From contig NC_057718.1 in the NCBI RefSeq assembly GCF_004010195.1, forward strand, positions 50,787,018-50,851,017: DNA of 64,000 nt. Reading direction: 5' to 3'. The translations under genes were made by a program, and so were the position numbers. The notes under the pieces are model-generated. The model worked only from the letters and a program-made list of their open reading frames with translations. It was not told where the DNA came from and did not search any database. How positions within the stretch are numbered: the first letter of the stretch is position 1; each line of letters starts with the position of its first letter. This document shows, piece after piece, positions 1 through 64,000 of the stretch. This DNA comes from Chiloscyllium plagiosum. Taxonomy: Eukaryota.

Positions 1-374
1 CTGAGGTACCAATCAGAAAGGTCACTAGACACAATGGGAAACAGAGGAGATAAAGAAGAAGCTTCTAAGAGCACATTGGTGATATTGATGTGCAGTCCTT
101 GTGTATGATTTATACTTTTAGAACATAGAAAATTACAGCACAGAACAGACCCTATGGCCCATGATGTTTGTCTAAGTGCTTACTTGCATTGTTCTAATAT
201 CTGCTGCAGTGTTATTTCCCAACAAGACATGAGAATGTTCGTCAAAATGAAAGACATGGAACATCTTCAAGCAGAGAAAGGATATTTACACTTCAGGTTT
301 AAACATGAGATTCCTTCTTATAATCAGCAAAGTGAGTCATTGTCTCATCCAACAATGAACCACATACCTTCAAC

Positions 375-582
375 ATTGGTGTGTATGGTCTGAGCTGCCA
401 AACGAAGTGGTGGAGATGGGTACAATTCCAAACATTTAAAAGGCATCTGGATGGGTGTATGAATAGGAAAGGTTTAAAAGGATTATGGGCTAAATGCTGG
501 CAAATGAGATGAATTCAGATTGAGATGTCTGGTCAGTGTGAATGAGTTGCATTGTTGGGTCTGTTTCTGTGCTGACTCCATG
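375..582 (+). mobile_element. CR1/HER1-like LINE 3' fragment
   Basis: gagctgcca..gaagtggtggag..acatttaaaaggcatctggatggg..atgaataggaaaggttta matches the CR1 3' end at 32333-32560 in reverse. Confidence 0.75.
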
Positions 583-1045
583 GTGATTGCAGTTAAGGCA
601 CCACAGATGACTCTCAAAGGCACTGGGGATAACAATGAGCTCAATGGGAAAAGCCAGGGGTTGGGATGTGCAATTAGTGGACTCTGCACAAGCACCTTAT
701 GGAAGTGATGGTAGGATCAGTCATACACTTACAGGTTATATAAGGAAAGGTCTGACCCATGTCTTGTTTGTCATAGCAATGCTACAAAATTCAAGGCTGT
801 AAGGTGGGCAATGGTCAAACCACATGTGGAACTGAATGGAGGAGACAGATCCAAATTTCAAAACCAGTCATAATAATTGTGCTGTCATAAGGATGCTCTT
901 GCTTTGTAAGAATACAGTAAAGGAAGTCTGCATTCTACAGCACTGCAGGGATGGTGTGGGTGCATGGTCATTAGGAGCACTGTCGGAATATGGAAAAACT
1001 CATGTTACAACATGGCAGTAAACCCTTCTGTTAATTCTGTTAATT

Positions 1046-1555
1046 ACCGCACCAACCAACCCAACTGCCCCGTGGCTGAACACTTTAACTCCCCTTCCCA
1101 CTCCGCCAAGGACATGCAGGTCCTTGGCCTCATCCATCGCCAGACCATGGCAACACGACGCCTGGAGGAAGAACGGCTTATCGGCTTATCTTCTGCCTAG
1201 GAACCCTCCAACCACAAGGGATAAATGCAGATTTCTCCAGCTTCCTCATTTCCCCTCTCCCCACCTTATCTCAGTCCCAACCCTCGAACTCAGCACCGCC
1301 TTCTTGACCTGCAACCTTCTTCCCGACCTCTCCGCCACCACCCCCTCTTCGGCCTATCACCTTCACCTTAACCTCCTTCCACCTATCGCATTCCCAGTGC
1401 CCCTCCCCCAAGTCCCTCCTCCCTACCTTTTATCTTAACCTGCTTGGCATACCCTCCTCATTCCTGAAGAAGGGCTTATGCCCGAAACATCGATTCTCCT
1501 ACTCCTTGGATGCTGCCTGACCTGCTGCGCTTTTCCAGCAACACATTTTTCAGCA
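1046..1555 (+). mobile_element. Penelope-like element 3' fragment (GIY-YIG C-terminus + pLTR)
   Basis: RTNQPNCPVAEHFNSPSHSAKDMQVLGL..RRLEEERLI, C-rich spacer and conserved tail shared with the 12000-12610 and 34444-35212 copies. Confidence 0.85.
1460..1495 (+). ncRNA. Minimal hammerhead-like motif (stem III CpG-decayed)
   Basis: CTGAAGA(1464-1470)-A-GGGC-ttat-GCCC-GAAACATC; sister copies read GAAACGTC. Confidence 0.55.
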
Positions 1556-2619
1556 TTAAACAACTATTTACAACTCAAAGCCTCCTTTCTCTTGAATGGT
1601 TATCTGCCTCCAACTCTGTAACAATATACTGTTTCAATAAAAACCATATTAAAATTACATCAACTTAATTTCAAAACCACACAGCGGCTGTCATCTCCAG
1701 TGTCCTTCTTCTTTCGGCTGTAGATCTCCCTGGGTGGTCTTCTGTCTTTACTGCAAAGATGTTTCACATGAAAATGGTACCGTTGATAGAGAGTGTTTTG
1801 AATGGCAGTCTTTCTCAATGGTAATTACTCTCTCAACGACAGTTGATCAGTCCAAATCTCAGACTGGATCTGTCTAAACCTGTCCAGTTCACGGACCTGA
1901 GACCCCACACTGATACGTATTTTCAATTTTCCAATACACTCTGAGACTGCAAGCTAGTTAATTATAGGTGCTCAATGTAAAGCATCATTCACTCTCTCTT
2001 AAAGGTACAGTACATGCCTTCAACTTCATAACACCCCATACTACACACCAGGGATTGGACTCCCTGATATGATTCAGACATCTTTAATACAAGGATCACT
2101 TTAGTGCAAACATCGAGGAGCATGTGATGGTGGAAGTGCTCATTGTAACACAGCTGCTTTAGTGCAATATTGGTCCAACAAATACATTTTTTTTTCAATG
2201 AGGTGAACAGAAAAGTGAATATTTTATGATACAGGTAAATGAAATAGATAAACTGCACAATCCTTGAGGGATATGGCCTGCAGCATGTCACAGGCTGACA
2301 ACCATTGACATAAATGATATATCAACAAAATCAGAAAAAGTCTCAATCCAGCTCAGTCCTCTTGGAAGCAGGTGGTTATAAAGTTATCTCTGGTCTCTTT
2401 GGCTTGTAGAGAGCTCTGGAAGAGTTTTCTTTAACATGGAGATTGAAAGCTGAATGTTGGACTATTTGAAGAGGTGCTTTTTTGTTTGTCCAACAAAATG
2501 TTTGATTTTTTTTCAATATTTATATTTTTAAATGTTTTCTAATTTTTGCTTTTTTATTATTAAATCTGTGGGTAAGGAAAGGTAGTTTATTTTTATATAT
2601 AAGATGGCATTGAGAGTTC

Positions 2620-5125
2620 CTTTTTAGGCCTAATGGAAATAAATCAGTTCTGGAGGTATTTGGAGAAGTCACAAGGTCACTAGGGAGCATCGGAGCCTGT
2701 CGGGATATGTGAGTATAGGGTATAAATTATTTACTTTTATCTCGGGCATTGATCAGTTCCCGGAGGCAGTCGGAGGGGTCACGAGGTCACATATTTGGGT
2801 GGTTGATTTACCCGAAACATTACTCGGGTAATGTCCCCCACCAATCCTCTTCTTCTAATAAAAAAAAGTTCTGTGTGCATTTGGGAAGGTGACAAGTGTT
2901 TTCTTTCGTGTTTCATTTTTTTAGTGGTCTATTTAGAATAGGGAGAATGGAGGTAAGGACAGTTGAATGTTCCTCCTGCAGTATGTAGAAAGTAAGGGTC
3001 ATCTCTAGTGTCCCTGCTGACTTCATTTGTGGGAAGTGTACCCAACTCCTACTCCTTGAGAACCGTGTTAGGGAACTGGAGCTGGAACTGGATGAACTTC
3101 AGATCATTCAGGAGGCAGGGGTGGGGGAGGGATTATTGAGATGAGTTACAGGGAGGTAGTTATGCCACAGCCACATGAAGAAGGTAGATGGGTTACTGTC
3201 AGGGTTGGAAAGGGAACCAGCTGGCAATGCAGAGATCTCCTTTGGTGGTTACCCTCAACAATAAGTATACTGTTTTGGATACTGCTGTGGGGGACAATTT
3301 ACCAGGGGTAAACAATGAGGCACAGGTCTCTGGCGCAGAGTCTGTCCCTGTTGCTCAGAGGGGAAGGGGGAAGAGGAACAGAGCTTTAGTCATTGGGGAC
3401 TCCATTGTTAGGGGACAGATAGGAGGTTTTGAAGGAATGAGAGAGACTCACGATTGGTGTGTTGCCTCCCAGGTGTCAGGGTTTGTTATGTCTCTGATCG
3501 TGTTTTTGGAATCCTTGAGGGGGAGGGGGAGCAGCCCCAAGTCATGATCAGTGACATAGGAAGGAAGAGAGATGGGGATTTAAGGCAAAACTTCAGTGAA
3601 CTAGGATGGAAGCTTAGAGCTAGAACAGACTTGTTATCTCTGGTTTGTTGCCTGTGTCACGTGCTAGTGAAGCGAGGAACAGGGAAAGAATCGAGCTGAA
3701 CACATGGCTGCAGGGATGGTGCAGGAGGGAGGGTTTTGGATTCTTGGATAATTGGAGCTCTTTCTGGGGAAGGTGGGACCTCTACAAACAGCATAGTTTT
3801 CACCTGAACCAATGGAGTACCAATATCCTGGAGGAGGATGGGGTGGGGCGGGTGGGGTGGGGGGGGGGGTAAATTTGCTAATGCCCTTCAGGCAGGGTTT
3901 AAACTAATGCAGCAGGGAGATGAGAACCTGAATTGTGGTTCCAATATACAGGAGGTTGAGGGTAGTGTGGTCAGGAATATGTTTACCGGGTTGCGAGAGG
4001 GCACCATCAATCAGGATGTTGGTTTGAAATATGTGTACTTCAATGCCAAGAGCATTTGGAATAACGTGGGTGAACTTGCAGCATGGGTTGGTACCTGGGA
4101 TTTTGATGTCGTGGCCATTTCAGAGACATGGCTAGGGGATGGACAGGAATGGTTGTTACAGATTCTAGGATTTAGATGTTTCAGCAAGAACAGAGAAGAT
4201 GGTAAAAAGGGGAGGAAGTGTGGCATTGTTAATCAAGGGTAATATTACAGCAACTGAGATAGCATCCACTGAAATAGTTTGGGCTGAGGTTAGAAAAAGG
4301 AAAGGAAAGGTCACACTATTGGGAGTTTTCAATAGGCCTCCGAATTGTTCCATGGATGTAGAGGAAAGGATAGCAAAGATGATGCTTGAGAAGAACGAGA
4401 GTAACAGGGTAGTTGCAATGGGAGTCTTTAACTTCCTCAATATTGACTAGGAATACTATAGTTTAGATGGCTCCGTTTTTGTTCAATGTGTGCAGGAGGG
4501 TTTTCTGACACAGTATGTAAACAGGCCAACAAGGGGCAATGACATATTGGATTTGGTACTGGGGAATGAACCCAGCCAGGTGTTAGATTTGGAGGTGGGT
4601 GAGCATTTTGGCGATAGTGACCACAATTAGGTTATGTTTACAACAGCAATGGGCAGAGATAGCTATATACCACAGGGAAAGAGGTATAACTAGGGCAAAG
4701 ACAATTATGATGCGATTAGGCAAGACTTAGGATGCATAGAATGGAGAAGAAAACTGCAGGGAATGGACACAACTGAAATGTGGAGCTTATTCACAGAACA
4801 GCTACTGCGGGTCCTTGATAAGTATATACCTATTAGACAGGGAGGTAGTTGTCGAGAGAGGGAGCAATGGTTTATAAAGAAGTTGAAGCTCTTGTCAAGA
4901 GAAAGAATAAGGCGTATGTGAGGATGAGGTGTGAAGGTTCAGTTAAGGATTTTGAGAGGTCTAAGTTAGCCAGAAAAGATCTAAAGAGAGGGATAAGAAG
5001 AGCCGGGGAGGGGGTGGGTGAATATGAGAAGTTGTCAGTGGATAGGATTAAGGCCTTCTATAGGTATATCAGGAATAAAGTAATGACTAGAGTAAGATTA
5101 AGGCCAAAGATAGTAGTGGGAAGTT
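2620..5125 (+). mobile_element. Decayed CR1 LINE 5' half: ORF1 (Cys motif, coiled coil, SGNH esterase) and ORF2 AP endonuclease; resumes at ~6068-6127
   Basis: ATG 2947 VECSSC..CGKC..LENRVRELELELDEL; ALVIGDSIVRG; YFNAKSI..DFDVVAISETWL; many stops and frameshifts. Confidence 0.9.
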
Positions 5126-5472
5126 ATAGAGTCATAGAGATATAGGGATATACAGCATGGAAACAGACCCTTCGGTCCAACTCGTACATGCTGACTAGAT
5201 ATCCCAACCCAATCTAGTCCCACCTGTCAGCACCTGGCCCATATCCCTCCAAACCCTTCCTATTCATATGCCTATCCAGGTGTCTTTTAAATGTTGCAAT
5301 TGTACCAGCCTCCACCACTTCCTCTGGCAGCCCATTCCACACATGCACCACCCTCTGTTTGAAAATTTTGCCCCTTAGGCCTCTTTTATATCTTTCCCCT
5401 TTGACCCTAAACCTATGTCCTTGAGTTCTGGACTCCCACCCTAGGGAGAAAAACTTTGTCTATTTATCCTAT
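5126..5472 (-). mobile_element. CR1/HER1 3' end inserted antisense into the previous LINE
   Basis: Closely similar to 32333-32665 and 49436-49770; ctatgact-type tail on the minus strand. Confidence 0.88.
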
Positions 5473-6061
5473 TGTGGGAAATAGAATCCACTCACTTCAA
5501 TAATTTCAGTCCCAGACAAGATCTAAAGCAGCAGTATCGTTTATTGTACACTTGCAAGAGTGGTGCCTATAAGGTAGGTACACCGAGTTTAATGAGTACA
5601 CAACTTATGTACAATTCATTTCTCTTTCCCTCCTCCCATTGCTCCTCCCCTGTTTACATCTCCTACTACTCTAAACCCGACTGTTTTATCTCTTGACTCA
5701 TCTGGCCTTATGCATAAAAAAGTACAAGTTTTGCTTGGCCATTTCACCATATCCCACTGTGGTCCATTGTTATATATCCTCCTCCACTGTCATCTGCTTC
5801 CTTGCTGGCTAAAGCAACATTTCCTTCCACTCTTTATAGATAAGGTGCTGTGACGGGAGGAGGTGTATCTATTTGCAGGCACATTTCATTCTTGTATGCA
5901 CATCTTAGCTAATGCAAAAGCAATTATATATTTCCTTCACATAATTTTAATTCTTGTTAACTCAGCTTTTGGCTGAAACAATTATATACTGGTGTGAGTT
6001 CATTTACCTTACATAAGCAATTATGATTGCAGAAGTAGCACTGCTTTACCTATATCCCACA
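5473..6061 (-). mobile_element. Solo LTR (589 bp) with 4-bp TSD
   Basis: Termini TGTGGGAAATAG / CTATATCCCACA (11/12 inverted match, TG..CA); CTAT duplicated at 5469-5472 and 6062-6065; minus-strand TATA-like motif (~5770) precedes AATAAA (~5540). Confidence 0.8.
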
Positions 6062-7276
6062 CTATCCTTTTGTATGGAATCTGGGGACATAGGGGTAGCG
6101 CTTATAAATATTTTTCATCAGTATATTGCTTTCCTGGTGTCAGGGTTAAAGATGTCTCAAAATGTTTGAAGCATATTGTCAAGGGGAAAGTGAGAAGCCA
6201 GAAGTTGTTTACACATTGGTAGGAATGACATAGTTAGGGAAAGGGTAAAGGCTTTGCAGGGCAAATACAAGGGGTTAGCTGGAAGATTAAAAAAAACATC
6301 AAAAGTAGCTACCTCTGGTTTATTTCCAGTGCCAAGTTCTAATGATGGAAGGAATAAAAGGTTAGGGAAGGTTAATCATAACTGAAGAGATTGTGCAATG
6401 TTCAGGGATTCAGTTTCTTGGATCATTGGGATCTCTTCTGGGTCAGAAATGATCAATATCTTGGAGGGGAGATTTGCTAGTTCTATTTTGGGAGCCTGTA
6501 AGCTTTAGGGGAGGTGGTGTTGCGGGGGTATGCGGGGGGGGGTTCCTAAGGAACGGTGATAAGAGAACAATGAGGATGGTTCTGAATCAGAAAAGACAGA
6601 CAAGAGCAAGTCAGAAAACTGAATAACACTGAACATGAGACTGTATTTATTTCAGTGCAAAGGGTCTTATAGGTAAGGCTGATGAGCTTGGGGCATGCAT
6701 GGGAACATGGGACTGGAACATTGTAACTATTACAGAAACTTGGCTGAGGGATGTTCAGGACTGGTAGCTCAATGTTCCGAGTTTAGATGTTGTGTGAAAG
6801 ATACAAAGAGAGGCAAGCGAGGAGGGGGAGTGACATTTTTGATTAACAAAAACATTATGATTGTAAACAGAGAAGATATCTCTGAGGGATCACTTAGTGA
6901 AAATTTATGGGTTGAAATTAGAAATAAGAAAGGGATGGCCATATTGATGGAATTGTACCATTGGGCCCCCAGCAGTCAGAGCGAATTTGAGAAGCAAATA
7001 TGTAGAGACATCTCAAATATATGTAAGAATAATAGGGTTGAAATAGTAGGGGATTTTAATTTTCCAAACATTGACTGGGACTGCCATAGTGTTAAAGGCT
7101 TGGATGGTGAAGAATTTGTTAAATGTGTTCAAGAAAACTTTCTTTATCAATATGTAAATGTTCCTGCCAGAGAAGGAACAAAACCTCTCCTCCTCTTGGG
7201 ATATCAGGCAGGACAAGTGTCTGAAGTGTTTATCAGGCAACATTTTGGGACTAGTGATCAAAATACTATTAGTCTT

Positions 7277-7511
7277 AAACCAAAAGAGAAAATGCTGGAA
7301 AATCTCAGCAGGTCTGGCAGCATCTGTAAGGAGAGAAAAGAGCTGTCGTTTCGAGTCTAACTGACCCTTTGTCAAAGCTTTGACAAAGGGTCAGTTAGAC
7401 TCGAAACGTCAGCTCTTTTCTCTCCTTATAGATGCTGCCAGACCTGCTGAGATTTTCCAGCATTTTCTCTTTTAGTTTCAGATTCCAGCATTCGCAGTAA
7501 TTTGCTTTTAC
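7277..7511. mobile_element. Fold-back (palindromic) Penelope-derived short element
   Basis: 101-bp arms (7277-7377 / 7378-7478), zero spacer, 3 mismatches; ~15-bp imperfect TSD (7265-7279 / 7512-7526). Confidence 0.85.
7376..7414 (+). ncRNA. Minimal hammerhead-like motif, U3-A8 core variant
   Basis: AGCT-TTGACAA-A-GGGTC-agtta-GACTC-GAAACGTC-AGCT: stem I AGCT/AGCT, stem II GGGTC/GACTC, palindromic ACGT stem III. Confidence 0.6.
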
Positions 7512-8459
7512 ACTATTAATTTTAAAGTAGTTATGGAAAAGGATAAGTCTTTGATAAAAGTTAAAATTCCTAATCGGAGTAAAGGAAATTTTCAGGGTAA
7601 GAAACAAGAACTTCAAAATGTTGATTGGAGTAGATTGGAGTAGACTGTTTGCAGGTAAAGGGATGTCTGACAAGTGGGAGGCTTTCAAAAGTGTGATAAT
7701 GAGAGTTCAGAGTCATTATGTTCCTGTTAGAGTGAAAGGTAAGCATGGTAAGAGTAGGGAACAATGGATAAATAAAGATATTGAGGTTCTAGTCAAGAAT
7801 AAAAAAGAATAAAAAAGATAAAGTCTACTGGGATTAACTGAATCTCTTGAAGAGGGTGAAGAGTGAAGCGGCATTCTTAAGAAGGGAACCAGGAAGGCAA
7901 AGAGAGGATATGAGATACCATTGGCAGATAAGGTTAAAAACAATACAAAAAGATTCTACAAAGACATTAAGAGCAAGACAGCAATTAGAAAGAGAGAGTC
8001 GGACCGCTTAAAGACCAACGAGGTTGTCTTTGTGTTGAACATCAGAAAATAGGAGAAATATTAAATAAATATGTTGCATCAGGTTTTACTGTTGAGAAAG
8101 AAATGGAGGCTGGGGAACTCTGGGAAACAAATACTGGTGGTTTGAAAAAAGTTGACATTACAGAAGAGGAAATGCTGGAGATCTTAGAAAACATAAAGGT
8201 GGATAAATCTCCAGGACCTGATCAAGTGCATCACCAAGTTGTAGGAAGTTAGTGAGGAAATTACAGGGACCCTAGCAAAAATATTTTTATCATCTATAAA
8301 CATAGGTGAAGTAATGGAGGGTGGTTAATGTTCCATTCTTTAAGAAATTCTGTAAGGGGAAGCCTGGAAAAAATAGACTTGTGTGTCTGACATTAGTAGT
8401 GGGGAAGTTGTTGGAGGTGATTCGGAAAGATAGCATTTGGAGAAGCAAGGGATGATTAG

Positions 8460-9043
8460 ATTAATTTTATATTGTCACTTGTAACTAGGTACAGTGAAAA
8501 GTGCATAATGTTGCCACATTCCGGCGCAATCTTGGATTACATAATAAATTACAAAATACATTATATTAATGGTAAAACACTGACTAAATGAATATTAAAT
8601 TGATAGCACTAAAATTGAAACAGCTTCAAAAGTTAATCTTTCCCTCTCTGTCAACTTCACCCACTCTGCTCCTCCAATTGCCACCATCCCAACCTTATTC
8701 TGGGCAATGTGTTCCTTTTCTGCTGTCACAGGTGCCACCACTTCCGTGCCCAATGCCTTTGAGCTGGAGATGGTCACGGTGCGTGGGTCCTTGATGTTGG
8801 ACATTAACCGACAGGTCCTGGCTCATCTTCTGATGCTGTCACCTGAGATGAAGCATGGATAGAGATACACGGGACCCTGACTCCCGCAGGAGGACATCAG
8901 GAGGAGGTCCCAGAGCAACCAAAACAAAAAAAAATTACTGAGCTGGAAAGGCAACGATGGACCATGTGAATGCAGCAGAACTCACTGTGCGAATTATGAG
9001 CAGCCAAGCCCTGAGCTCAGCTCTGCTCTGCCAGCTTGGATTT
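8460..9043 (-). mobile_element. Unclassified non-coding retroposon-like insertion in CR1
   Basis: Splits the CR1 sequence (gatgattag | tttagggatactcagcat); minus-strand tail ttttcactgtacctagttacaagtgacaatataaaa resembles L2/Rex1-type tails. Confidence 0.45.
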
Positions 9044-9404
9044 TAGGGATACTCAGCATTGTTTTGTATGAGGAAAGTCATGTCTCTCAAACTCCACTGA
9101 GTTGATTTTTAATGACATAACCCAAAAGATTGATGAGGGCAGAGTGTAGACATTGTTTATTTAGACTTTAGTAAAGCCTTTGACAAGATTCTGCATGGTA
9201 AACTGATTAGTAAAGTTAGGTCACATGGGATTCAGGGTGAGCTTGCCAATTAGATACAAAATTGACTTTATTATATGTGACAGGGAGTAATGTTGGAGGA
9301 TTGTTTATTGGAATGGAGGCCTGTGACTTGTGGTGTCCCAGAGGGATCGGTACTGGGTCCACTTTTGTTTGTCATTTACCTATATGATTTGGATGAGAAT
9401 GTAG

Positions 9405-10035
9405 AATGATGTGGAGGAGCTGGTGTTGGACTGGAGTAGACAATGTTAAAAATCACACAACACCAACTTACAATCCAACAGGTTTATTTGAAAGCACTAG
9501 CTTTTGGAGCACCACTCCTTCATCAGGTAGTTGTGAGCAGGACCATAAGACACAGAATTTATAGCAAAGATTACAGTGTCATGCAATTGGAATGATATAT
9601 TGAACAAACCTGAATTATGTCTTTCATCTTTTAGAATGGGTTGCTGGTTTTGGTTCATTAATATGTGAATCCCAGAATTTCTTTTAAGTCACATTCTCAA
9701 GATAACTTTAAGGTTTCACAAAAAAAGGTGACACCTCAGCTCAAAAAATGCATTAAAGGTGTAAGGTTAGAGTCTGTCTGTACCCCAATCTTGAGTCAGA
9801 CTGGTTCGATTTCCAAAGTGAAATTTATAAAATATTACATGGATTGGCTGCCTATTGTTTGTGCATTTTTGAGCAAAATCGATTGCATCTGCAAATTTAA
9901 TCCTGAAAATACAAATTCACCCCATTGACTTATATATGTGTGTGCATGCAGGAGAAAGAGTGTGTGCATGTTAGTGTGTGTGTGTGAGTATGAGTTTACA
10001 TGAAAGAGTGTGTGTTTGCATGTGTGCAAGCTTAG
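9405..10035 (-). mobile_element. Penelope-like element 3' fragment, second family
   Basis: 9405-9530 matches 41372-41497; carries hammerhead-like TAC-CTGATGA-A-GGAGT..GCTCC-AAAAGCTA-GTG (9529-9495). Confidence 0.65.
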
Positions 10036-10044
10036 TAAAGTGTA

Positions 10045-11075
10045 ATGGAGCTCCATTATAGCCTAGCTCGTTTATGGACAAAAGAGCTGAATTCCAGAGA
10101 TGAAGTGAGAGTGACTAGAGTTAATGAAATGTAAGGGAATTCTGCTTATAGGTATCATACCTCGCACCAAGGAAGATTGTTCTAGTTAATTGTTCACTTC
10201 AATCCAAGGGCACTATTTTATAGTACGTTGGGTTTGACCTCAGTCCGGCTACTTTCAGCTGCTTCATCAATTTCCCTCCATCAGGAGTCCTGAAGTTGGG
10301 ATGTTCACTGATGATTACACAATTGTCATGACTCCTCAGATACTGATGTAGTCTGCACCAGTATGCAACAAGACCTGGACAATATCCAGGCTTGAGCTGA
10401 TAAGTAGCAATAAACATGTGTATCGTACAGCAGACAGACAATGCTCATCTCCAAAGAAAACAAATGTTACCTTGACCCCATTACCAGTACTAAATTCCCC
10501 TATCAACATCTGGGTGTTACCATTATCCAGAACCTGAACTGGATTAGCTGTATAAATACTGTGGCTACAAGAGCAAGTCAGGGATTAGGAATTCTACGCT
10601 GTGTAATTCACCTCGTCTACCCAATGCCTGTCCACTATCTACTAGAAACAAACTGGGAGTGTGATGGAATACTCTCCACTTGCCTGGATGAGTGCAGTTC
10701 ACGCCACAATTGAGAAGCTTTACATTATCCAGGACAAAGCATCCCACTTGATTGGCATCCCCGCCACCACCTTCAACATTCATTCCCTTCACCACCAAAA
10801 TGAGTGGCAACATTGTGCAGCATTACAAGATACACTGCATTATCTCCTAGAAGTCCCTTGACAGCAACCTGCCAAACCCCCAATCTCTTTCAGTGAGAAG
10901 GACAAGGGCAATGGGAAAAACATTACTTGCAGGTTCCTTTGAAAGCCACACACCATTCATACTTAGAATTATGTCACCGGGTCAAAATTCTACAACTCTC
11001 TTCACAGCAACCCTGTGGATGTTCCTCTAACCCAAGAGCAGGTCAAGAAGGCAGTTCACCCTCCTCTTTTCCAGG
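10045..11075 (+). mobile_element. Old CR1/L2-group LINE 3' region (Deu-SINE-type tail); tail resumes at 12614-12690
   Basis: MEYSPLAWMSA..IIQDKASHLIG; same family as 51780-52600 and 56520-56960. Confidence 0.75.
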
Positions 11076-12613
11076 AGAAAGTGAGCACTGCAGATGCTGG
11101 AGAGTCAGAGTCGGAAAGGGTGGCGCTGGAAAAGCAGAGCAGGTGAGGCAGCATCTGAGAAGCAGGAGAGTCAACATTTCAGGCATAAGCTCTTTATCAG
11201 GATGTGGAAGGTCAAGGGGGCTGAGAGATAAATAGGAGGGTGGGGGTGGGGCTGCAGAAAGATAGCTGGGAAGGTGACAGGTGAATGCAAGTGGGGGGCA
11301 ATTGCGATAGGTAAGTGGGGAGAGTGGAGTGGATAGGTGGGAAGGAAGATGGACAGATAGTACAGGTCAAGAGGGTGGTGCTGAGTTGAAGGTCTGGATC
11401 TGGGATGAAGTGAGGGGAGGGGATATATGGAAGCTAGTGAAATTGAAGTTGATGCCATATGATTGGAGGGTCTCAAGGTGGAAGATGAGGCATTCTTCCT
11501 CTAGTCATCGGGTGGCTTTGATTTAGCAGTAGAGGTGGCGCAGAACTGGCATGTTCTTGGGGGAGAGAGACAGGGAATTGAAGTGGTCAGCCAGATGGTG
11601 CATGTCCTCCAGAAATGTTCCCTGAAATGTTCCACAAGTTGGTGTCCTGTCTCCCCAATATAGAGGAGGCCACATTGAGAGCAACGGACACAGGAGATGA
11701 GGGGAGTGGATGTGCAGGAAAATCTCTGCCGGCTGTGAAAAGATCCTTTGGGGCCTTGGATGGAGGTGGCAAGAGAAGGTGCCAGGAGTGGAGGGTGAGT
11801 TGGTGGGGGGGGCGTGGACCTAATGAGGGAGTCGCAGAGGAAATGGTCTTTGCAGAATGCAGATGGGGTGGGGAGGGAAACATAAATCTGGGTCTGATTG
11901 TAGGTGGTGGAAATGACGGAGGATAATGAGCTGTATCTGGAGATTAGTGGGAGTAAGAGATTGCATTTTTACAGTCGAGATTTTCTTGCACATCCACCCA
12001 CCTCATCTACCACCCACCTCATCTACTGTGTCGATTGCTCCCGATGTGGTCTCCTCTACATCGGAGAGACAGAATGCCAACTTGCGCAGGGTTTCAGGTA
12101 ACACCTGTGGGATATGCACCAAATAGCCGCACTGCCCTGTGGCCAACTACTTCAACTCCATCAAGGATATGCACGTCCTGGGCCTCTTCCACCGCTAAAT
12201 CCAAGCCATCTGACAACCGGATGAAGAACGTCTCATCTTCCGCCTTGTGACCCTTCAACTACACGGCATCAACATTGACTTCGCTAGTTTCCAAATCTCC
12301 CGTCCTCCCACCTCATCCCAGGTCCAACCCTCCAATTCAGAATCACCCTCTTGATCTGGCCTATCTGTCCATCTTCCTTCCCATCTATCTGTTCCACTCC
12401 AATCTATCACCATCACACCCCACCTGCATCCACCTATTGCCTTCCCAGATACCTTAACCTCCAGACCCACTCCTACTTCATTATTTATCTCTCAGCACCC
12501 TTCCCTCTCCCACACATTCCTGATGAAGGGTTAAGGCCCAAACCATCGACATTCCTGCTGCTCGGATGCTGCCTGACCTGCTGTGCTTTTCCAGCATCAC
12601 ACTATTCAACTCA
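11076..12613. mobile_element. Composite inverted Penelope insertion (minus arm ~11076-11955, plus arm ~11960-12613)
   Basis: GIY-YIG remnant HLIYCVDCSRCGLLYIGETECQLAQGF; both arms end in pLTR tails; perfect 11-bp direct repeat TCTTTTCCAGG at 11065-11075 and 12614-12624. Confidence 0.85.
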
Positions 12614-13404
12614 TCTTTTCCAGGGCAGTTAGGAATGGACAATAATTCTGGACTAGCCAGTAGCATTTCATCCCAAGAACAAATGAAAACCATTGTGCCT
12701 GGATGCCATAACTCATACAGAAGGTAGATTCACTTGAAAACAAAGATCAGGCAGAGAATAAATAATCCACTACCAAAAGGTGAGCTTGTCAACTCAGCAC
12801 ACCAGAATCTGATCTTTGGGTTCCAGTTAGGAAAAGAGGTTAACACAATCACATTGCTTGTGAGATACATAATCTCTAAATATTGACGTTCCGATTGCTG
12901 GACTGGCTTTTCAAACATGTTATCTTGTCAGTTTCTTAAGGAACTTCCTGGTAAAGTGTGCCATCAATTTATAGGCTCAGGTTGGGGTCATCAGTGCATC
13001 GTTTATGCTCAGCATATAATATTGCTGTCTTAGTAAGACATTAAATATTTGTGTAATTTGTTTTAAGTAACTCAGTCCATTCATAATTTGCTGTTCTGTT
13101 GCCAGAATATTTGGACATATCTATTAAACATTCCTTGAAATAATTTTAACATTGAACTCTGGTATGTAACTAAGAGGTAGCATCTAATTTATTGCTTGAA
13201 AGTGGATTCTTTCTGGACAGTTTGGCAAAGAAGACTTAAATCACTTGTTTGAAACATTGAGAACAAAAAAACCAAGCGTTGGTAAATGCATTTATTTTTA
13301 ACTGAAACTGCATATAATAAATTATTTGGTGAGGCAAGACATTTGGCAAGTTTTAGCTGAAACTGTACAGTAAACGAGTCGGACCACAACTGGAACAGTG
13401 CAAA

Positions 13405-13915
13405 CAATTGCCCCTTTTCTAAGGAGAGTTAGACTGGCATTACAAACAGTCCAAAGAAGGTTCCCTAGGCTGATAACAGGTGGGAGGAACAGTCCTTGGA
13501 GGCGGGGTTGAGTGGATTGGGCCTGTTGTCATTGGAATATAGAAGAATGAGAGGGAACTTTATTGCAGCATATAAGATTCTTGGACTTGATAGAATAGAT
13601 GCGGTTATTCGCCCTTGTGGGAGAGTTGAGGACCACAGGGCAAAATCTCAGAATAAAAAGTCACCTATTTAAGACAGTGAAGAGGAGGAGTTAGTCCTCT
13701 TGCCGGTAGTGAATCTGTGAAATTGTTTACTGCAGTAACCTGTAGATGTTGGTCTTCTAGTACATTCAAGGCTGAGATAGACAGATATTTTAATCAGTAA
13801 GGGAATTAAGGATTGTGGAGAAAAGGTAGGAAAGCTTATTCAACCAGCTACGATCACATTAATTGGTGGAGCAGGCTGAATGGCAGACTTCTGTTCCAAT
13901 GTCTTATGGTCTTCT
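13405..13915 (+). mobile_element. Decayed CR1 3' end
   Basis: gtccaaagaaggttccctaggctgata..agaagaatgagaggg..tacattcaaggctgagatagacaga..tcttatggtctt tail. Confidence 0.75.
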
Positions 13916-14156
13916 TCATCCTTAAACCTAATGTGGAGAGGTTAGACACCAGAGAGTTTGTTTCTTGGTGAAGAGTCCAAGGATGGTATTAAGGATTTAT
14001 CTGTTTCTTTGGTATAATGAAAAATATGTCCTAAGCTCAGTTTGTGTACCTACTGAAGAGCACCTGGCTTCATCTCACAATTAGCAAGATTGAAATAACT
14101 TGTACATGAAAGATGAGAACATTCAATTCATGCTGCAAGGGGCTGTTGTTATTATA

Positions 14157-14370
14157 TCCTGGTTAGCTCAGTTGGCTGGATGACTGGTTTGCAAAGCAGA
14201 GTGAAGCCAACAGCATGTGTTCAATGACCACACTGGCTGAGGTTATCATGAAGGACTCTCCTTCTAAACCTCTCCCCTCACTGAGGTTTATTAACCATCA
14301 GGTTAAATCATCACAAGTGATCTCTCTCAAATGAGTGCTATGCCCTGGTAAGACTATCACAACATTTTAC
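14157..14370 (+). mobile_element. tRNA-derived SINE
   Basis: A-box-like TGGTTAGCTCAGTTGG and degenerate B-box GTGTTCAAT, followed by a ~150-nt body; no tRNA cloverleaf. Confidence 0.6.
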
Positions 14371-17300
14371 TGACAGCCTGCTCCTTGAATATATCAGTAC
14401 TTTTCAGAGAAAAGGGAGAAACTAACCATTTAAAATGTAATATTTGTATGCTTATTTATGAAGCAGTAAATCAATTTTACATTTAGTCAGTGACAGCAGG
14501 TCACCAGCTATAAGCTGTAAACCCCACTTGAAACAAGCTGATGCCATCTACGGTTAGCGTGGATTGAAAGATTTTCCTTTACCTCAGCTGTGCACTCATT
14601 TAGAGATCGTCAATTATCAACTCAGCACAGTTGCAATTGTCTTAACATATTTATCCTAGAACAGCAACATTGTATCACAGAGAATAAAAGAGAAAAGTAC
14701 CATCAACGTTAGTAAATATGAATAAAAAAGAGAAACTCCCAAAATGGTAATGTGATCACAGCATATTTAATGTTATAAAATGTCCCTCTTCTTCATTTAC
14801 CAGCTCTTGAAATTGAGGATAACCTTTTTACACTCTGCATGCGTTGGTTCTGAGATGGCCGATAAGAATGAAGAAAATTGACTTTCAGAAAAGAAACATG
14901 TGCAATATGACGTATCATATAACACCTTAGCATAACAATTTGATTAAATAGTTTATTAAAAAAATAGATTTCACACCTCAACGGTCTGGAAACTATCACT
15001 TACGTAACCTGGTCTGTGTATCATATCACATATTTGGAAAAGTTATAGTTTGCAGTATGCTGTCAGAAAAAAATATTCATTACCTGTGATTTATAGACTA
15101 ACATTGATCTGATCTGTGCAGGTGAGAGGAAAGTACAGATCATTTTAAAGAATATTCTGATCATTAGATAGATTCACTCTGATCATTTTTAAACTCCTTA
15201 AAAAAGGATTTCAGATTATCTGTGGACCTCCTTGAGGTTACTTAACTTTCCTTGGTGCTAATGCAATAATGCAATAAAGGTTGTTTATTAAATGCTTGTT
15301 TTAAAGTTTAGAGATAAGGGTTCATTTCTACTGTATTCACAACATAATTACAAACTTCTCTATCGGAGACAGATTTATAATTTTGCTACACATAGAGTTA
15401 TAGAGATGTACAGCACAGAAACAGACCCTTCGGCAAAGTCCTAACCTTGCTACCTGAGTGACCATCTTTGTTTTGCACATTTAAGTTGTTTTGTATAATC
15501 TACATTTTAATAGAAAAGTCAATGTCTTATTACACAATTCTTCTTGTAATAATTTTATCAGGGCTCTATGTATAGATAAAGTGAAGTACTGAAACACATT
15601 TAAAAAATTGTAATGCAAGTTAATTGTAACACAATGAGATTATAGCACTTTAAAAAAAATTGCAAGAAATTTCATTCAATTGTTCTACCTGTACGATTGG
15701 TATATCTGTGGCGGTGGGATAGGGGTGCGCGGGGAGTGCCTGCATTCAGAAATCCTGGACCTGCCTACTCCAATGTGGGGGGGGGTGGGAATTTCAGATC
15801 CCCCTGCTATTTCATGAAGATTAGCTCATTTTGGCAAAAGGTGAACCAAAAATAATGGAAGAAGCTCAGTCCCGTGTGGAGAACCCAAAATTACGTTATC
15901 TATTTCCTGAAGTTCTTCCATTGACAGGCTTTCAAATACAAAAACACATGTTCTTTCAGCTTCAGTGGCTAAATATTGTATGATACATTAGATGTGTTTC
16001 ACGGTAGCATGAAATACAGTGACTGGACCTGCAAAGTTTAAGTTGATTATTACATTGATCAGTATTGATACTGATTAAGTATTAAAATGCATTGAAATAT
16101 TTTACCCCACAGAAAGAAAATAGCAATATCAATTCAAACGTTGTCAAAACATGAGCCTAGTAGTTCTCCTGTCATGTTTGAATGGAGACACAAACGTCCA
16201 CTCATCATCAACTTTGAAACAAAATGACCATGAATGTTTTTGAAGTTAAAAACATCTGAGATGCTATACTTCACTAACATGCAAACTATTTTGCAATGGA
16301 ATTGAAACTTCAGCTACAATTTTCAAACTGGGCTATCTGCTATTTCTGTTTCAATACACTCCATTGTTCACATGGTCGAGAATCTGTTTTGAGAGCTGGG
16401 CTGTTATGAATGCCTGCTTAATTTCAAAAATCCAGAATCACTTGTCTCAGCAGGTGGCTGTATTCAAATTTCGATTAAGTCTTAGGAGGCGTTAAATGTT
16501 TGTCTTGTGTTCAGTGGACAATGTTTGTTTACTGTTATAGCAAATTGACCACTTGAGGGGATGTAAACGATTTGAATGGCTTTTAGTGGATGAATATTGA
16601 TTTCATAGGAGTTGTCTTTGAATAAGAGAGCTGTTAGAATTTTTTTTATGTAAAATTCAAACAGATACTACAGCCTTCCCAAAGTGTTTACTGGGGAAGG
16701 AGCTACGGAGGGCACATGTGGGAGCATGATGATTACAGAGGGAATAGATTAGATTCCCTACAGTGTGGAAATTCATAAGGGATTGAGGGCATTGCGGTGG
16801 CTTGACAGGCATGGGGTATGGAGATCAAGTGGATATGTGGGGTTGAGGGTGGTGGCTTGACAGCCTGACATATAATCATTATAACTAGGTGAATTCTCCA
16901 GGAAATGGAGGCAGACATTCATCATCCTCCAGCCACCACTGTCAATTTAGAACTTAATCTGGAAGTGGCAGGCCCAATCTTTGTCCATTCCAACTTCCTG
17001 GAATGAAAACATGGCAAGCAGAGGCTCTTTTAAAGAAGATGGGTCTTTGGGTCAGAAATTCTCTCAATTCAACCTTTCTACCTGCGCCATGAGAATCTGT
17101 CCTCTAAATTTTCTTGGTCTACCAATCAAGCAAGTGTTGTCTACATCATCCCAGCAATGGAAAGGAATAGAATTGATACTAAAGGAAGAGGCACGGTGAT
17201 CAATACGACAGGTTTAAGGAGGCAGTGTGGTTTTTCTGCCCACTTCACACCTAACTGACATTTTACAGAGAGGCAGGACAAGGAAGGGCAATCTGTAAAC

Positions 17301-18199
17301 CTTCAGCCTAATGAGGCATTATCCTGTTACCACCTCAGGCATGGCAGAGAATTAGGCTGCATACTATGCAGAAAATATGGTAGTTTTAGCTGTCCAGTGT
17401 GCTGTCATGGAAGGGAGCAGGGAGTCTTCCATTGTGGGCCATGCTGTCTATTGGCCACATTCCAGCCAAATATAATTTCCTCCATCTTTAAGCTTCTCCT
17501 CTGTGTTTCTGAACTTGATCTCCCACACGCCTTACTGTGACCCCGACCTGGGTCCTTGACGTGGTATATTTGCTTCTAGCCCAGCAATGGCAGGAGCTTC
17601 CACTGGCAGCTCTCTAAGGTGGGAATTCCTTCAAAGAAATTGGCCAAAGTCTTGTCTTGCAGAAATTGCCTACACTGCCAGTTATTGGGATCATGGGCAG
17701 TCTCCCTCAAACTTTTAGCTGAAGAACAGGCAATATGTGCCCCATGGAGTTTAGCTGAATGAGTTTACATAAAAGTTGTTACTCAGCAAAGTAAAATAAA
17801 AGTCTTTGATTCAAATGACAAATAAATTAGATACATCCAAGTTAAGAATTTCCAGATTTCTGGGCAGATGCTGGCACAGCGTACAATTTGTTATTTACAC
17901 ATTGCATTTGAATCCCAAGAGCAGATATAGATACAAATGAATTAAATATAGCATCTGCTATGTTAACCTCAAAATACCTGGAACTTGATTTCATCCAATG
18001 AAATACAGTAAAGTGGTCATGTTATAAAGTTTTTAAAACGGTAATTTTGGCTTGGCTACAAACCCAGTTGGCTGAATTATGAAAACAGAAAAATTTATGA
18101 AACATCATATCATAACAGTACTAATGAGGTACTTCTCTGTACTTGTTTGAATGTTATTTGAAGTTGAGCAGGGAAGAAACAAAAAAATTGTATATCACA

Positions 18200-21100
18200 A
18201 GATTTCTATTATAAGAAACATTTTATTAACAAAAAACAGTAAATTCCACTGGCTTAGCATTTCCAATAATGGTTAACTTGGCTTTTGCAACAAAATTTTC
18301 TTTCAATATTTATCACACAAAGCACTCGAAGATGGGGCTTCAGAATGAGTTTGCTTGTTTTATCTTGTGTGAAATGCATCATTCATAAGTAAAATTTCAT
18401 ACAGTTTTAAAACAAGAGTTTGCCAAAAACACAACACATTACAGTACCAAACAGTATCAACCTAAATGAGATTTGGAAACTGCCATGCTAGGGGCTGTAG
18501 GTAGTTTAAGACATAAGAAAAAGTTGCTTCGGTGCAGCCATTAAACCAAATTATTGACTGCATGGATACAACCACCTTGGCAACATGAATAGCTTAAAAC
18601 TGTCTAGTTAGTCAAGTGCTAGTTACTTTACAATATATTCTACTGTTGTCTAGTTGCTTTCTAAAGCTCCTACAGCCACTTTTAATGTCTTTCTGACTGT
18701 ATGAGCATGTTTAATAATGGGGTTAACTAAAGTTAACAAATATTTTTATTCCATCTTTCGCCTGTTGTTTGTTATCAATCACCAGCCCATGGACCTCTTT
18801 CACGTATCTTTGCATCACCATACCAATGCACTTCAGGAGAATAACACCTTGCACCTGTCATGTTCCCATGCTGAATCCAGAAAACCATGAGACCTAAAAA
18901 CTGATCTTAGTCGCAGTGAAATTTTCTCAACAAAATCCAAAACTGTTTCCTAATAGGCAGATAACCACAACTTGAGTGGGAATAAAATAATATTGATCTC
19001 ATTTGCTTTTAAGTTTAGTCTTCTGGGATTTAGGATTTCCTTCTGTTAGAATTAGAAGATAAAATGTTTTGTAGACATTCTTAATTTCTTGATTATAAAT
19101 ATCAACGATAGCTTGTGTGAGAAGGTTGAACATTGTTAATTTGTATTACTTGTTACTGGAGACATAGTTAAATGGATTACAATTGCAGGCATACAATAGT
19201 TCGAGACAATAAAATGGGTCAGTAATCTCATGTTAGTATTCATATTAATATTTAAATGGGTGCAGTCTTCAAAAACAACTTTTCCAGAATGTCTATAAAT
19301 GCTCAATATAATAACATAAATCACATCACAACATAGCACAACAAGGTGCATGTGATGTTAGGGTGATTAAGGACTTATCTGCTCAACCTCTCTTCCTCAG
19401 AAACTGAGAGTTTTATTTTGATGTACAGGATGACAGCACAACTTTGTCTCCAAGGTAAAAACAAAATGATCAAAAATGAGTCTTGTTTAGACAGGATTTA
19501 TCTGAGGTGGATAGCACAAAGTGACAAACATAATGAATTGTTTTCGGGGTAACTGAGGCGGCTGGAGCAGTTGGCAAGGAGGCTACAGCAATCCAAAATG
19601 ACTGCTGACAAAAATGCATGATTTCTGTTATGTTGTGGCCCCTGCTGTTTAAAGCTAATTTTAAATTCCTCCGTCCTATTTGAATGCATGAACATCTATT
19701 TTTCTCCCAGGAGGTCTTCTCGCAATTGAGCTGGTTTCCCTTGAAGTACACCCATAGAACCTAATATATTCCCTTTGTATTTGATTTGAAGTACATTACA
19801 ACTGGGTTTATTGCTGTGAGATAATCTAAAAAATAATATAGAAGCTAAATAATGAGCTCTTAAGATCTGTATAGTTTAATATTCCACAAATTGGACTGTT
19901 CAGTCAAAGCTAAAAATTAAAAACTCTCAATGCTCTAATGTTAAAGTTTCCAACTTTTCAGATGAGTTAAGGGGCTTTTTAAAAAAAGAAACAATGAAAC
20001 TAAACATTAAAAATAGGAACAAATAACCAACTGTATTTTCTGCAATGACTCCATAGATACTTCGGAGGATTTCCATGTAATAAGTACATTGACATTAAGC
20101 AACATCAAAATGGGGCTTACAAATAATTGAAAGATCAAAGATTCCTTTAAGCATTTCTCATTTTCCCCATGGGATATAGCAAACATAAAAAGAGGAAATA
20201 ATTGAAAACAATTTCAAATCATTGACCTTACAAAGATTTCATAGCATTAGCCACCATTTAATTTTAAAACTCACTTTGTTTCCCACACAACAAAACCTCA
20301 TAAAAACGTAAGAGATTACAGTCTGAGTCAATTACAAAAAATGCAGCTAAATTATACGTACATTCATATGTATCCCCTCATACATGTATGGTAGACATTC
20401 AATACAATTAAAATAAAAAAAAAAGAAGTTTGAGACTATTAATGACGGCTGCAAAACACATTTTAAAATTGCAGACGTCATCAACAACTTCAAACCTGTC
20501 TAAACCTAGCTACAGCTATAACATTACATTTACCAAAAAATGTCTGGTTAGCAGAGATATTTGCATTGTCTATACAACAGGCTATAAAACATCACTCATC
20601 ACAGTCCAGAAAGCACATATATGTGTTTGTATAAATGTATGTAATAACATATTAGCGTGCATGAAAATTTTCAAATGATTGTATCTATGCTCTCTTTTAT
20701 CTGTGTATATCCATGCCTTACATTTCCTGTGGAAGAAATTAAGGCTTTCCTTACGTCTTACAACCAGAAAGGGATTATTCCACTTTATACTATTTTAACA
20801 TTAGTCTTATGTTGTAGCCAGCACTTAAACACAGGTCGCCCATGGATGTAAAGATGATAAACCCTTTACTGTCAAGGGTCTGCTAACTATTGTTTGTTTT
20901 AAGGTTCTTGGAGTAATGAGATTTCTGTCATGTTGCACAATTGTTTAGCACTTTGGCTGAAAACTCATGGGTAACAGGTAGATTCTCTGTGCACTGTTGT
21001 AATACTCTTCTTTATGAATGCTTCATGCTGTTGTCTCCACAGTAAAGTTCGGACAACGAGAAGATGGAGCGAATGAAAACACTGTGAACAAGTAGGAGAC

Positions 21101-21288
21101 TTCAACCAGCTTGAAATGTTAATGCTTACTTTACAAACTGTCGTCTTTCCTTCCCGATAATGTGTACTGTCCTTATCCTGTGTGCTTTGCAAAAAAGTAA
21201 ATCTCAGTTTTATCACGTCTTTGATAAAATGAAGTTTTTTTTTGTTTTCCTTTTCTCTTTTACACGCTTCTTTCTTCAGAATATACAA
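18200..21288 (-). other. nrxn1: Probable 3'UTR of nrxn1
   Basis: AT-rich, no recognisable transposons, runs from the stop codon to an AATAAA with a downstream U/GU-rich tract. The 3' end is inferred. Confidence 0.55.
18222..18227 (-). terminator. Candidate polyadenylation signal AATAAA
   Basis: + strand tttatt; downstream on the minus strand is tgtttctt...ttttttttgtttc. Other AATAAA hexamers exist (e.g. 14952-14957). Confidence 0.5.
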
Positions 21289-21593
21289 TCAGACGTAGTA
21301 CTCTTTATCCTTATTCTTCTTGTTTTTGCTGGAATTTTTGGCATTGTTCACCTGCTTCTCTTTCACTACAGCCCCATTGGACTGAGCGGAGTTACTGATG
21401 TAGTTTCTGCTCTCATCCACATGGTAGGAGCCTTCGTCCCTATTCCTGTACTTGTACATTGCATACAGGAGGATGAGAATGCAAAGAGCAGCTGCTGCCA
21501 CAATTCCGACCACCATTCCTGTAGTGCTGCTCGATTCTCGAATCACTTCTGCTGTTCCTGGGAAGCCTCTGCCACCTGGTCCGGTGGGGTTTG
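21289..21593 (-). CDS. nrxn1: Neurexin-1 terminal coding exon (stalk end, transmembrane helix, cytoplasmic tail with PDZ-binding EYYV)
   Basis: Acceptor tctacAG at 21595-21594, phase 1. Translates (A)[103 protein letters not shown]. Neurexin identity is unambiguous; [10 protein letters not shown] and [12 protein letters not shown] favour NRXN1 over NRXN2/3. Confidence 0.95.
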
Positions 21594-22221
21594 CTGTAGA
21601 TACATCATGAAATAGGGAGGAGGTTACTACTGGGTTTTATAGCTTTCTATCATCTGTATAATTTAATAAAGGTGGGCAGAGGGATACAATACGGTATCTG
21701 GAAGGGGTTTCAAGCCACTGTTAAACACGTTTTTTCTGGCCACCAGTTTTAGAAAGGGATAGTGACAACAAAGCTTAACAGAAGCTAAACTAGGTATTGT
21801 GTGAGTGATTTCAAGTGCTTTATTAGTTCTGACTTCCTTTGCTTCTCACCATGGTGTCTGTACTTTGAAGTAACCTTCAAACATTGTTGTGCACAGTGTA
21901 GATAAATATTATCTGCTATTTAAATAAAGTTATGCAAAAATATTATCACTAGGTGGCAGTTTGGAATTAAATTACCCTACTTGTGCCTTCACTAAACACC
22001 ATGAAGGAGCTTTGCTACAAAGATAATGCCATCCCATTAACACAATTAGTGTTGTAATTTCAGGAATGCAACATAATCTTGCTGCAGACTTAAAAGAAAA
22101 CGAGAGTTTGTTGCTTTCAATAGTAAATCAAGAATGGCACATGATGAAACAAGGCAAAAGGTGCATGATCAAGTGGAGAAATGGATTCTAACTGGACTTT
22201 TGTGATCATTAAAATTATCTC
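21594..22221 (-). pseudogene. Degenerate remnant of the long SS5 exon extension homologous to NRXN2/NRXN3
   Basis: Colinear minus-strand peptide blocks EIILMITKVQLES..HAPF..VPFLI / TIESNKLSFSFKSAARLCC / CVNGMALS / FNSKLPPSD / LSTLCTTMFEGYFKVQTPW*EAKEVRTNKALEITHT / KLVARKNVFNSGLKPLPDTVL / PLPT / [21 protein letters not shown] parallel the recalled NRXN3 long insert, with stops and frameshifts. Confidence 0.85.
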
Positions 22222-23399
22222 CTGGGGAAAACAAAATGTAAGCTTTATTAGAAATGGGCACCACTGTGCAACTGCTGGTTTTAAAAGAAACCAAAAAGAA
22301 AACATGTTCAAGTGCAGAAACGTTAATATTGGACAACTTAGCAGCACATAATAAGACATATGAAATGGATGACAACTGTACTTGCTTTTTGTTGAATGCA
22401 GACATTAACATTTTAACATTTATCCTGAAAATATCAAAAAGTATGCTCACCATACAGATCAGTCAACAAATTGCCCCCATGATTTTGCATGAAGGAAAAA
22501 TGAAAGAAAGTTGTAAAAGAATGACCTTAAAACATGATTATATTTGTTTCTTGCATTATTTCAGCTTCATCATAAGATTATGGCATATCTTAAAACTGTG
22601 TTTAACTTTTACATTAGAAAACAAACCTATCAAAACATGACAGAATGTTAAATTTAAATGTTATACCAATGTACACCCCACCTTTATTTTACCAGATCCC
22701 TCTGATTTTCAAGGGAACCAATTTTGAATATTTTAACAAAGTGGTCTATTGAATTTCCTGTAAATTAAAATAAAATACAATAAAGGTCAAGTCACAGCCC
22801 AGGAACGATACATAATAAAGTGAGACATTCAACAAAGGTGGGTTATTTTCATCGTCACATGCATCAGGCTCTGAGATAAACTGTCTGTTAAATGTCAGAG
22901 CTTTTTTCAAGTTGTCGTTGAAATATTTTGAATAACAATGACTTATCTGAAATGAATAAATATTTCTCAAGTCAAATGTGTATGATATCTACACAAAGGA
23001 ATTATTAGTTAGTTCCATTTTGACATGGCTGTGAACCTAAAAAGATTCATGAAAACCATTTTTGGAGATAGCATGCAGACATAAACACTGAACCATGAGA
23101 AGGAATGGATCTTAACATGGTATGTGCAATCTTACCTTTTAAAAACAAGAAAAATAATTATGCAAAGTATCCACATCAAAATTAAACTATTGCACTTTTC
23201 AACAAATCTTTTCCCCAATACCTCAATGGGGCCCCAATAAATTCCTTCTCAGTTTACAGAAGTTCTGTTGCTTTGTCCACAACACTTGCAAGTCACATTG
23301 CCTTTAAGCCTTGCACTTACATTTAAAAAAAGGATAATAAAAGTGTGCACTCATCATTAATGATATTTGGCAGAGAAAGTCAATTTTCACAATTGATGA

Positions 23400-23748
23400 T
23401 AATAGAATCCCTACAGTGTGGAGACAGGCCATTCAGCCCATCAAGTTTACACCAACCTTCCAAAGATATCCCACCCAGACCCACATCCCCCACCCTATCT
23501 TGTAACTCCTTATTTCCCATGGCTAATCCACCTATCCTGCACTTCCGAGGATATATACTACAGGCAATTTTAGCATGGCCAATCCACCTAACCTGTACAT
23601 CTTTGGACTGTGGCAGGAAATCAGAGCACCTGGAGGAAACCCATGCAGACCACAGGGAGAATGTCTATGTGGAGCTTGCACAGTCACCTGAGGGTGAAAT
23701 CAAATCTGGGTCCCTGTTGTTGTGAGGCAGCAGTGCTAACTACTGAAC
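23400..23748 (-). mobile_element. V-SINE (HE1-like)
   Basis: tRNA-like head, V-domain (gggtttcctccaggtgctctgatttcctgccacagtccaaagatgt) and CR1-derived tail. Confidence 0.85.
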
Positions 23749-24209
23749 TCTTAAGATGAAATCACCACTGAAATCCCACTTCTTTTCAGAATATTGAGTG
23801 TTTGCTACATATTTGAAACTTGCTTAAATGTTCAGTCACGCCATAAAATTCTAAATCTCAAAATTATTTTTCGACAAAAGGAGGATTTTAGAATTAAGGT
23901 TCGAACAAAAAGAAAAAAGCACTAAAAAATGAAAATTTTTCAATAATAATACAAATCAGGACTAACAGAATAAAGATAAGCAATGATTATTATAGAACTT
24001 CAACCAGATGCAGAATGGTTTAGCAGATTAATTCATTTTGAAACTTTAAACTTTCAGCTTTAACAAATCAGAAGGATTAACGACTCAATTATGGATGCAG
24101 ACAAGTAACTTTTGTTGCAAGAAACATAAATTTGGTTCTATTGTGATATAATAGTATGTTTAATCTTGTAATTCTGCAATAAACTGAAATCTGCTCATTC
24201 AAGAACATA

Positions 24210-24412
24210 GGAGAAAGTGAGGACTGCAGATGCTGGAGATCAGAGCTGAAAATGTGTTGCTGGAGAAGCGCAGCAGGTCAGGCAGCATCCAAGGAACAGG
24301 AGAATCGACGTTTTGGGCATGAGCCCTTCTTTTCATGCCCGAAACGTCGATTCTCCTGCTCCTTGGATGCTGTCTGACCTGCTGCGCTTTTCCAGCAACA
24401 CATTTTCAGCTC
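24210..24412. mobile_element. Fold-back Penelope-derived short element with 17-bp direct repeat
   Basis: 80-bp arms 24243-24322 / 24333-24412, 10-nt spacer; GCTCATTCAAGAACATA at 24193-24209 and 24409-24425. Confidence 0.9.
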
Positions 24413-24827
24413 ATTCAAGAACATAACACGCTTTACTTTTATTCAAACCATAGTAGGGAATAGGATTCTTCTAACTACTTGCTATTTTTTGTATATTTTT
24501 CAATCACTGATTTGATAAGTATATTTAAAACCATATACTATTTACATCAGAAAAAAAAAATCCTAGGAATGTTTGTGCTTTCAGATCTTAAAGAGGAAGG
24601 AAATAAAAATTGTTTAAGAAATGAGGATATCCAAGAATGATTAAACAAAATGACTTGCATTGAATAATTTCCCAGAGTTTTCTGAAGTGATTGGGGAAAT
24701 GGGAAGGGGGTGCATGTACTAGGATTTACCTGATCAGGATGTGAATCACCTTGAGCATCTCATTTGCCAACAGTACTTTAATATCTCACCCAAGGTACTG
24801 CTTTATTAACTACATGCCAGAAAGTTT

Positions 24828-25135
24828 GGTGGCAATGCCACCTCACAGCACCAGGGACCCAGGTTCAAATCCTGCCTCAGGTAATTGCCTGTGTGAAGTT
24901 TGCACATTCTTCCCGTGTCTGCGTGGGTTTCCTCTGGGCGCTCCGGTTTCCTCCCACAGTCCAAAGATGTGCACGGCAGGTGAATTAGCCATGCTAAATT
25001 GCCCATAGTGTTAGTTGCATTAGTCAGAGGCAAATGTAGGGTAGGAGAAGGGTCTGGGTGGGTTACTGTTCGGAGGGTCAGTGTGGATCTGTTGGGCTGA
25101 AGGACCTGGTTCCATACTGTAGGGAACCTAATCGA
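24828..25135 (+). mobile_element. V-SINE (HE1-like)
   Basis: cctcacagcaccagggacccaggttcaaatcc B-box head; V-domain tgcgtgggtttcctctgggcgctccggtttcctcccacagtccaaagatgtgc. Confidence 0.88.
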
Positions 25136-25279
25136 AAAAAAATTGAACAATCCTTTCCTCAGTTGTGACATATTTCCCAGCATGGGTAATTCAATAATGA
25201 ATGGACAGATTCAACTTTGGCTACTTGCTCTCCTGCCCAAGTTTGGAAATACTAAGGTCAATCATTAATCCAAAAGGAA

Positions 25280-25460
25280 AAAATGAAAAATGCTGGAAAT
25301 CTGAAAGAAAAGCAGAAAAATCTTGAAATATTCAACAGGTATTTGCGGCAAGAGAAACAAAAATACCTGATGAAAGGTCACATCTTGAAATGTTAACTTT
25401 GTTTCTCTCCCCATGTAAGTTCCTGGACATGTTGAGTTTTTCCAACAGTTCTCATTTTTA
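25280..25460. mobile_element. Old, degenerate fold-back Penelope-derived element
   Basis: Loosely inverted arms around CTGATGA-AAGGTCACATCTT-GAAATGTT (~25367-25394). Confidence 0.5.
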
Positions 25461-27320
25461 CAAAGCCAATTGTTTCACAGTTACAACAATCCTGTTGAGA
25501 GCAAAACCTTAACTAAACTTAGGGTCAAAAGTGGAACATTACTGGACTGCTGTCCCAAAGACTGGACTGACCAAGATAAAACTGACTGGATTAATGCTAA
25601 GCTTTCTGAAATATTTAACAAAAACAAAAAAAATGTTTTTGGTTGTACCACTGGTAGAGGAGGCCTCCAGACAGTGATCTAAAGTGGGAAAACTGATCTG
25701 TATTTTTTTTATGAAATGTTGACAAGGAGGAATGACAATGCTTGATGGAAATTCCACCGAATTAAAAATTCACAATGCTTGAGAAATACATTAATATCAA
25801 AATGGTAATGCTATACATGGTCACTCTCTCCACATCTGGAATGCAACTATTCTGATCAACTTGTTTTCCAAACATTTCTATTGGTCCTCCTTAGACCAAT
25901 GGTCTAACCAGCACATGTGCAATCTCGTCATCACAACTGTAACAAAATTAGTTCAAATTGCATTTAACAAAGTGGTTCTATGTTAATCAATTTAAACCTG
26001 AAGACAAATCTGTGAAAAATCCATACACTTTGATTAGATGGCTCGACTTTACATAGCCAATGAAGCAAACAAATCTAAATTGGGATTTTCAATTGATGGA
26101 TTGTAACCTCCAGTGTCAGGACACTAAAGGATTGGTCTTTGTTTTACTTCTATTTCACTTTGGGTCAGCAGGAAGTCCAACTCTGAGCCCTTCATGGAAT
26201 CAATTACTCTGTTTTATATAATCTAAAATTATTGCCTAACCATGTCTCTGTGAATTTCTAAATTACATTTTGCAGTGGCACAATGGCTTTGATATATATT
26301 TGGTGCTACCTGTACTTGCACTTTGACTGAAAGTTTCAATTGACTGAGACTGGAATTCAAAGTCAGGGGTTATGCGACCTCCGTAAATTATTCAGACCTC
26401 TCCTGACTTATGATGTCAACTGAAACCTTGGAATGAATTACAGCCTTGCGCATTAACAGTATACACCCTTCAATATGAAAGAGAAATCTGAAGAAAATTT
26501 GCAATATTTGAAATAGAAACTGAAGTACTGCATGCCCATCTGACAGTCAGTAGCTGAATGAGAAAGTTAACTATTCTGACAGACTGCTTAACATGGCTAA
26601 TAGTTAATTTCTTACAGTTCTAATAAAAAGTCTTAGGCACTCTTTTAGATCCTGCTCTTTAATTTCAGTATTTTATGTTTCTGGTATGGCGCATAATGCC
26701 TACTGAAACAAACTTCACTGAAATAAGGCATATTTCTGACAACAGATTCTCCAAAAGAGTGCATCTCCATAAATATCGAGAACACACTAAATTTGACCGG
26801 GCTTTTTTGGTGCAGCATACTGTCAGATGTCAGAGTGGGAGGGGGAGACAAGGGGGTGTGTTGGGTCAGGATCCAAGAGGTATAAAGGATCAGGGATAGT
26901 ATCATTGGTGGAGGGTCAATTGATGTTTGCTCAGTTTGACAGTTATCCAGAAGTTATACCAGGATTTGACTAGTCTAACCTTTCCTGAGTAATTTCTGAA
27001 GTCAAATGATGCCTCTTTTTCCACAGCAATGAGTAGCCATGTGGTAAAATTTAAAGGTCCAGCCACTCTGACAGTTCCTGTGAAAGGGTATGTAAGGAAA
27101 GTCTGATGCTCGGTGGGTATAGTGCCAACTGGATAGTGTGCCAGGGAGCCATGTGGGTATGTGCCAAATAGATAGGGGGTGGGGACCAGATGGTTAAGGT
27201 ATGCAGGGATATGAGCTGGGAGCAGGCAGATAGAACTAGGTTAGTTTGGGATTATGTTTGGCATAGACTAGTTGGACCAAAGGGTCTGTTTCTGTGATGT
27301 ACGACTCTATGACTATGACT

Positions 27321-27655
27321 CATTCATAGGATGTGTTCTCATTGGTTAGGCCTGAATTCATTGTCCAAATTTAAGGTAAGAATCAATCACGTCGCTGTAA
27401 GCCTGAAATCCCATGTAAGCGGATTATATAAGGATAGGAGTTTCATACTCTAAATGATATTAGTAAACCAGATGCCCCTTTGTGACAATTGAAAGTGTTT
27501 ACATGATCACTATTAGATTATGTTTAACTCCAGATTTTTAAACAAATACAAATTTCACTATCTGCCATGGTAAGATTCAAAACCATTTCTAAGAATATTT
27601 GTCTGGGGTTCTAGATGATTAATGAAATGACAATATTACTACTGAACACCAACAC
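27321..27655 (-). mobile_element. Deu-type (SacSINE-like) SINE, preceded by a CR1 tail fragment (~27180-27320, +)
   Basis: gatattagtaaaccagatg..tttcactatctgccatggtaagattcaaa; head similar to 51365-51535 in reverse. Confidence 0.6.
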
Positions 27656-30600
27656 CTCCCATCTACCAGGGAAATAAGAGTGTCGGGGTGCAAAGTAAGA
27701 GATGGCATGTTTAAAGTAGATCGGACTGTGCAGGAGATATCAGGTTCAGCAGTGGGTTGGCTCGGGGCTGGTGTGGGAAGCTTACCATGTGTTGGGTGCT
27801 GGGGGAAGGAGGAATATGGGGGAATTCGGGCCGTGTGTGTGGAAAGGAAAGGAATAAAGTCCTTGTTGGGTCCGGAGTGGAGAGTGGACTGTCAGGGGTT
27901 TTGACTCTCGATGGAAGTCGAGTAATTGTTGGATCCCAGGCAGGGGGGTGCTGATGTCTGGATTTCTGGGTCCTAGGCAGAGAGATAGTGTGTTGGGTCA
28001 AGGTCCAGGAGGCGTCAGAGGGAGGGGTTGTTAAGTTGAGGGCTCATTTTTATAGTTATCCAGGAGTTAGACTGGGTTTCTAAAAGTCAAAATCTTCCTA
28101 GGTAACTATTTACCTGACTGCACTTTCAACTCAAATGGATACTTTCAGAGGGTTCCAGCCTTGGGGAGTTTTCCATTGGAATCTTCAATTTCCCAGGCAG
28201 TTTTCTCAGAGTTTGCTATAATTCTGCAGAGTCCTGGTGCACAACTCCTAACCATGCTGTAGAAATTATTAACTGGCCTTGGGAAAATCTGGGCCATATA
28301 GACTCTGGAATCTTGCAGGCATAGTGCAAAAACTAAATATACTGCTGCTATATTGTGCTTCAGAGATCTTGCACAGTATAATACAGTGGGTAGATGTGCT
28401 CCCAGAGAAACAATTCATTTCAATACATAGAAGCTGAAAAAATCTGAAAATTGGAAGGACAGATCAATTGACCGACTGGTTGAGACATGAATTGGACACA
28501 AAATATTGTGGATTCAAATCATGGCATGACTCACTCAACTTCTTATCCTTCGCAATACTGTTCTGGATTTAGGGAGAAACAAGAGACTAAAGATCATGAT
28601 CAATGCTGAGCACATTGCCGCAGTATCTATCTTTGGACACTCCTTGCTGTTCAGGATGAAAACAGGCATCGGTTCAAAACACGACAGGAGTCTGACTAAT
28701 GGACAGAAATCCCTACGGGTCATCGCTTTTGCTGATGGCAGAATTCAGATAGTTTACTTTCAAATTTTGAAAGAGAGCTTTCTACTTGTCAATTTTAAAA
28801 GCAGGCGGTATGGCATTTCACAGCAGTAGGGTGATTTGACCCAGCCAATCCATTTCTTTCATTTTCTTTAACACTGGGCAGCATTTTTCAGGCAGCAAGT
28901 TTCCTACTGCACCAGAGAAATGGTCAGTGCCAAAGGTACCATCTTCCACATGTGACATCACCTGATGGAACAGAGTGATTTCCACCCTTCACATGGCATG
29001 AAATCCCACCTCGGAGAACTGTTGCAGAGATGTACCAGCAGCTCTGTAGCCCCAGTAGCATCACCAGAAGTGGTGGCTCTTGCTGGGACTCCATCCAATT
29101 CTCTGAGTTTAAGTGTGCCAGGAGTGTTATGTTAGGTGGTTTATCAAGGTAGGAGCTGGGTGGAAGGTAGGTGCTTAGGTGGTCAATAGGCAGATGAAAA
29201 GGCCTGTAGTATGCCTTAAGTGGGGCCTGCTTGGGAAATTAATCCCATGAGAGAGGAATTCCTTCCTTTCCTGCCCTTAGCCCAATCAGAGTACCTTGCA
29301 TTACCAGCACCTCAGTACCCAACCTTCTCAACTCAATGTCAGAATTGTAGCTGGGTCAGGAATCAGCTTTATATGACCATTAATATAAAGAACATGACCA
29401 TCCTCATCCTAATGATCAAATGAAATTCTTGCTTGCTCTTCAGTAGCGCTTCCTGTGATTAGTGACTGATAAATTCATCAGCATTTGAGTGAGGTGGAAC
29501 TGATTTACATCCAGTACAGTACTAATTTACAGTCTGTCTATGCCTATCATGGCCATCGTAATAGATGAAACCTAGGTGTGTCAACTATGTGAAAGGACTT
29601 TTATACATGAAAGATTTTATCTGACTGAGGTAAATCTGTGAATGTGGTTGAAAGAAGTTGGCAGTTAGGACCTGAGTATGCCAGAGATGTATTGCTGTAA
29701 TCTCTTTATAAGAGTATGGATTCTGCACTAAAACTTCTTGGTTGTTTGTGTTTTCATATCCTTCACCAATTGGCTTTCTGGAAGAAGAAAGAGGACAGTG
29801 ATAATCTCTTCTTACTGATTGTCACATAAAAACAATTGTTGAAACGTAGAAAATTGCATCAAGGCAAGGAGATAATGAATGCTGAGCCAAAGATGATATG
29901 TATTGAGGAATGACCAATAGGTTCGTGAAAAAAAAAAATAACTTTAAGGAGAAAGAAGAAAGGGGAGGCAAAGATGTTGAGGAAAGAATTGTCCGGAATG
30001 GAATCCGGATGGCTGAAGGCATATCCATTATTGATAGATTGAAGTATTCAGGAGATATTGTCAGCTCCAGAAAATTGTAGTAATAGGGATGGGAGAGACC
30101 ATGAAGAGATTTAAATACATGGCAAATGATTTTAAATTTGAACTATTATGAGCTGTTGTAAAACACCAAACTCAGGGACAATGAAGAAACATTGCGTCCT
30201 GAAGGATAGGATGAGCAGAAGATTTTTATAAGAGTTGAAGACAGTGAAAGAAAGGAGATCATCAAGAGGAACAGCAAATAGTTGAGAATTAAGGTGACAA
30301 TTACATAAGTGAGGATTCCAGAAGTATACCTTGCTCAGAGCTGACTGAATGTTATGAAGGTGGAACTGGGCACATATCCTAGTTTTCTCTTTTTCAAGAA
30401 TCATACATGTTTGAGAGCAGGGTCAAATGGCAAATGTTCACACTTAGTTTTATGCATTTCCCTTTTGAAATGTTGAGTAGTTTAGCTTTTTTTTCCATGA
30501 ATTATAGTTTCTTACTCATGACCGAAAAGAATATGGCCTTCATCGGGATCAACATAAATTTAGTTTTTCAGTGTAGCAGTACCACAAACCATATTGTAAC

Positions 30601-32332
30601 TGCTGCTGTATAGAAAAAGCAATAAAACTGAACACATCGTTCCTAATTAAATACTGTTTGTATTAGTTGGTCTCTTGAATCAGTCAACATAAATAGCAAA
30701 CTTACAATGATAACAACAAGGAAGTTTTTATCATGTGATTTATTGAGCAGCAACAGTTGCATTTATATATCATCTTTCTCAAAATATAAATGCAAAAACT
30801 GAGGCCGTGGCTTGATCTCTTGAGCCACAGTTGTAGAACAGGATAATTGTATCCACTTTCTCAAACAACAAGCGTGGGAGCTTTTTATTGCCTTGCACCT
30901 GTCCTATTTCAGACTTGCACTGTTGGGTCTCGATGACTGTATAATAGAACTCCTCAGTTATAAGAGCAAAAAAGCATACTCTACAGACCAGAGCCATTAT
31001 TCAGTGGCATGATCTTTGATTATCTGCAACTACAATTCCTTGTCTTTTATTGATATAATAATTCAAAATAATATTTAATTCTGCAGAAAGTTCTTAATCA
31101 AAATATTTCCCACAGAGTGTAAATTATTTATATGCTAATCTCTTGTATGCAGCTTGGTCATAGGCTGCATGATCTTCCAGAAAGATGTGGATGAAACATC
31201 TCTTCACTCTTTAAGAGTTAGGTCATTGAAGCGATATGACCTCTGCCTGAGTTGAGATCTGAAATTACATGTCAGAAGGCAGACAATTGTTAAAGGGGAG
31301 AAATTATTTCCACAAACCAACTTTTTTTTATAAATTAATGGAAGATCAGAGCTGCAGGAAAGGCTTAAAGTCCTTAAGCCCATAAAGAACTAAGGAAATT
31401 GTAATTATAGTATCATACTGTGCCTGAGATTAGTAGCCTCATTTTTAAAAAATAAAGTCCTGAATCCAATTTTCCATTTTGCAAGGAAATAAAGGGCTTT
31501 TGATCCTGGATTATGGTGGCAAACTATGACATAGTTTAAATACAGCTTTTAAATATACAGTTCAAACATAGATCTGGCTCTGAACGTGCAAGCAAGTATA
31601 CAGAAGCACTTCTGATATAGTATAATAACAAACAGGGTTCATCTATTTTTGTTGTATGTATAGAGGCTGCTATGGGCAGGCTTTTCTGTGGTGAATGGAC
31701 AACCAATGTAATAAAAAAGAACTGAAGTACTGAATAATTTCAGAGAACATAAATATTACTGTACTGAGACAGGTCAAGGATAACAAGACACTAGATAATC
31801 ATTTCAGAAACAGGAATTGACACCCTATGGAATTCCCCATCCTTAAGATTCCAAAATGAATGGTCTGAGAAATTGAAGATTCCACTGAAGATTCCAGTGA
31901 AGATTCATATGCTTCAAACCCTCCAGATCTATTTATTTAAATCAGAAGATTCAGCTGGTTCCACTGAAGTAAAGTAAATAGTTATTCAGGAAAAGTCAGA
32001 TAATTAAAACCTAGTATGCCTCTTAAGCAACCATTAAACTGATCTCAATGTATCTCAAACATACCCATCTACATTCCCCAAGACCCCAAACAACCTCAGA
32101 CTCCTGTTCCCTCGAGGAACCAAGTCCCTTTCCTCCACTCTGGACCCGATGAAACATTTTTCCACTGCCAGACCCAACACCACTCTGCCTCCATTCAAAT
32201 TCAACACTCCCAGCCCATGCTGCAAGGAACCCAACACTCTCAACCATATGCTCACCCGCACCACTGAACCAGATAAATTACACCCACCTTTGCCTCATCC
32301 AAATACTCCATCACTTACTTCGACCACTGACA

Positions 32333-33257
32333 GTCATAGAGATGTACAGCATGGAAACAGACCCTTCAGTCCAACTAGTCCATGCCGACCAGATATTCCA
32401 ATCTAATCTATTCTCACTTGCCAGCACCCAGCTTATTTTACTCCAAACCCTTCCTATTCATATATCCATCCAGATGCATTTTAAATGTTGCAAGTGTATT
32501 AGCCTCCATCACTTCCTCTGGCAGCCCATTCCATACACGCACCACCCTCTGCGTGAAAATGTTGCCCCTTAGGTCTCTTTTATATCTTTCCCCTCTCACC
32601 CTAAACCTATGCCCTCTAGTTCTGGACTCCCCCACCCCAGGGAAAACACCTTGTCTATTTATCCTATCCATGCCCCTCATGATTTTATAAACCTCTATAA
32701 GATGACCCCTCAGCCTCTGATGCTCCAGGGAAAATAGCCCCAGCCTATTCAGCTTCTCCCTGTAGTTCAAATCCTCCAAACCTGGCAACATCCTTGTAAA
32801 TCTTTTCTGAACCCTTTCAAGTTTCACAACATCCTTCCCATAGGAAGGAGACTAGAATTGCATGCATTATTCCAAAAGTGGCCTAACCAATGACCTGTAC
32901 AACCGCAACATGACTTCCCAACTCCTGTACTCAATACCCTGACTAATAAAGGAAAGCATACCAAACACCTTCTTCACTATCCTATCTACTTGCAAATCTA
33001 CTTTCAAGGAGCCTTGAACCTGCAGTCCAAGGTCTCTTTGTTCAGTAACACTCTCTAGCACCTTACCATTAATTGTATAAGTCCTGCTAAGATTTGCTTT
33101 CCCAAAATGCACCATCTCACATTTAGCTAAATTAAACTCCAACTGCTAGTCCTCAGCCCATTGGTCTATCTGATCAAGATCCCATTGTAATCTGAGGTAA
33201 TCTTCTTTGCTGTCCAATACAACATCAAATTTGGCATCATCTGAAAACTTATCTACT
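32333..33257 (-). mobile_element. CR1/HER1 LINE ORF2 C-terminus and 3' tail
   Basis: ORFs 32867-33142 (FNLAKCEMVHFG..LYRSLVRPLLE) and 32438-32827 (LERVQKRFTRMLPGL..RLRGHLIEVYKI..WNGLP). Confidence 0.93.
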
Positions 33258-34443
33258 AAGTGAATTGTTAGGAGAGTATCAAGGTAGGGGGAGTATAGTT
33301 AAGAGGAAAATCAGGAGGGCAAAAAGAGTACATGAGATAGCTTTGACAAATACGATTAAGGAGAATCCAAAGAATTTTTATAAATACTTTAAGGACAAAC
33401 AGGTAACTAGGGAGGCAATAGGGCCCCTCAAAGATCAGAAAGGCAGCCTATGTGTGGAGCTGCAGCAGATGAGAGAGATACTAAATGAATATTTTGCATC
33501 AGTGCTTACTGTAGAGAAGGACATAGAAGATATAGAATGTAAGAGGAAGTGGCGGATGTCTTGAAACGCATAAAAGTGGATAAATCCTCAGGAACTCATC
33601 AGGTGTACTCTAGAACTCCGTGGAAAGCGAGGGAAGTGATTGCTGGGCCCCTTGCTGAGATATTTGTATCATCGATAGTCACAGGTGAGGTGCTGGAAGA
33701 CTGGAGGTTGGCTAACGTGGTGCCACTGTTTAAGAAAGGTGGTAAGGACAAGCCAGGGAACTATAGGCCAGTGAGCCTGACCTCAGTGATGGGCAAGTTT
33801 TTTGGAGGGAATCCTGAGGGACAGGATTTACACATAGTTGGAAAGGTAAGGACAATTAGGGATAGTCAACATGGCTTTGTGTATGGGAAATCATGTCTCA
33901 CAAACTTAATTGAGTTTTTTGAAGAAGCAACAAAGAGAATTGATGAGGGCAGAGTGGTAGACATGATCTATATGGACTTCAGTAAGGAGTTCAACAAGGT
34001 TCCCCATGGGAGACTGATTAGCAAGGTTAGATCTCATGGAATACAGGGAGAACTAGCCATTTGGATACAGAACTGGCTCAAAGATAGACGACAGATGGTG
34101 GAGGGTTGTTTTTCAGACTGGAGGCCTGTGACCAATGGAGTGCCACAAGGAGCGGTGCAGGGTCCACTACTTTTTGACATTTATACAAATGATTTGGATG
34201 TTAGCATAAGAGGTATAGTTAGTAAGTTTGCAGATGACACCAAAGTTGGAGGTGTAGTGGACAGCGAAGAAGGTTACCTCAGATTGCAACGAGATCTTGA
34301 TCAGATGGGCCAATGGGCTGAGGAGCGGCAGATGGAGTTTAATTCAGATAAATGTGAGGTGCTACATTTTGGGAAAGCAAACCTTAGCAGGACTTACACA
34401 CTTAATGGTAGGGTCCTAGGGAGTATTGCTGAACAAAGAGACC
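33258..34443 (+). mobile_element. CR1/HER1 reverse transcriptase fragment
   Basis: PGNYRPVSLTSV, QHGF..KSCLTNL, YMDFSKEFNKVPH, GVPQGAVQGPLLF, KFADDTK in ORF 33549-34721. Confidence 0.93.
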
Positions 34444-35212
34444 ACTTATCACCTTGTACCATGGAACTGTACTTAGCTGGACCCGTGACTACCTGGTCAG
34501 GTCCATGCTCCCCAACAACCCACCCTCCTTTCCTGGCATCCTCCCCTTACACTGCAGGAATTGCAAAACCTGTGCCCACTCCTCCTCCCTCACCTCCATC
34601 CAAGGCTGCAAAGGAGCCTTCCACATCCAAAGTTTTAGCTGCATATCCACCAATATCATTTATTGTATCCGTTGCTCCTGATGCGGTATCTTCTAGATTG
34701 GGGAGACTGGGTGCCTCCTAGCAGAGCGCTTTAGGGAACATCTCTGGGACACACGCACCAATCAACCACACCGCCCTGTGGCCCAACATTTCAACTCCCC
34801 CTCCCACTCTGCTGAGGACATGCAGGTCCTGGGTGGTCTCCACTGCCACTCTCTCACACCCAACGCCTGGAGGAAGAACGCCTCATCTTCTGCCTCGGAA
34901 CACTTCAACCCCATGGCATCAATGTGGATTTCACCAGTTTCCTCATTTCCCCTTCCTCCACCTCACCCAAGCTCCAACCTCTTCATCCCACCCCCATTCA
35001 CCTATTGTACTCTATTCTACTTTCTCCCCACCCCCACCCTCCTCTCATTTATCTCTCCACTCTGCCGGCATCCTGCCTCTATTCCTGATGAAGGGCTTTT
35101 GCCTGAAACGTCGATTTTCCTGCTCCTCGGATGCTGCCTGAACTGCTGTGCTTTTCCAGCACCACTCTAATTTAGAGTCTGGTTTCCAGAATCTGCAGTC
35201 CTTGTTTTTATT
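34444..35212 (+). mobile_element. Penelope-like element 3' part (GIY-YIG + pLTR)
   Basis: CRNCKTC..FSCISTNIIYCIRCS..IGETG..AERFREHL..AQHFNSPSHSAEDMQVLG. Confidence 0.9.
35081..35116 (+). ncRNA. Minimal type I hammerhead-like motif, best-preserved copy
   Basis: ATTC-CTGATGA(35085-35091)-A-GGGC-tttt-GCCT-GAAACGTC(35105-35112)-GATT; predicted cleavage after 35112. Confidence 0.65.
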
Positions 35213-35448
35213 TAGTTGGACCCCTGCCCATCTCGCATCTTAACCATGTGACACCCCAACCACTTGGAACTCTACATTCTCCCCACTGGCATCCCACATG
35301 ACAAGCTAACATCTCACCAATGTAACTCTACACTTAATTTACGTACTTACTTTTTGACAGGGATCACTCTGGGATCTGACTTATCCTGTGTTACTAAGGG
35401 CTGAAATCAGAATATCAGTGAAGACAGACTTCTACATGCAAGGATACC

Positions 35449-35451
<3 letters not shown>

Positions 35452-35480
<29 letters not shown>
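35452..35480. repeat. (AG)n microsatellite
   Basis: About 14 perfect AG units. Confidence 0.97.
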
Positions 35481-35483
<3 letters not shown>

Positions 35484-38400
35484 CCTCGGGGAACAAGGTG
35501 GTTGCTTGTGATTCTGGATCTTTATATTTCAGAATACAGCAGCTGATTGCTATGAAAATAGGAGCACAGTTGTTCTATGCTAGGAGGGACCTGATGGCAT
35601 GGAAATATGGCTCTGTATTTCTGAGGGAGTCCTGATAAAAAATCCTATCAAAAATGCAGAGCTGTTTTATGGTGCGAAGAATAGGTGCAGGGGCAGTCTA
35701 TGTGAGCTTGCTACTTGTCAGAAAATCCATCTTATTGTTCTTATCCAGTGTATGTATTGAATTAGACTAATTAATATATCCAGAATGAATCAGGCCTGTT
35801 GTAATTTTACAAGTTACTGATTACAGACAGAATATGTTAATAATGGTATGTTACACTCCAACATTTTAAGAAAGTGAAAAAATATTTTTAAAATAAATTA
35901 TTTTTAGTTTGTCATATGTCCATCTTGAATGAAAGATTATTTTGAATTTTTTTTTAAAGGAAGAATCATTATTTACCAGAGGTATTTTCAGCTTTTAATT
36001 AGTGCAAAAACAACCTCATGTAGACGTGCAAAATTAGATCTCACAAATGGAGATGGCCACTTTTAGCACTGACTAATGACAAACATTTTTGCCATTCTCA
36101 AATGTTAGGATTACCAATGAACTGAATGATAACCTGGTAGGTGTGAATTTTCTAAATATATCATACTGATTTTGGGAATATCAGTTCCTTTGTTCAATTC
36201 TATTCTTTTTAGTTTATTAAATTAATAATCTAGCATCTGCAATGTTGTATAAATATGTTGCACACAGCAATACCACCATGAAGCTTCATCTGTTTTATAA
36301 TGTGTTAATATTATGCTATATTGTGTTTTTTTAATTTGAATGTAAAATATTAACATATTGAAATAACCAAAGCAGAATTTTTAATGTGTGAATAAATTTC
36401 AACTTAAAGGGAAAGACTCACATGAGCTACATTTCAGGGCTCATATCAGTTAATTTTATCCAGTTGCACAATAAATTTTGATAACAATGAAAAATGGATC
36501 TGAATGATTCCATCTCATTAATATAGTACAGGAAAGCCTCTGGTTGCATCATATTGCCACAGTCTGCATCTATGGTCTGTGGCCAATCAACTAGTCAAGC
36601 GAAATGAAAGCATTGCTGAAAGGCAAGACTAGTTATCTCTGTGAATTTTAAATATGCTATCCTCAAACATCTAATAATTTACTATTTCATTTCAAACAGC
36701 TAGCAGCCTGTCAGAAGAGACTGCCATTCATTTCAAGGTAGCAGAAAGAATCAGTGATCTGATAGATCAGTGATGTTTATAGTTATGAGCAGTCTGAGAA
36801 TGTTGAATATTGATTCTCCCATAGTATTAATTAATCCATCAAATCTAAAACAGCTCGAATAGAATAAGTTCAAAGTGTGGTTATGGCTGGTTGTGTCAGA
36901 CTACAATTATAATTAAATGCCACAATGTGTGTTTGAATGTGTGTTATATTAATGGATACAGTCAACTAGCTATTTGAATAGTCTTCAAATTTTATCCTAT
37001 GATATAAACAACCCCAGGATTGAATTGTAGGTTCATAAAAATGTGGGTCTACAATCTTGTCACTGGGATAAGGTTGCTGATCATGATTATGGAAAGATTG
37101 AGAGACACATATGTACCCTCTGGCTTTCTGCCCTTATAGATCAGTGCACTCAAAAACACTAGCTCCTGACAGCACAAAGAAAGACAAAAAAAACATAACG
37201 AGTCACTTCTCCCAATGTAGGTTGCAGCTGAAGGTAAAAGAACTAAAACACTGAGGTCATCAGCTAACGAACAGATTGTTTCAACTTTCCCTTGCTTTTT
37301 AGGTGTGTGTTAAATCAAAACAAAATATTTGAATTAGGTCATGGCATAATTGATACAATACTAATTAATTAATATTTGCACACCACTGGCAGCTCTGCAC
37401 ATTGGATGCTCTATTGGCTACTAGATCAAGGCTTTGAAGGCAATTTCTTCTCAGGAGGTTGGGCTTGCTCAAGATTAATAAAGCACTGAATTCACTGAGC
37501 ATTTGTGTTTGTGAAGTACCTGGTTCACTTGAGGAGTGGTGGGTATATTGTGACCTGCCACTTTTAAGTTGCTCTAGGCTCCTGCGAAATATATTTGATA
37601 GGCAGATAGATTTTAGAGACAAGAGAAAGTGGAAACACACGGTTCATATATGTCTAACTACAGACATGATTTAAGCTGACAATGCTGATGTTTGATATAA
37701 TCTACCCTGATTTCATGACAGTGGATATATGTTGCAGTTCTGAAACGTCATTTGTAAGTACTTGATTTTGCATGTTGTTACAATTCTTCGAGAGGTTTCT
37801 ACAATAAATTAGGTCTTCAAACTGTCAGTTCACTCACAGAATTCCACCCAAAGAAAATCAAGTAGCACTGGGGGGAGAAAAGCTAACCATTCTGATGCAG
37901 ACTTGAGTTCAAAATGTTTTATGGTTCTTTAGATTGTTACCCAATTCTATAGCATAGAGTCTCAAAGCATACATAGTGGCCTCTGTGTTTTGCCCACAAG
38001 TTGTTTTTATAGTTTTGCCTTAATTAATGAAGTTTAATTTTTTTTCAAAAACTTTCCTTTTCGATAATTATTCTAATTATTAAATTGAATCAGGTAAGAT
38101 AAACAGGATGGTGTGTCCAACGTCTAGACGATAGATTTCATTTAAAATTTACAATAAGCTCCACATCACTCCGTGGGAATTATAATTGCGCCTCCAAAAC
38201 GTATTAACTCTGCACGATTCGTTAAGTACGCCACAACAATTTTGGAATTTGTAATTACCTAGCATAATAGTGTTACACATTTGAGAATCTGCATTATAAT
38301 ATTTTCAGAAATAAAACAGTTGTTTTCTAAAAATAGTCTTAGATAAAATACAAAATTTAAAATAAGTTGGTGAAATTGAACTGCCAGTATGAATTGGAAA

Positions 38401-38685
38401 AATAAATTAATTGGTGAATAGTTAGGCCCAAACTCCATTTTAGAATTAATTTTAATGAAACCTGCTGCAGATGCTCAGTTGCTCACTGTCAACATCTTTG
38501 TTGAAATGGCTAAGGAAACTATGGTGCCAGCTGTGACCTTCAATTTCTGGGCAGGAGGAAGATGGTGAGCAGTGGTGTAGACAGTGCAAGTGGGTGGAGG
38601 TAGGAGAAAATAAGATGATGGGTGAGCAAAGTCCAGAAATATTAATGAGGATCGGCATGGAGCCAGGAGGATCACTCATATGCTC

Positions 38686-39560
38686 ATAAAACATAGGAAC
38701 AGAATTAGGCCATTTGGCCCATTGAATCTGTTTGATCATGGCTGACATGTTTCTCAACTCTATTCTGCTGCCTTTCTCCTGTAATTCTTGATTCCTCTTA
38801 CCAATCAAGAACTAGTCCGTTTTTGTCCTAAATACACTCAATGACTTGGCCTCCGCAGCCTTTTGTGGCAATGAGTTCCACAGATTCACCAGCCTCTGGC
38901 TAAAGAAATTCCTCCTCATTCCAGTACTAAAGGGTTGACCCTTCACTCTGAGGCTGTGCCCTTGGGTCTTAGTCTCACATGTATTGCATGTTTCTTCTTG
39001 GGATGAATTTCTGCTGTGTCTCCCAAATTATCCCCCGAAACCCCTGTCATTGCTTCTCCACCATTCCTTTGCTGTTCCTCAACTCCATCCACACAGGTTC
39101 TATGCCTTCTGACTCTATATCGTTTCTTGCTATAGCTTTAATTTCATTTCTTACTAACAAGGCAATCCCACCCCCTCTGCCCATCTGCCTGTCCTTTTGC
39201 TGAATGCGTACCCTTAGTTTAATTCTCAGCTATGATCCCCTTGCAACCACATTTCTGTGATACCCACAATATTGTACCTGCCAATTTCATTCTGTGCAAT
39301 AAACTCATTTACCTTGTTCTGTATAGTGCATGCATTTCAATAGAACACCATCAATCCTGCAATGACCGTCTCCCTTCTCACAGCTACCCCACTTAGATTC
39401 CTGACCTACCCATACTCTCTATCCTAGTACTTGTTCTGGAAATTTTAATAACCTCTGCTGAGCCCACCAGCCCCCCCACCCCCTTCAACATTTTCCATAA
39501 TTTTCCAGGTAACTGAACTTACTCTCCCACTATTAAATCTAAAGCCCTATCCACAGCACA
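38686..39560 (-). mobile_element. CR1 fragments (3' tail ~38686-38980 joined to endonuclease region)
   Basis: cctatgttttat tail; minus-strand GRGGGIALLVRNEIKAIARNDIES endonuclease motif at ~39110-39185. Confidence 0.75.
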
Positions 39561-39799
39561 TCCTTAAAAGAGTGCCGGTTAGGTCACACAAATACCTGCT
39601 ATCTTGAATGTTGCAATCCAATGGTGGCAAGGTTTCCTGAAACCTGTAAACGTACAGGCCTAATGCCTGTTTCAGATGCATTCTCTGGACAGTTATAATG
39701 CAGTCTTTACCAATAGAACAAATAACACAATCCCAGCATGGAAAATCTGTTCATTCCAAACAGAATTGATAGTCACACTGTCAAATGTGGGTTAAATTA

Positions 39800-40760
39800 A
39801 ACTACCATAATTAACTAACTTGAAGTTGGACTTTCTTGAAGAGGAAAGAGAGACAGTTAACCAGGGTAATGTTGTTGAGGTGGAGTATGTGAATTTGCAA
39901 AATGCATTTGAGAAGTGCCACATAAAAGATTTAAGTGAACAGTTTAAGATTGTGGAATAAAAGAAACAGGAGTAACAAGGATACAAAATTAGCTGAGTAA
40001 TGGATAAAGAGGGTAATGATTACTTTTCAGCAGAAAGAGGTTTGATTGGAGTACCCCAGAGGTTGGTACTGAAACCCGTGCTTCTGTTGATATCAAGCAA
40101 TGATCTAAACTTATTGTATATGGAGCAATGTCAAGGTTTGTGAATGATATAAATCTTTGAAGCATTTCAAATTGTGAGTATATAGCATTCTACTCTCTAG
40201 TTACAGGGGCATGGTGGTTATGCTGAATTGTATAAGACACGGGTTAGGTCTCAGTTGAAATACTGTGCATGGTTCTTGGTGCCACACTTCAGGATAGAAG
40301 TGCATGCATTGGAGAGAGTGCAGAAGAGATTTATAAGAATGTTTATGGGGATGAAAAACTTCAGATAGATTGGGACTGTTGTCCTCAGAGAGGAGAAGGC
40401 TAAGAGAAGAGTTGATACAAGTGTTCAAAACCATGTGGCATCTGGATGTAATATATAGACAAAAACTATTCCTGCTTGTAAAGGAATTGAGAGTAAAAGG
40501 GCATTGATTTAAAGTAATTTGTAAAATACACAAATGCAATGTGAAAATAAATTGTAGCAAGGGTCTGGAATCCACTATCTGGAAACGTGATGAAGACTGG
40601 AGGAATTCAAAAGGGTATCAGATAATTATTTCTATTGCAACTATGTGCAAGGTTTTGGAGATCAAGCTGGAGACTGGCAGAAGTCATAGAACTCATTTGG
40701 AGAGCTGATATAGACATAATGGACTGAATGACCTCCTGAATTATAAGAATTCTGTGATCA
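39800..40760 (+). mobile_element. Old, highly decayed CR1 RT and 3' end
   Basis: Remnants FLEE..VEVEYVNLQNAFEK and LYKTRVRSQLKYC..LERVQKRFIRM. Confidence 0.7.
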
Positions 40761-41371
40761 TGTGAATTTCTGAGACCAGGTACGTAAGTAATTGAAACAG
40801 ATGCTAATGACTGCAAATATTTTCACCAGGGAATGGAAAAAAGGGTTAATATAATGCACAATGGCCAGAATGCTAGAGATCCTAAATTGTCTTTTCTTAA
40901 ATTATTTCTCTTGCTCAAACATTCTTTAAAAATTGACACTTTTCTGGACTGATAGTATGAATGCCTCTGATCAAATGATGCTAGTTGAACACAATTTCTG
41001 ATAAAGTTTTTATCAGCAGTAACCAGAGGGCAAAAGCTTGCACCTCATCCTCTGAAACATCAAGCTTCTTGTATATATAAACATTCCAGCCAAGCCAAAA
41101 CAAGGGAACAGTAGACGTGATGTCTACGACAGCCAGCTCTGAACAAAGGAGAGTACGGAAACTCATTACTGCTCGGCCTGGTGTTGATAACGCTAAAGTT
41201 ATCAGCCATAAAGTACAATAGGTTTTAGCCAGGACAACAAAATAAACCACATTAGCTGACTGGCTAAGTTGGAAGCTCCAGAGCCATGACTGAAACTATT
41301 GGTTTGATCGAATTATCCTTAATAATTCAGGTTTTTTTCTGTATTTCGTCAGTCAGATCATAATACCAGAA

Positions 41372-41553
41372 GATGATTTGGAGGTGCCGGTGTTGGACTG
41401 GGGTGTACAAAATTAAAAATCACACAACACCAGGTTATAGTCCAACAGGTTTATTCGGAAGCATGAGCTTTTGGAGCGCTGCTTCTTCATCAGATGGTTG
41501 TCACCTGATGAAGGAGCAGTGCTCCAAAAGCTAGTACTTCCGAATAAACCTGT
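41372..41553. mobile_element. Fold-back Penelope-derived short element, second family
   Basis: ~52-bp inverted arms (41445-41496 / 41502-41553); right arm CAC-CTGATGA-A-GGAGC-agt-GCTCC-AAAAGCTA-GTA. Confidence 0.8.
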
Positions 41554-44299
41554 GGGGCTCATATCAAAAGGGTTAACTACTCTAGGCTTGGGTAAAACCT
41601 ACCTCTGATCTCAATCTTTCTGAAAAATCGGAGTTCTGAAAATAATCCTCTGTTTCACCAGCAAAGTGAACCAAACACCAATTTACATCTTCTGCACCTT
41701 TACCAGCAGTTTAACTGTGCCCGAACTCCTGCAGAGACAACGTCTCTTCCAGAGAACTTAAACAACCTTCACTGGACATTAACCCACTGGACTCTCTAAG
41801 TCATGTCAAAGAATTCTGAAATCAGATATTTTAAAAATAATTTGTCATGTGTAACTCTTCTCTTTTCCTTTATCTTTCCTCTCTGACCTGGATGCATGCA
41901 TGTGAGAATGTGGGTTGTGAACCATTCCCGAATTTTTTGTTTGAGTGCAGCAATAAATCCTACTTTCTTTAATCCGAAAAGAATTTCCTGTTGGTCGTTT
42001 TAAAATTGGACTTCACAAACAAGGTTTGGGGAAACACTTTTTTTAAAACTGCGACAATAAAAAAAAGAAAAACCAACTCCTTTTACAAACAGGTCGATGG
42101 CAAAAATAATCTATGTTCTCCCTCTTGTCCATGCCCGGGAAGTGATTGGAAGTGTACACAAGAGAAAAGACTCAAGGAATGCTTTAATATTAAAATGTTG
42201 ACTGTAGTTCATAGTTTAGAGCCAATATTACTGCATCCATCTACATATATAAAATAGCACACTGGGTTGGCGATTACACTTGGCAGTCAGAAGTGGTAAA
42301 GAATTATTTCAACTGATGCAGAAGTAGATGGTGAAATGGAATTCCTCTGCAACAAGCTGTGATAAACACTTCATAAATATTTCTCAGAAAACAATAAATA
42401 CTTTATTTTTGACAAACAAGCAATTAATGTTAAAGGCACAAAAAATGGTTTATTTTTGCAATTTTGTAAAGCAGTGATACAGAAATAATGCACTGAATGT
42501 GTGTCCCCATAGCGTTGTGACTTTATCATAAAGTTGCGACACTCATATCCTTTCTCTCACTTCAGATTTTTCAATATTTGTGTTATTTTTCAAGGTTGTA
42601 CTCTGGTTTTATTATATGGACAATATACATTATTACAATGCCTTTGTCAGTCAATGTACAACTTAAGGTGACTTAATAAGTCAAGTTTATTGTTAACTGA
42701 TAACTTAAAAATAATTTTTCCTTTAATTCCATTGTTCCTTCTCTCCACATCTGTCCTCCACTCCTGAAGGATTAATTAATGCTTGATAAATGTTACAAAA
42801 AAACTTGTAGCAGTTGATTCACATAGACAACATTCGCATTTGATTCTGACAGTTAGGGTAAGAGTTTGCGTTTTGGATCAGAACTCCAATGCTGGGGTCA
42901 AACTAGGGGCCTGGAATTTCCATTATTGGCTAATTGGTGACAAGATGACAAATTCCCCACCCAATTATGCAGAGTGGGTAGACAGGAGGGTGACTGCAGG
43001 TAAGGGAGGGAGGGGGGCATCTCTATGCAGAGGTGCCCTCTCAGCATTGTCCAAAAATTCAAAAAACAGTAATGATGTCCAGCCACCACGGAGGAACTCT
43101 TCCAAAGGGAGACCAGTGGTTGCGGCTACGGTCATGTGGGTGAGGAAGACCTCGAAAACCTGGAGGTAGCATCAACTGGAAGATTCTGGTCATCCACTGA
43201 TAATTGGCTTGATTTGGTCTTTAACTTACCTTAATTGGTGACTCACCACTTGGAGGTAGTTGGCCGTTCCTTCCTGATCTTGCCTCTGGGTAACTGGCTC
43301 AGGGACAGGAGGGTGCTGGCAAACTTGAATGCCAGTAGGTGGTGTTAATCTCCATTCTCACCCCATATCAAGATGAAAATTTCTACTCTTTGCATCAGAT
43401 AGATATTAGATCATGCAAATGTCATCCCCAGGTGTGACCCATGCTGCATGGATACCTCCACACCTGAACTCACCAACATCAATTATTCAAGAGCAATCAG
43501 AAGTGCAAACATCAGTTGATTTGCCTTCCTCATTAGTTCCCAAGTTACAACATCCTTGATGGTACCCAAATTATCTGACTTAGCACAGCATGAGTATGTT
43601 TCAATTTAATAATATGTAGTGTATTTATTGACTGTGACTTCAGAAAACAAAAGCCCTTTACTTTCTTAATTTATTTTTACTCTTGGCCAAGCTACTAGGC
43701 CTGTGTTGATCATTTGAAGTAAAATCATTCAAGATTCATTTTCCTGTCCCCAAATTCTATGTTGTTAATTCCATTCCAACAGTACGTATAGTACAATGAG
43801 GTATTACAATGCCACAATCATTATTTTGCAAGAAATTACTTCACAGTACATTTTTCTTCACTTATTCCTGAGAGTAGACATTGAATGCTTCATTGTAGCT
43901 CTTTTATTTGTGAGTTGAGGCCAGACAGAGCAGCAGTTTGAATGTTGCAAATTGTCCCAATGTCCCTACTGAAAGAAGATTAAGGACCAACAAACCATGA
44001 CACTATCCTGGCCTCATGGTGTCTCAGAAAAATGTTCTTTTCACGGCAAGGGGTGAGGGCATGATCACCCTTGACTGTCATAACTTACTGTGCAAGAATA
44101 GTACTGCAAAACTTATTATCCATGCTCCCACATGAAGCGAGTTTACTTTGTTGGGGTACGAGAGGATGTCCTCTCAACTGTGAAACTCTAACCAAAACAA
44201 AAGTCAGGACCTTCAAGAAGGTGGATAGAAAATTAAGGATAGTAGTCAAAACTTACTAAAAAATTCATTGCAAGTGTGAGTTTCCAGAAATAACATGAG

Positions 44300-45840
44300 G
44301 AATTTTCCACAACATGATTATAGTGAATGGTGAGGCAACTAGACGTACAGAATTCATTTCAGGACACATGACTAAGATCATAGAGTTGGAGGGGTAATGC
44401 CAGCTGGATTTCATGAATGGTTCTATGACATAAAATAGCATTGTTTTCAGATTGGAAGTGGTGTAGTGGAGAAGTGCTAGGACCACTGTCATTTTGGATA
44501 GCAACACAGGAGCATGAGTAGGCCAGTGAGCCTGCACATCCATTTTGGATAATGTCTCATCAACGACTTCATTGTTCCATTCCCATATGCCCTGGTGTAA
44601 TTAGAAACATATGCATGCAACTTTGATATTGAAATATAGACAGACATTTTAAATGATCTGATACTACCAAGTTTGGTGCTATGGCAAACAATGAGAATAA
44701 AACAAATCAACTGTAAAAAGTCATAGGTGAGCAAAAGAGGCAGACAGAATCTAACAACAATAAGTGAGATAATGCATTTGGCAGAAGAAATAAGACTCAA
44801 TACAGATTAAATGCCACATTACCAAAGAGTTTGTGGGCTCAAAGGGACTTTGGAGACTATGTGTGCTAATCCTTGATGGTGGTAGAACATTTTGTTAGAG
44901 TAGTTAGCAAAGTATATAAGGTCTTGAGCTTTGTAAGTTTAAGTATTGAGAACAAAAGGAGGAAAGTTATGCTGAACATTTATAAAGTTCTGGTTACCAA
45001 CAACTGGATTATTGCACCACATCTCACCACTATACTTCAGACGAAACTTTCCAGAATAGTTTCAGGGATGGGAGATTTTAGTTACAATATTAGTTTGAGG
45101 AAGCTGGTTTGTTCTTCTTCGAAGACAAAGGAGATTGAGGAGTGATTGTTAAAAATTTGACCATGGGATGAAGTTGCTGATGACTAGGCTAGCAGTTATT
45201 GCTCAGCTCTAATTTCTCAGAAGGCAGTTCATAGTCACCCATATTTTTGTTGTTCTAGGGTAAAGTGTAAGCAGACCTCCCCCTCTTACAGCTTACTTGT
45301 GAACTAAATTTTTATTTTTATGAAAATCGACAGTAATTACACAGGCACCATGAAACAATTATTTTTAATCCAAGATTTTTAATAAATGCAAACTGCACCA
45401 TTTGCCAAAGAGAGATGCAAATCAATCTCTCCATAACATTAGCTTGGCATTTTGGATCACCAGTCACGAGTCACCATGCCACCACTTCCCATTGGATCGA
45501 GGTGTATACGATTATGACAGGTTTAGATCAGGTAGACAAAGACATACTGATGGAATAAGGAATAAAAGGTACAAATTTAAAGCTTTGGGAAATAGATGGA
45601 CAGTGGTTGTGAGAAATAATTTTTTTTCAGGCAGCAAGTGTCCTGGAATTTACTTCCATCACTCTCAAAGGCAGCAGAGATGACTAATGATTTCATTGAA
45701 TGGGCTCTTAAGGGAAATAAACTTGCAGGATTACATGGACAGAGTAAAAGAATGAGAGTGATTCAACTGCTCTCGAGAGAACCATTCACTCAATGGGCTG
45801 AATGGTTGCCTTCTGTTCTGTTAAACCTAAATGACCGTAT
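44300..45840 (+). mobile_element. Old CR1 remnants with an embedded SINE fragment
   Basis: VVSKVYKVLSFV..KVMLNIYKVL (ORF 44873-45145) and CR1-type tail atgggctgaatggttgccttctgttctg. Confidence 0.55.
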
Positions 45841-47741
45841 GAGTCAAGGACAAATAAAAGTCATCATGGATAATGAAAGCCCATTTTACACCCTCCATGA
45901 TATTCATTTATATTTCAATTGAAATAAAATGTTGGGTATGTGTAGAAAGGATTGTTGATTGCCCATGTTTTGCTGATGCCCAATATAAATTTCACCCCAA
46001 CTGTCTTATACCTTCCATTTATTTTGAAGTGCTCCAACAGAGCTTTACAAAGTTGAAAGAAAATCACAATTGTTGTCTAATGATATACCAACGCTCTATT
46101 TCACAGAATGATAGGATTCACCTCCTTGACCTGTGTAGTAAATTGCCAATCCATGCCAGGATAGATAATTGCTTTCCAATGGAGAAATACTGTAGGGGGA
46201 ATCTCCCATTGTTCCAGGTGCAAACTTTGTGGCATCTGGATTAAAAGTGGAATTGGGAAAGGCAAAAGCAATGAACTGTACAGCTAACTACTACATTGTG
46301 AAACTATGTATGCCACTGGCAAGAAAGTGAAGACTGCTGATGCTGGATATCAGAGTCAGAAAGTGTGGCGCAAGAAAAGCACAGCCGGTCAGGCCACACT
46401 TGGCGACTATGCATGCTACTGGCATTGAGCTAATGAAAAAAGAAGGAACTAACTGCAATGCATTTTATTTGAAAAGCATCTTTGGGAGAAACTAACAGGT
46501 AAAATAATGTGAAAAATAATTTAGACCAAGGGGACAAAATCATCTTTGCTACAGTTTTAATGTGACAGTGTGAGCAGTTCCCAGTGATTGTGTTCCTGAC
46601 AGATCAGCCCAAGGGACAAACGGATTTAGCATATTCCCTGAAAACTTTCCACTGAGTGAATATAAATCATTCACTGAGACTAAAGCAAAAATGGAAATGT
46701 TACCAGCTTTACAAAAAGATATACAGAATCTCTGCAGTAATTTCTATACTGACCTGATTTTAAATGAAATATGTGCCATGAGCCACAGGAATTTTGCTTG
46801 GTATTATTGTCTGCTCTGCAGGTTAAAGTGCACAGTGTGCACATTTATTTCTATTCATTGGTGTGTGAATCTGACCTGAAAATATGAACATAATCCCAGG
46901 CTTTGAAATGTCTGAGTATGTGTATAGATACAAAATGGGTCCTTAAATATTTATTTGGATGTCTGAGTGCATTTTTGTATCTGCATCAACAGCAAGGTGT
47001 CTGTAAAAATGGATGTATAATTCTCAGAATGTTTGCATACGTGTAAAGCAAAGGGTATGCATGTTTGAATGTGTTGTATCATTTGTTCCACCTTGATTCA
47101 TAAATGTAAGAGTTTGTTCATGCCTATCTCCTGTAAATTTACTTAGCTGGGCCTTTGAATGTATGGATATGTTGGCTGTTATGGCAATGTCACTATTCCC
47201 AACTGGAATGGAGATGATTGGGTAATAAGCCTAGAGACTACACTGCTTTTAATGATTGGGATTTATTTTATACACAATTTGTATGCAAGTGCACTGCACT
47301 CACTGCAATGTTGTACAGAAATAATCAATTGTAACATGTAACTATCTTTCAATTATTCCACTTTAGTATTCCACTTTCATTTTTTTTAAATCAAGCTAAG
47401 CGGCTACAGTTTTGCTCATGAGTTTGTTTGCTGTTTCACAGAAACACTGCTTAAAAAGCCTCTGTATACTGTTTGCTTCAATGTGCTGTTTAAATAGATA
47501 TTGCTTGCAAAGTAAATATACTTTGTTTAAGTCTACCTTACATCTCACCTCATCTTCAACTCACTGGCTGTCAAAGTGATGATTGTCCATAACAATATTG
47601 GCTGAGGTGTCACATTTTATTTCTTAGATTTGATGATACAACTCAGTAAGTCTCCCTGTCTACAGACCTACACTAAACCCTTTAACACCTACAGTGACCA
47701 AACAATGAAACCCCTTCCATTGATTAAGCAGACAGACAAAG

Positions 47742-47747
47742 CATGCA
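47742..47747 (-). promoter_or_regulatory. UGCAUG (Rbfox-type) motif ~45 nt downstream of the SS5 donor
   Basis: Exact hexamer on the sense strand in the proximal downstream intron. Confidence 0.4.
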
Positions 47748-47789
47748 GCTACAGAAACACAGAGTAGAAAGTAATAAAAATGGACTCAC

Positions 47790-47877
47790 CTAAACCACCA
47801 GAGCTTGGCTCACATTCATCAATGTCCTCATCATCACTAGGACATTCAGCAGAGGCAACCAATAGATCATCTGTGCT
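47790..47877 (-). CDS. nrxn1: Neurexin-1 penultimate exon (Cys-loop/acidic stalk, SS5 donors)
   Basis: Not in the ORF track. Pyrimidine tract + cAG (47879-47878); 88 nt encoding [29 protein letters not shown]+G; donor GTGAGT at 47789. Phase 1 joins the terminal exon to give PSSGGLANPT as in NRXN1. Alternative donor GTGGTT at 47798 removes GGL. Confidence 0.95.
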
Positions 47878-48539
47878 CTGTGGTGTAAAAAGAGAGCTAA
47901 AATTAGCGCCTTTTTGTCCCAAATATTACCAATTATTTATTATAGATAGCAGTTAAAAACAGCAGATTACCTATATTTGAAAACATTCTCAAAATTTGTA
48001 TTGTGATTCGCAGTCAATATTTTAAAATGTCATTACTTTTATTTCAACACAATCTCAATCAAATGCTATATTTGAATTAAATTCAAATAATTATTTCCTC
48101 TTTCACGTAAGTGCTGCTAAAGTGCTCAGAACCTCCAGTGTGCAACAAACCATTGTCAGTGCTGAAGATTTCTCAAGCAAGTGATGATAAACATAAAAAT
48201 AAGCATTTCAGAAGGCTTACAGACAGTTGTAATGTTCAGCAGCAGAAATATATCTTTCTCTAATGGCAGGTCACAGAGAGATTAGAATGCAGAATATATG
48301 CTCTATTTTCCAATACGGGGAAGAATCTCAAAACTAAATTCTGGCTGTAATGTGGTTTCAAAGGGAGCTCCATTGAAAGCTCATTCAGTCTACATTAAGT
48401 TAAAGGGTTTGGTGTAAGAAGCAAACATTTGTAAATTTCCATCTAGGTACCTTAGCCTTCAGGACTCAATACTGAGTTTAATAATTTTGGAAATTGAAGA
48501 ACCTCTTCCATGTTTGTAACCCACCCGCACCCCCCCAGA

Positions 48540-48880
48540 TTTGTATAGGTTGATCCCAGCACTGCCAACTCATTTTCCACCATTCACAGTTCTCATTAGT
48601 ATCCTATCCAGCATTTATTTCCCTCTCAGCTTTTCATCAGCAATTCTTTTGTTTGTTTCTCCTTTTACTTCTCTCTCTCCCCCTCTCCCGGCACTGTCTC
48701 CATGTATTCTGTTCACTCCTTCCACTATCCAATCCCCTGTCAATCGCATAAATACCTGTTTTCCCAGTTGCTTTCAATTCTGACAGAAGGTCTCTGGTCT
48801 CAAATATTACCTCTTTTCCTCTTTCTGCAGATGCAGCCAGACCTGCTGAGTTTCTCCAGCACTTTCTGCTTTTATTTGTA
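48540..48880 (+). mobile_element. Degenerate Penelope-like 3' fragment
   Basis: cagatgcagccagacctgctgagtttctccagcactttctgctttt tail shared with 7430-7480. Confidence 0.6.
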
Positions 48881-49435
48881 AATTGCAAGTGGCTCAGGAA
48901 TTAAGAATGAGTGTTGTGGAGGTTGTTTACGCTAAATCAAACTGCTCACTGTGAGGCCAATTAGCCATGTATAGTGTAAACAAATATCTGGATCTACACT
49001 TGAAATCAAGAAATTTTGAGCTTGAAAAATAAACACAGATGGTCCCATATAGGGTTTGTGCAAGCATTCCAGCAGCATAATTCCCAATCAACTTGTAATT
49101 TTTTGACTCCTGATTCAGGAGTGAATATTCAGGCCATAGATCCTGACTTACTGGGCCAAAAGAAATAGGAGCATATGTACGTGATATAGCTTGGCGTGCC
49201 TGCTTCACTATTCAATATCATCATGGCTGATCTTGGACTTCAAATTCACTTTAACATCTTTTCCATATATACCTTAGTTTCCTGAGGAGTAAAACACCTA
49301 ATTATCATGGCTTTAGATATCATTAGTGATTTTTATAATTCGTTTGTGGGATGTGGGCATCGCTGGCTGGCCAGCATTTATTGCCCGAGCCTAGTTGCCC
49401 TTGAGAAGGTGGTAGTGAGCTGTTTCCCTGAACCA

Positions 49436-51365
49436 TACAGTCATGGAGTCACAGAGATATACAGCATGGAAACACACCCTGTGGTCCCACTCGTCCATGA
49501 TGACCGGATATCCTAACCTAAACTAGTCCCATTTGTCAGCACTTGGACCATATCTCTCCAAACCCTCCCTATTCATATATCCATCCAGATGCCTTTCAAA
49601 TGTTGCAATTGTACCAGCCTCCATCACTTCCTCTGGCAGCTCATTCCATACCTGCATCACCTCTGTGTGAAAATTTTGCCCCTTAGGTCCCTTTTATATC
49701 TTTCCCCTCTCACCCTAAACCTATGCCCTCTAGATCTGAACTTCCCCACTCCATTTGTCTATTTATCCTATCCGTGCCCCTCATAATTTTGTAAACCTCT
49801 ATAAGATCACCCCTCAGCCTCTGACTCTCCAGGGAAAAGAGCTCCAGTCTTTTCAGCCTCTCCCTGTAGCTCAAATCCTTAAACCCTGGCAATAACCTTG
49901 GAAATCTTTTCTGAACCCTTCCAATAGGAAGGAAACCAGAACTGCACGCAATATTCCAAAAGTGACCTAACCAATGTAACATGATCGCCCAACTCCTATA
50001 TTCCAATACTCTGACCAATAAAGGAAAACATACCAAACACATTCTTTACTATCCTATTTACCTGCAACTCTACTTTCAAGGAATATGAATCTGCACTCCA
50101 AGGTCTCTTTGTTCAGCAACAGACCCTAGGACCTTACCATTAAGTGTATAAGTACTGCTACGATTTGCTTTCCCAAAATGCAGCATCTCACATTTATCTA
50201 AATTAAACTCTATTTGCCACTTCTCAGCCCATTGGCCCATCTGGTCCAGATCCTGTTGTAATCTGAGGTAACAATCTTCGCTGTCCACTACACCTCCAAT
50301 TTTGGTGTCATCTGCAAACTTACTAACTGTACCTCTTATGCTCGCATCCAAATCATTTCTGTAAATGACAAAAAGTAGAGGACCCCGCACCGATCCTTGT
50401 GGCACTCTACTGGTCACAGGCCTCCAGTCTGAAAAACAGCCCTCGACCACCACCCTCTGTCTTCTACCTTTGAGCCAGTTCTGTATCCAAATGGCGAGTT
50501 CTCCTGTACTCCACGAGATCTAACCTTGCTAACCAGTCTCCCATGGGGTACTTTGTCGAACACCTTACTGAAGTCCAAATAGAGCACCTCCATCGCTCTG
50601 CCCTCATCAGTCTTCTTTGTTAGTTTTTCAAAAAACTCAGTTAAGTTCATGAGACATAATTTCCCACACACAAAGCCATATTGACTATCCCTAATCAGTC
50701 CTTGCCTTTCTAAATACATGTAAATCCTGTCCCTTAGGATTCCCTCCAACAATATGCCCACCATTGGCGTCAGGCTCACCGGTCTATAGTTCCCTTGGCT
50801 TTTTCTTACCCGCTTTCTTAAATAATGGCAGCACGTTAGTCAACCTCCAATCTTCCAGCACCTCACCTGTGTCTATCGATGATACAAATATCTCAGCAAG
50901 AGGCCCAGCAATCACTTCTCTAGCTTCCCACAGAGATCTACAGTACACCTGACCAGGTCCTGGGGATTTATCCATCTTTATGCGTTTCAAAACATCCTGC
51001 ACCTCCTCCTCTATAATATGGACATTTTTCAAGATGTCACCATCTCTTTCCCTACATTCTATATCTTCCATGTCCTTCTCCACAGTAAACACTGATGCAA
51101 AACACTCATCTTGTAATAGCCCCATCTCCTGCAGCTCCACACATAGGCTGCCTTGCTGGTCTTTGAGGGGCACTATTCACTCCCTAGTTACCCTTTTATC
51201 CTTAATTTACTTATTAAAAACCCTTTGCATTCTCCTTAACTCGATTTTCCAAAGCTATCTCATGCCCTCTTTTTGCCCTCCTGATTTCCCTCTTAAGTTT
51301 CCTCTTTCTACTGTTATCCTCTTCTGAGGATTCTCTTGCTATGTTCTGTCTATACCTAACATATG
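49436..51365 (-). mobile_element. CR1/HER1 LINE ORF2 (RT + tail), frameshifted
   Basis: ORFs 50784-51173, 50414-50779 (YLDFSKVFDKVPH), 50076-50453 (VPQGSVRGPLLF, KFADDTK), 49710-50042. Confidence 0.93.
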
Positions 51366-51779
51366 TTTGGGGGTAACAGCATCAATGGCAAACACTACTG
51401 ATGCAATCACTCAGTGAATGTTCTGCGGATGCAGGTTCGAATCCCGCCACAGCAGATGGTGAAATTTGAATTCAACAAAAAAAACTAGAATTAAGAATTT
51501 ACTGATGACCATGAAAACATGGTCGATTGTTTCTGTATTGGGTTACAGCATCGATAATCCTCTGGGGGAGAGAATTTCGAAGGTTTACACCCATTTTGAG
51601 CAAAGAAATTATGCCACAATTCAATCCTAAATGATTGCCCCTAATTCTAATATGGTGGCTCTGTTTTAGATTCTCTGACTAACAGAAACATCTTCGCAGG
51701 TCTACCCAACCAGCCCCTTTACAATCATGTATCTTAGTCCAGATTTTCCTGCAGAAATAGCAGTGAATCAAATAATACT

Positions 51780-52600
51780 CATCAAATCTTGCCTCCATTA
51801 TAAGGTCAGAAATGGGGATGTTCACTAATGATAACACAATATTCAGCACCATTCACAACGCCTCAGATACATAGCCAGGCTGTTCTCCAACAAGAGACAA
51901 TGTAACCATTGTCCCTTAAATTCAATGGCAGTACCATCATTAAATCCCCAGCAATTTCATCCTCAGGTTCAATTGACCAGAACTTAAACTGGACTAGCTA
52001 TACAGATACAAAGGTTCCAAGAGAAGGTCAGAGGTTAGGAATCCCACAGCGAGTAATTCATCTGCTGACTCCTCAAAGCCTGAACACCATCTGCAACGCA
52101 CACGAAGTGAGTGTGGTAGAATAAACCCCAATTGCCTGGATGACCTCAGCTTCAACGTCACTAAGAAGCCTCACACTAACCAAGCCAAAGCAGCCCACTT
52201 GATTGGCACAAAATCCATAAACATTCAGTCCATCCACCACTGATACTGAGTAGCAGCATTTTGTACCTTCCATAAGATGTTCTGCACAAATTTACTAAGA
52301 CATCTTAAATAGCAGTTTCAAATCCATCCACCACTTCCACCAGTAGATATATGGAAACAATTCCACTGGCAAGTTCCCCTCAAATCCACTCACCATCCTG
52401 ACTTGGAATTATACTGCTGTTTCTTGTGTGTAACGGAGTCAAAATCATGGAACTCTCTCCCTAATGGCATTGTGGGCCTATCGACAACAGATGATTGCAA
52501 TGGTTCAAGAAGGCAGCTCATCACCATCTTCTCAAGGATAACCAAGGCTTGGAAATGTTGGCCCGCCAGCAACACACACATCCCGTGGATGAATGAAAAA
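51780..52600 (+). mobile_element. CR1/L2-group LINE 3' region with Deu-SINE-type tail
   Basis: SIDQNLNWTSY..QRLGIPQRV; tail ggttcaagaaggcagctcatcaccatcttctcaagg..cacatcccgtggatgaatgaaaaaa. Confidence 0.75.
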
Positions 52601-53079
52601 AATCAAATAAAATTTCTGGTAAATGCATGTATAATTAAATGTGAAAATCCAGTTCTTGTCCATAATGAAGTTGCTTCAGAAGCATTTTGAAAGAGCATTT
52701 CTCCATCTGAGCCATCACCCAAACAAACAAAATGTAATGAAGTTTGTGTACGTACTGCATGGATATGTAAATTAATTGGAAAAAGTGACTACAATGCGGT
52801 AATTCTTATTTATTCGCAAACTACCTCAAAGAGAATAATTTATGCAAATTTAGAAATCAATTCCTTCAGATGTTCATGATTTTTGGAGATTTAAACATTA
52901 CAGGTTTTTATTTCTCTCACTTCTATCTTTCTTTCACTCTCATTACTTTGCTTCTTATACAGTATTTGACATTGGATTAACAATACTAACTGATACTCCC
53001 TGGTTCAGCCTCTGCTATTCATTAATAATTTTTCAATCTCATTGGTTAAGGAGACACATTGTTGCTTGTTTAATTCTCA

Positions 53080-53435
53080 CAGAATCATAGAATATCTACA
53101 GTGTAGAAGCAGGTAATTCAGCCCATTGAGTCCACCAACCCTCCAAAGAGGTTCACACCCAGATGCACCCTCCTATTCTATCCCTGTAACCTTACATTCC
53201 TCATGACTAATCCACAAAGCCTTCACATCCCTGGACAATCCGGGCAATTTAGCATGGACAATCCACCTAACCTGTACATCTTTGGATTGTGGGAGGAAAC
53301 TGAAGCACCCGGAGGAAACCCATACAGACATGGGGAGAATGTGCAAACTCTACATAGACAGCTGCCTGAGGCTGGAATCAAACCTAAGTCACTGGTACTG
53401 TGAGGAAGCAGCACTAACTACTGAGCCACAGTGCC
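53080..53435 (-). mobile_element. V-SINE (HE1-like), near full length
   Basis: Reverse-complement match to 60392-60742. Confidence 0.88.
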
Positions 53436-56400
53436 TTTCCAAGTTCTCAGATGCTTTGCCGAATACTCTTTGGCTTACTGTGCAAAATGCCCACTGATAT
53501 CTTATAAATAAATATGTCTCAAGAACAGTGCAAAATCTGGTCCAATACCTCCAGTTGTGTCTTTCAAGAGTTATATTTGTTGCCATTTCCTAATGCTGTC
53601 ACCTGCTGATTTTATCAGAAATTTTCTGAAACAAGTTGAACTGTTTTTCAATGCAAGCAGACGATCTTCCAAAACAATTTAATTCTCAACATAAGACTGT
53701 GAACTAGAGTAGGCAGTGAACTCCATGTCCAAACATGCTAGCTAGTTCTCCTATTTTTTTTTAAAGAGGCAAAGAATGTGTCTCGTTAGCAATAGTATGC
53801 TGAACAAAAACTGAGCACAATGAAGCTACTTTTGGTCAAAATTGCAGACGCTGTTGGATTCTTTACTTCTTTCATGCAGAGAACTAGAATGCAATGAAAG
53901 AATCAAAAAGGCATATTTATCAAACAGCAGCAATTATGAGAGTTATAAAATTATATTTTGTAGTGTGTCTTGAAATATAGATTAAAATGAAAGAGGTTAT
54001 GTAACTATTTCAAATTCTGCCCAACAATATGCCTGTCTGGCTGAAATTTCACACCTGGGAAGAAGGGCAAGGGCAGCTCTGCAAACAGGATATACACATG
54101 CTGGCTTCAGGAATAATCAAAGAGAGGAGAAAGGGAAACCAGTTGGCGTGGTCAGCAAAGATGCTGCAGGTCTTTTATGAGACACCAAATCTTGAGACAA
54201 TCTCTAGTCAAAACGATGCAACCCACAGCATCGAAAAGAATCAGGGAAGGTTCATCCTGGCATGACGGGGGAGGAAAGAAGAATTATCAGAGAGAGCTTT
54301 ATTGTTGGCAGTGGATTTGAGAAACCCTCCAAAAACTGGGGGAATTGACTTGAGAAGGTCAACATCACTACTCAGCAAAACAGGGAAACATGAACTCATC
54401 GGCAGACCAAAGAACTGCTTCCTGTAATCTACAGAGAATGAGAGAAATATTAAAGAGGAATTTTTATTGTTGTAAAATGTCCGACAAGTATAATATTTAG
54501 GTATTTTAAAAATTATTTGTTGCAGTAAAATAACTTAAATTGCATAATCATGTTATATCTTTCTTTTTAACAATTAATTGGAAGCTTGAATTTCGTTTTG
54601 AACTCTCTCAGTGTCTACAGGGAACAGAACACAATGCTAAGTGTTGAGTCCACCTTTTCTGTGTGCATCAAAGTTAATACATAAAAATGGAGAGAAAAAG
54701 CTCAAAGTAATATTGAAAATTCAGGCACAAACCAGTCAGGTGTGGAAAAAAAATTGGAATGCAGTTCACATGGGGAGGAGAAAGAAAATACAAATTTCTT
54801 TTTGAAGGAGTAGATTAGCTGAGCAATTTTCCATCCAACACAGTGTAATTTCAATTTAATTTACTGTGTATAAACCTGATCTGTATGACTGGTTGTTGAA
54901 ATAGTTGAACAGGGAACCTCAGATATGTCACATAAATCAATCTTGATCTTTGATTTACTTTCCCTGGTGTTTATCATCTTCCTCACATTAAAACCAGTGC
55001 ATGGCTAGATAAGAAAGAGTTCAAAAGTAAGCAGGAACCTTGTTACAGCCGGCAAGCCTCATTACTCCACTTCAGTATTAATAATCTGTGATATGAACAG
55101 AAAATGAGTTATGAACAAACCCCCAATAGCTTTTCTTTTCATTGATCAAATAAAAAAAGGAAAAGACAGCAAGTCATGAAAGAAATTTGTCTTAATATCT
55201 GTGTTTGAGAAAAGAGAAGTAGCTGTGTTTCAAATGTGAAATGAATGGAATCAAGAAACAATGGCCCTGGTTTTCATTCCTGGATCAAGTGCACTCAGTT
55301 GGGAGAAATCCCAAGAGTGTAAACCTGACCTTTAAAGGTGGTCAGAACTCTTCCCATTTTTAATTTGGTGGGTTGGGCTGGTTTGGGATTTAGGACCGGT
55401 TTGGGATTTGGGGCCAGGCAGTCAGGGAAGAGTAGAGAGGCAGGTAGGTCTTGAGACGGACTCTGTAGGAAGCACTGGGGCTCCAGTGCAGTTCAAAATT
55501 TAAAAACCAAACATCGAAATATAAAGCATCCCTCCTGCCCTCATTCCCTCACTTTCCACGCTTGTCTATGTAAACCAATGCCCTGTCCTGTCTTCATAAC
55601 CCCTTCTACTTTTGTCCAACCAAGCCTGTCTCCCCATCACCCTCAATCCCCATATGCACCAATGATCTCCATTGCCCTTTTTTGGCCCAATGCCAACTCA
55701 GTGCTAACTCAGATCCTGCTTTCACCACTCTCTGACCTTTCCTCTCCATGACAATTCATCTATTATCCAACATGAACATGACTCTATTTTCTGTCAGGAT
55801 GACTTCTGGGTTATAACTCTATTGATATTATCATTGAAACAAAAATACTTTCATTAGATCAAAAAACACATCCAATACCATTGGATATCAACCAATTCCT
55901 TATGAAAATAAACATTTTCCTCACGGGCTCAATACTTTATGCAAACAAATAATTCACATAAGCTTTTTTTAAAAAGCGTCTGATATGTTTAATCTCTTAT
56001 GTCAACAAATATTTTCATACTATAAGCTGTTGGAGCTGTCCATGAATAGACACCATTTTTGAAAGTGTTATTTGGGAAATCAGTTACTAATCAATGTTGC
56101 TTCAATAGCATTTTCCAAGCTGCAACCTCGGCTACCGAAAAGGACAAGGGAGCAAAAGCACGGTAACATAACCACACACGGGTTCCCCTCCAGTCACATA
56201 TTATTCTGTACTTCCACTGTGGCTGCGTCAAAGTCTTCGATCTCCTTTCCTAACAGCAGTGTGGATAGATTTGCAAAGTTCCAAAGGGTGTCTTACCTCT
56301 GCCTATGGTGTCCTGGAACCAATCAAATGAGGAACCTCACCTCTCCAAAATGAGGAAAACATGAAACTTTCCTCCAGTCTTCACCCCTGACAAACTCCCT

Positions 56401-56519
56401 TACTCCACCTCAACCCTACATATCAAATTAGACACAGTGACAGAAAAATAAACATTTTTATAGCATCAGCTACTTGATTGCCTGATTAATCCCAACCCAT
56501 GCAATATTTTATTTGTATT

Positions 56520-56960
56520 CAATCATAGGATGTGGGCTTTATTGGCTGGTTAGCATTTATTGCCCATCCTTAGTTCCTTTGAGAAGATGGTGGTAAGCTG
56601 CCTTCTTGAACACTGCAGTCCACATGCTCTCAGGGAGGGAATTTCAGGGTTTTGAATGAGTGACAGTGAAGGAAGGGTGCTATATTTTCAAGTTAGTGGT
56701 GAGTGGCTTGGAGGGGAACTTGCAGGTGGGGGTGTTCCCATGCTTCTGCTGCCCTTGTCCTTCTGGGTGGAAGTGGTCCGGGGTTTGGAAAGTATTGACT
56801 AAAGATCTTTGGTGAATTTCTGCTGTGCATCTTGTAGATAGTACATACAGCTGCTAATAGATGTCAGGGGTGGAATGAGTTGGTGGTTGTGGATGTCGTG
56901 CAAATCAAGCAGGCTGTTGTGCCCTGGATGGTGTCAAGCTTCTTGAGTGTTCACTCTTGA
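56520..56960 (-). mobile_element. LINE 3' region, same family as 51780-52600
   Basis: gcatttattgcccatcc..gagaagatggtggtaagctgccttcttgaac; ccctggatggtgtcaagcttcttgagtgt. Confidence 0.75.
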
Positions 56961-57739
56961 CAAGTGGTCATTGACATTTAAATGGCCAGCTGTATTCAGA
57001 ATCCATGCTTGCTGGTTCTGTGCATCGACCTCAAGAAAATGACAAAGACCAGATTCAGAGGAAGGATTTCTTGTGGTATTTTCACTGCAATGAAACACTC
57101 TTTGTCATGGTAAATATTTAGTTTCTTAAAATTTAACTTTCCTGACCACACTGTAAGTTAATCAAATTAGATACAGTGACAGATAAATAATTTTTTTTAT
57201 GACATGAAAAACTTGATTTTCTGGAATCTAGTTCCTATTGGGTACAGGATAAGGGAGTTTGCTTTAATGGTATAAATGTTGGGAACAAATCATAAATGGC
57301 AGTCTCCAGGAACTAAGACAAACAAGTATCAATGTCAAACTTGTTGAAGTGACTTTTCACTGCTGAATGTCACAAAATTAGTTCCAAGAACTTCAATACA
57401 AAAGCAAGGGAAATAGATTCAGTGTCTATTGTAGAAAATTCACCAAAGATTATTTGAATTTTGGTACTTCCAGTAAGAATGATCAGTGAAAGAAATTTGA
57501 AAATTGCTTTTTTCCCCCCACAAATGCAGCTTCTGGACACATTGCAAAGTTAACATAAAATAAATGTTAGGGTGAACCTGGCTTGCAAAATGTTCCTTAA
57601 CTTTTATTGGTAAAAGTATTCACATTCTCTTACCTTAATTATTTCTTATCTTAACATGCTCATATTCACAACTTATTGTCTAAAAAATCCTGCTGTCTAC
57701 AATCTCTGAAATCCCTTTTAAATATGGAATGTTTATGTT

Positions 57740-58570
57740 AAAGCTGTGTGGGAGGGTGAGCTGAGAGAAAGATGCAGAGATGCTTCAGTGTGGCTTGGAC
57801 AAGTTGACTGAGTGGGCAAATGCATCGCAGGTGCAGTATAATGTGCATAAATATGATAGCAAAATCAGGAATGCATATTAATATCTCAGTGGCTATAAAC
57901 TAAGAGAAGGAAATATGCAATTAAACCGGAGTGTCATGTACACCAGTTGCTAAAGGTAAGCATGCAGGTGCAGCAGGCAATAAAGAAGACAAATGGTATG
58001 TTGGCTATTACAGCAAGAGTCTATTAGTGGGTATGTCTTGCTGCAATGATACAGGGCCCTGGTGAGAACACACCTGAAATATTGTGTGGAGATTTGGACA
58101 CTTTATCTGAGGAAGATGTTCTTGCTATAGAGGGCGTTCATTCAAGTTTTACCAGACAGAGTCCTACGATGGCAGGACTGACGTATGAGGAGAGGCTGAA
58201 TCAGTTAGGACTATATTCGCTGGAGTTCAGAAGAGTGAGAGGGAATCTCATAGATACCTATAGAATTCTGACTGGACTAGAGTGACTAGATGCAGGAGTG
58301 CAGAACTGGGGTGGCAGTCTAAGGAGACCAGGTAAACTGCCTAAGATGAAGATGAGTAGTGAGACTGTAGAATTTGCTACCAGAGAAAACAGTCAAGGCC
58401 AAAACATTGTATGAATTCAAGGAAGAGTTGGACATGGTACTTGAGCTAAGGATATTGGAGAAAAGCAGCGACAGGCTACTGAGTTGGATGATCAGTCATG
58501 ATCATAGTGAATGGTGGAGCAGGCGTAAAGGGCTGAATGGCCTACTCCTGTTCATTTTTTCTATGGTTGT
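57740..58570 (+). mobile_element. Decayed CR1 ORF2 C-terminus and tail
   Basis: LAIEGVHSSFTR..GLTYEERLNQLGLYSLEFRRVRGNLIDTYRIL. Confidence 0.85.
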
Positions 58571-58821
58571 ATGGTGTGAGGTATTCTCTGGATTAAATTA
58601 TCAAAGGGAAGTATAGGTCCTTCTTCTACTTCTGTGCTCTTTTCCTTAAATTACTCAAAAGCAAACATTGGCCAGACAGAGAAATTTCACATAAATCCAA
58701 CTAAGAAGTGGCAAAACGCATTTCTTGAGGACATCAGTTGGGATGGGATTTAAATAACTTTACTTTGGGGACCATTGCCAGAATCAAAATAAATATTGGC
58801 AAATTTGTCCACGTTAAAATT

Positions 58822-58996
58822 ATAGAATCCCTGCAGTGTGGAAACAGGCCCAACAAGTCCGCACCGACACTCCGAAGAGTAACCACCCAGACCATTCCCC
58901 ATGCCTTATATTTACCCTTGACTAATGCACCAAAGCTACACATCCCTGAACACTATGGGCAATTTAGCACAGCCAATTCAACTAACCTGCACATCT
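58822..58996 (-). mobile_element. V-SINE 3' half
   Basis: atagaatccctgcagtgtggaaacaggcc..ggcaatttagcacagccaattcaactaacctgcacatct. Confidence 0.8.
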
Positions 58997-59869
58997 GATG
59001 TGTTATCTCCTTTGGCGTGCATTTATCATTACGTGATTCCCAAACACTTGCACCAACCTTAAAGTTCCGAAACAGAGAAAATTGGGCAAGCATTTCATAG
59101 ATTCAAATGATGAACTTAAAACTGAACTTAATTTCAATCTTATATTTTAACTCCAAACAACACTAATAAATTCAAAACTGCCGGATATGTTTAAATTTAG
59201 GTTTTGCACATATTCACTGTTTCAAATGTCAAAAGGTTTCCTGTAAGTGATCCATCATATCTCAAAATGGTCAACATAAAATGAGACCATAAGGGTCTTC
59301 AAAATCTTTTACATCTGAAAGGAAGATACTAACACTTTACACATATGCTTTATCGACTGTACTTTGAACTTGCAAAGCTCATCGATGAGGAAATCTTGGT
59401 GGCTGTTCAAAATCACTTTACTTTGCACATATTGTTGCTGTATAGGAGCAGACTGAAGCTTGCTATTAACTGATAAATTAGACAAACAAAACTGGCAGAA
59501 GATAAAATTAGACTGTAAAGGTAAGGGTTTGTTCGTGGGAGAATTCAGGTATTCTAAAAATCTCCTCTCATGCGCAACCGACAAGAAAGTCATAGGTTTA
59601 ATTTCTCAAAAAGAAAATTTTTTAAAAATTTAGCTTCACATAAAAAATTGTAAATTCAAATACAGAAATTAATTAAATAATTTAAAGCTGCAAGGGTGGG
59701 CGAAGGACCACTGAAAATGACTGTTACGTCTTATAGTAATATACAAAAATATTTGTCTACTACAGATAACCAATTGAATGAATTTGTTCACAACAGCCCT
59801 GCTCTTCCTCCACCAGCCCCAGTACACTCCAGGGGTTGGGTTATGGTCATTCCTACAGGTCAAGTACAA

Positions 59870-60248
59870 CCAGGTGATCTCATTGAGACATACAGGATTC
59901 TCAAGCGACTTGACAGGGTAAATGCTGAGAGGATGTCTTCCCACAACAGCAGTGTCTACAACCTAAAGAGGTGATAATTTGAGATTGAGATAAGAAGAAA
60001 TTGCTTCTCTGAGGGTTGAGAGTCTTCAGAACTCCTTGCCACAGAGGGCTGTGGGGCAGAGTCTACGTGTACATTTAACGCTGAGATAGATAGACACTTG
60101 ATCAGTAGGGGCACGAAGGGTTATGGGGAAAATGCAGGAAAGTGGATGTGAGGAGTTCAGTTCAGACCAGCTACAATCCTACGGAATGGTGGAACAGGTT
60201 CGAAGGGCCGAATGGTCTATTCCTGTTCCTATTTCTTATGGTGTTATG
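59870..60248 (+). mobile_element. CR1 3' end
   Basis: GDLIETYRILKRLDRVNAERM; tail cctatttcttatggtgttatg. Confidence 0.8.
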
Positions 60249-60391
60249 ATTAGTTGGGGGTCATTGATGGTCAGTCTGAGTGCTGTGGGGACATCAGCCT
60301 GTGGGCTGGACAAATTCAGGCAGGGAGGAGGTGGAGGAGCTGAGGACCTTAGCTGTGCTGCTGCTGCCACTGAAATGTTATTGAATTGGGA

Positions 60392-60742
60392 GTGGCATCA
60401 TGGCTCAGTGGTTAGCACTGCTGCCTCACAGCACCAGGGACCCGAGTTCAATTCCAGCCATGGGTGACTGTCTGTGTGGAGTTTGCATATTCTCCCTATG
60501 TCTGCGTATTTCTCCTCCAGGTGCTCCGGTTTCCTCCTACAAACCAAAAATGTGCAGGTTAGGTAAATTGGCCATGCTAAACTGCCCACTGTCTTCAGGG
60601 GTATGTAGGTTAGGTGCATTAGTCACAGGAAATGTAGAGTGATAGGGATGGGGGAGTGGGTCCGGGTGAGTTGTTATCCAGAGGGTCGGTGTGGACTTGT
60701 TGGACTGGATGGCCTGTTTCTGCACTGTGGGGATTCTATGAA
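60392..60742 (+). mobile_element. V-SINE (HE1-like), near full length
   Basis: A-box TGGCTCAGTGG, B-box GAGTTCAATTCC, V-domain, tail ctgtggggattctatg. Confidence 0.9.
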
Positions 60743-61054
60743 TTGGCAAAGAAACTATTGCTTTTCAAACAAACATCTTGAACACTGAATATTTTGGCTG
60801 CTGTTACCAAAAAAAATCAACATATATTTTTCCAGTGCCATAAAAATGATTGCAAAAAGCAAGGAGCAACAAAGAAATGTGTGTATGTGTTAATGAATTA
60901 CGTGTAAATCAATCTGCTGAAATTGAGGAATCAATGCAGTGATATAAATTGAGTGGTGGTGATGTTTGTATCATAAAAATTGACCTCGAGTAATCGCAAA
61001 GAGTCTGTTTTGTTTTGCATTTAAAGTCTTGTTAACAGAGCTGAAGGATTGCAT

Positions 61055-61182
61055 GGAGAAAGTGAGGTCTGCAGATGCTGGAGATCAGAGCTGAAAATGT
61101 GTTGCTGGAAAAGCGCAGCAGGTCAGACAGCATCCAGGGAACAGGAGAATCGACGTTTCGGGCATAAGCCCTTCTTCAGGCT
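61055..61182 (-). mobile_element. Short Penelope-derived element starting at an intact hammerhead core
   Basis: Near-identical to 24210-24330; minus strand C-CTGAAGA(61179-61173)-A-GGGC-ttat-GCCC-GAAACGTC(61159-61152)-GATTC. Confidence 0.85.
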
Positions 61183-61234
61183 TGGCTTGGTAATGTGCAA
61201 TTTCCAAGATGAGACTGCTAAATCTAGGGATGGA

Positions 61235-61335
61235 AGCATTATTATGGTGCAAGGGTATTGTCCCTAACTCTGATAGTCTGGGTTCGAGTCCCACCTGCAA
61301 CAGAGTATCATAACTCATTCAAACAGCTTGATTAA
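61235..61335 (+). mobile_element. Short tRNA-headed SINE fragment (related copy at ~63872-63970)
   Basis: B-box GGTTCGAGTCCCAC / GAGTTCAAGTCCCAC followed by a shared aacag(c/g)ttgattaaa. Confidence 0.5.
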
Positions 61336-64000
61336 ATGTAATTACAAGTTACCAATTTTGGCATTGAAAGGGACTTTTCACTATAACGTGCCCAAATGTC
61401 ACAGCCAGGCTATCTATCTCATGAAACAAAACACTAATATTTATAGCCAACTTTACTAATACTATGTTAGTGTAACTTTTGAAAACCAAAAAGATCTTAG
61501 TGTTTTTTGGAATATATTGTTACATTAAAGAAGTGTTATAAATGCCACTTAGTTCAGAGAGATAGCTTGAATAAATATTTATTTTCTGAATTCATACTTT
61601 CTGCTGTAGGTCACAATGGGAACTACACAATATATCTTTTACATAAGGTACGCTTTAAAAAAACACTCCAGGATTGAGAATCAGTGAAATATTTTGACAG
61701 GTTTGGTTATAAATATTAATATTATGCATTGTCAGAAAAAATAATCTGATAATGGCATTTGGTCACAACTATGATGAAATTCAATGATCTATTTGAGTTC
61801 TCTAAGGTTTAAGCTATTCTGTTTTTTAACAGAAAATCAAGGTTATTTCAGTTAATATGGATGTTCACATCACACCATTATAACCATCTCACAAAGCTTC
61901 ACATAATGAATTTAATTAATTTCAGAGAAAAAAATCCTGATAATTTAAACAGAGCTGCAAAATTCGTCCATCATTTTTATTTAAAAAGCTTAAAACTAAC
62001 AAGATGCTGTTAAGAAATGATAGCCAATCAATTATTAAAAGAATGGTATCCTTGTGTTGACTCCAACAGGACAAATTTAATGCATTAAAATTAATCAAAA
62101 CTCTGCAACCTTCTTTTGTAAATCCCGTCCTCTAAACGACTTCAAAATTGTTCATTCTGCACACTGAGTATTTGGAACAATTCTGTAGACGTGCCCTTAC
62201 ATTTCTGGCCTTGGGATCCATCGGGTTTTGGCAGGTTTTGTAGGGTTATTTCACAAGTGGCGTGCGAAGTCAAACTACAAAATATTTGTTACACTTTGAC
62301 CTCACAATGTGGGAGTCAGGAGCGGCTGCCTTACACTAAAATGCTTTCATCAGGACATTTCCATTTGAGATGTAGCTGCAGGGGTTTATGGTCAGGAAAA
62401 ATAGCACAGGTTTATTTAGGAACAAAGGTGGGGGTTGGCCCAAGGACTATGTTGTTTATTCTCTCTTTCAGTGTATCTTTGTTATTGTGAGCTTGCATTA
62501 TCATTAAAGAGGACTAAATCCAAGTACCTTAAGAAAATTTGATAAATGAAGAAATAGAAGAAGCTGAAACAAAAGAGATGAAAAAAAATCATGAAGACTT
62601 AAGTTAAAGAGAATGCAGACTGACAAAGAGAATGATATAGATCCAAGGAAGTACATATTGCTGAGGGAATGTAATGAAGGTTTAAGAGATGAGGGGATTT
62701 AGTCTGAGGGATGACTGAGTAGAGAAGGTTTATCTTCACCAGCATTTAGAATAATAACAGTAATGAGATCAATGCTATTTGATCTCATTAAAGCATGTAA
62801 AATTCTCCAGAAGCTCAGCAGGGTCAATGGTAAAGGCTGTTTTTTCTCACTAGGCAGCCTGCAACTAAGTATCACAGTCTAAGTGCCATGAGTTAGCCAC
62901 TTAGGGTTCAAATGCGATTTTTTTTTCATTTATTTTCTATTCTCTATTCCCCGAGAACTAAGGATACTCATTTACTGACTGTAGTCAAGACAGAGATTGA
63001 TAGGATTTTTGTCCACTGAAATGATAATTGATAAAGTGAGTAGTATGAGGAGGTGGAAGTGAGATACAAGATCAGCAATGATCTTTTTGGTGATGAAACC
63101 TACTGTTGTTCTGACTATAATGTTTTTTAATATCAGTTCTGATAAAGGATATTTGCATTGATTGTTATAGAATTTTAATAATACTTCATTACCTTATTTT
63201 ACAATGACAAACAAAATTAAACTCAGTTTAAGAAATAAGGAAGGATTGTGTCTGGGTGAAGAGAAAATAATTAGGGGAAAATATTATTAGATCTAGAGAG
63301 CAGGATTGTTCCCAGGCCTGGCTACAGTGTATTTTCAGCAAGTGTAAATCAGATACGTTTATTCTTACTTTCAATATAGGTGACAATGTATGTTAAGCAA
63401 AATTCTGTTTATGTTGCAAACAATTGGACTGAAGTGAAATGTTTATTGGTGTCACTGATAGAACATTTATGAGCTTAAGCACAGATAGTATGACTATGTA
63501 TATAGATACACACATATACATAATATACAATCATACATTTCATTTCTATAAAAAGTTATTTCAACAAAGAATTCCCAATAAACTCTGTGCGAGCAAGGAG
63601 GTTTCCATTCTATTTTCCTTTGTTTCCAGTAAGGTTCATGAGATTGCAATGAGCTTACTTTCTAATAATTTTAACTCAGCATTTAATTATTTTCTCATTT
63701 ATCATCAAATACATGACAGAATATAAACTGCACTGAAGTACAATATTGCACTATTTACATGTGATGGAATTGAAAATGACATTTTTAAAAAAACATTCCT
63801 TTTCTAAACAAGAATAAGGCTCGTTAAACAGGATGACACAGTATACAAGGTGACCAAGGTGATCAAAATGCAGTCTAGGGTGTAGTAATGTCCTATCTCT
63901 TTGCTAGAAGGCCAGAGTTCAAGTCCCACTTATTTCAGAGATGTGTCAGAACAGGTTGATTAAAAATATCTGTATGGTGACCAAATTTTCTTGACCATAA

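Follow-up and report, generated by a model that had tools for sequence, protein, structure and literature searches.

Splice site 5 (SS5) is the position at which the three neurexins differ most: NRXN1 has three residues there, NRXN2 a very long insert, and NRXN3 a GPI exon together with the 25a and 25b segments. For mouse Nrxn3, Hauser et al. (2022, PMC9275415) divide AS5 into exon 23, the stop-bearing GPI exon 24 and an exon 25 that has three acceptors, a, b and c. In the same paper, C1ql2/3 is bound by the 25b forms (citing Matsuda 2016); 25a, studied with a 3'UTR luciferase reporter, is a repressor of translation whose conservation has no clear reason. The stop-bearing SS5 exon is called unique to Nrxn3 in a review (PMC9812575), and mammalian NRXN1 SS5 is given as a three-residue GGL insert in another source (PMC8024894). 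A further review puts Nrxn1 and Nrxn3 closest to each other (PMC12665717); since extensions are found in NRXN2 and NRXN3, that relationship already implies a loss in NRXN1. Loss of the extension confirms more than it surprises, because it could be guessed from the sharing of the extension by NRXN2 and NRXN3.

Here we describe the last intron of a shark NRXN1 gene, which retains a fossil of the NRXN3-type AS5 layout that is real and apparently unreported. Among the listed papers on neurexins and exon relics, judged by their listings and the openings of their abstracts, none describes it, though the gene-structure papers of Tabuchi and Sudhof (2002), Rissone (2007) and Treutlein (2014) could mention it. 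The relic provides direct sequence evidence that loss in NRXN1 rather than gain in NRXN3 accounts for the bulk of the differences at SS5. Coordinates are positions in the window, the whole 64-kb stretch of DNA that was analysed (contig C9:50787018-50851017 of a 3.56-Gb genome).

Identity of the gene

On its minus strand the window carries a neurexin's two final exons, with ~26 kb of intron between them (Table 1). The Cys-loop exon has two donors 9 nt apart (exon end at 47799 or 47790), the longer form adding GGL. The terminal exon encodes the juxtamembrane stalk, transmembrane helix and cytoplasmic tail, with its stop at 21291-21289. In a protein search it showed 98-100% identity to shark and ray proteins named neurexin-1a, and nearly all named matches among the 120 listed were neurexin-1. 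A tree of 21 rows was built from the LNS6-to-tail region with the SS4 and SS5 inserts excluded and a Hippocampus row omitted; an earlier tree of 19 rows had neither lamprey nor the genome's own NRXN2. In the 21-row tree, the gene joined Scyliorhinus, Mobula and Callorhinchus NRXN1 with support of 95/98, NRXN1 as a whole receiving only 66/76. Two other neurexin terminal exons are present in the genome, one on contig C10 that groups with NRXN3 and one on contig C45 that groups with NRXN2, within open frames of 355 and 437 codons, respectively. A deiodinase gene lies ~246 kb from the C10 neurexin gene, and we take DIO2 to be a neighbour of NRXN3. The neighbourhood of NRXN1 is that of FSHR/LHCGR; a synteny search with PF12369 found no match anywhere, and its controls were likewise blank. 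Judged by these sequence relationships, the gene in the window is NRXN1, and the phylogenetic check suggested in the initial annotation, which had called it NRXN1-type, bears this out.

Table 1. Features of the NRXN1 locus, in window coordinates
Feature	Position	Strand	Remarks
Cys-loop exon, penultimate, of NRXN1 (L024)	47790..47877	-	Equivalent of Nrxn3 exon 23
Remnant of the NRXN3 exon-24 (GPI-anchor) cassette, 3' end	22463..22553	-	73/89 columns identical (82%) to the C10 gene; ends at the donor of that exon
Donor-like GTGAGC	22445..22450	-	Putative; ~11 nt downstream of the NRXN3 exon-24 donor position
25a-type acceptor AG (22223-22222) and decayed exon-25a-like segment (22221-21913, 309 nt)	21913..22223	-	From alignment; mouse 25a boundary
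25b-type acceptor AG (21914-21913) and decayed exon-25b-like segment (21912-21594, 319 nt)	21594..21914	-	From alignment; mouse 25b boundary
Terminal coding exon of NRXN1, live	21289..21593	-	25c equivalent; spliced start seen in organism D
Second live acceptor in the NRXN1 terminal exon	21576..21577	-	18 nt inside the exon; removes six residues

The second acceptor in the terminal exon is a further SS5 option in cartilaginous-fish NRXN1: a spliced contig of organism C, at a depth of 229, has the junction, and named proteins of Callorhinchus, Hemitrygon and Scyliorhinus also have the form shorter by six residues. The paired exon-23 donors responsible for GGL are present both in NRXN1 and in shark NRXN3 (L027, C10:8557494-8557589) and are absent from the NRXN2 exon (L026). 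Because shark NRXN3 also has them, the GGL insert of NRXN1 is likely a shared ancestral feature. The shark NRXN2 gene is spread over five contigs (C45, C97272, C98073, C99304 and C101967; L003), and has GC-rich fourfold sites (GC4 ~0.8); both its extension and its tail contain low-complexity expansions. Much of the last intron of NRXN1, and sequence beyond the Cys exon, is filled by reverse-transcriptase-like fragments and short repeats (~23400-25130, 27200-27650, 32330-35200 and 50080-51180).

A relic of the long SS5 extension

Directly abutting the NRXN1 terminal exon on the minus strand is a relic of 628 nt (22221-21594). It was compared with the open extension of the genome's own NRXN3 gene on C10 (L002; 206 codons, 618 nt). 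In a global DNA alignment, the 627 nt before the live acceptor match the NRXN3 extension from end to end, with 361/569 columns identical (63%). The score is 206; 300 dinucleotide shuffles average -37 (sd 14.5, maximum 14.8), and the best of 97 further segments of 627 nt taken from the window reaches 15.8. When frameshifts are allowed for, aligning the relic to a profile built from 12 intact extensions gives 63.8 (80 shuffles: -80.8 +/- 8.9), with 66 of 193 aligned codons identical; the best path passes ~7 frameshifts and 4 stops, counts that depend on the penalties. The two methods put the colinear alignment at z 16-17, and the 25a-like and 25b-like halves are each significant alone (177/270 and 185/300 identical, respectively). 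Searching the 64-kb window with the NRXN3 extension gave E 2e-5 by tblastn and E 1e-7 by blastn. The tBLASTn and frameshift-aware checks that the initial annotation had proposed return a significant colinear alignment. All of the peptide blocks that it had quoted as colinear do occur, in the order given, in three minus-strand frames of the relic, and a further aligning first block (~22221-22125) precedes them. Its reading of the segment as a fossil of an NRXN2/NRXN3 extension holds for NRXN3, for which local z values are 18-35, but only marginally for NRXN2, whose extensions give z -0.4 to 3.3.

Genome-wide, the relic is far less conspicuous. A plain protein search of the whole genome with the extension ranked it fourth, at E 4.18; a whole-genome DNA search with the relic as query found only itself and no paralogue; and nhmmer with a DNA profile of five intact extensions gave the relic a non-significant E of 0.93. 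Because such searches rank the relic weakly, the signal rests on full-length colinearity at the expected position. The GC content of the relic, 36%, is close to that of the intron (32%) and well away from that of the NRXN3 extension (55%).

The acceptors of NRXN3 can be placed on this alignment. Boundaries in Table S4 of PMC9275415 match the C10 gene and were used to locate the corresponding AGs in the window, and AG is kept at all three acceptor positions, 25a, 25b and 25c. The 25b-like segment ends in the live acceptor AG (21595-21594) and holds TGA 21848-21846 and TAA 21639-21637, both where the initial annotation had put them. If spliced in, the predicted frames would reach a stop after 17 codons from the 25a acceptor and after 42 codons from the 25b acceptor. 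A live coding SS5 extension has an open frame continuous with the transmembrane exon, and the relic has none.

One explanation for the stops and indels is that they are assembly errors and that the extension is a live exon. The initial annotation had asked for the stops to be confirmed in raw reads, and the breaks recur in independent samples: among 24 runs listed, samples of the same organism other than the source, from 2 studies, contain 0.87-1.00 of 103 sampled words. In organism B, a related species, a single DNA contig spans 20201-23200 and preserves the broken state. It carries 36 substitutions (33 listed) and 12 gap letters, every one of the latter being accounted for. Within the relic its one indel is an additional insertion of 2 nt, and both stops are untouched by the listed changes. 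Organism C has two relic contigs (21679-21830 and 21955-22187), both gap-free against the window. In addition, identity to NRXN3 at invariant codons is only 32/71. Together these data leave the assembly-error explanation with next to no probability.

Splicing around the relic

Evidence that the relic is skipped came from spliced contigs. In an RNA-like run of organism C, the terminal exon reaches a depth of 229, and the relic is found only in unspliced pieces at 0.8-5.3; the upstream intron lies at 2.5-8.7, except for one bin at 25.5 that is raised by an unrelated record. In organism D, the depth is ~8 over the terminal exon and 0 over the relic. The Cys exon is joined to the 25c acceptor in organism D and to the acceptor 18 nt further in in organism C, with the longer exon-23 donor (GGL) used each time. 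Among the junctions listed for the contigs of organisms C and D, which leave out 14 loose ends, none falls at 22221, 21912 or 22450, contigs being prone to drop rare forms. In a single-cell run of the source species (X22), the 53 reads were all partial low-complexity matches that give no real coverage. Both related species have spliced contigs that leave out the relic.

We consider it about 80% probable that the relic is an inert, non-coding vestige, homologous to the NRXN3 25a/25b extension and removed with the last intron. A single pre-duplication neurexin would have had two exon-23 donors, a stop-bearing exon 24, and acceptors 25a, 25b and 25c. After genome duplication, every other site would have fallen out of use in NRXN1, leaving it the 25c acceptor and the exon-23 donors. 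The reading frame would then have been released from selection, with a low shark substitution rate leaving the sequence readable. The shark mutation rate is very low, 7e-10 per base per generation (PMC10587355), which makes long survival of a readable relic plausible. Of the relic, probably only the last 30-40 nt still matter, as they would contain the branch point and pyrimidine tract of the live acceptor.

A remnant of exon 24

Upstream of the relic is a second, more unexpected piece, overlooked by the initial annotation: a remnant of the 3' end of exon 24. Its alignment score was reached by 0/500 shuffles, and 36/40 positions are identical in its core. The only other match found in the 3.56-Gb genome is C10:8519089-8519153 (E 2.3e-6). 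When the last introns of NRXN1 and NRXN3 were compared whole, the 100 local matches comprised the Cys exon, 98 many-to-many matches of repeat type, and 22548-22405. The GT of the NRXN3 exon-24 donor is not kept in the NRXN1 remnant. The GPI-coding part of exon 24 gave no significant match in 22222-23460, where 437/500 shuffles scored as high. No exon-24 end was found in the 724 nt examined upstream of the NRXN2 extension. Exon 24 of the C10 gene was identified from Table S4 and the Fig S1 text of PMC9275415; in shark NRXN3 it is intact, at 705 nt (C10:8519792-8519088; L029), with a 36-codon stop-ended hydrophobic frame similar to the mouse GPI signal. The 3' element of exon 24 looks conserved in teleosts, since a peptide read from it opens two teleost gene models of NRXN3 type (P0248 and P0353).

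The remnant, at 82% identity, is better kept than the former coding part at 63%, which fits continuing constraint. This raises an alternative with the same origin, in which use at the RNA level persists: by analogy with exon 24 and 25a of mouse Nrxn3, an exon-24-like cassette or the 25a acceptor might be used in some neurons to give a truncated, secreted or a silenced NRXN1 message. The flanking intron is unalignable between the paralogues that share the remnant, all acceptor AGs are kept, and a donor-like site is nearby. Moreover, an organism C contig covering 22197-22988 is ~3x deeper than intron further upstream (8.65 vs 2.5-2.7), and PMC9275415 leaves unexplained the conservation of a mouse segment, 25a, that represses translation. 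However, that contig is unspliced through both 22450 and 22221, with no junction there among those listed, and the part of exon 24 that would encode the GPI anchor is not recognisable. The sites with which the exon-24 end pairs best as RNA are not homologous between the two paralogues, none being shared, and Rfam gave no match. Close relatives also show no significant substitution deficit in the relic: organism B has 6/628 substitutions in the relic vs 20/979 in the upstream intron (p 0.11), and organism C 9/385 vs 18/1003 (p 0.52), both comparisons being of low power. Persisting RNA-level use is accordingly judged unlikely. The same doubt applies to its broader form, in which the whole Nrxn3 AS5 system (GPI exon 24, silencing 25a and C1ql-binding 25b) would have been present in the ancestral vertebrate neurexin and shark NRXN1 would still use the non-coding remains, its frame lost and its RNA function kept. 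As an element of 91 nt kept in two paralogues, the remnant is a candidate for unexplained nucleotide-level control of the SS5 region.

Origin of the extension and age of its probable loss

The extension is open in both of the other neurexins of this genome, NRXN2 (243 codons) and NRXN3 (206 codons), and broken in NRXN1, which supports the proposal in the initial annotation that NRXN1 lost it as coding sequence and kept a readable relic. In a sea lamprey neurexin model (P0265, UniRef100_S4R589), poor in its first part, the extension is present and shows NRXN3-like motifs (E 6.8e-8). Among 26 representative matches to the extension, 13 include the tail, 6 being NRXN3-type, 6 NRXN2-type and 1 lamprey; 0/12 of the tailed gnathostome matches have an NRXN1-type tail. 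Because the segment occupies one position in each of the three paralogues, and because a lamprey neurexin has it as well, the extension most likely predates the neurexin duplications, again as had been suggested. Five NRXN3-type, teleost-like frames (P0251, P0252, P0261, P0263 and P0266) leave the extension frame midway, owing either to sequence errors or to parallel decay in one teleost duplicate.

A different origin would be that NRXN1 never coded for the segment, an ancestral intron having been exonised only in the line to NRXN2 and NRXN3. The tree is compatible with this, since a clade of NRXN2 and NRXN3 is not rejected (AU p 0.44 for both alternative branching orders of the paralogues in the 21-row tree). 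The identity between relic and NRXN3 by codon position (63/71/56%) would also be expected with constraint on the NRXN3 side only. Nevertheless, the extension of the lamprey neurexin already has NRXN3-like motifs, and Nrxn1 and Nrxn3 are stated to be the closer pair in PMC12665717. In addition, apart from the exon-24 end, the remainder of the 26-kb intron has nothing but repeats of mobile-element type in common with the NRXN3 intron, so a never-coding intron of such age is not expected to align. Exonisation is highly improbable on these grounds.

The much closer resemblance of the relic to NRXN3 than to NRXN2 could alternatively reflect a segment copied later from NRXN3 into the NRXN1 intron, by gene conversion or ectopic insertion, and then decayed. 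Several observations argue against a later copy. The relic keeps its register relative to the native 25c acceptor; upstream, in native order, comes the exon-24 end, with unalignable intron between them. The NRXN3-like motifs are common to lamprey, so they look ancestral, and shark NRXN2 is GC-shifted (GC4 ~0.8). Of the bird-type NRXN1 frames, furthermore, 5/10 keep the same last 12 codons. A later copy is, if anything, even less probable than exonisation, and the preferred reading remains a vestige inherited in place.

Two types of evidence bear on when NRXN1 lost the extension. The first is its distribution. None of 120 NRXN1-type proteins (the best of 8000 scored, sharks to mammals, with many isoforms per species, in annotated frames only) has a long extension; cichlid gene models with 41-55-residue inserts (P0098 and P0111) and a goby tandem duplication (P0002 and P0003) were excluded from the long forms. 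A search for an intact long NRXN1 sharing one frame of the relic gave no match at E <=10 among 33 candidates, and the same search missed NRXN3 itself. In frames that run into the intron, the last 12 codons before the acceptor are kept in 5/10 bird-type, 1/3 other tetrapod, 0/32 mammal-type and 0/20 fish-type cases; the named turkey protein P0286 has 7/12 codons identical. The chance of at least 5 identities in 10 codons is 0.0002, but the bird trace is unable to date the loss because it overlaps the splice signal.

A metagenome scan returned 7 loci, teleost-like by sequence, two of them with a full NRXN1-type last intron (~670 nt) and a third with 67 nt upstream. Neither of the two complete introns shows similarity to the relic or to the extension (z no higher than 1.1). 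The two (L004:518-1190 and L010:2334-3001) are 80% identical to each other (487/609) and have a common acceptor-like site. A match between the upstream intron of the window and one of the teleost introns was rejected, since 15/500 shuffles were as good (144/500 for the other intron).

The second type of evidence is divergence. At the first and second positions of 71 invariant codons, the relic has diverged by ~0.45 per site (0.30-0.62), against an NRXN1-NRXN3 fourfold-site distance of 1.96, which is near-saturated and has a lower bound of 1.29. The relic divergence is less than half of the fourfold-site distance, suggesting either that the loss came well after the duplication or that some constraint persisted. 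It is compatible with a single early loss and with several losses alike. We prefer one loss before the split of sharks from bony vertebrates, at somewhat better than even odds; separate losses in different NRXN1 lineages fall a little short of even.

Comparison with known systems

The NRXN1 locus is most similar to mouse Nrxn3 AS5, with the same order of parts and the same three acceptor positions, and shark NRXN3 has all of these parts intact. Unlike mouse Nrxn3, shark NRXN1 has a 25a/25b region broken by frameshifts and stops, and of exon 24 it retains nothing recognisable but the 3' end; the only acceptors seen in use are that of 25c and another 18 nt deeper in the exon. The long SS5 insert of NRXN2 is a homologous extension in the same place, which is open in this genome and can be aligned with NRXN3 extensions; however, its direct similarity to the relic is only marginal, and it has no exon-24 end in the upstream stretch searched. 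With mammalian NRXN1, the shark gene has in common the GGL insert, made through the second exon-23 donor. One difference is that mammal-type frames have no trace of the extension before the acceptor, whereas the shark gene keeps all of it in readable form.

The relic also has parallels with vestigial exons, or pseudoexons, in which a splice option is lost in one duplicate after genome duplication and the decayed sequence is left in place. The NRXN1 relic would likewise represent a splice option lost in one duplicate, with the decayed sequence in its original position. It differs in that it adjoins a live exon as an alternative 3' extension, and in its likely age of hundreds of millions of years.

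Follow-up and report, generated by a model that had tools for sequence, protein, structure and literature searches.

The closest described counterparts of the locus considered here lie within the neurexin family itself. Transmembrane (TM)-less forms of NRXN3 are produced through the cassette exon 24 and are GPI-anchored, and splicing to the Nrxn3 acceptor 25a gives an in-frame mRNA that is translationally repressed, as set out in the accessible portion of one study (PMC9275415). The peptide table of that study assigns the first part of the long Nrxn3 extension to 25a, its FEGGY part to 25b and the sequence after ANPT to 25c (Hauser et al. 2022, PMC9275415), and excerpts of a further report tie 25b to C1ql2 binding (PMC10942602). 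A human stop-exon form is called secreted in the available text of a preprint (10.1101/2025.10.02.680092), and a review, in the passages at hand, describes the SS5 stop as unique to Nrxn3 (PMC9812575). For NRXN1, SS5 is described in sections of two papers as a choice of donor that includes or omits GGL and alters both heparan sulfate and protein level (PMC13212319, PMC8024894). Activity has been reported for a soluble neurexin-1 ectodomain (PMC7582164, in part), and shedding is described, likewise in partial texts, as already providing a soluble ectodomain (PMC6683742, PMC5171655). The accessible main text of a human NRXN1 long-read preprint (10.1101/2025.11.11.687875) contains no mention of the words secreted, soluble, transmembrane or acceptor; its supplements may list such isoforms.

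The minus strand of the window, by which we mean the whole 64-kb stretch of DNA that was analysed, carries the last two NRXN1 exons of a cartilaginous fish. Translated, the last exon shares 99–100% identity with neurexin 1a of sharks and rays, which identifies the gene, and a tblastn search with a full-length shark protein as query detected no further neurexin exons in the window. The two exons are separated by an intron of 26.2 kb containing 1642 AGs, and the features that bear on its splicing are as follows.

47877-47790, minus strand: penultimate exon of NRXN1 (88 nt, entered in phase 0 and left in phase 1); its two donors follow 47799 and 47790, and use of the latter adds the three-residue GGL insert of SS5
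22222-22251, minus strand: distal acceptor, comprising a branch-like CTAAT (22251-22247), an intervening AG (22244-22243), a pyrimidine run and the AG at 22223-22222; rank 5 of 1642 by score
21819-21849, minus strand: donor-like GT (21849-21848, seven of nine consensus matches) and AATAAA (21824-21819), both within the relic described below
21289-21595, minus strand: proximal acceptor AG (21595-21594) and last coding exon, with the TM segment and PDZ-binding end; the terminal exon starts at 21593, and the junction occurs in RNA run X3
21576-21577, minus strand: a further in-frame acceptor, 18 nt into the last exon, whose use removes ANPTGP; junction of the main contigs of RNA runs X1 and X2

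From the assignment of peptides to 25a, 25b and 25c, the used acceptor at 21595 would be the counterpart of 25c. As in described NRXN1 SS5 splicing, this gene has both donors (47799 and 47790), and shark annotations include both forms, although that donor choice keeps the TM segment and does not involve the distal acceptor. Elsewhere in the window, decayed reverse-transcriptase-like frames, presumably of LINE type, lie at 32400-34700 in the last intron and at 49700-51300 in the preceding one; their longest open stretch has 392 codons (33543-34721).

The distal acceptor, whose first exon base would be 22221, is more than a chance occurrence. On a rough position score, built on an approximate frequency table and distinct from MaxEntScan, it reaches 7.7, and among the five top-scoring AGs of the intron it is the only one with a YTRAY motif upstream. 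The proximal AG, which sits 628 nt downstream, scores −1.8 (rank 277), and the acceptor of the penultimate exon scores 4.3 (rank 32). The initial annotation had called the distal site cleaner than the canonical one, which on this rough score is correct, and its statements about the letters themselves (branch-like CTAAT, pyrimidine run, AG, the donors at 47790 and 47799, the tail and its TGA) all check out. Within the would-be exon, the GT at 21849 and the AATAAA at 21824 might serve to end a cassette or a short terminal exon; no use of either was seen in the contigs of the three RNA runs. Farther upstream, a weak AG at 22276 (score −0.3) with a T-rich run before it opens a 52-codon phase-1 frame that extends on the minus strand to 22117, crosses the likely ancestral frame of the relic and ends mildly hydrophobic; no use of this frame was seen either.

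What lies between the two acceptors was explored by comparison of neurexin proteins. NRXN2- and NRXN3-type forms exist with an extension of 160–220 residues before the shared ANPT segment, and this long extension is also found in a skate NRXN2-like protein and partly in a lamprey protein. The corresponding features of the shark intron are these.

about 21596-21971, minus strand: 3′ part of the relic, in which the end of 25a and the whole of 25b from an NRXN3-type long SS5 extension survive in decayed form
21972-22221, minus strand: 5′ part of the relic, 25a-like and collinear with the paralog insert; not significant alone
21913-21914, minus strand: AG that aligns with the start of NRXN3 25b; a weak site (score −3.1), use of which would give a 42-residue TM-less tail
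22169-22221, minus strand: predicted 17-codon phase-1 tail followed by TGA; relic sequence in an out-of-frame reading
22134-22205, minus strand: cluster of seven YCAY motifs close to the start of the would-be exon, six of them in 60 nt

The claim that a decayed exon is present is borne out by the 3′ part, which matches the NRXN3-type extension by tblastn (E 9e-8), by frameshift-aware alignment (score 139 against 52 for the best of 62 intron pieces used as controls, with 44% identity and four stops) and by a DNA-level profile (71.6 bits against a control maximum of 24.1, n = 62). In the profile alignment this part carries seven indels, of which five shift the frame, and 23 mismatches at 98 conserved determined sites. 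None of the five NRXN2-type inserts tried stood out from the controls when aligned to the relic (P0213 scored 64 against a control maximum of 62), and a DNA alignment of the relic to teleost NRXN2 was uninformative. For the 250 nt of the 5′ part, the best pair (P0337) was equalled by two of 142 controls and an anchored profile alignment by 37–49 of 196. Two NRXN2-type proteins align from exactly 22221, a match that is not significant alone, and the length of the paralog insert predicts a 25a start at 22210, 11 nt away; by post hoc arithmetic, the chance that one of the five top AGs would fall so close to the predicted start is about 0.5%. Taken as sequence, these comparisons support the view that the segment is part of a decayed exon and that the distal acceptor belongs to it; the identity of the AG as the 25a acceptor would follow from its position. 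A protein in which 25b-like sequence directly follows the penultimate-exon motif (P0232) hints at an old 25b acceptor.

Like Nrxn3 25a, the distal site is the most distal of the nested terminal-exon acceptors, occupies the same place relative to 25b and 25c sequence and has homologous sequence farther downstream. Unlike Nrxn3 25a, which is used, in frame and translation-repressing, the shark site opens out of frame onto a broken extension, and its use was not seen. The relic fails to extend in frame to the TM segment, since a stop follows after 17 codons and the 3′ part holds at least four stops and five frameshifts. The site works like nothing that has been shown, and by descent it would be a 25a acceptor that fails the in-frame test.

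Splicing of the penultimate exon, ending at 47790 or 47799, to 22221 would give ..CEPSS(GGL)-GDNFNDHKSPVRIHFST-stop, with the TGA at 22171-22169 and no TM segment. The length of this tail is no more than chance would provide, for phase-1 tails behind the AGs of the intron have a median of 13 codons and 42% of them reach at least 17. The likely ancestral frame of the relic begins at 22221 in phase 0 and reads EIILMIT there, as against ELILPIIT in a skate protein, whereas the incoming exon is in phase 1; the mismatch of phases makes the tail a reading of the relic out of frame. The best explanation of the 17 residues is accordingly that they are such a reading and have no role. A protein database search with a 40-residue query containing the tail returned no candidate, with the proviso that cluster membership may conceal a truncated form, and Pfam found nothing in the 97-codon frame that ends in the tail.

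The initial annotation likened this arrangement to stop-containing SS5 variants of NRXN3, and the likeness is a loose one. It holds to the extent that TM-less NRXN3 forms exist and that, as with Nrxn3 exon 24 (AS5+), the stop would come ahead of the TM segment and at the corresponding neurexin splice site. However, exon 24 is a separate cassette that supplies a hydrophobic GPI signal and yields an abundant membrane-anchored protein (PMC9275415, in the portion at hand), whereas the shark tail is hydrophilic (GRAVY −1.1), unlike a hydrophobic C-terminal GPI signal, and lies in no cassette; the true counterpart would be 25a. The proposal that the stop would escape nonsense-mediated decay also stands in part: it applies only if the relic runs into the last exon, but with the GT at 21849 as donor the segment would be a poison cassette with its stop 319 nt before the junction.

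Expression of the region 19600-23200 was assessed from the contigs of three runs (X1, X2 and X3, from two related species) and from raw reads of one further run (X21). The 16 contig records come from relatives, organisms A and B, rather than from the species of the window, and such contigs drop rare forms. All three contig sets contain spliced NRXN1 RNA, recognised by loose ends that match the 3′ end of the penultimate exon; these ends lie at 21595 for X3 and 21577 for both X1 and X2, placing the junctions at 21593 and 21575. No junction at 22221 occurs among the loose ends listed for the 16 records, and no record starts or stops at that position. In X1, contig depth is 229 on the last exon, and the relic is covered by two short contigs of depth 5.3 and 3.8, with holes, as compared with 8.65, 2.5 and 2.7 in the intron upstream. 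The contig of depth 8.65 crosses the distal AG unspliced by 25 letters, the bridge criterion being 31, and depth drops behind the AG rather than rising as a stable isoform would make it do. Even if all depth on the relic were counted as spliced product, it would come to about 2% of that on the last exon, contig depth being a poor measure. X2 has a depth of 40 on the last exon and nothing on the relic; X3, at depth 3–6, has the proximal junction alone. The X21 run, single-cell data from the species of the window of which about 2% was read, gave 24 reads, all partial and 22 of them less than 90% alike, and was uninformative. The stable isoform anticipated from junctions 47790>22221 or 47799>22221 finds no support in this material, in which, contigs dropping rare forms, neither a junction nor a depth step is present.

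The deepest intronic contig of X1 (8.65) spans 22197-22988 and a contig of X2 spans 22676-22915. These contigs are probably pre-mRNA or DNA, and their surroundings are a candidate region for an exon-24-like cassette. At the 3′ end of the gene, organisms A and B both match the 3′ UTR at 19600-21290 (minus strand) with about 99% identity, and an X1 contig carries at least 1.1 kb of 3′ UTR below 19600.

A comparison with organism A has little power to reveal conservation, the two species being about 2% apart. By the differences listed, 9 of 385 positions are changed in the relic, as against 18 of 1037 in the upstream intron (p 0.51) and 19 of 1977 in the last exon (p 0.035 for the comparison with the relic). 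None of the listed differences falls on the distal AG, and two lie in the 50 nt before it, at 22236, which is still a pyrimidine, and at 22266. Conservation of the acceptor beyond the flanking intron was not found in this comparison of low power. The tail and the long extension were absent from all 51 proteins of a cartilaginous-fish NRXN1 set, which is biased to TM-bearing forms and covers 62 of 378 cluster members. In a tally of 182 NRXN1-type proteins, 170 were short, 10 had the acceptor 18 nt inside the last exon, one was flagged as long and one as TM-less. The long-flagged protein proved to be a tilapia model with unrelated sequence, and the TM-less-flagged one a garbled model with a normal tail at its end. 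In a teleost NRXN1-type locus with a last intron of 673 nt (L001), the relic gave no blastn match and only short, off-register tblastn matches (E 0.003–0.03), and a metagenome scan returned five teleost-type loci and no shark or tetrapod intron.

We consider it probable that the distal site is a vestigial acceptor of the 25a type in a silent relic. In early vertebrate neurexins the last exon would have been a single long one, within which the acceptors called 25a, 25b and 25c in Nrxn3 were nested. NRXN2 and NRXN3 keep the extension of roughly 200 residues; in NRXN1 it would have ceased to code for protein, and 628 nt of decayed sequence now separate the old 25a-type acceptor from the 25c-type one. 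The former would be strong by origin, having had a true intron before it, and the latter weak by origin, having lain inside coding sequence, so that this ancestral layout may account for the pattern of a strong distal and a weak proximal site. Decayed exons that leave a surviving splice signal in an intron belong to a general class, the pseudoexons and vestigial splice sites that follow paralog divergence; this one would be very old for a recognisable relic, unlike usual members of the class, if the loss predates the split of sharks and bony fishes. In simulations without indels, a strong acceptor at a divergence of 0.20–0.25 kept its AG in 55–65% of runs, a score of at least 5 in 31–54% and a score of at least 7.7 in 13–33%, so under this model of neutral decay survival of the acceptor would be unremarkable and survival at full strength somewhat lucky, a minority outcome. 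Sharks have a low mutation rate, according to the part of the source at hand (PMC10587355), and slow shark evolution may explain why the old AG and its pyrimidine run can still be read. The spliceosome would then skip the old AG, or its product would be too rare or short-lived to see.

That a strong upstream acceptor is passed over suggests silencing, for which the YCAY cluster, located 16–87 nt behind the old AG, is a candidate. YCAY clusters near 3′ splice sites or in exons are described as NOVA silencers (PMC2014790, as far as its accessible text goes). The shark cluster is in the top 0.16% of 60-nt windows and is one of three such clusters in the intron, a ranking obtained post hoc among several motifs; no RBFOX motif occurs between 22700 and 21594. 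As teleost NRXN2-type DNA (L005) carries five YCAY motifs at insert positions 42–82, the cluster may be inherited from proline-rich coding sequence, and a possible NOVA-type silencer is here a lead and not a result. Both the neutral survival of the site and the means of its silencing are matters that we infer.

Retention of the relic acceptor as a dosage switch through regulated unproductive splicing, silenced in most neurons by NOVA-type YCAY elements, is possible, though we think it unlikely. The acceptor would be used in some cells or states and the mRNA degraded or, like that of Nrxn3 25a, left untranslated; degradation could follow from a cassette (22221-21850) with its stop 319 nt before the junction, or from a 3′ UTR about 880 nt longer. 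A strong acceptor with a branch-like motif, a YCAY cluster at a silencer-type position (PMC2014790, in part) and the donor-like GT at 21849 are consistent with such a switch, a product that is degraded could easily escape notice in contigs, and the translational repression described for Nrxn3 25a (PMC9275415, same portion) makes retention at the RNA level not far-fetched. However, neither junction nor depth step nor added conservation was found, the cluster was picked out post hoc and is present in teleost NRXN2-type coding DNA too, and the relic is undetectable in the last intron of the teleost NRXN1-type locus. We give still less weight to the more specific version in which cartilaginous fishes kept the old acceptor and the YCAY silencer as a switch that, when lifted, gives a TM-less, hydrophilic-tailed ectodomain or a silenced mRNA. 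Were it true, there would be a second, independent route to TM-less neurexins, in a paralog thought to have none, and RNA-level control of the Nrxn3 25a type would have outlived the protein once encoded. The suggestion that a decayed exon was repurposed for soluble NRXN1 is not supported, with no junction at 22221 in the contigs, no depth step, no added conservation and a tail out of frame, and its companion, dosage tuning by the distal acceptor, is possible. In its stable form, an mRNA encoding a secreted ectodomain with both stalk-loop cysteines and the hydrophilic 17-residue tail, acting as a decoy ligand, is permitted by the anatomy, could end at the AATAAA at 21824 and would agree with the reported activity of soluble neurexin-1 ectodomain (PMC7582164, in part). 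It is nonetheless very improbable, since the junction or depth step it predicts was not seen, the tail is an out-of-frame reading of unexceptional length with no database match, the SS5 stop is called unique to Nrxn3 (PMC9812575) and shedding supplies the ectodomain (PMC6683742, PMC5171655), all in partial texts. We give the least credence to an acceptor-like site that arose by chance, in which case the relic would start at another point, such as the AG pair near 22276. Four other AGs of the intron score equally high, the 5′ homology is not significant and one local alignment prefers 22278-22252 (equalled by 15 of 116 controls); but the site lies within 11 nt of where the paralog length would put it, a register beginning at 22278 would require some 115 nt more and the two NRXN2-type proteins, not significant alone, align from 22221 exactly.

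As matters stand the locus is an evolutionary footnote, whose clear message is that NRXN1 formerly carried the long SS5 extension seen in NRXN2 and NRXN3, together with the stretch that binds C1ql proteins in Nrxn3 (PMC10942602, in excerpt), and that a shark genome still displays it with all three acceptor positions. The literature searched, which lies mostly outside the subscription journals that hold the classic neurexin gene-structure studies, yielded no prior description of an NRXN1 relic. Were use and conservation of the acceptor established, a gene linked to autism and schizophrenia would gain a further isoform, TM-less or for dosage control, and the same intron in mammals would merit attention.

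Direct support exists for one side result, the in-frame acceptor 18 nt into the last exon. Besides its junctions in X1 and X2, the form that it produces is present in 10 of the 51 proteins of the cartilaginous-fish NRXN1 set, including all six Amblyraja forms listed. The dipeptide SG is a heparan sulfate attachment motif. Joined to 21575, the short donor would read ..CEPSSGGRG.., restoring an SG pair without the GGL insert, and this predicted join might uncouple heparan sulfate addition from the choice of SS5 donor.

Follow-up and report, generated by a model that had tools for sequence, protein, structure and literature searches.

The plus-strand motif at 35081-35116 of the window (the whole 64-kb stretch of DNA analysed here) is very probably a minimal type I hammerhead of a Penelope-like element (PLE), of a kind carried by at least four lineages, and this copy a decayed relic in a dead, truncated element. 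The original prediction had interpreted it as a PLE minimal hammerhead, and this interpretation is supported; the sequence and the cut expected after 35112 both agree with our parse, which places the predicted cut at 35112/35113. The motif class is already known. What is added here is a set of statistics on the 5′ and 3′ ends of the inserted copies, of modest mechanistic value.

With C3 (numbered +1 throughout) at 35085, the copy belongs to family F1b and reads AUUC / CUGAUGA / A / GGGC-UUUU-GCCU / GAA-ACGU-C / GAUU. Its core and palindrome are intact, and C11.1 has changed to U, a CpG-decay form that leaves a G-U pair. An alternative hairpin fold was also found for this copy. The host, at 34483..35210 on the plus strand, is a 5′-truncated Neptune-type PLE with 85% identity to longer copies bearing reverse transcriptase (RT); it consists of an endonuclease remnant, a 3′ UTR and the hammerhead, and its 3′ end lies at about +126. 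The remnant (34484..34995, plus strand; tblastn and translation) is a broken GIY-YIG endonuclease with a zinc-finger linker, 74-80% identical to the protein of locus L007 in the tblastn comparison and interrupted by two stops and one frameshift. A TATA-like TTTATCT at 35048..35054 (plus strand), a putative promoter element, is retained by F1 subfamilies at -35 to -37. Directly 5′ of the truncated PLE lies a CR1/L2-like LINE reverse transcriptase fragment (33000-34443; L001:404-1579), of which there are inverted copies at 50102-51337.

Hammerhead families and their host elements

The sample comprised the 64-kb window and 1.4 Mb more, picked by position regardless of content, for a total of 1.464 Mb out of a 3.56-Gb genome; 65.5 kb of it was N, and about one third came from around the window. 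Beyond this positional sample, extra loci were taken from sequence searches. A strict minimal-hammerhead descriptor gave 72 matches in the first 864 kb, compared to 0-4 in each of 10 dinucleotide shuffles, so the repetition of the motif in this genome is not due to chance. The 15.2/16.2 pair was self-complementary in 41 of these 72 matches and in 0-2 per shuffle. The hammerhead family was absent among the 11 matches of an Rfam scan at E<=10, and the identification is therefore based on descriptor matches, covariation and the PLE setting; stem III here is loopless, which also sets the motif apart from the canonical (Rfam-type) hammerhead, with its stable stem III and its tertiary contact between loops 1 and 2. 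Rfam microRNA matches at 7292-7463 turned out to be a head-to-head palindrome. Rough extrapolation from this non-random sample gives ~320,000 F1, ~120,000 F2 and ~40,000 F4 ends spanning the core, and 64 intact motifs in 1.40 Mb extrapolate, with the same roughness, to ~160,000 in the genome.

In all four families, F1-F4, the motif lies downstream of GIY-YIG, which is the pLTR position. F1 combines a GGGC/GCCC stem II with the palindrome ACGU and stands 3′ of an RT plus GIY-YIG gene with a CX4CXXC linker. F2 (GGAGC/GCUCC, palindrome AGCU) stands 3′ of a different GIY-YIG gene, and F3 (GGGUC/GACUC, palindrome ACGU) has its own gene and a downstream sequence related to that of F1. F4, which was not found in the window, has U inserted after A9 and the palindrome ACGU. 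Three of nine long F4 copies have endonuclease motifs upstream, with a YVDD RT in L108 across a masked gap, and we take this endonuclease to be Poseidon-type or Poseidon-like. F4 may thereby belong to the Penelope/Poseidon clade, in which the C-terminal GIY-YIG comes with no zinc finger in the linker. Nearly all F4 copies are long (14/16), unlike those of F1, and at L040:3812-3853 and L101:4922-4963 they show a 6-7-bp stem II with a possible second stem I segment (GGAGG/CCUCC vs GGAAG/CUUCC).

Translations upstream of the motif gave an RT match (PF00078, E 1.5e-8), a weak GIY-YIG match (E 0.004) and DKG, YIDD and YIG motifs; Pfam overlooked most endonuclease translations. A Neptune-type CX4CXXC-like linker was recognised in translations of F1, F2 and F3, in decayed form in the F2 copies examined. 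The Neptune clade is described as having an RT with a DKG motif, a CX2-5CxxC linker plus GIY-YIG at the C terminus (PMC8557442), and by these motifs F1, F2 and F3 appear to be Neptune-clade PLEs. In L238, moreover, an ORF with a candidate ATG near +168 follows the downstream part of the F3 repeat; because the repeat there runs into the 5′ region of the ORF, this downstream segment can be taken as the 5′ UTR of the element. A block at about +45 to +77 (window 35125-35165 and 7425-7465) is common to F1 and F3 while its neighbours diverge, and it is a candidate protein-binding or RT-start structure. Elsewhere in the sampled region, L084:4739-7645 (minus strand) holds ORF fragments with zinc fingers and RT, which we take to resemble an R2-type non-LTR element.

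A MAFFT alignment of 11 motifs set F2 off-register by one column, and pairs were taken from an anchored parse instead. The core positions C3-U4-G5-A6-N7-G8-A9, G12-A13-A14-A15.1 and U16.1-H17 were present in 10/10 representatives, where the 3-8 pair may be U-A and H17 was C, A or U. In all families stem II opens with G10.1-C11.1 and is preceded by one unpaired base after A9. Across the ten representatives the 3-8 pair covaried between C-G and U-A, 15.2-16.2 between C-G and G-C, 2.1-1.1 among C-G, U-A and A-U, and 2.2-1.2 among U-A, A-U and C-G. Stem I is 3-4 bp long with compensatory changes, and carries a U-U mismatch in F1a and F1b, the largest subfamilies. U3-A8 was found in 24 of 25 young F3 loci, which had been picked with the window copy, and in 8/8 close F3 matches chosen by downstream sequence alone; older F3 relatives have C3-G8. 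Alignments of the flanks between the F1/F3, F2 and F4 groups scored like shuffles: of the 14 comparisons, upstream and downstream, in which F2 or F4 took part, 13 had p>0.04 and the other p=0.02. Substitution within families was lower in the core than in the flanks, which we considered as a sign of selection on inserted copies and rejected in favour of constraint in the parent lineages plus alignment bias.

These comparisons bear out the earlier proposals that structure is kept though families differ in sequence and that the palindromic stem III covaries, and they go against the refuting condition set with them, a core no more conserved across families than the flanking pLTR: the core is constant across lineages whose flanks fail to align, and its pairs covary. 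At least three PLE lineages had been proposed; separate lineages 3′ of GIY-YIG genes do exist, but three is an undercount, the number being at least four. The extra A after A9, claimed for every copy, holds for the families of the window but not for the fourth family elsewhere in the genome, and among 111 matches the inserted base was A in 98, T in 11 and G in 2. The CpG decay proposed for most copies was confirmed in F1, where substitution was 21% at CpG columns vs 3.5% at non-CpG core columns (121 copies); of these 121 copies, all of which span the motif, 41 still had an intact core, stem II and palindrome. A base inserted after A9, G10.1-C11.1 and a stem III reduced to a palindrome have all been known since 2014 (PMC4209133).

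Nine sites in the window had been listed as sharing CUGANGA-A-hairpin-GAAA-NN-UH. All nine belong to the motif families, but only 4/9 match the pattern literally (1464, 25367, 35085 and 61179). The list treated its sites as canonical-core motifs and overlooked the U3-A8 core at 7380; G12 is replaced by A at 9526, 12520 and 41505, and G8 by A at 11200. An intact core together with an intact palindrome was found at three of the nine (35085, 61179 and 7380). The F1a motif at 1460..1495 (plus strand), 3′ of a GIY-YIG remnant, retains its core, and CpG decay has broken its palindrome to ACAU. The young-family F3 motif at 7376..7414 (plus strand) is intact, with a 4-bp AGCU/AGCU stem I and UUGACAA at the 7380 site. 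The head-to-head F3 unit at 7273..7510 hinges at 7377/7378; its minus arm ends at +103 and carries U16.1 -> A, and its plus arm ends at +131. On the minus strand, the F2 motif at 9494..9530 has the AGCU palindrome and the G12 -> A change, and the F1 motif at 11169..11204, 3′ of a GIY-YIG remnant, has lost its palindrome in addition to G8 -> A. A decayed F1 motif with G12 -> A lies at 12516..12551 (plus strand), again 3′ of a GIY-YIG remnant. The decayed motif at 25363..25400 (plus strand), which is nearest to the older C3-G8 relatives of F3, has lost G10.1 and the palindrome. Both arms carry G12 -> A in the core of a head-to-head F2 unit at 41439..41559 (C3 at 41505 on the plus and 41493 on the minus strand). 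The F1a motif at 61148..61183 (minus strand), whose core, stem II and palindrome are intact, belongs to a solo stub that starts at -1 and hence lacks the 5′ strand of stem I. One head-to-head F1a unit absent from the earlier list, at 24209..24409, has a 17-bp target-site duplication on both sides, a minus arm of +4..+126 and a plus arm of +13..+89.

Ends of the inserted copies

For the analysis of 5′ ends, copies were chosen by sequence 3′ of the cut site and then extended 5′, leaving out those with N at the boundary, a 3′ end below +70 or a 5′ end at or beyond +50. The resulting set held 186 F1 arms, corresponding to 152 events (58 solo, 46 head-to-head and 48 long), and 76 F2 arms, corresponding to 62 events. 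Nearly half of the F1 events (73/152) started in -8..+5, a density of 5.6 per nt, compared to 25 in -110..-9 (~0.25 per nt), and 28 of the 152 ran past -110. The commonest F1 start was -4, the first base of stem I. Starts at the cut site (+28..+33) accounted for 3/152 F1 events or 0.5 per nt, an insignificant excess over the flanking positions (p=0.46). F2 gave 20/62 events in -12..+5 and 4/62 at the cut site, where the excess was again insignificant (p=0.058). Of 79 inverted F1 arms, 4 began at +28..+33, roughly as often as at neighbouring positions, in a comparison of low power. As neither family had a significant excess at the cut site among these 214 events, the 5′ ends in this genome show no direct sign of cleavage. 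Short copies mostly begin just 5′ of the motif and not at the cut site, so the copied RNA was likely uncut; this suggests that the ribozyme heads the transcript and is usually uncut when copied.

Among the young F3 loci, 18 of 25 stopped at -1..-6 and 7 ran upstream, in a search whose query began at -2 and to which further-downstream ends were largely invisible. A peak at +38 in older F3 relatives reflected divergence from the reference, and these copies were excluded from the 5′-end analysis. A break at -4 also appeared in eight contigs from run X16, which differ in their flanks and come from contig sets that may contain DNA, and in 14 raw RNA reads (X21) with a largely common flank. No pile-up of read starts or ends was found in 143 RNA reads from one poly(A) single-cell run, a library unsuited to this use, whose sister run contributed none.

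TTTATCT, a weak TATA match, occupied -35 to -37 in 21 of 28 reference F1 copies. A TATA or TATA-like box was found at -38 or -40 in F2 and at -46 to -50 in F4; of the three F3 references, two have it at -36 and -38 and one has a deletion. The box lies ~31 nt before the boundary in each family and the boundary shifts along with it, F4 being represented by two short copies only.

The 3′ ends of non-inverted F1 copies clustered at two sites, ~+90 (39 of 98) and ~+126 (42 of 98). We scored 49 head-to-head pairs in the sample. Where both arms ended at these sites, 36 of 38 units had one arm per site: different sites were used in 24/25 classifiable F1 pairs (34 scored, p 8e-7) and in 12/13 classifiable F2 pairs (15 scored, p 0.002). 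Target-site duplications of at least 8 bp, typically 13-17 bp, flanked 21 of 33 F1 pairs vs 2.5% of controls. The two arms agreed in subfamily type, with 8.8% mismatch at diagnostic columns vs 46% in random pairs, a concordance that fits one RNA copied twice or two RNAs from one source equally. These head-to-head units are single insertion events that used both RT start sites.

The young F3 unit opens with AGCT (window 7376-7379; L141-L165), itself a palindrome, and several inverted F3 units hinge exactly within it, as if two cDNA ends had annealed. Tandem copies were absent among the scored F1, F2 and F4 copies and numbered one in F3, with partial short tandems in L245 and L025. These short tandems repeat the opening 10-35 nt of an F1 unit (L245:5424-5674, L025:2271-2407 and sample C9blk 309787), as might be expected if RT had jumped templates repeatedly at the RNA 5′ end via near-identical stem I strands. 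Two complete hammerhead-bearing repeats around one ORF were not recognised among 20 long loci, and by-eye inspection of 81 long copies turned up no chimera that would mark a ligation seam.

Copying mechanism and possible roles of the fold

According to the mechanism we propose, reverse transcription would begin at either of two sites, ~90 and ~126 nt downstream. RT on uncut linear RNA would run off the 5′ end to leave a 90-130-nt stub, and priming by both target strands, one per site, would yield a head-to-head unit. In active parents, two motif copies likely pair via the palindromic stem III and cut the element RNA. Active ancestral motifs, we believe, are likely to have cut slowly in dimeric form, probably aided by the protein of the element. 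Such help is likely because nearest-neighbour calculations on naked RNA disfavour the active dimer: it was never the minimum-energy fold, and in 10/10 representatives a pair of monomer folds was more stable. Dimer constructs of PLE hammerheads are described as cleaving weakly (PMC4209133), and the anole PLE hammerhead as protein-assisted, in a system where RT starts at two sites and copies mainly uncut RNA (PMC11167929).

As the purpose of cutting we favour the release, by double cleavage, of a unit-length RNA for circularisation, which would let RT pass from the 5′ end into the 3′ UTR and ORF, a step to which we give slightly less than an even chance. Long copies alone cannot single out circularisation, because tandem read-through or template jumping gives the same copies. 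We count two published results against an explanation by cleavage and circularisation: mutating the hammerhead did not make insertion in vitro less efficient (PMC11167929), and Naiad PLEs, which have no canonical hammerheads, thrive all the same (PMC8557442). The full proposal, in which the hammerhead would make up the opening 35-45 nt of an RNA transcribed from a TATA box, both sites would prime, and full-length transposition would need either dimer cleavage and circularisation or pairing of two RNAs by the palindrome, is a tentative one, less likely true than not.

A rather doubtful alternative, still to be taken seriously, is that the fold is an RNA pairing or protein-binding element joining two RNA 5′ ends in a two-RT complex, with cleavage slow or secondary and long copies arising from read-through or template jumping. 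The mostly uncut templates and the use of both start sites within one head-to-head event fit this reading, as does the anole protein, a predicted dimer that extends both strands and for which cleavage is dispensable in vitro; nicking and extension of both strands are described in that system, with reads ending at the cut site absent from the data reported (PMC11167929). However, a plain pairing signal would need neither invariant catalytic positions nor the joint change of C3-G8 to U3-A8, and the agreement of the arms in subfamily type fits one RNA copied twice equally well.

It is probable that the transcript starts at or just before stem I, ~31 nt past the TATA or TATA-like box, and that the motif takes up its first 35-45 nt. 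We think it unlikely that the pile-up of 5′ ends instead reflects endonuclease cutting, splicing or RT stalling. At -4 F1 has ATT, the motif at which the anole enzyme prefers to cut (PMC11167929), yet F3 ends at AGCT, without ATT. A polypyrimidine-AG stands just 5′ of the F3 core, but F3 stubs retain the AG and their upstream sequences are unrelated; as a constant exon upstream is lacking, we rejected the idea that the F3 boundary is a splice site. Structure would stall RT on its 3′ side, not once it had been passed, and the boundary shifts with the TATA position between families. A cap-derived G, the absence of which would favour a source other than transcription start, was not seen at -5 in any of 16 solo stubs; G occurred in 7/15 inverted copies, several of them attributable to the partner arm. 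Within the F3 motif region of the window (7390-7481), stem II contains a GT that resembles a splice donor, and two polypyrimidine-CAG stretches further downstream resemble acceptors; they delimit a candidate intron of ~92 nt, the loss of which would remove most of the motif; the donor is absent from F1 and the joint from the RNA reads.

If, as we prefer, the motif sits at the 5′ end of the transcript, cutting there would decap the RNA, and the ribozyme might then act as a brake or processing switch, abundant RNA forming dimers that shed a capped ~33-nt leader and so silence or destabilise the RNA. Dependence on dimers would make such a device sensitive to concentration, and cut RNAs are scarce as insertions (3/152), but selection would be less able to keep a purely self-limiting device in four lineages, and we regard this as improbable. 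Co-option of the 35085 copy by the host as a regulatory ribozyme is extremely improbable despite its intact core and palindrome, as it is one among an extrapolated 160,000 intact motifs, carries C11.1 -> U and an alternative hairpin fold, and lies in a dead element.

Relation to known Penelope-like elements

Minimal hammerheads are described in PLEs of fish, coelacanth, frog and reptile, together with a circle model and a U3-A8 variant in Schistosoma (PMC4209133). Like those of metazoan PLEs in that set (fish Xena, Poseidon and Neptune), the motifs here are type I with a palindromic tetramer as stem III, have an extra base between 9 and 10.1 followed by G10.1-C11.1, fall into several families per genome, and are mostly single, dispersed copies. 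They differ from the set described there in a stem II of 4-7 bp, in the occurrence of U3-A8 in a vertebrate-type genome, and in a host that is probably a cartilaginous fish. By extrapolation this genome holds several hundred thousand copies, compared to ~4,000-9,000 obtained by a different search in coelacanth and frog (PMC4209133).

The anole Poseidon element PAc likewise has its hammerhead at the pLTR-ORF junction, an uncut RNA template, and two RT start sites ~90-130 nt downstream that bound a 30-40-nt tail (PMC11167929). The PAc start codon coincides with the start of stem II, whereas the F3 candidate ATG lies ~168 nt 3′ of U3; PAc start sites were used in vitro without strand bias, whereas here each arm of a head-to-head event takes one site (PMC11167929). 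PLE insertions are described as a pLTR with an inverted 5′-truncated partner and often a tail at one end only (PMC8557442). These structures recur here and were counted relative to the ribozyme; beyond that description, the hinges concentrate where stem I begins, and the arms pair both end sites. As in Penelope of Drosophila virilis, the apparent start site lies in the pLTR slightly 5′ of the hammerhead (PMC2377424). That element has a TATA-less internal promoter and an intron 46 bp past the start (PMC2377424), with the intron end at helix I (PMC4209133), whereas here there is a TATA or TATA-like box and an intron is not evident. Non-LTR retrozymes also carry PLE-derived type I hammerheads and are described, in a preprint that sampled one chondrichthyan, as tandem arrays with a hammerhead per unit (bioRxiv 10.64898/2026.07.22.740005). 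The copies here are dispersed as solo, head-to-head or ORF-linked insertions, and a tandem array with complete hammerheads in at least two consecutive units was absent among the scored F1, F2 and F4 copies. Our literature search, which left most subscription papers outside its reach, found no work on shark PLE hammerheads or shark Neptune elements, and within the same limited literature neither U3-A8 beyond PMC4209133 nor the position of TATA box or start site at PLE hammerheads was found.

The role of PLE hammerheads is still treated as open (PMC8557442, PMC11167929), and this genome offers, by extrapolation, several hundred thousand countable insertion records that bear on it. Their ends, which point to mostly uncut copied RNAs and to two RT start sites used together, leave fewer possible roles for the ribozyme. 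If our proposal is true, the dependence of full-length transposition on dimer cleavage or pairing would give the PLE hammerhead a concrete job.
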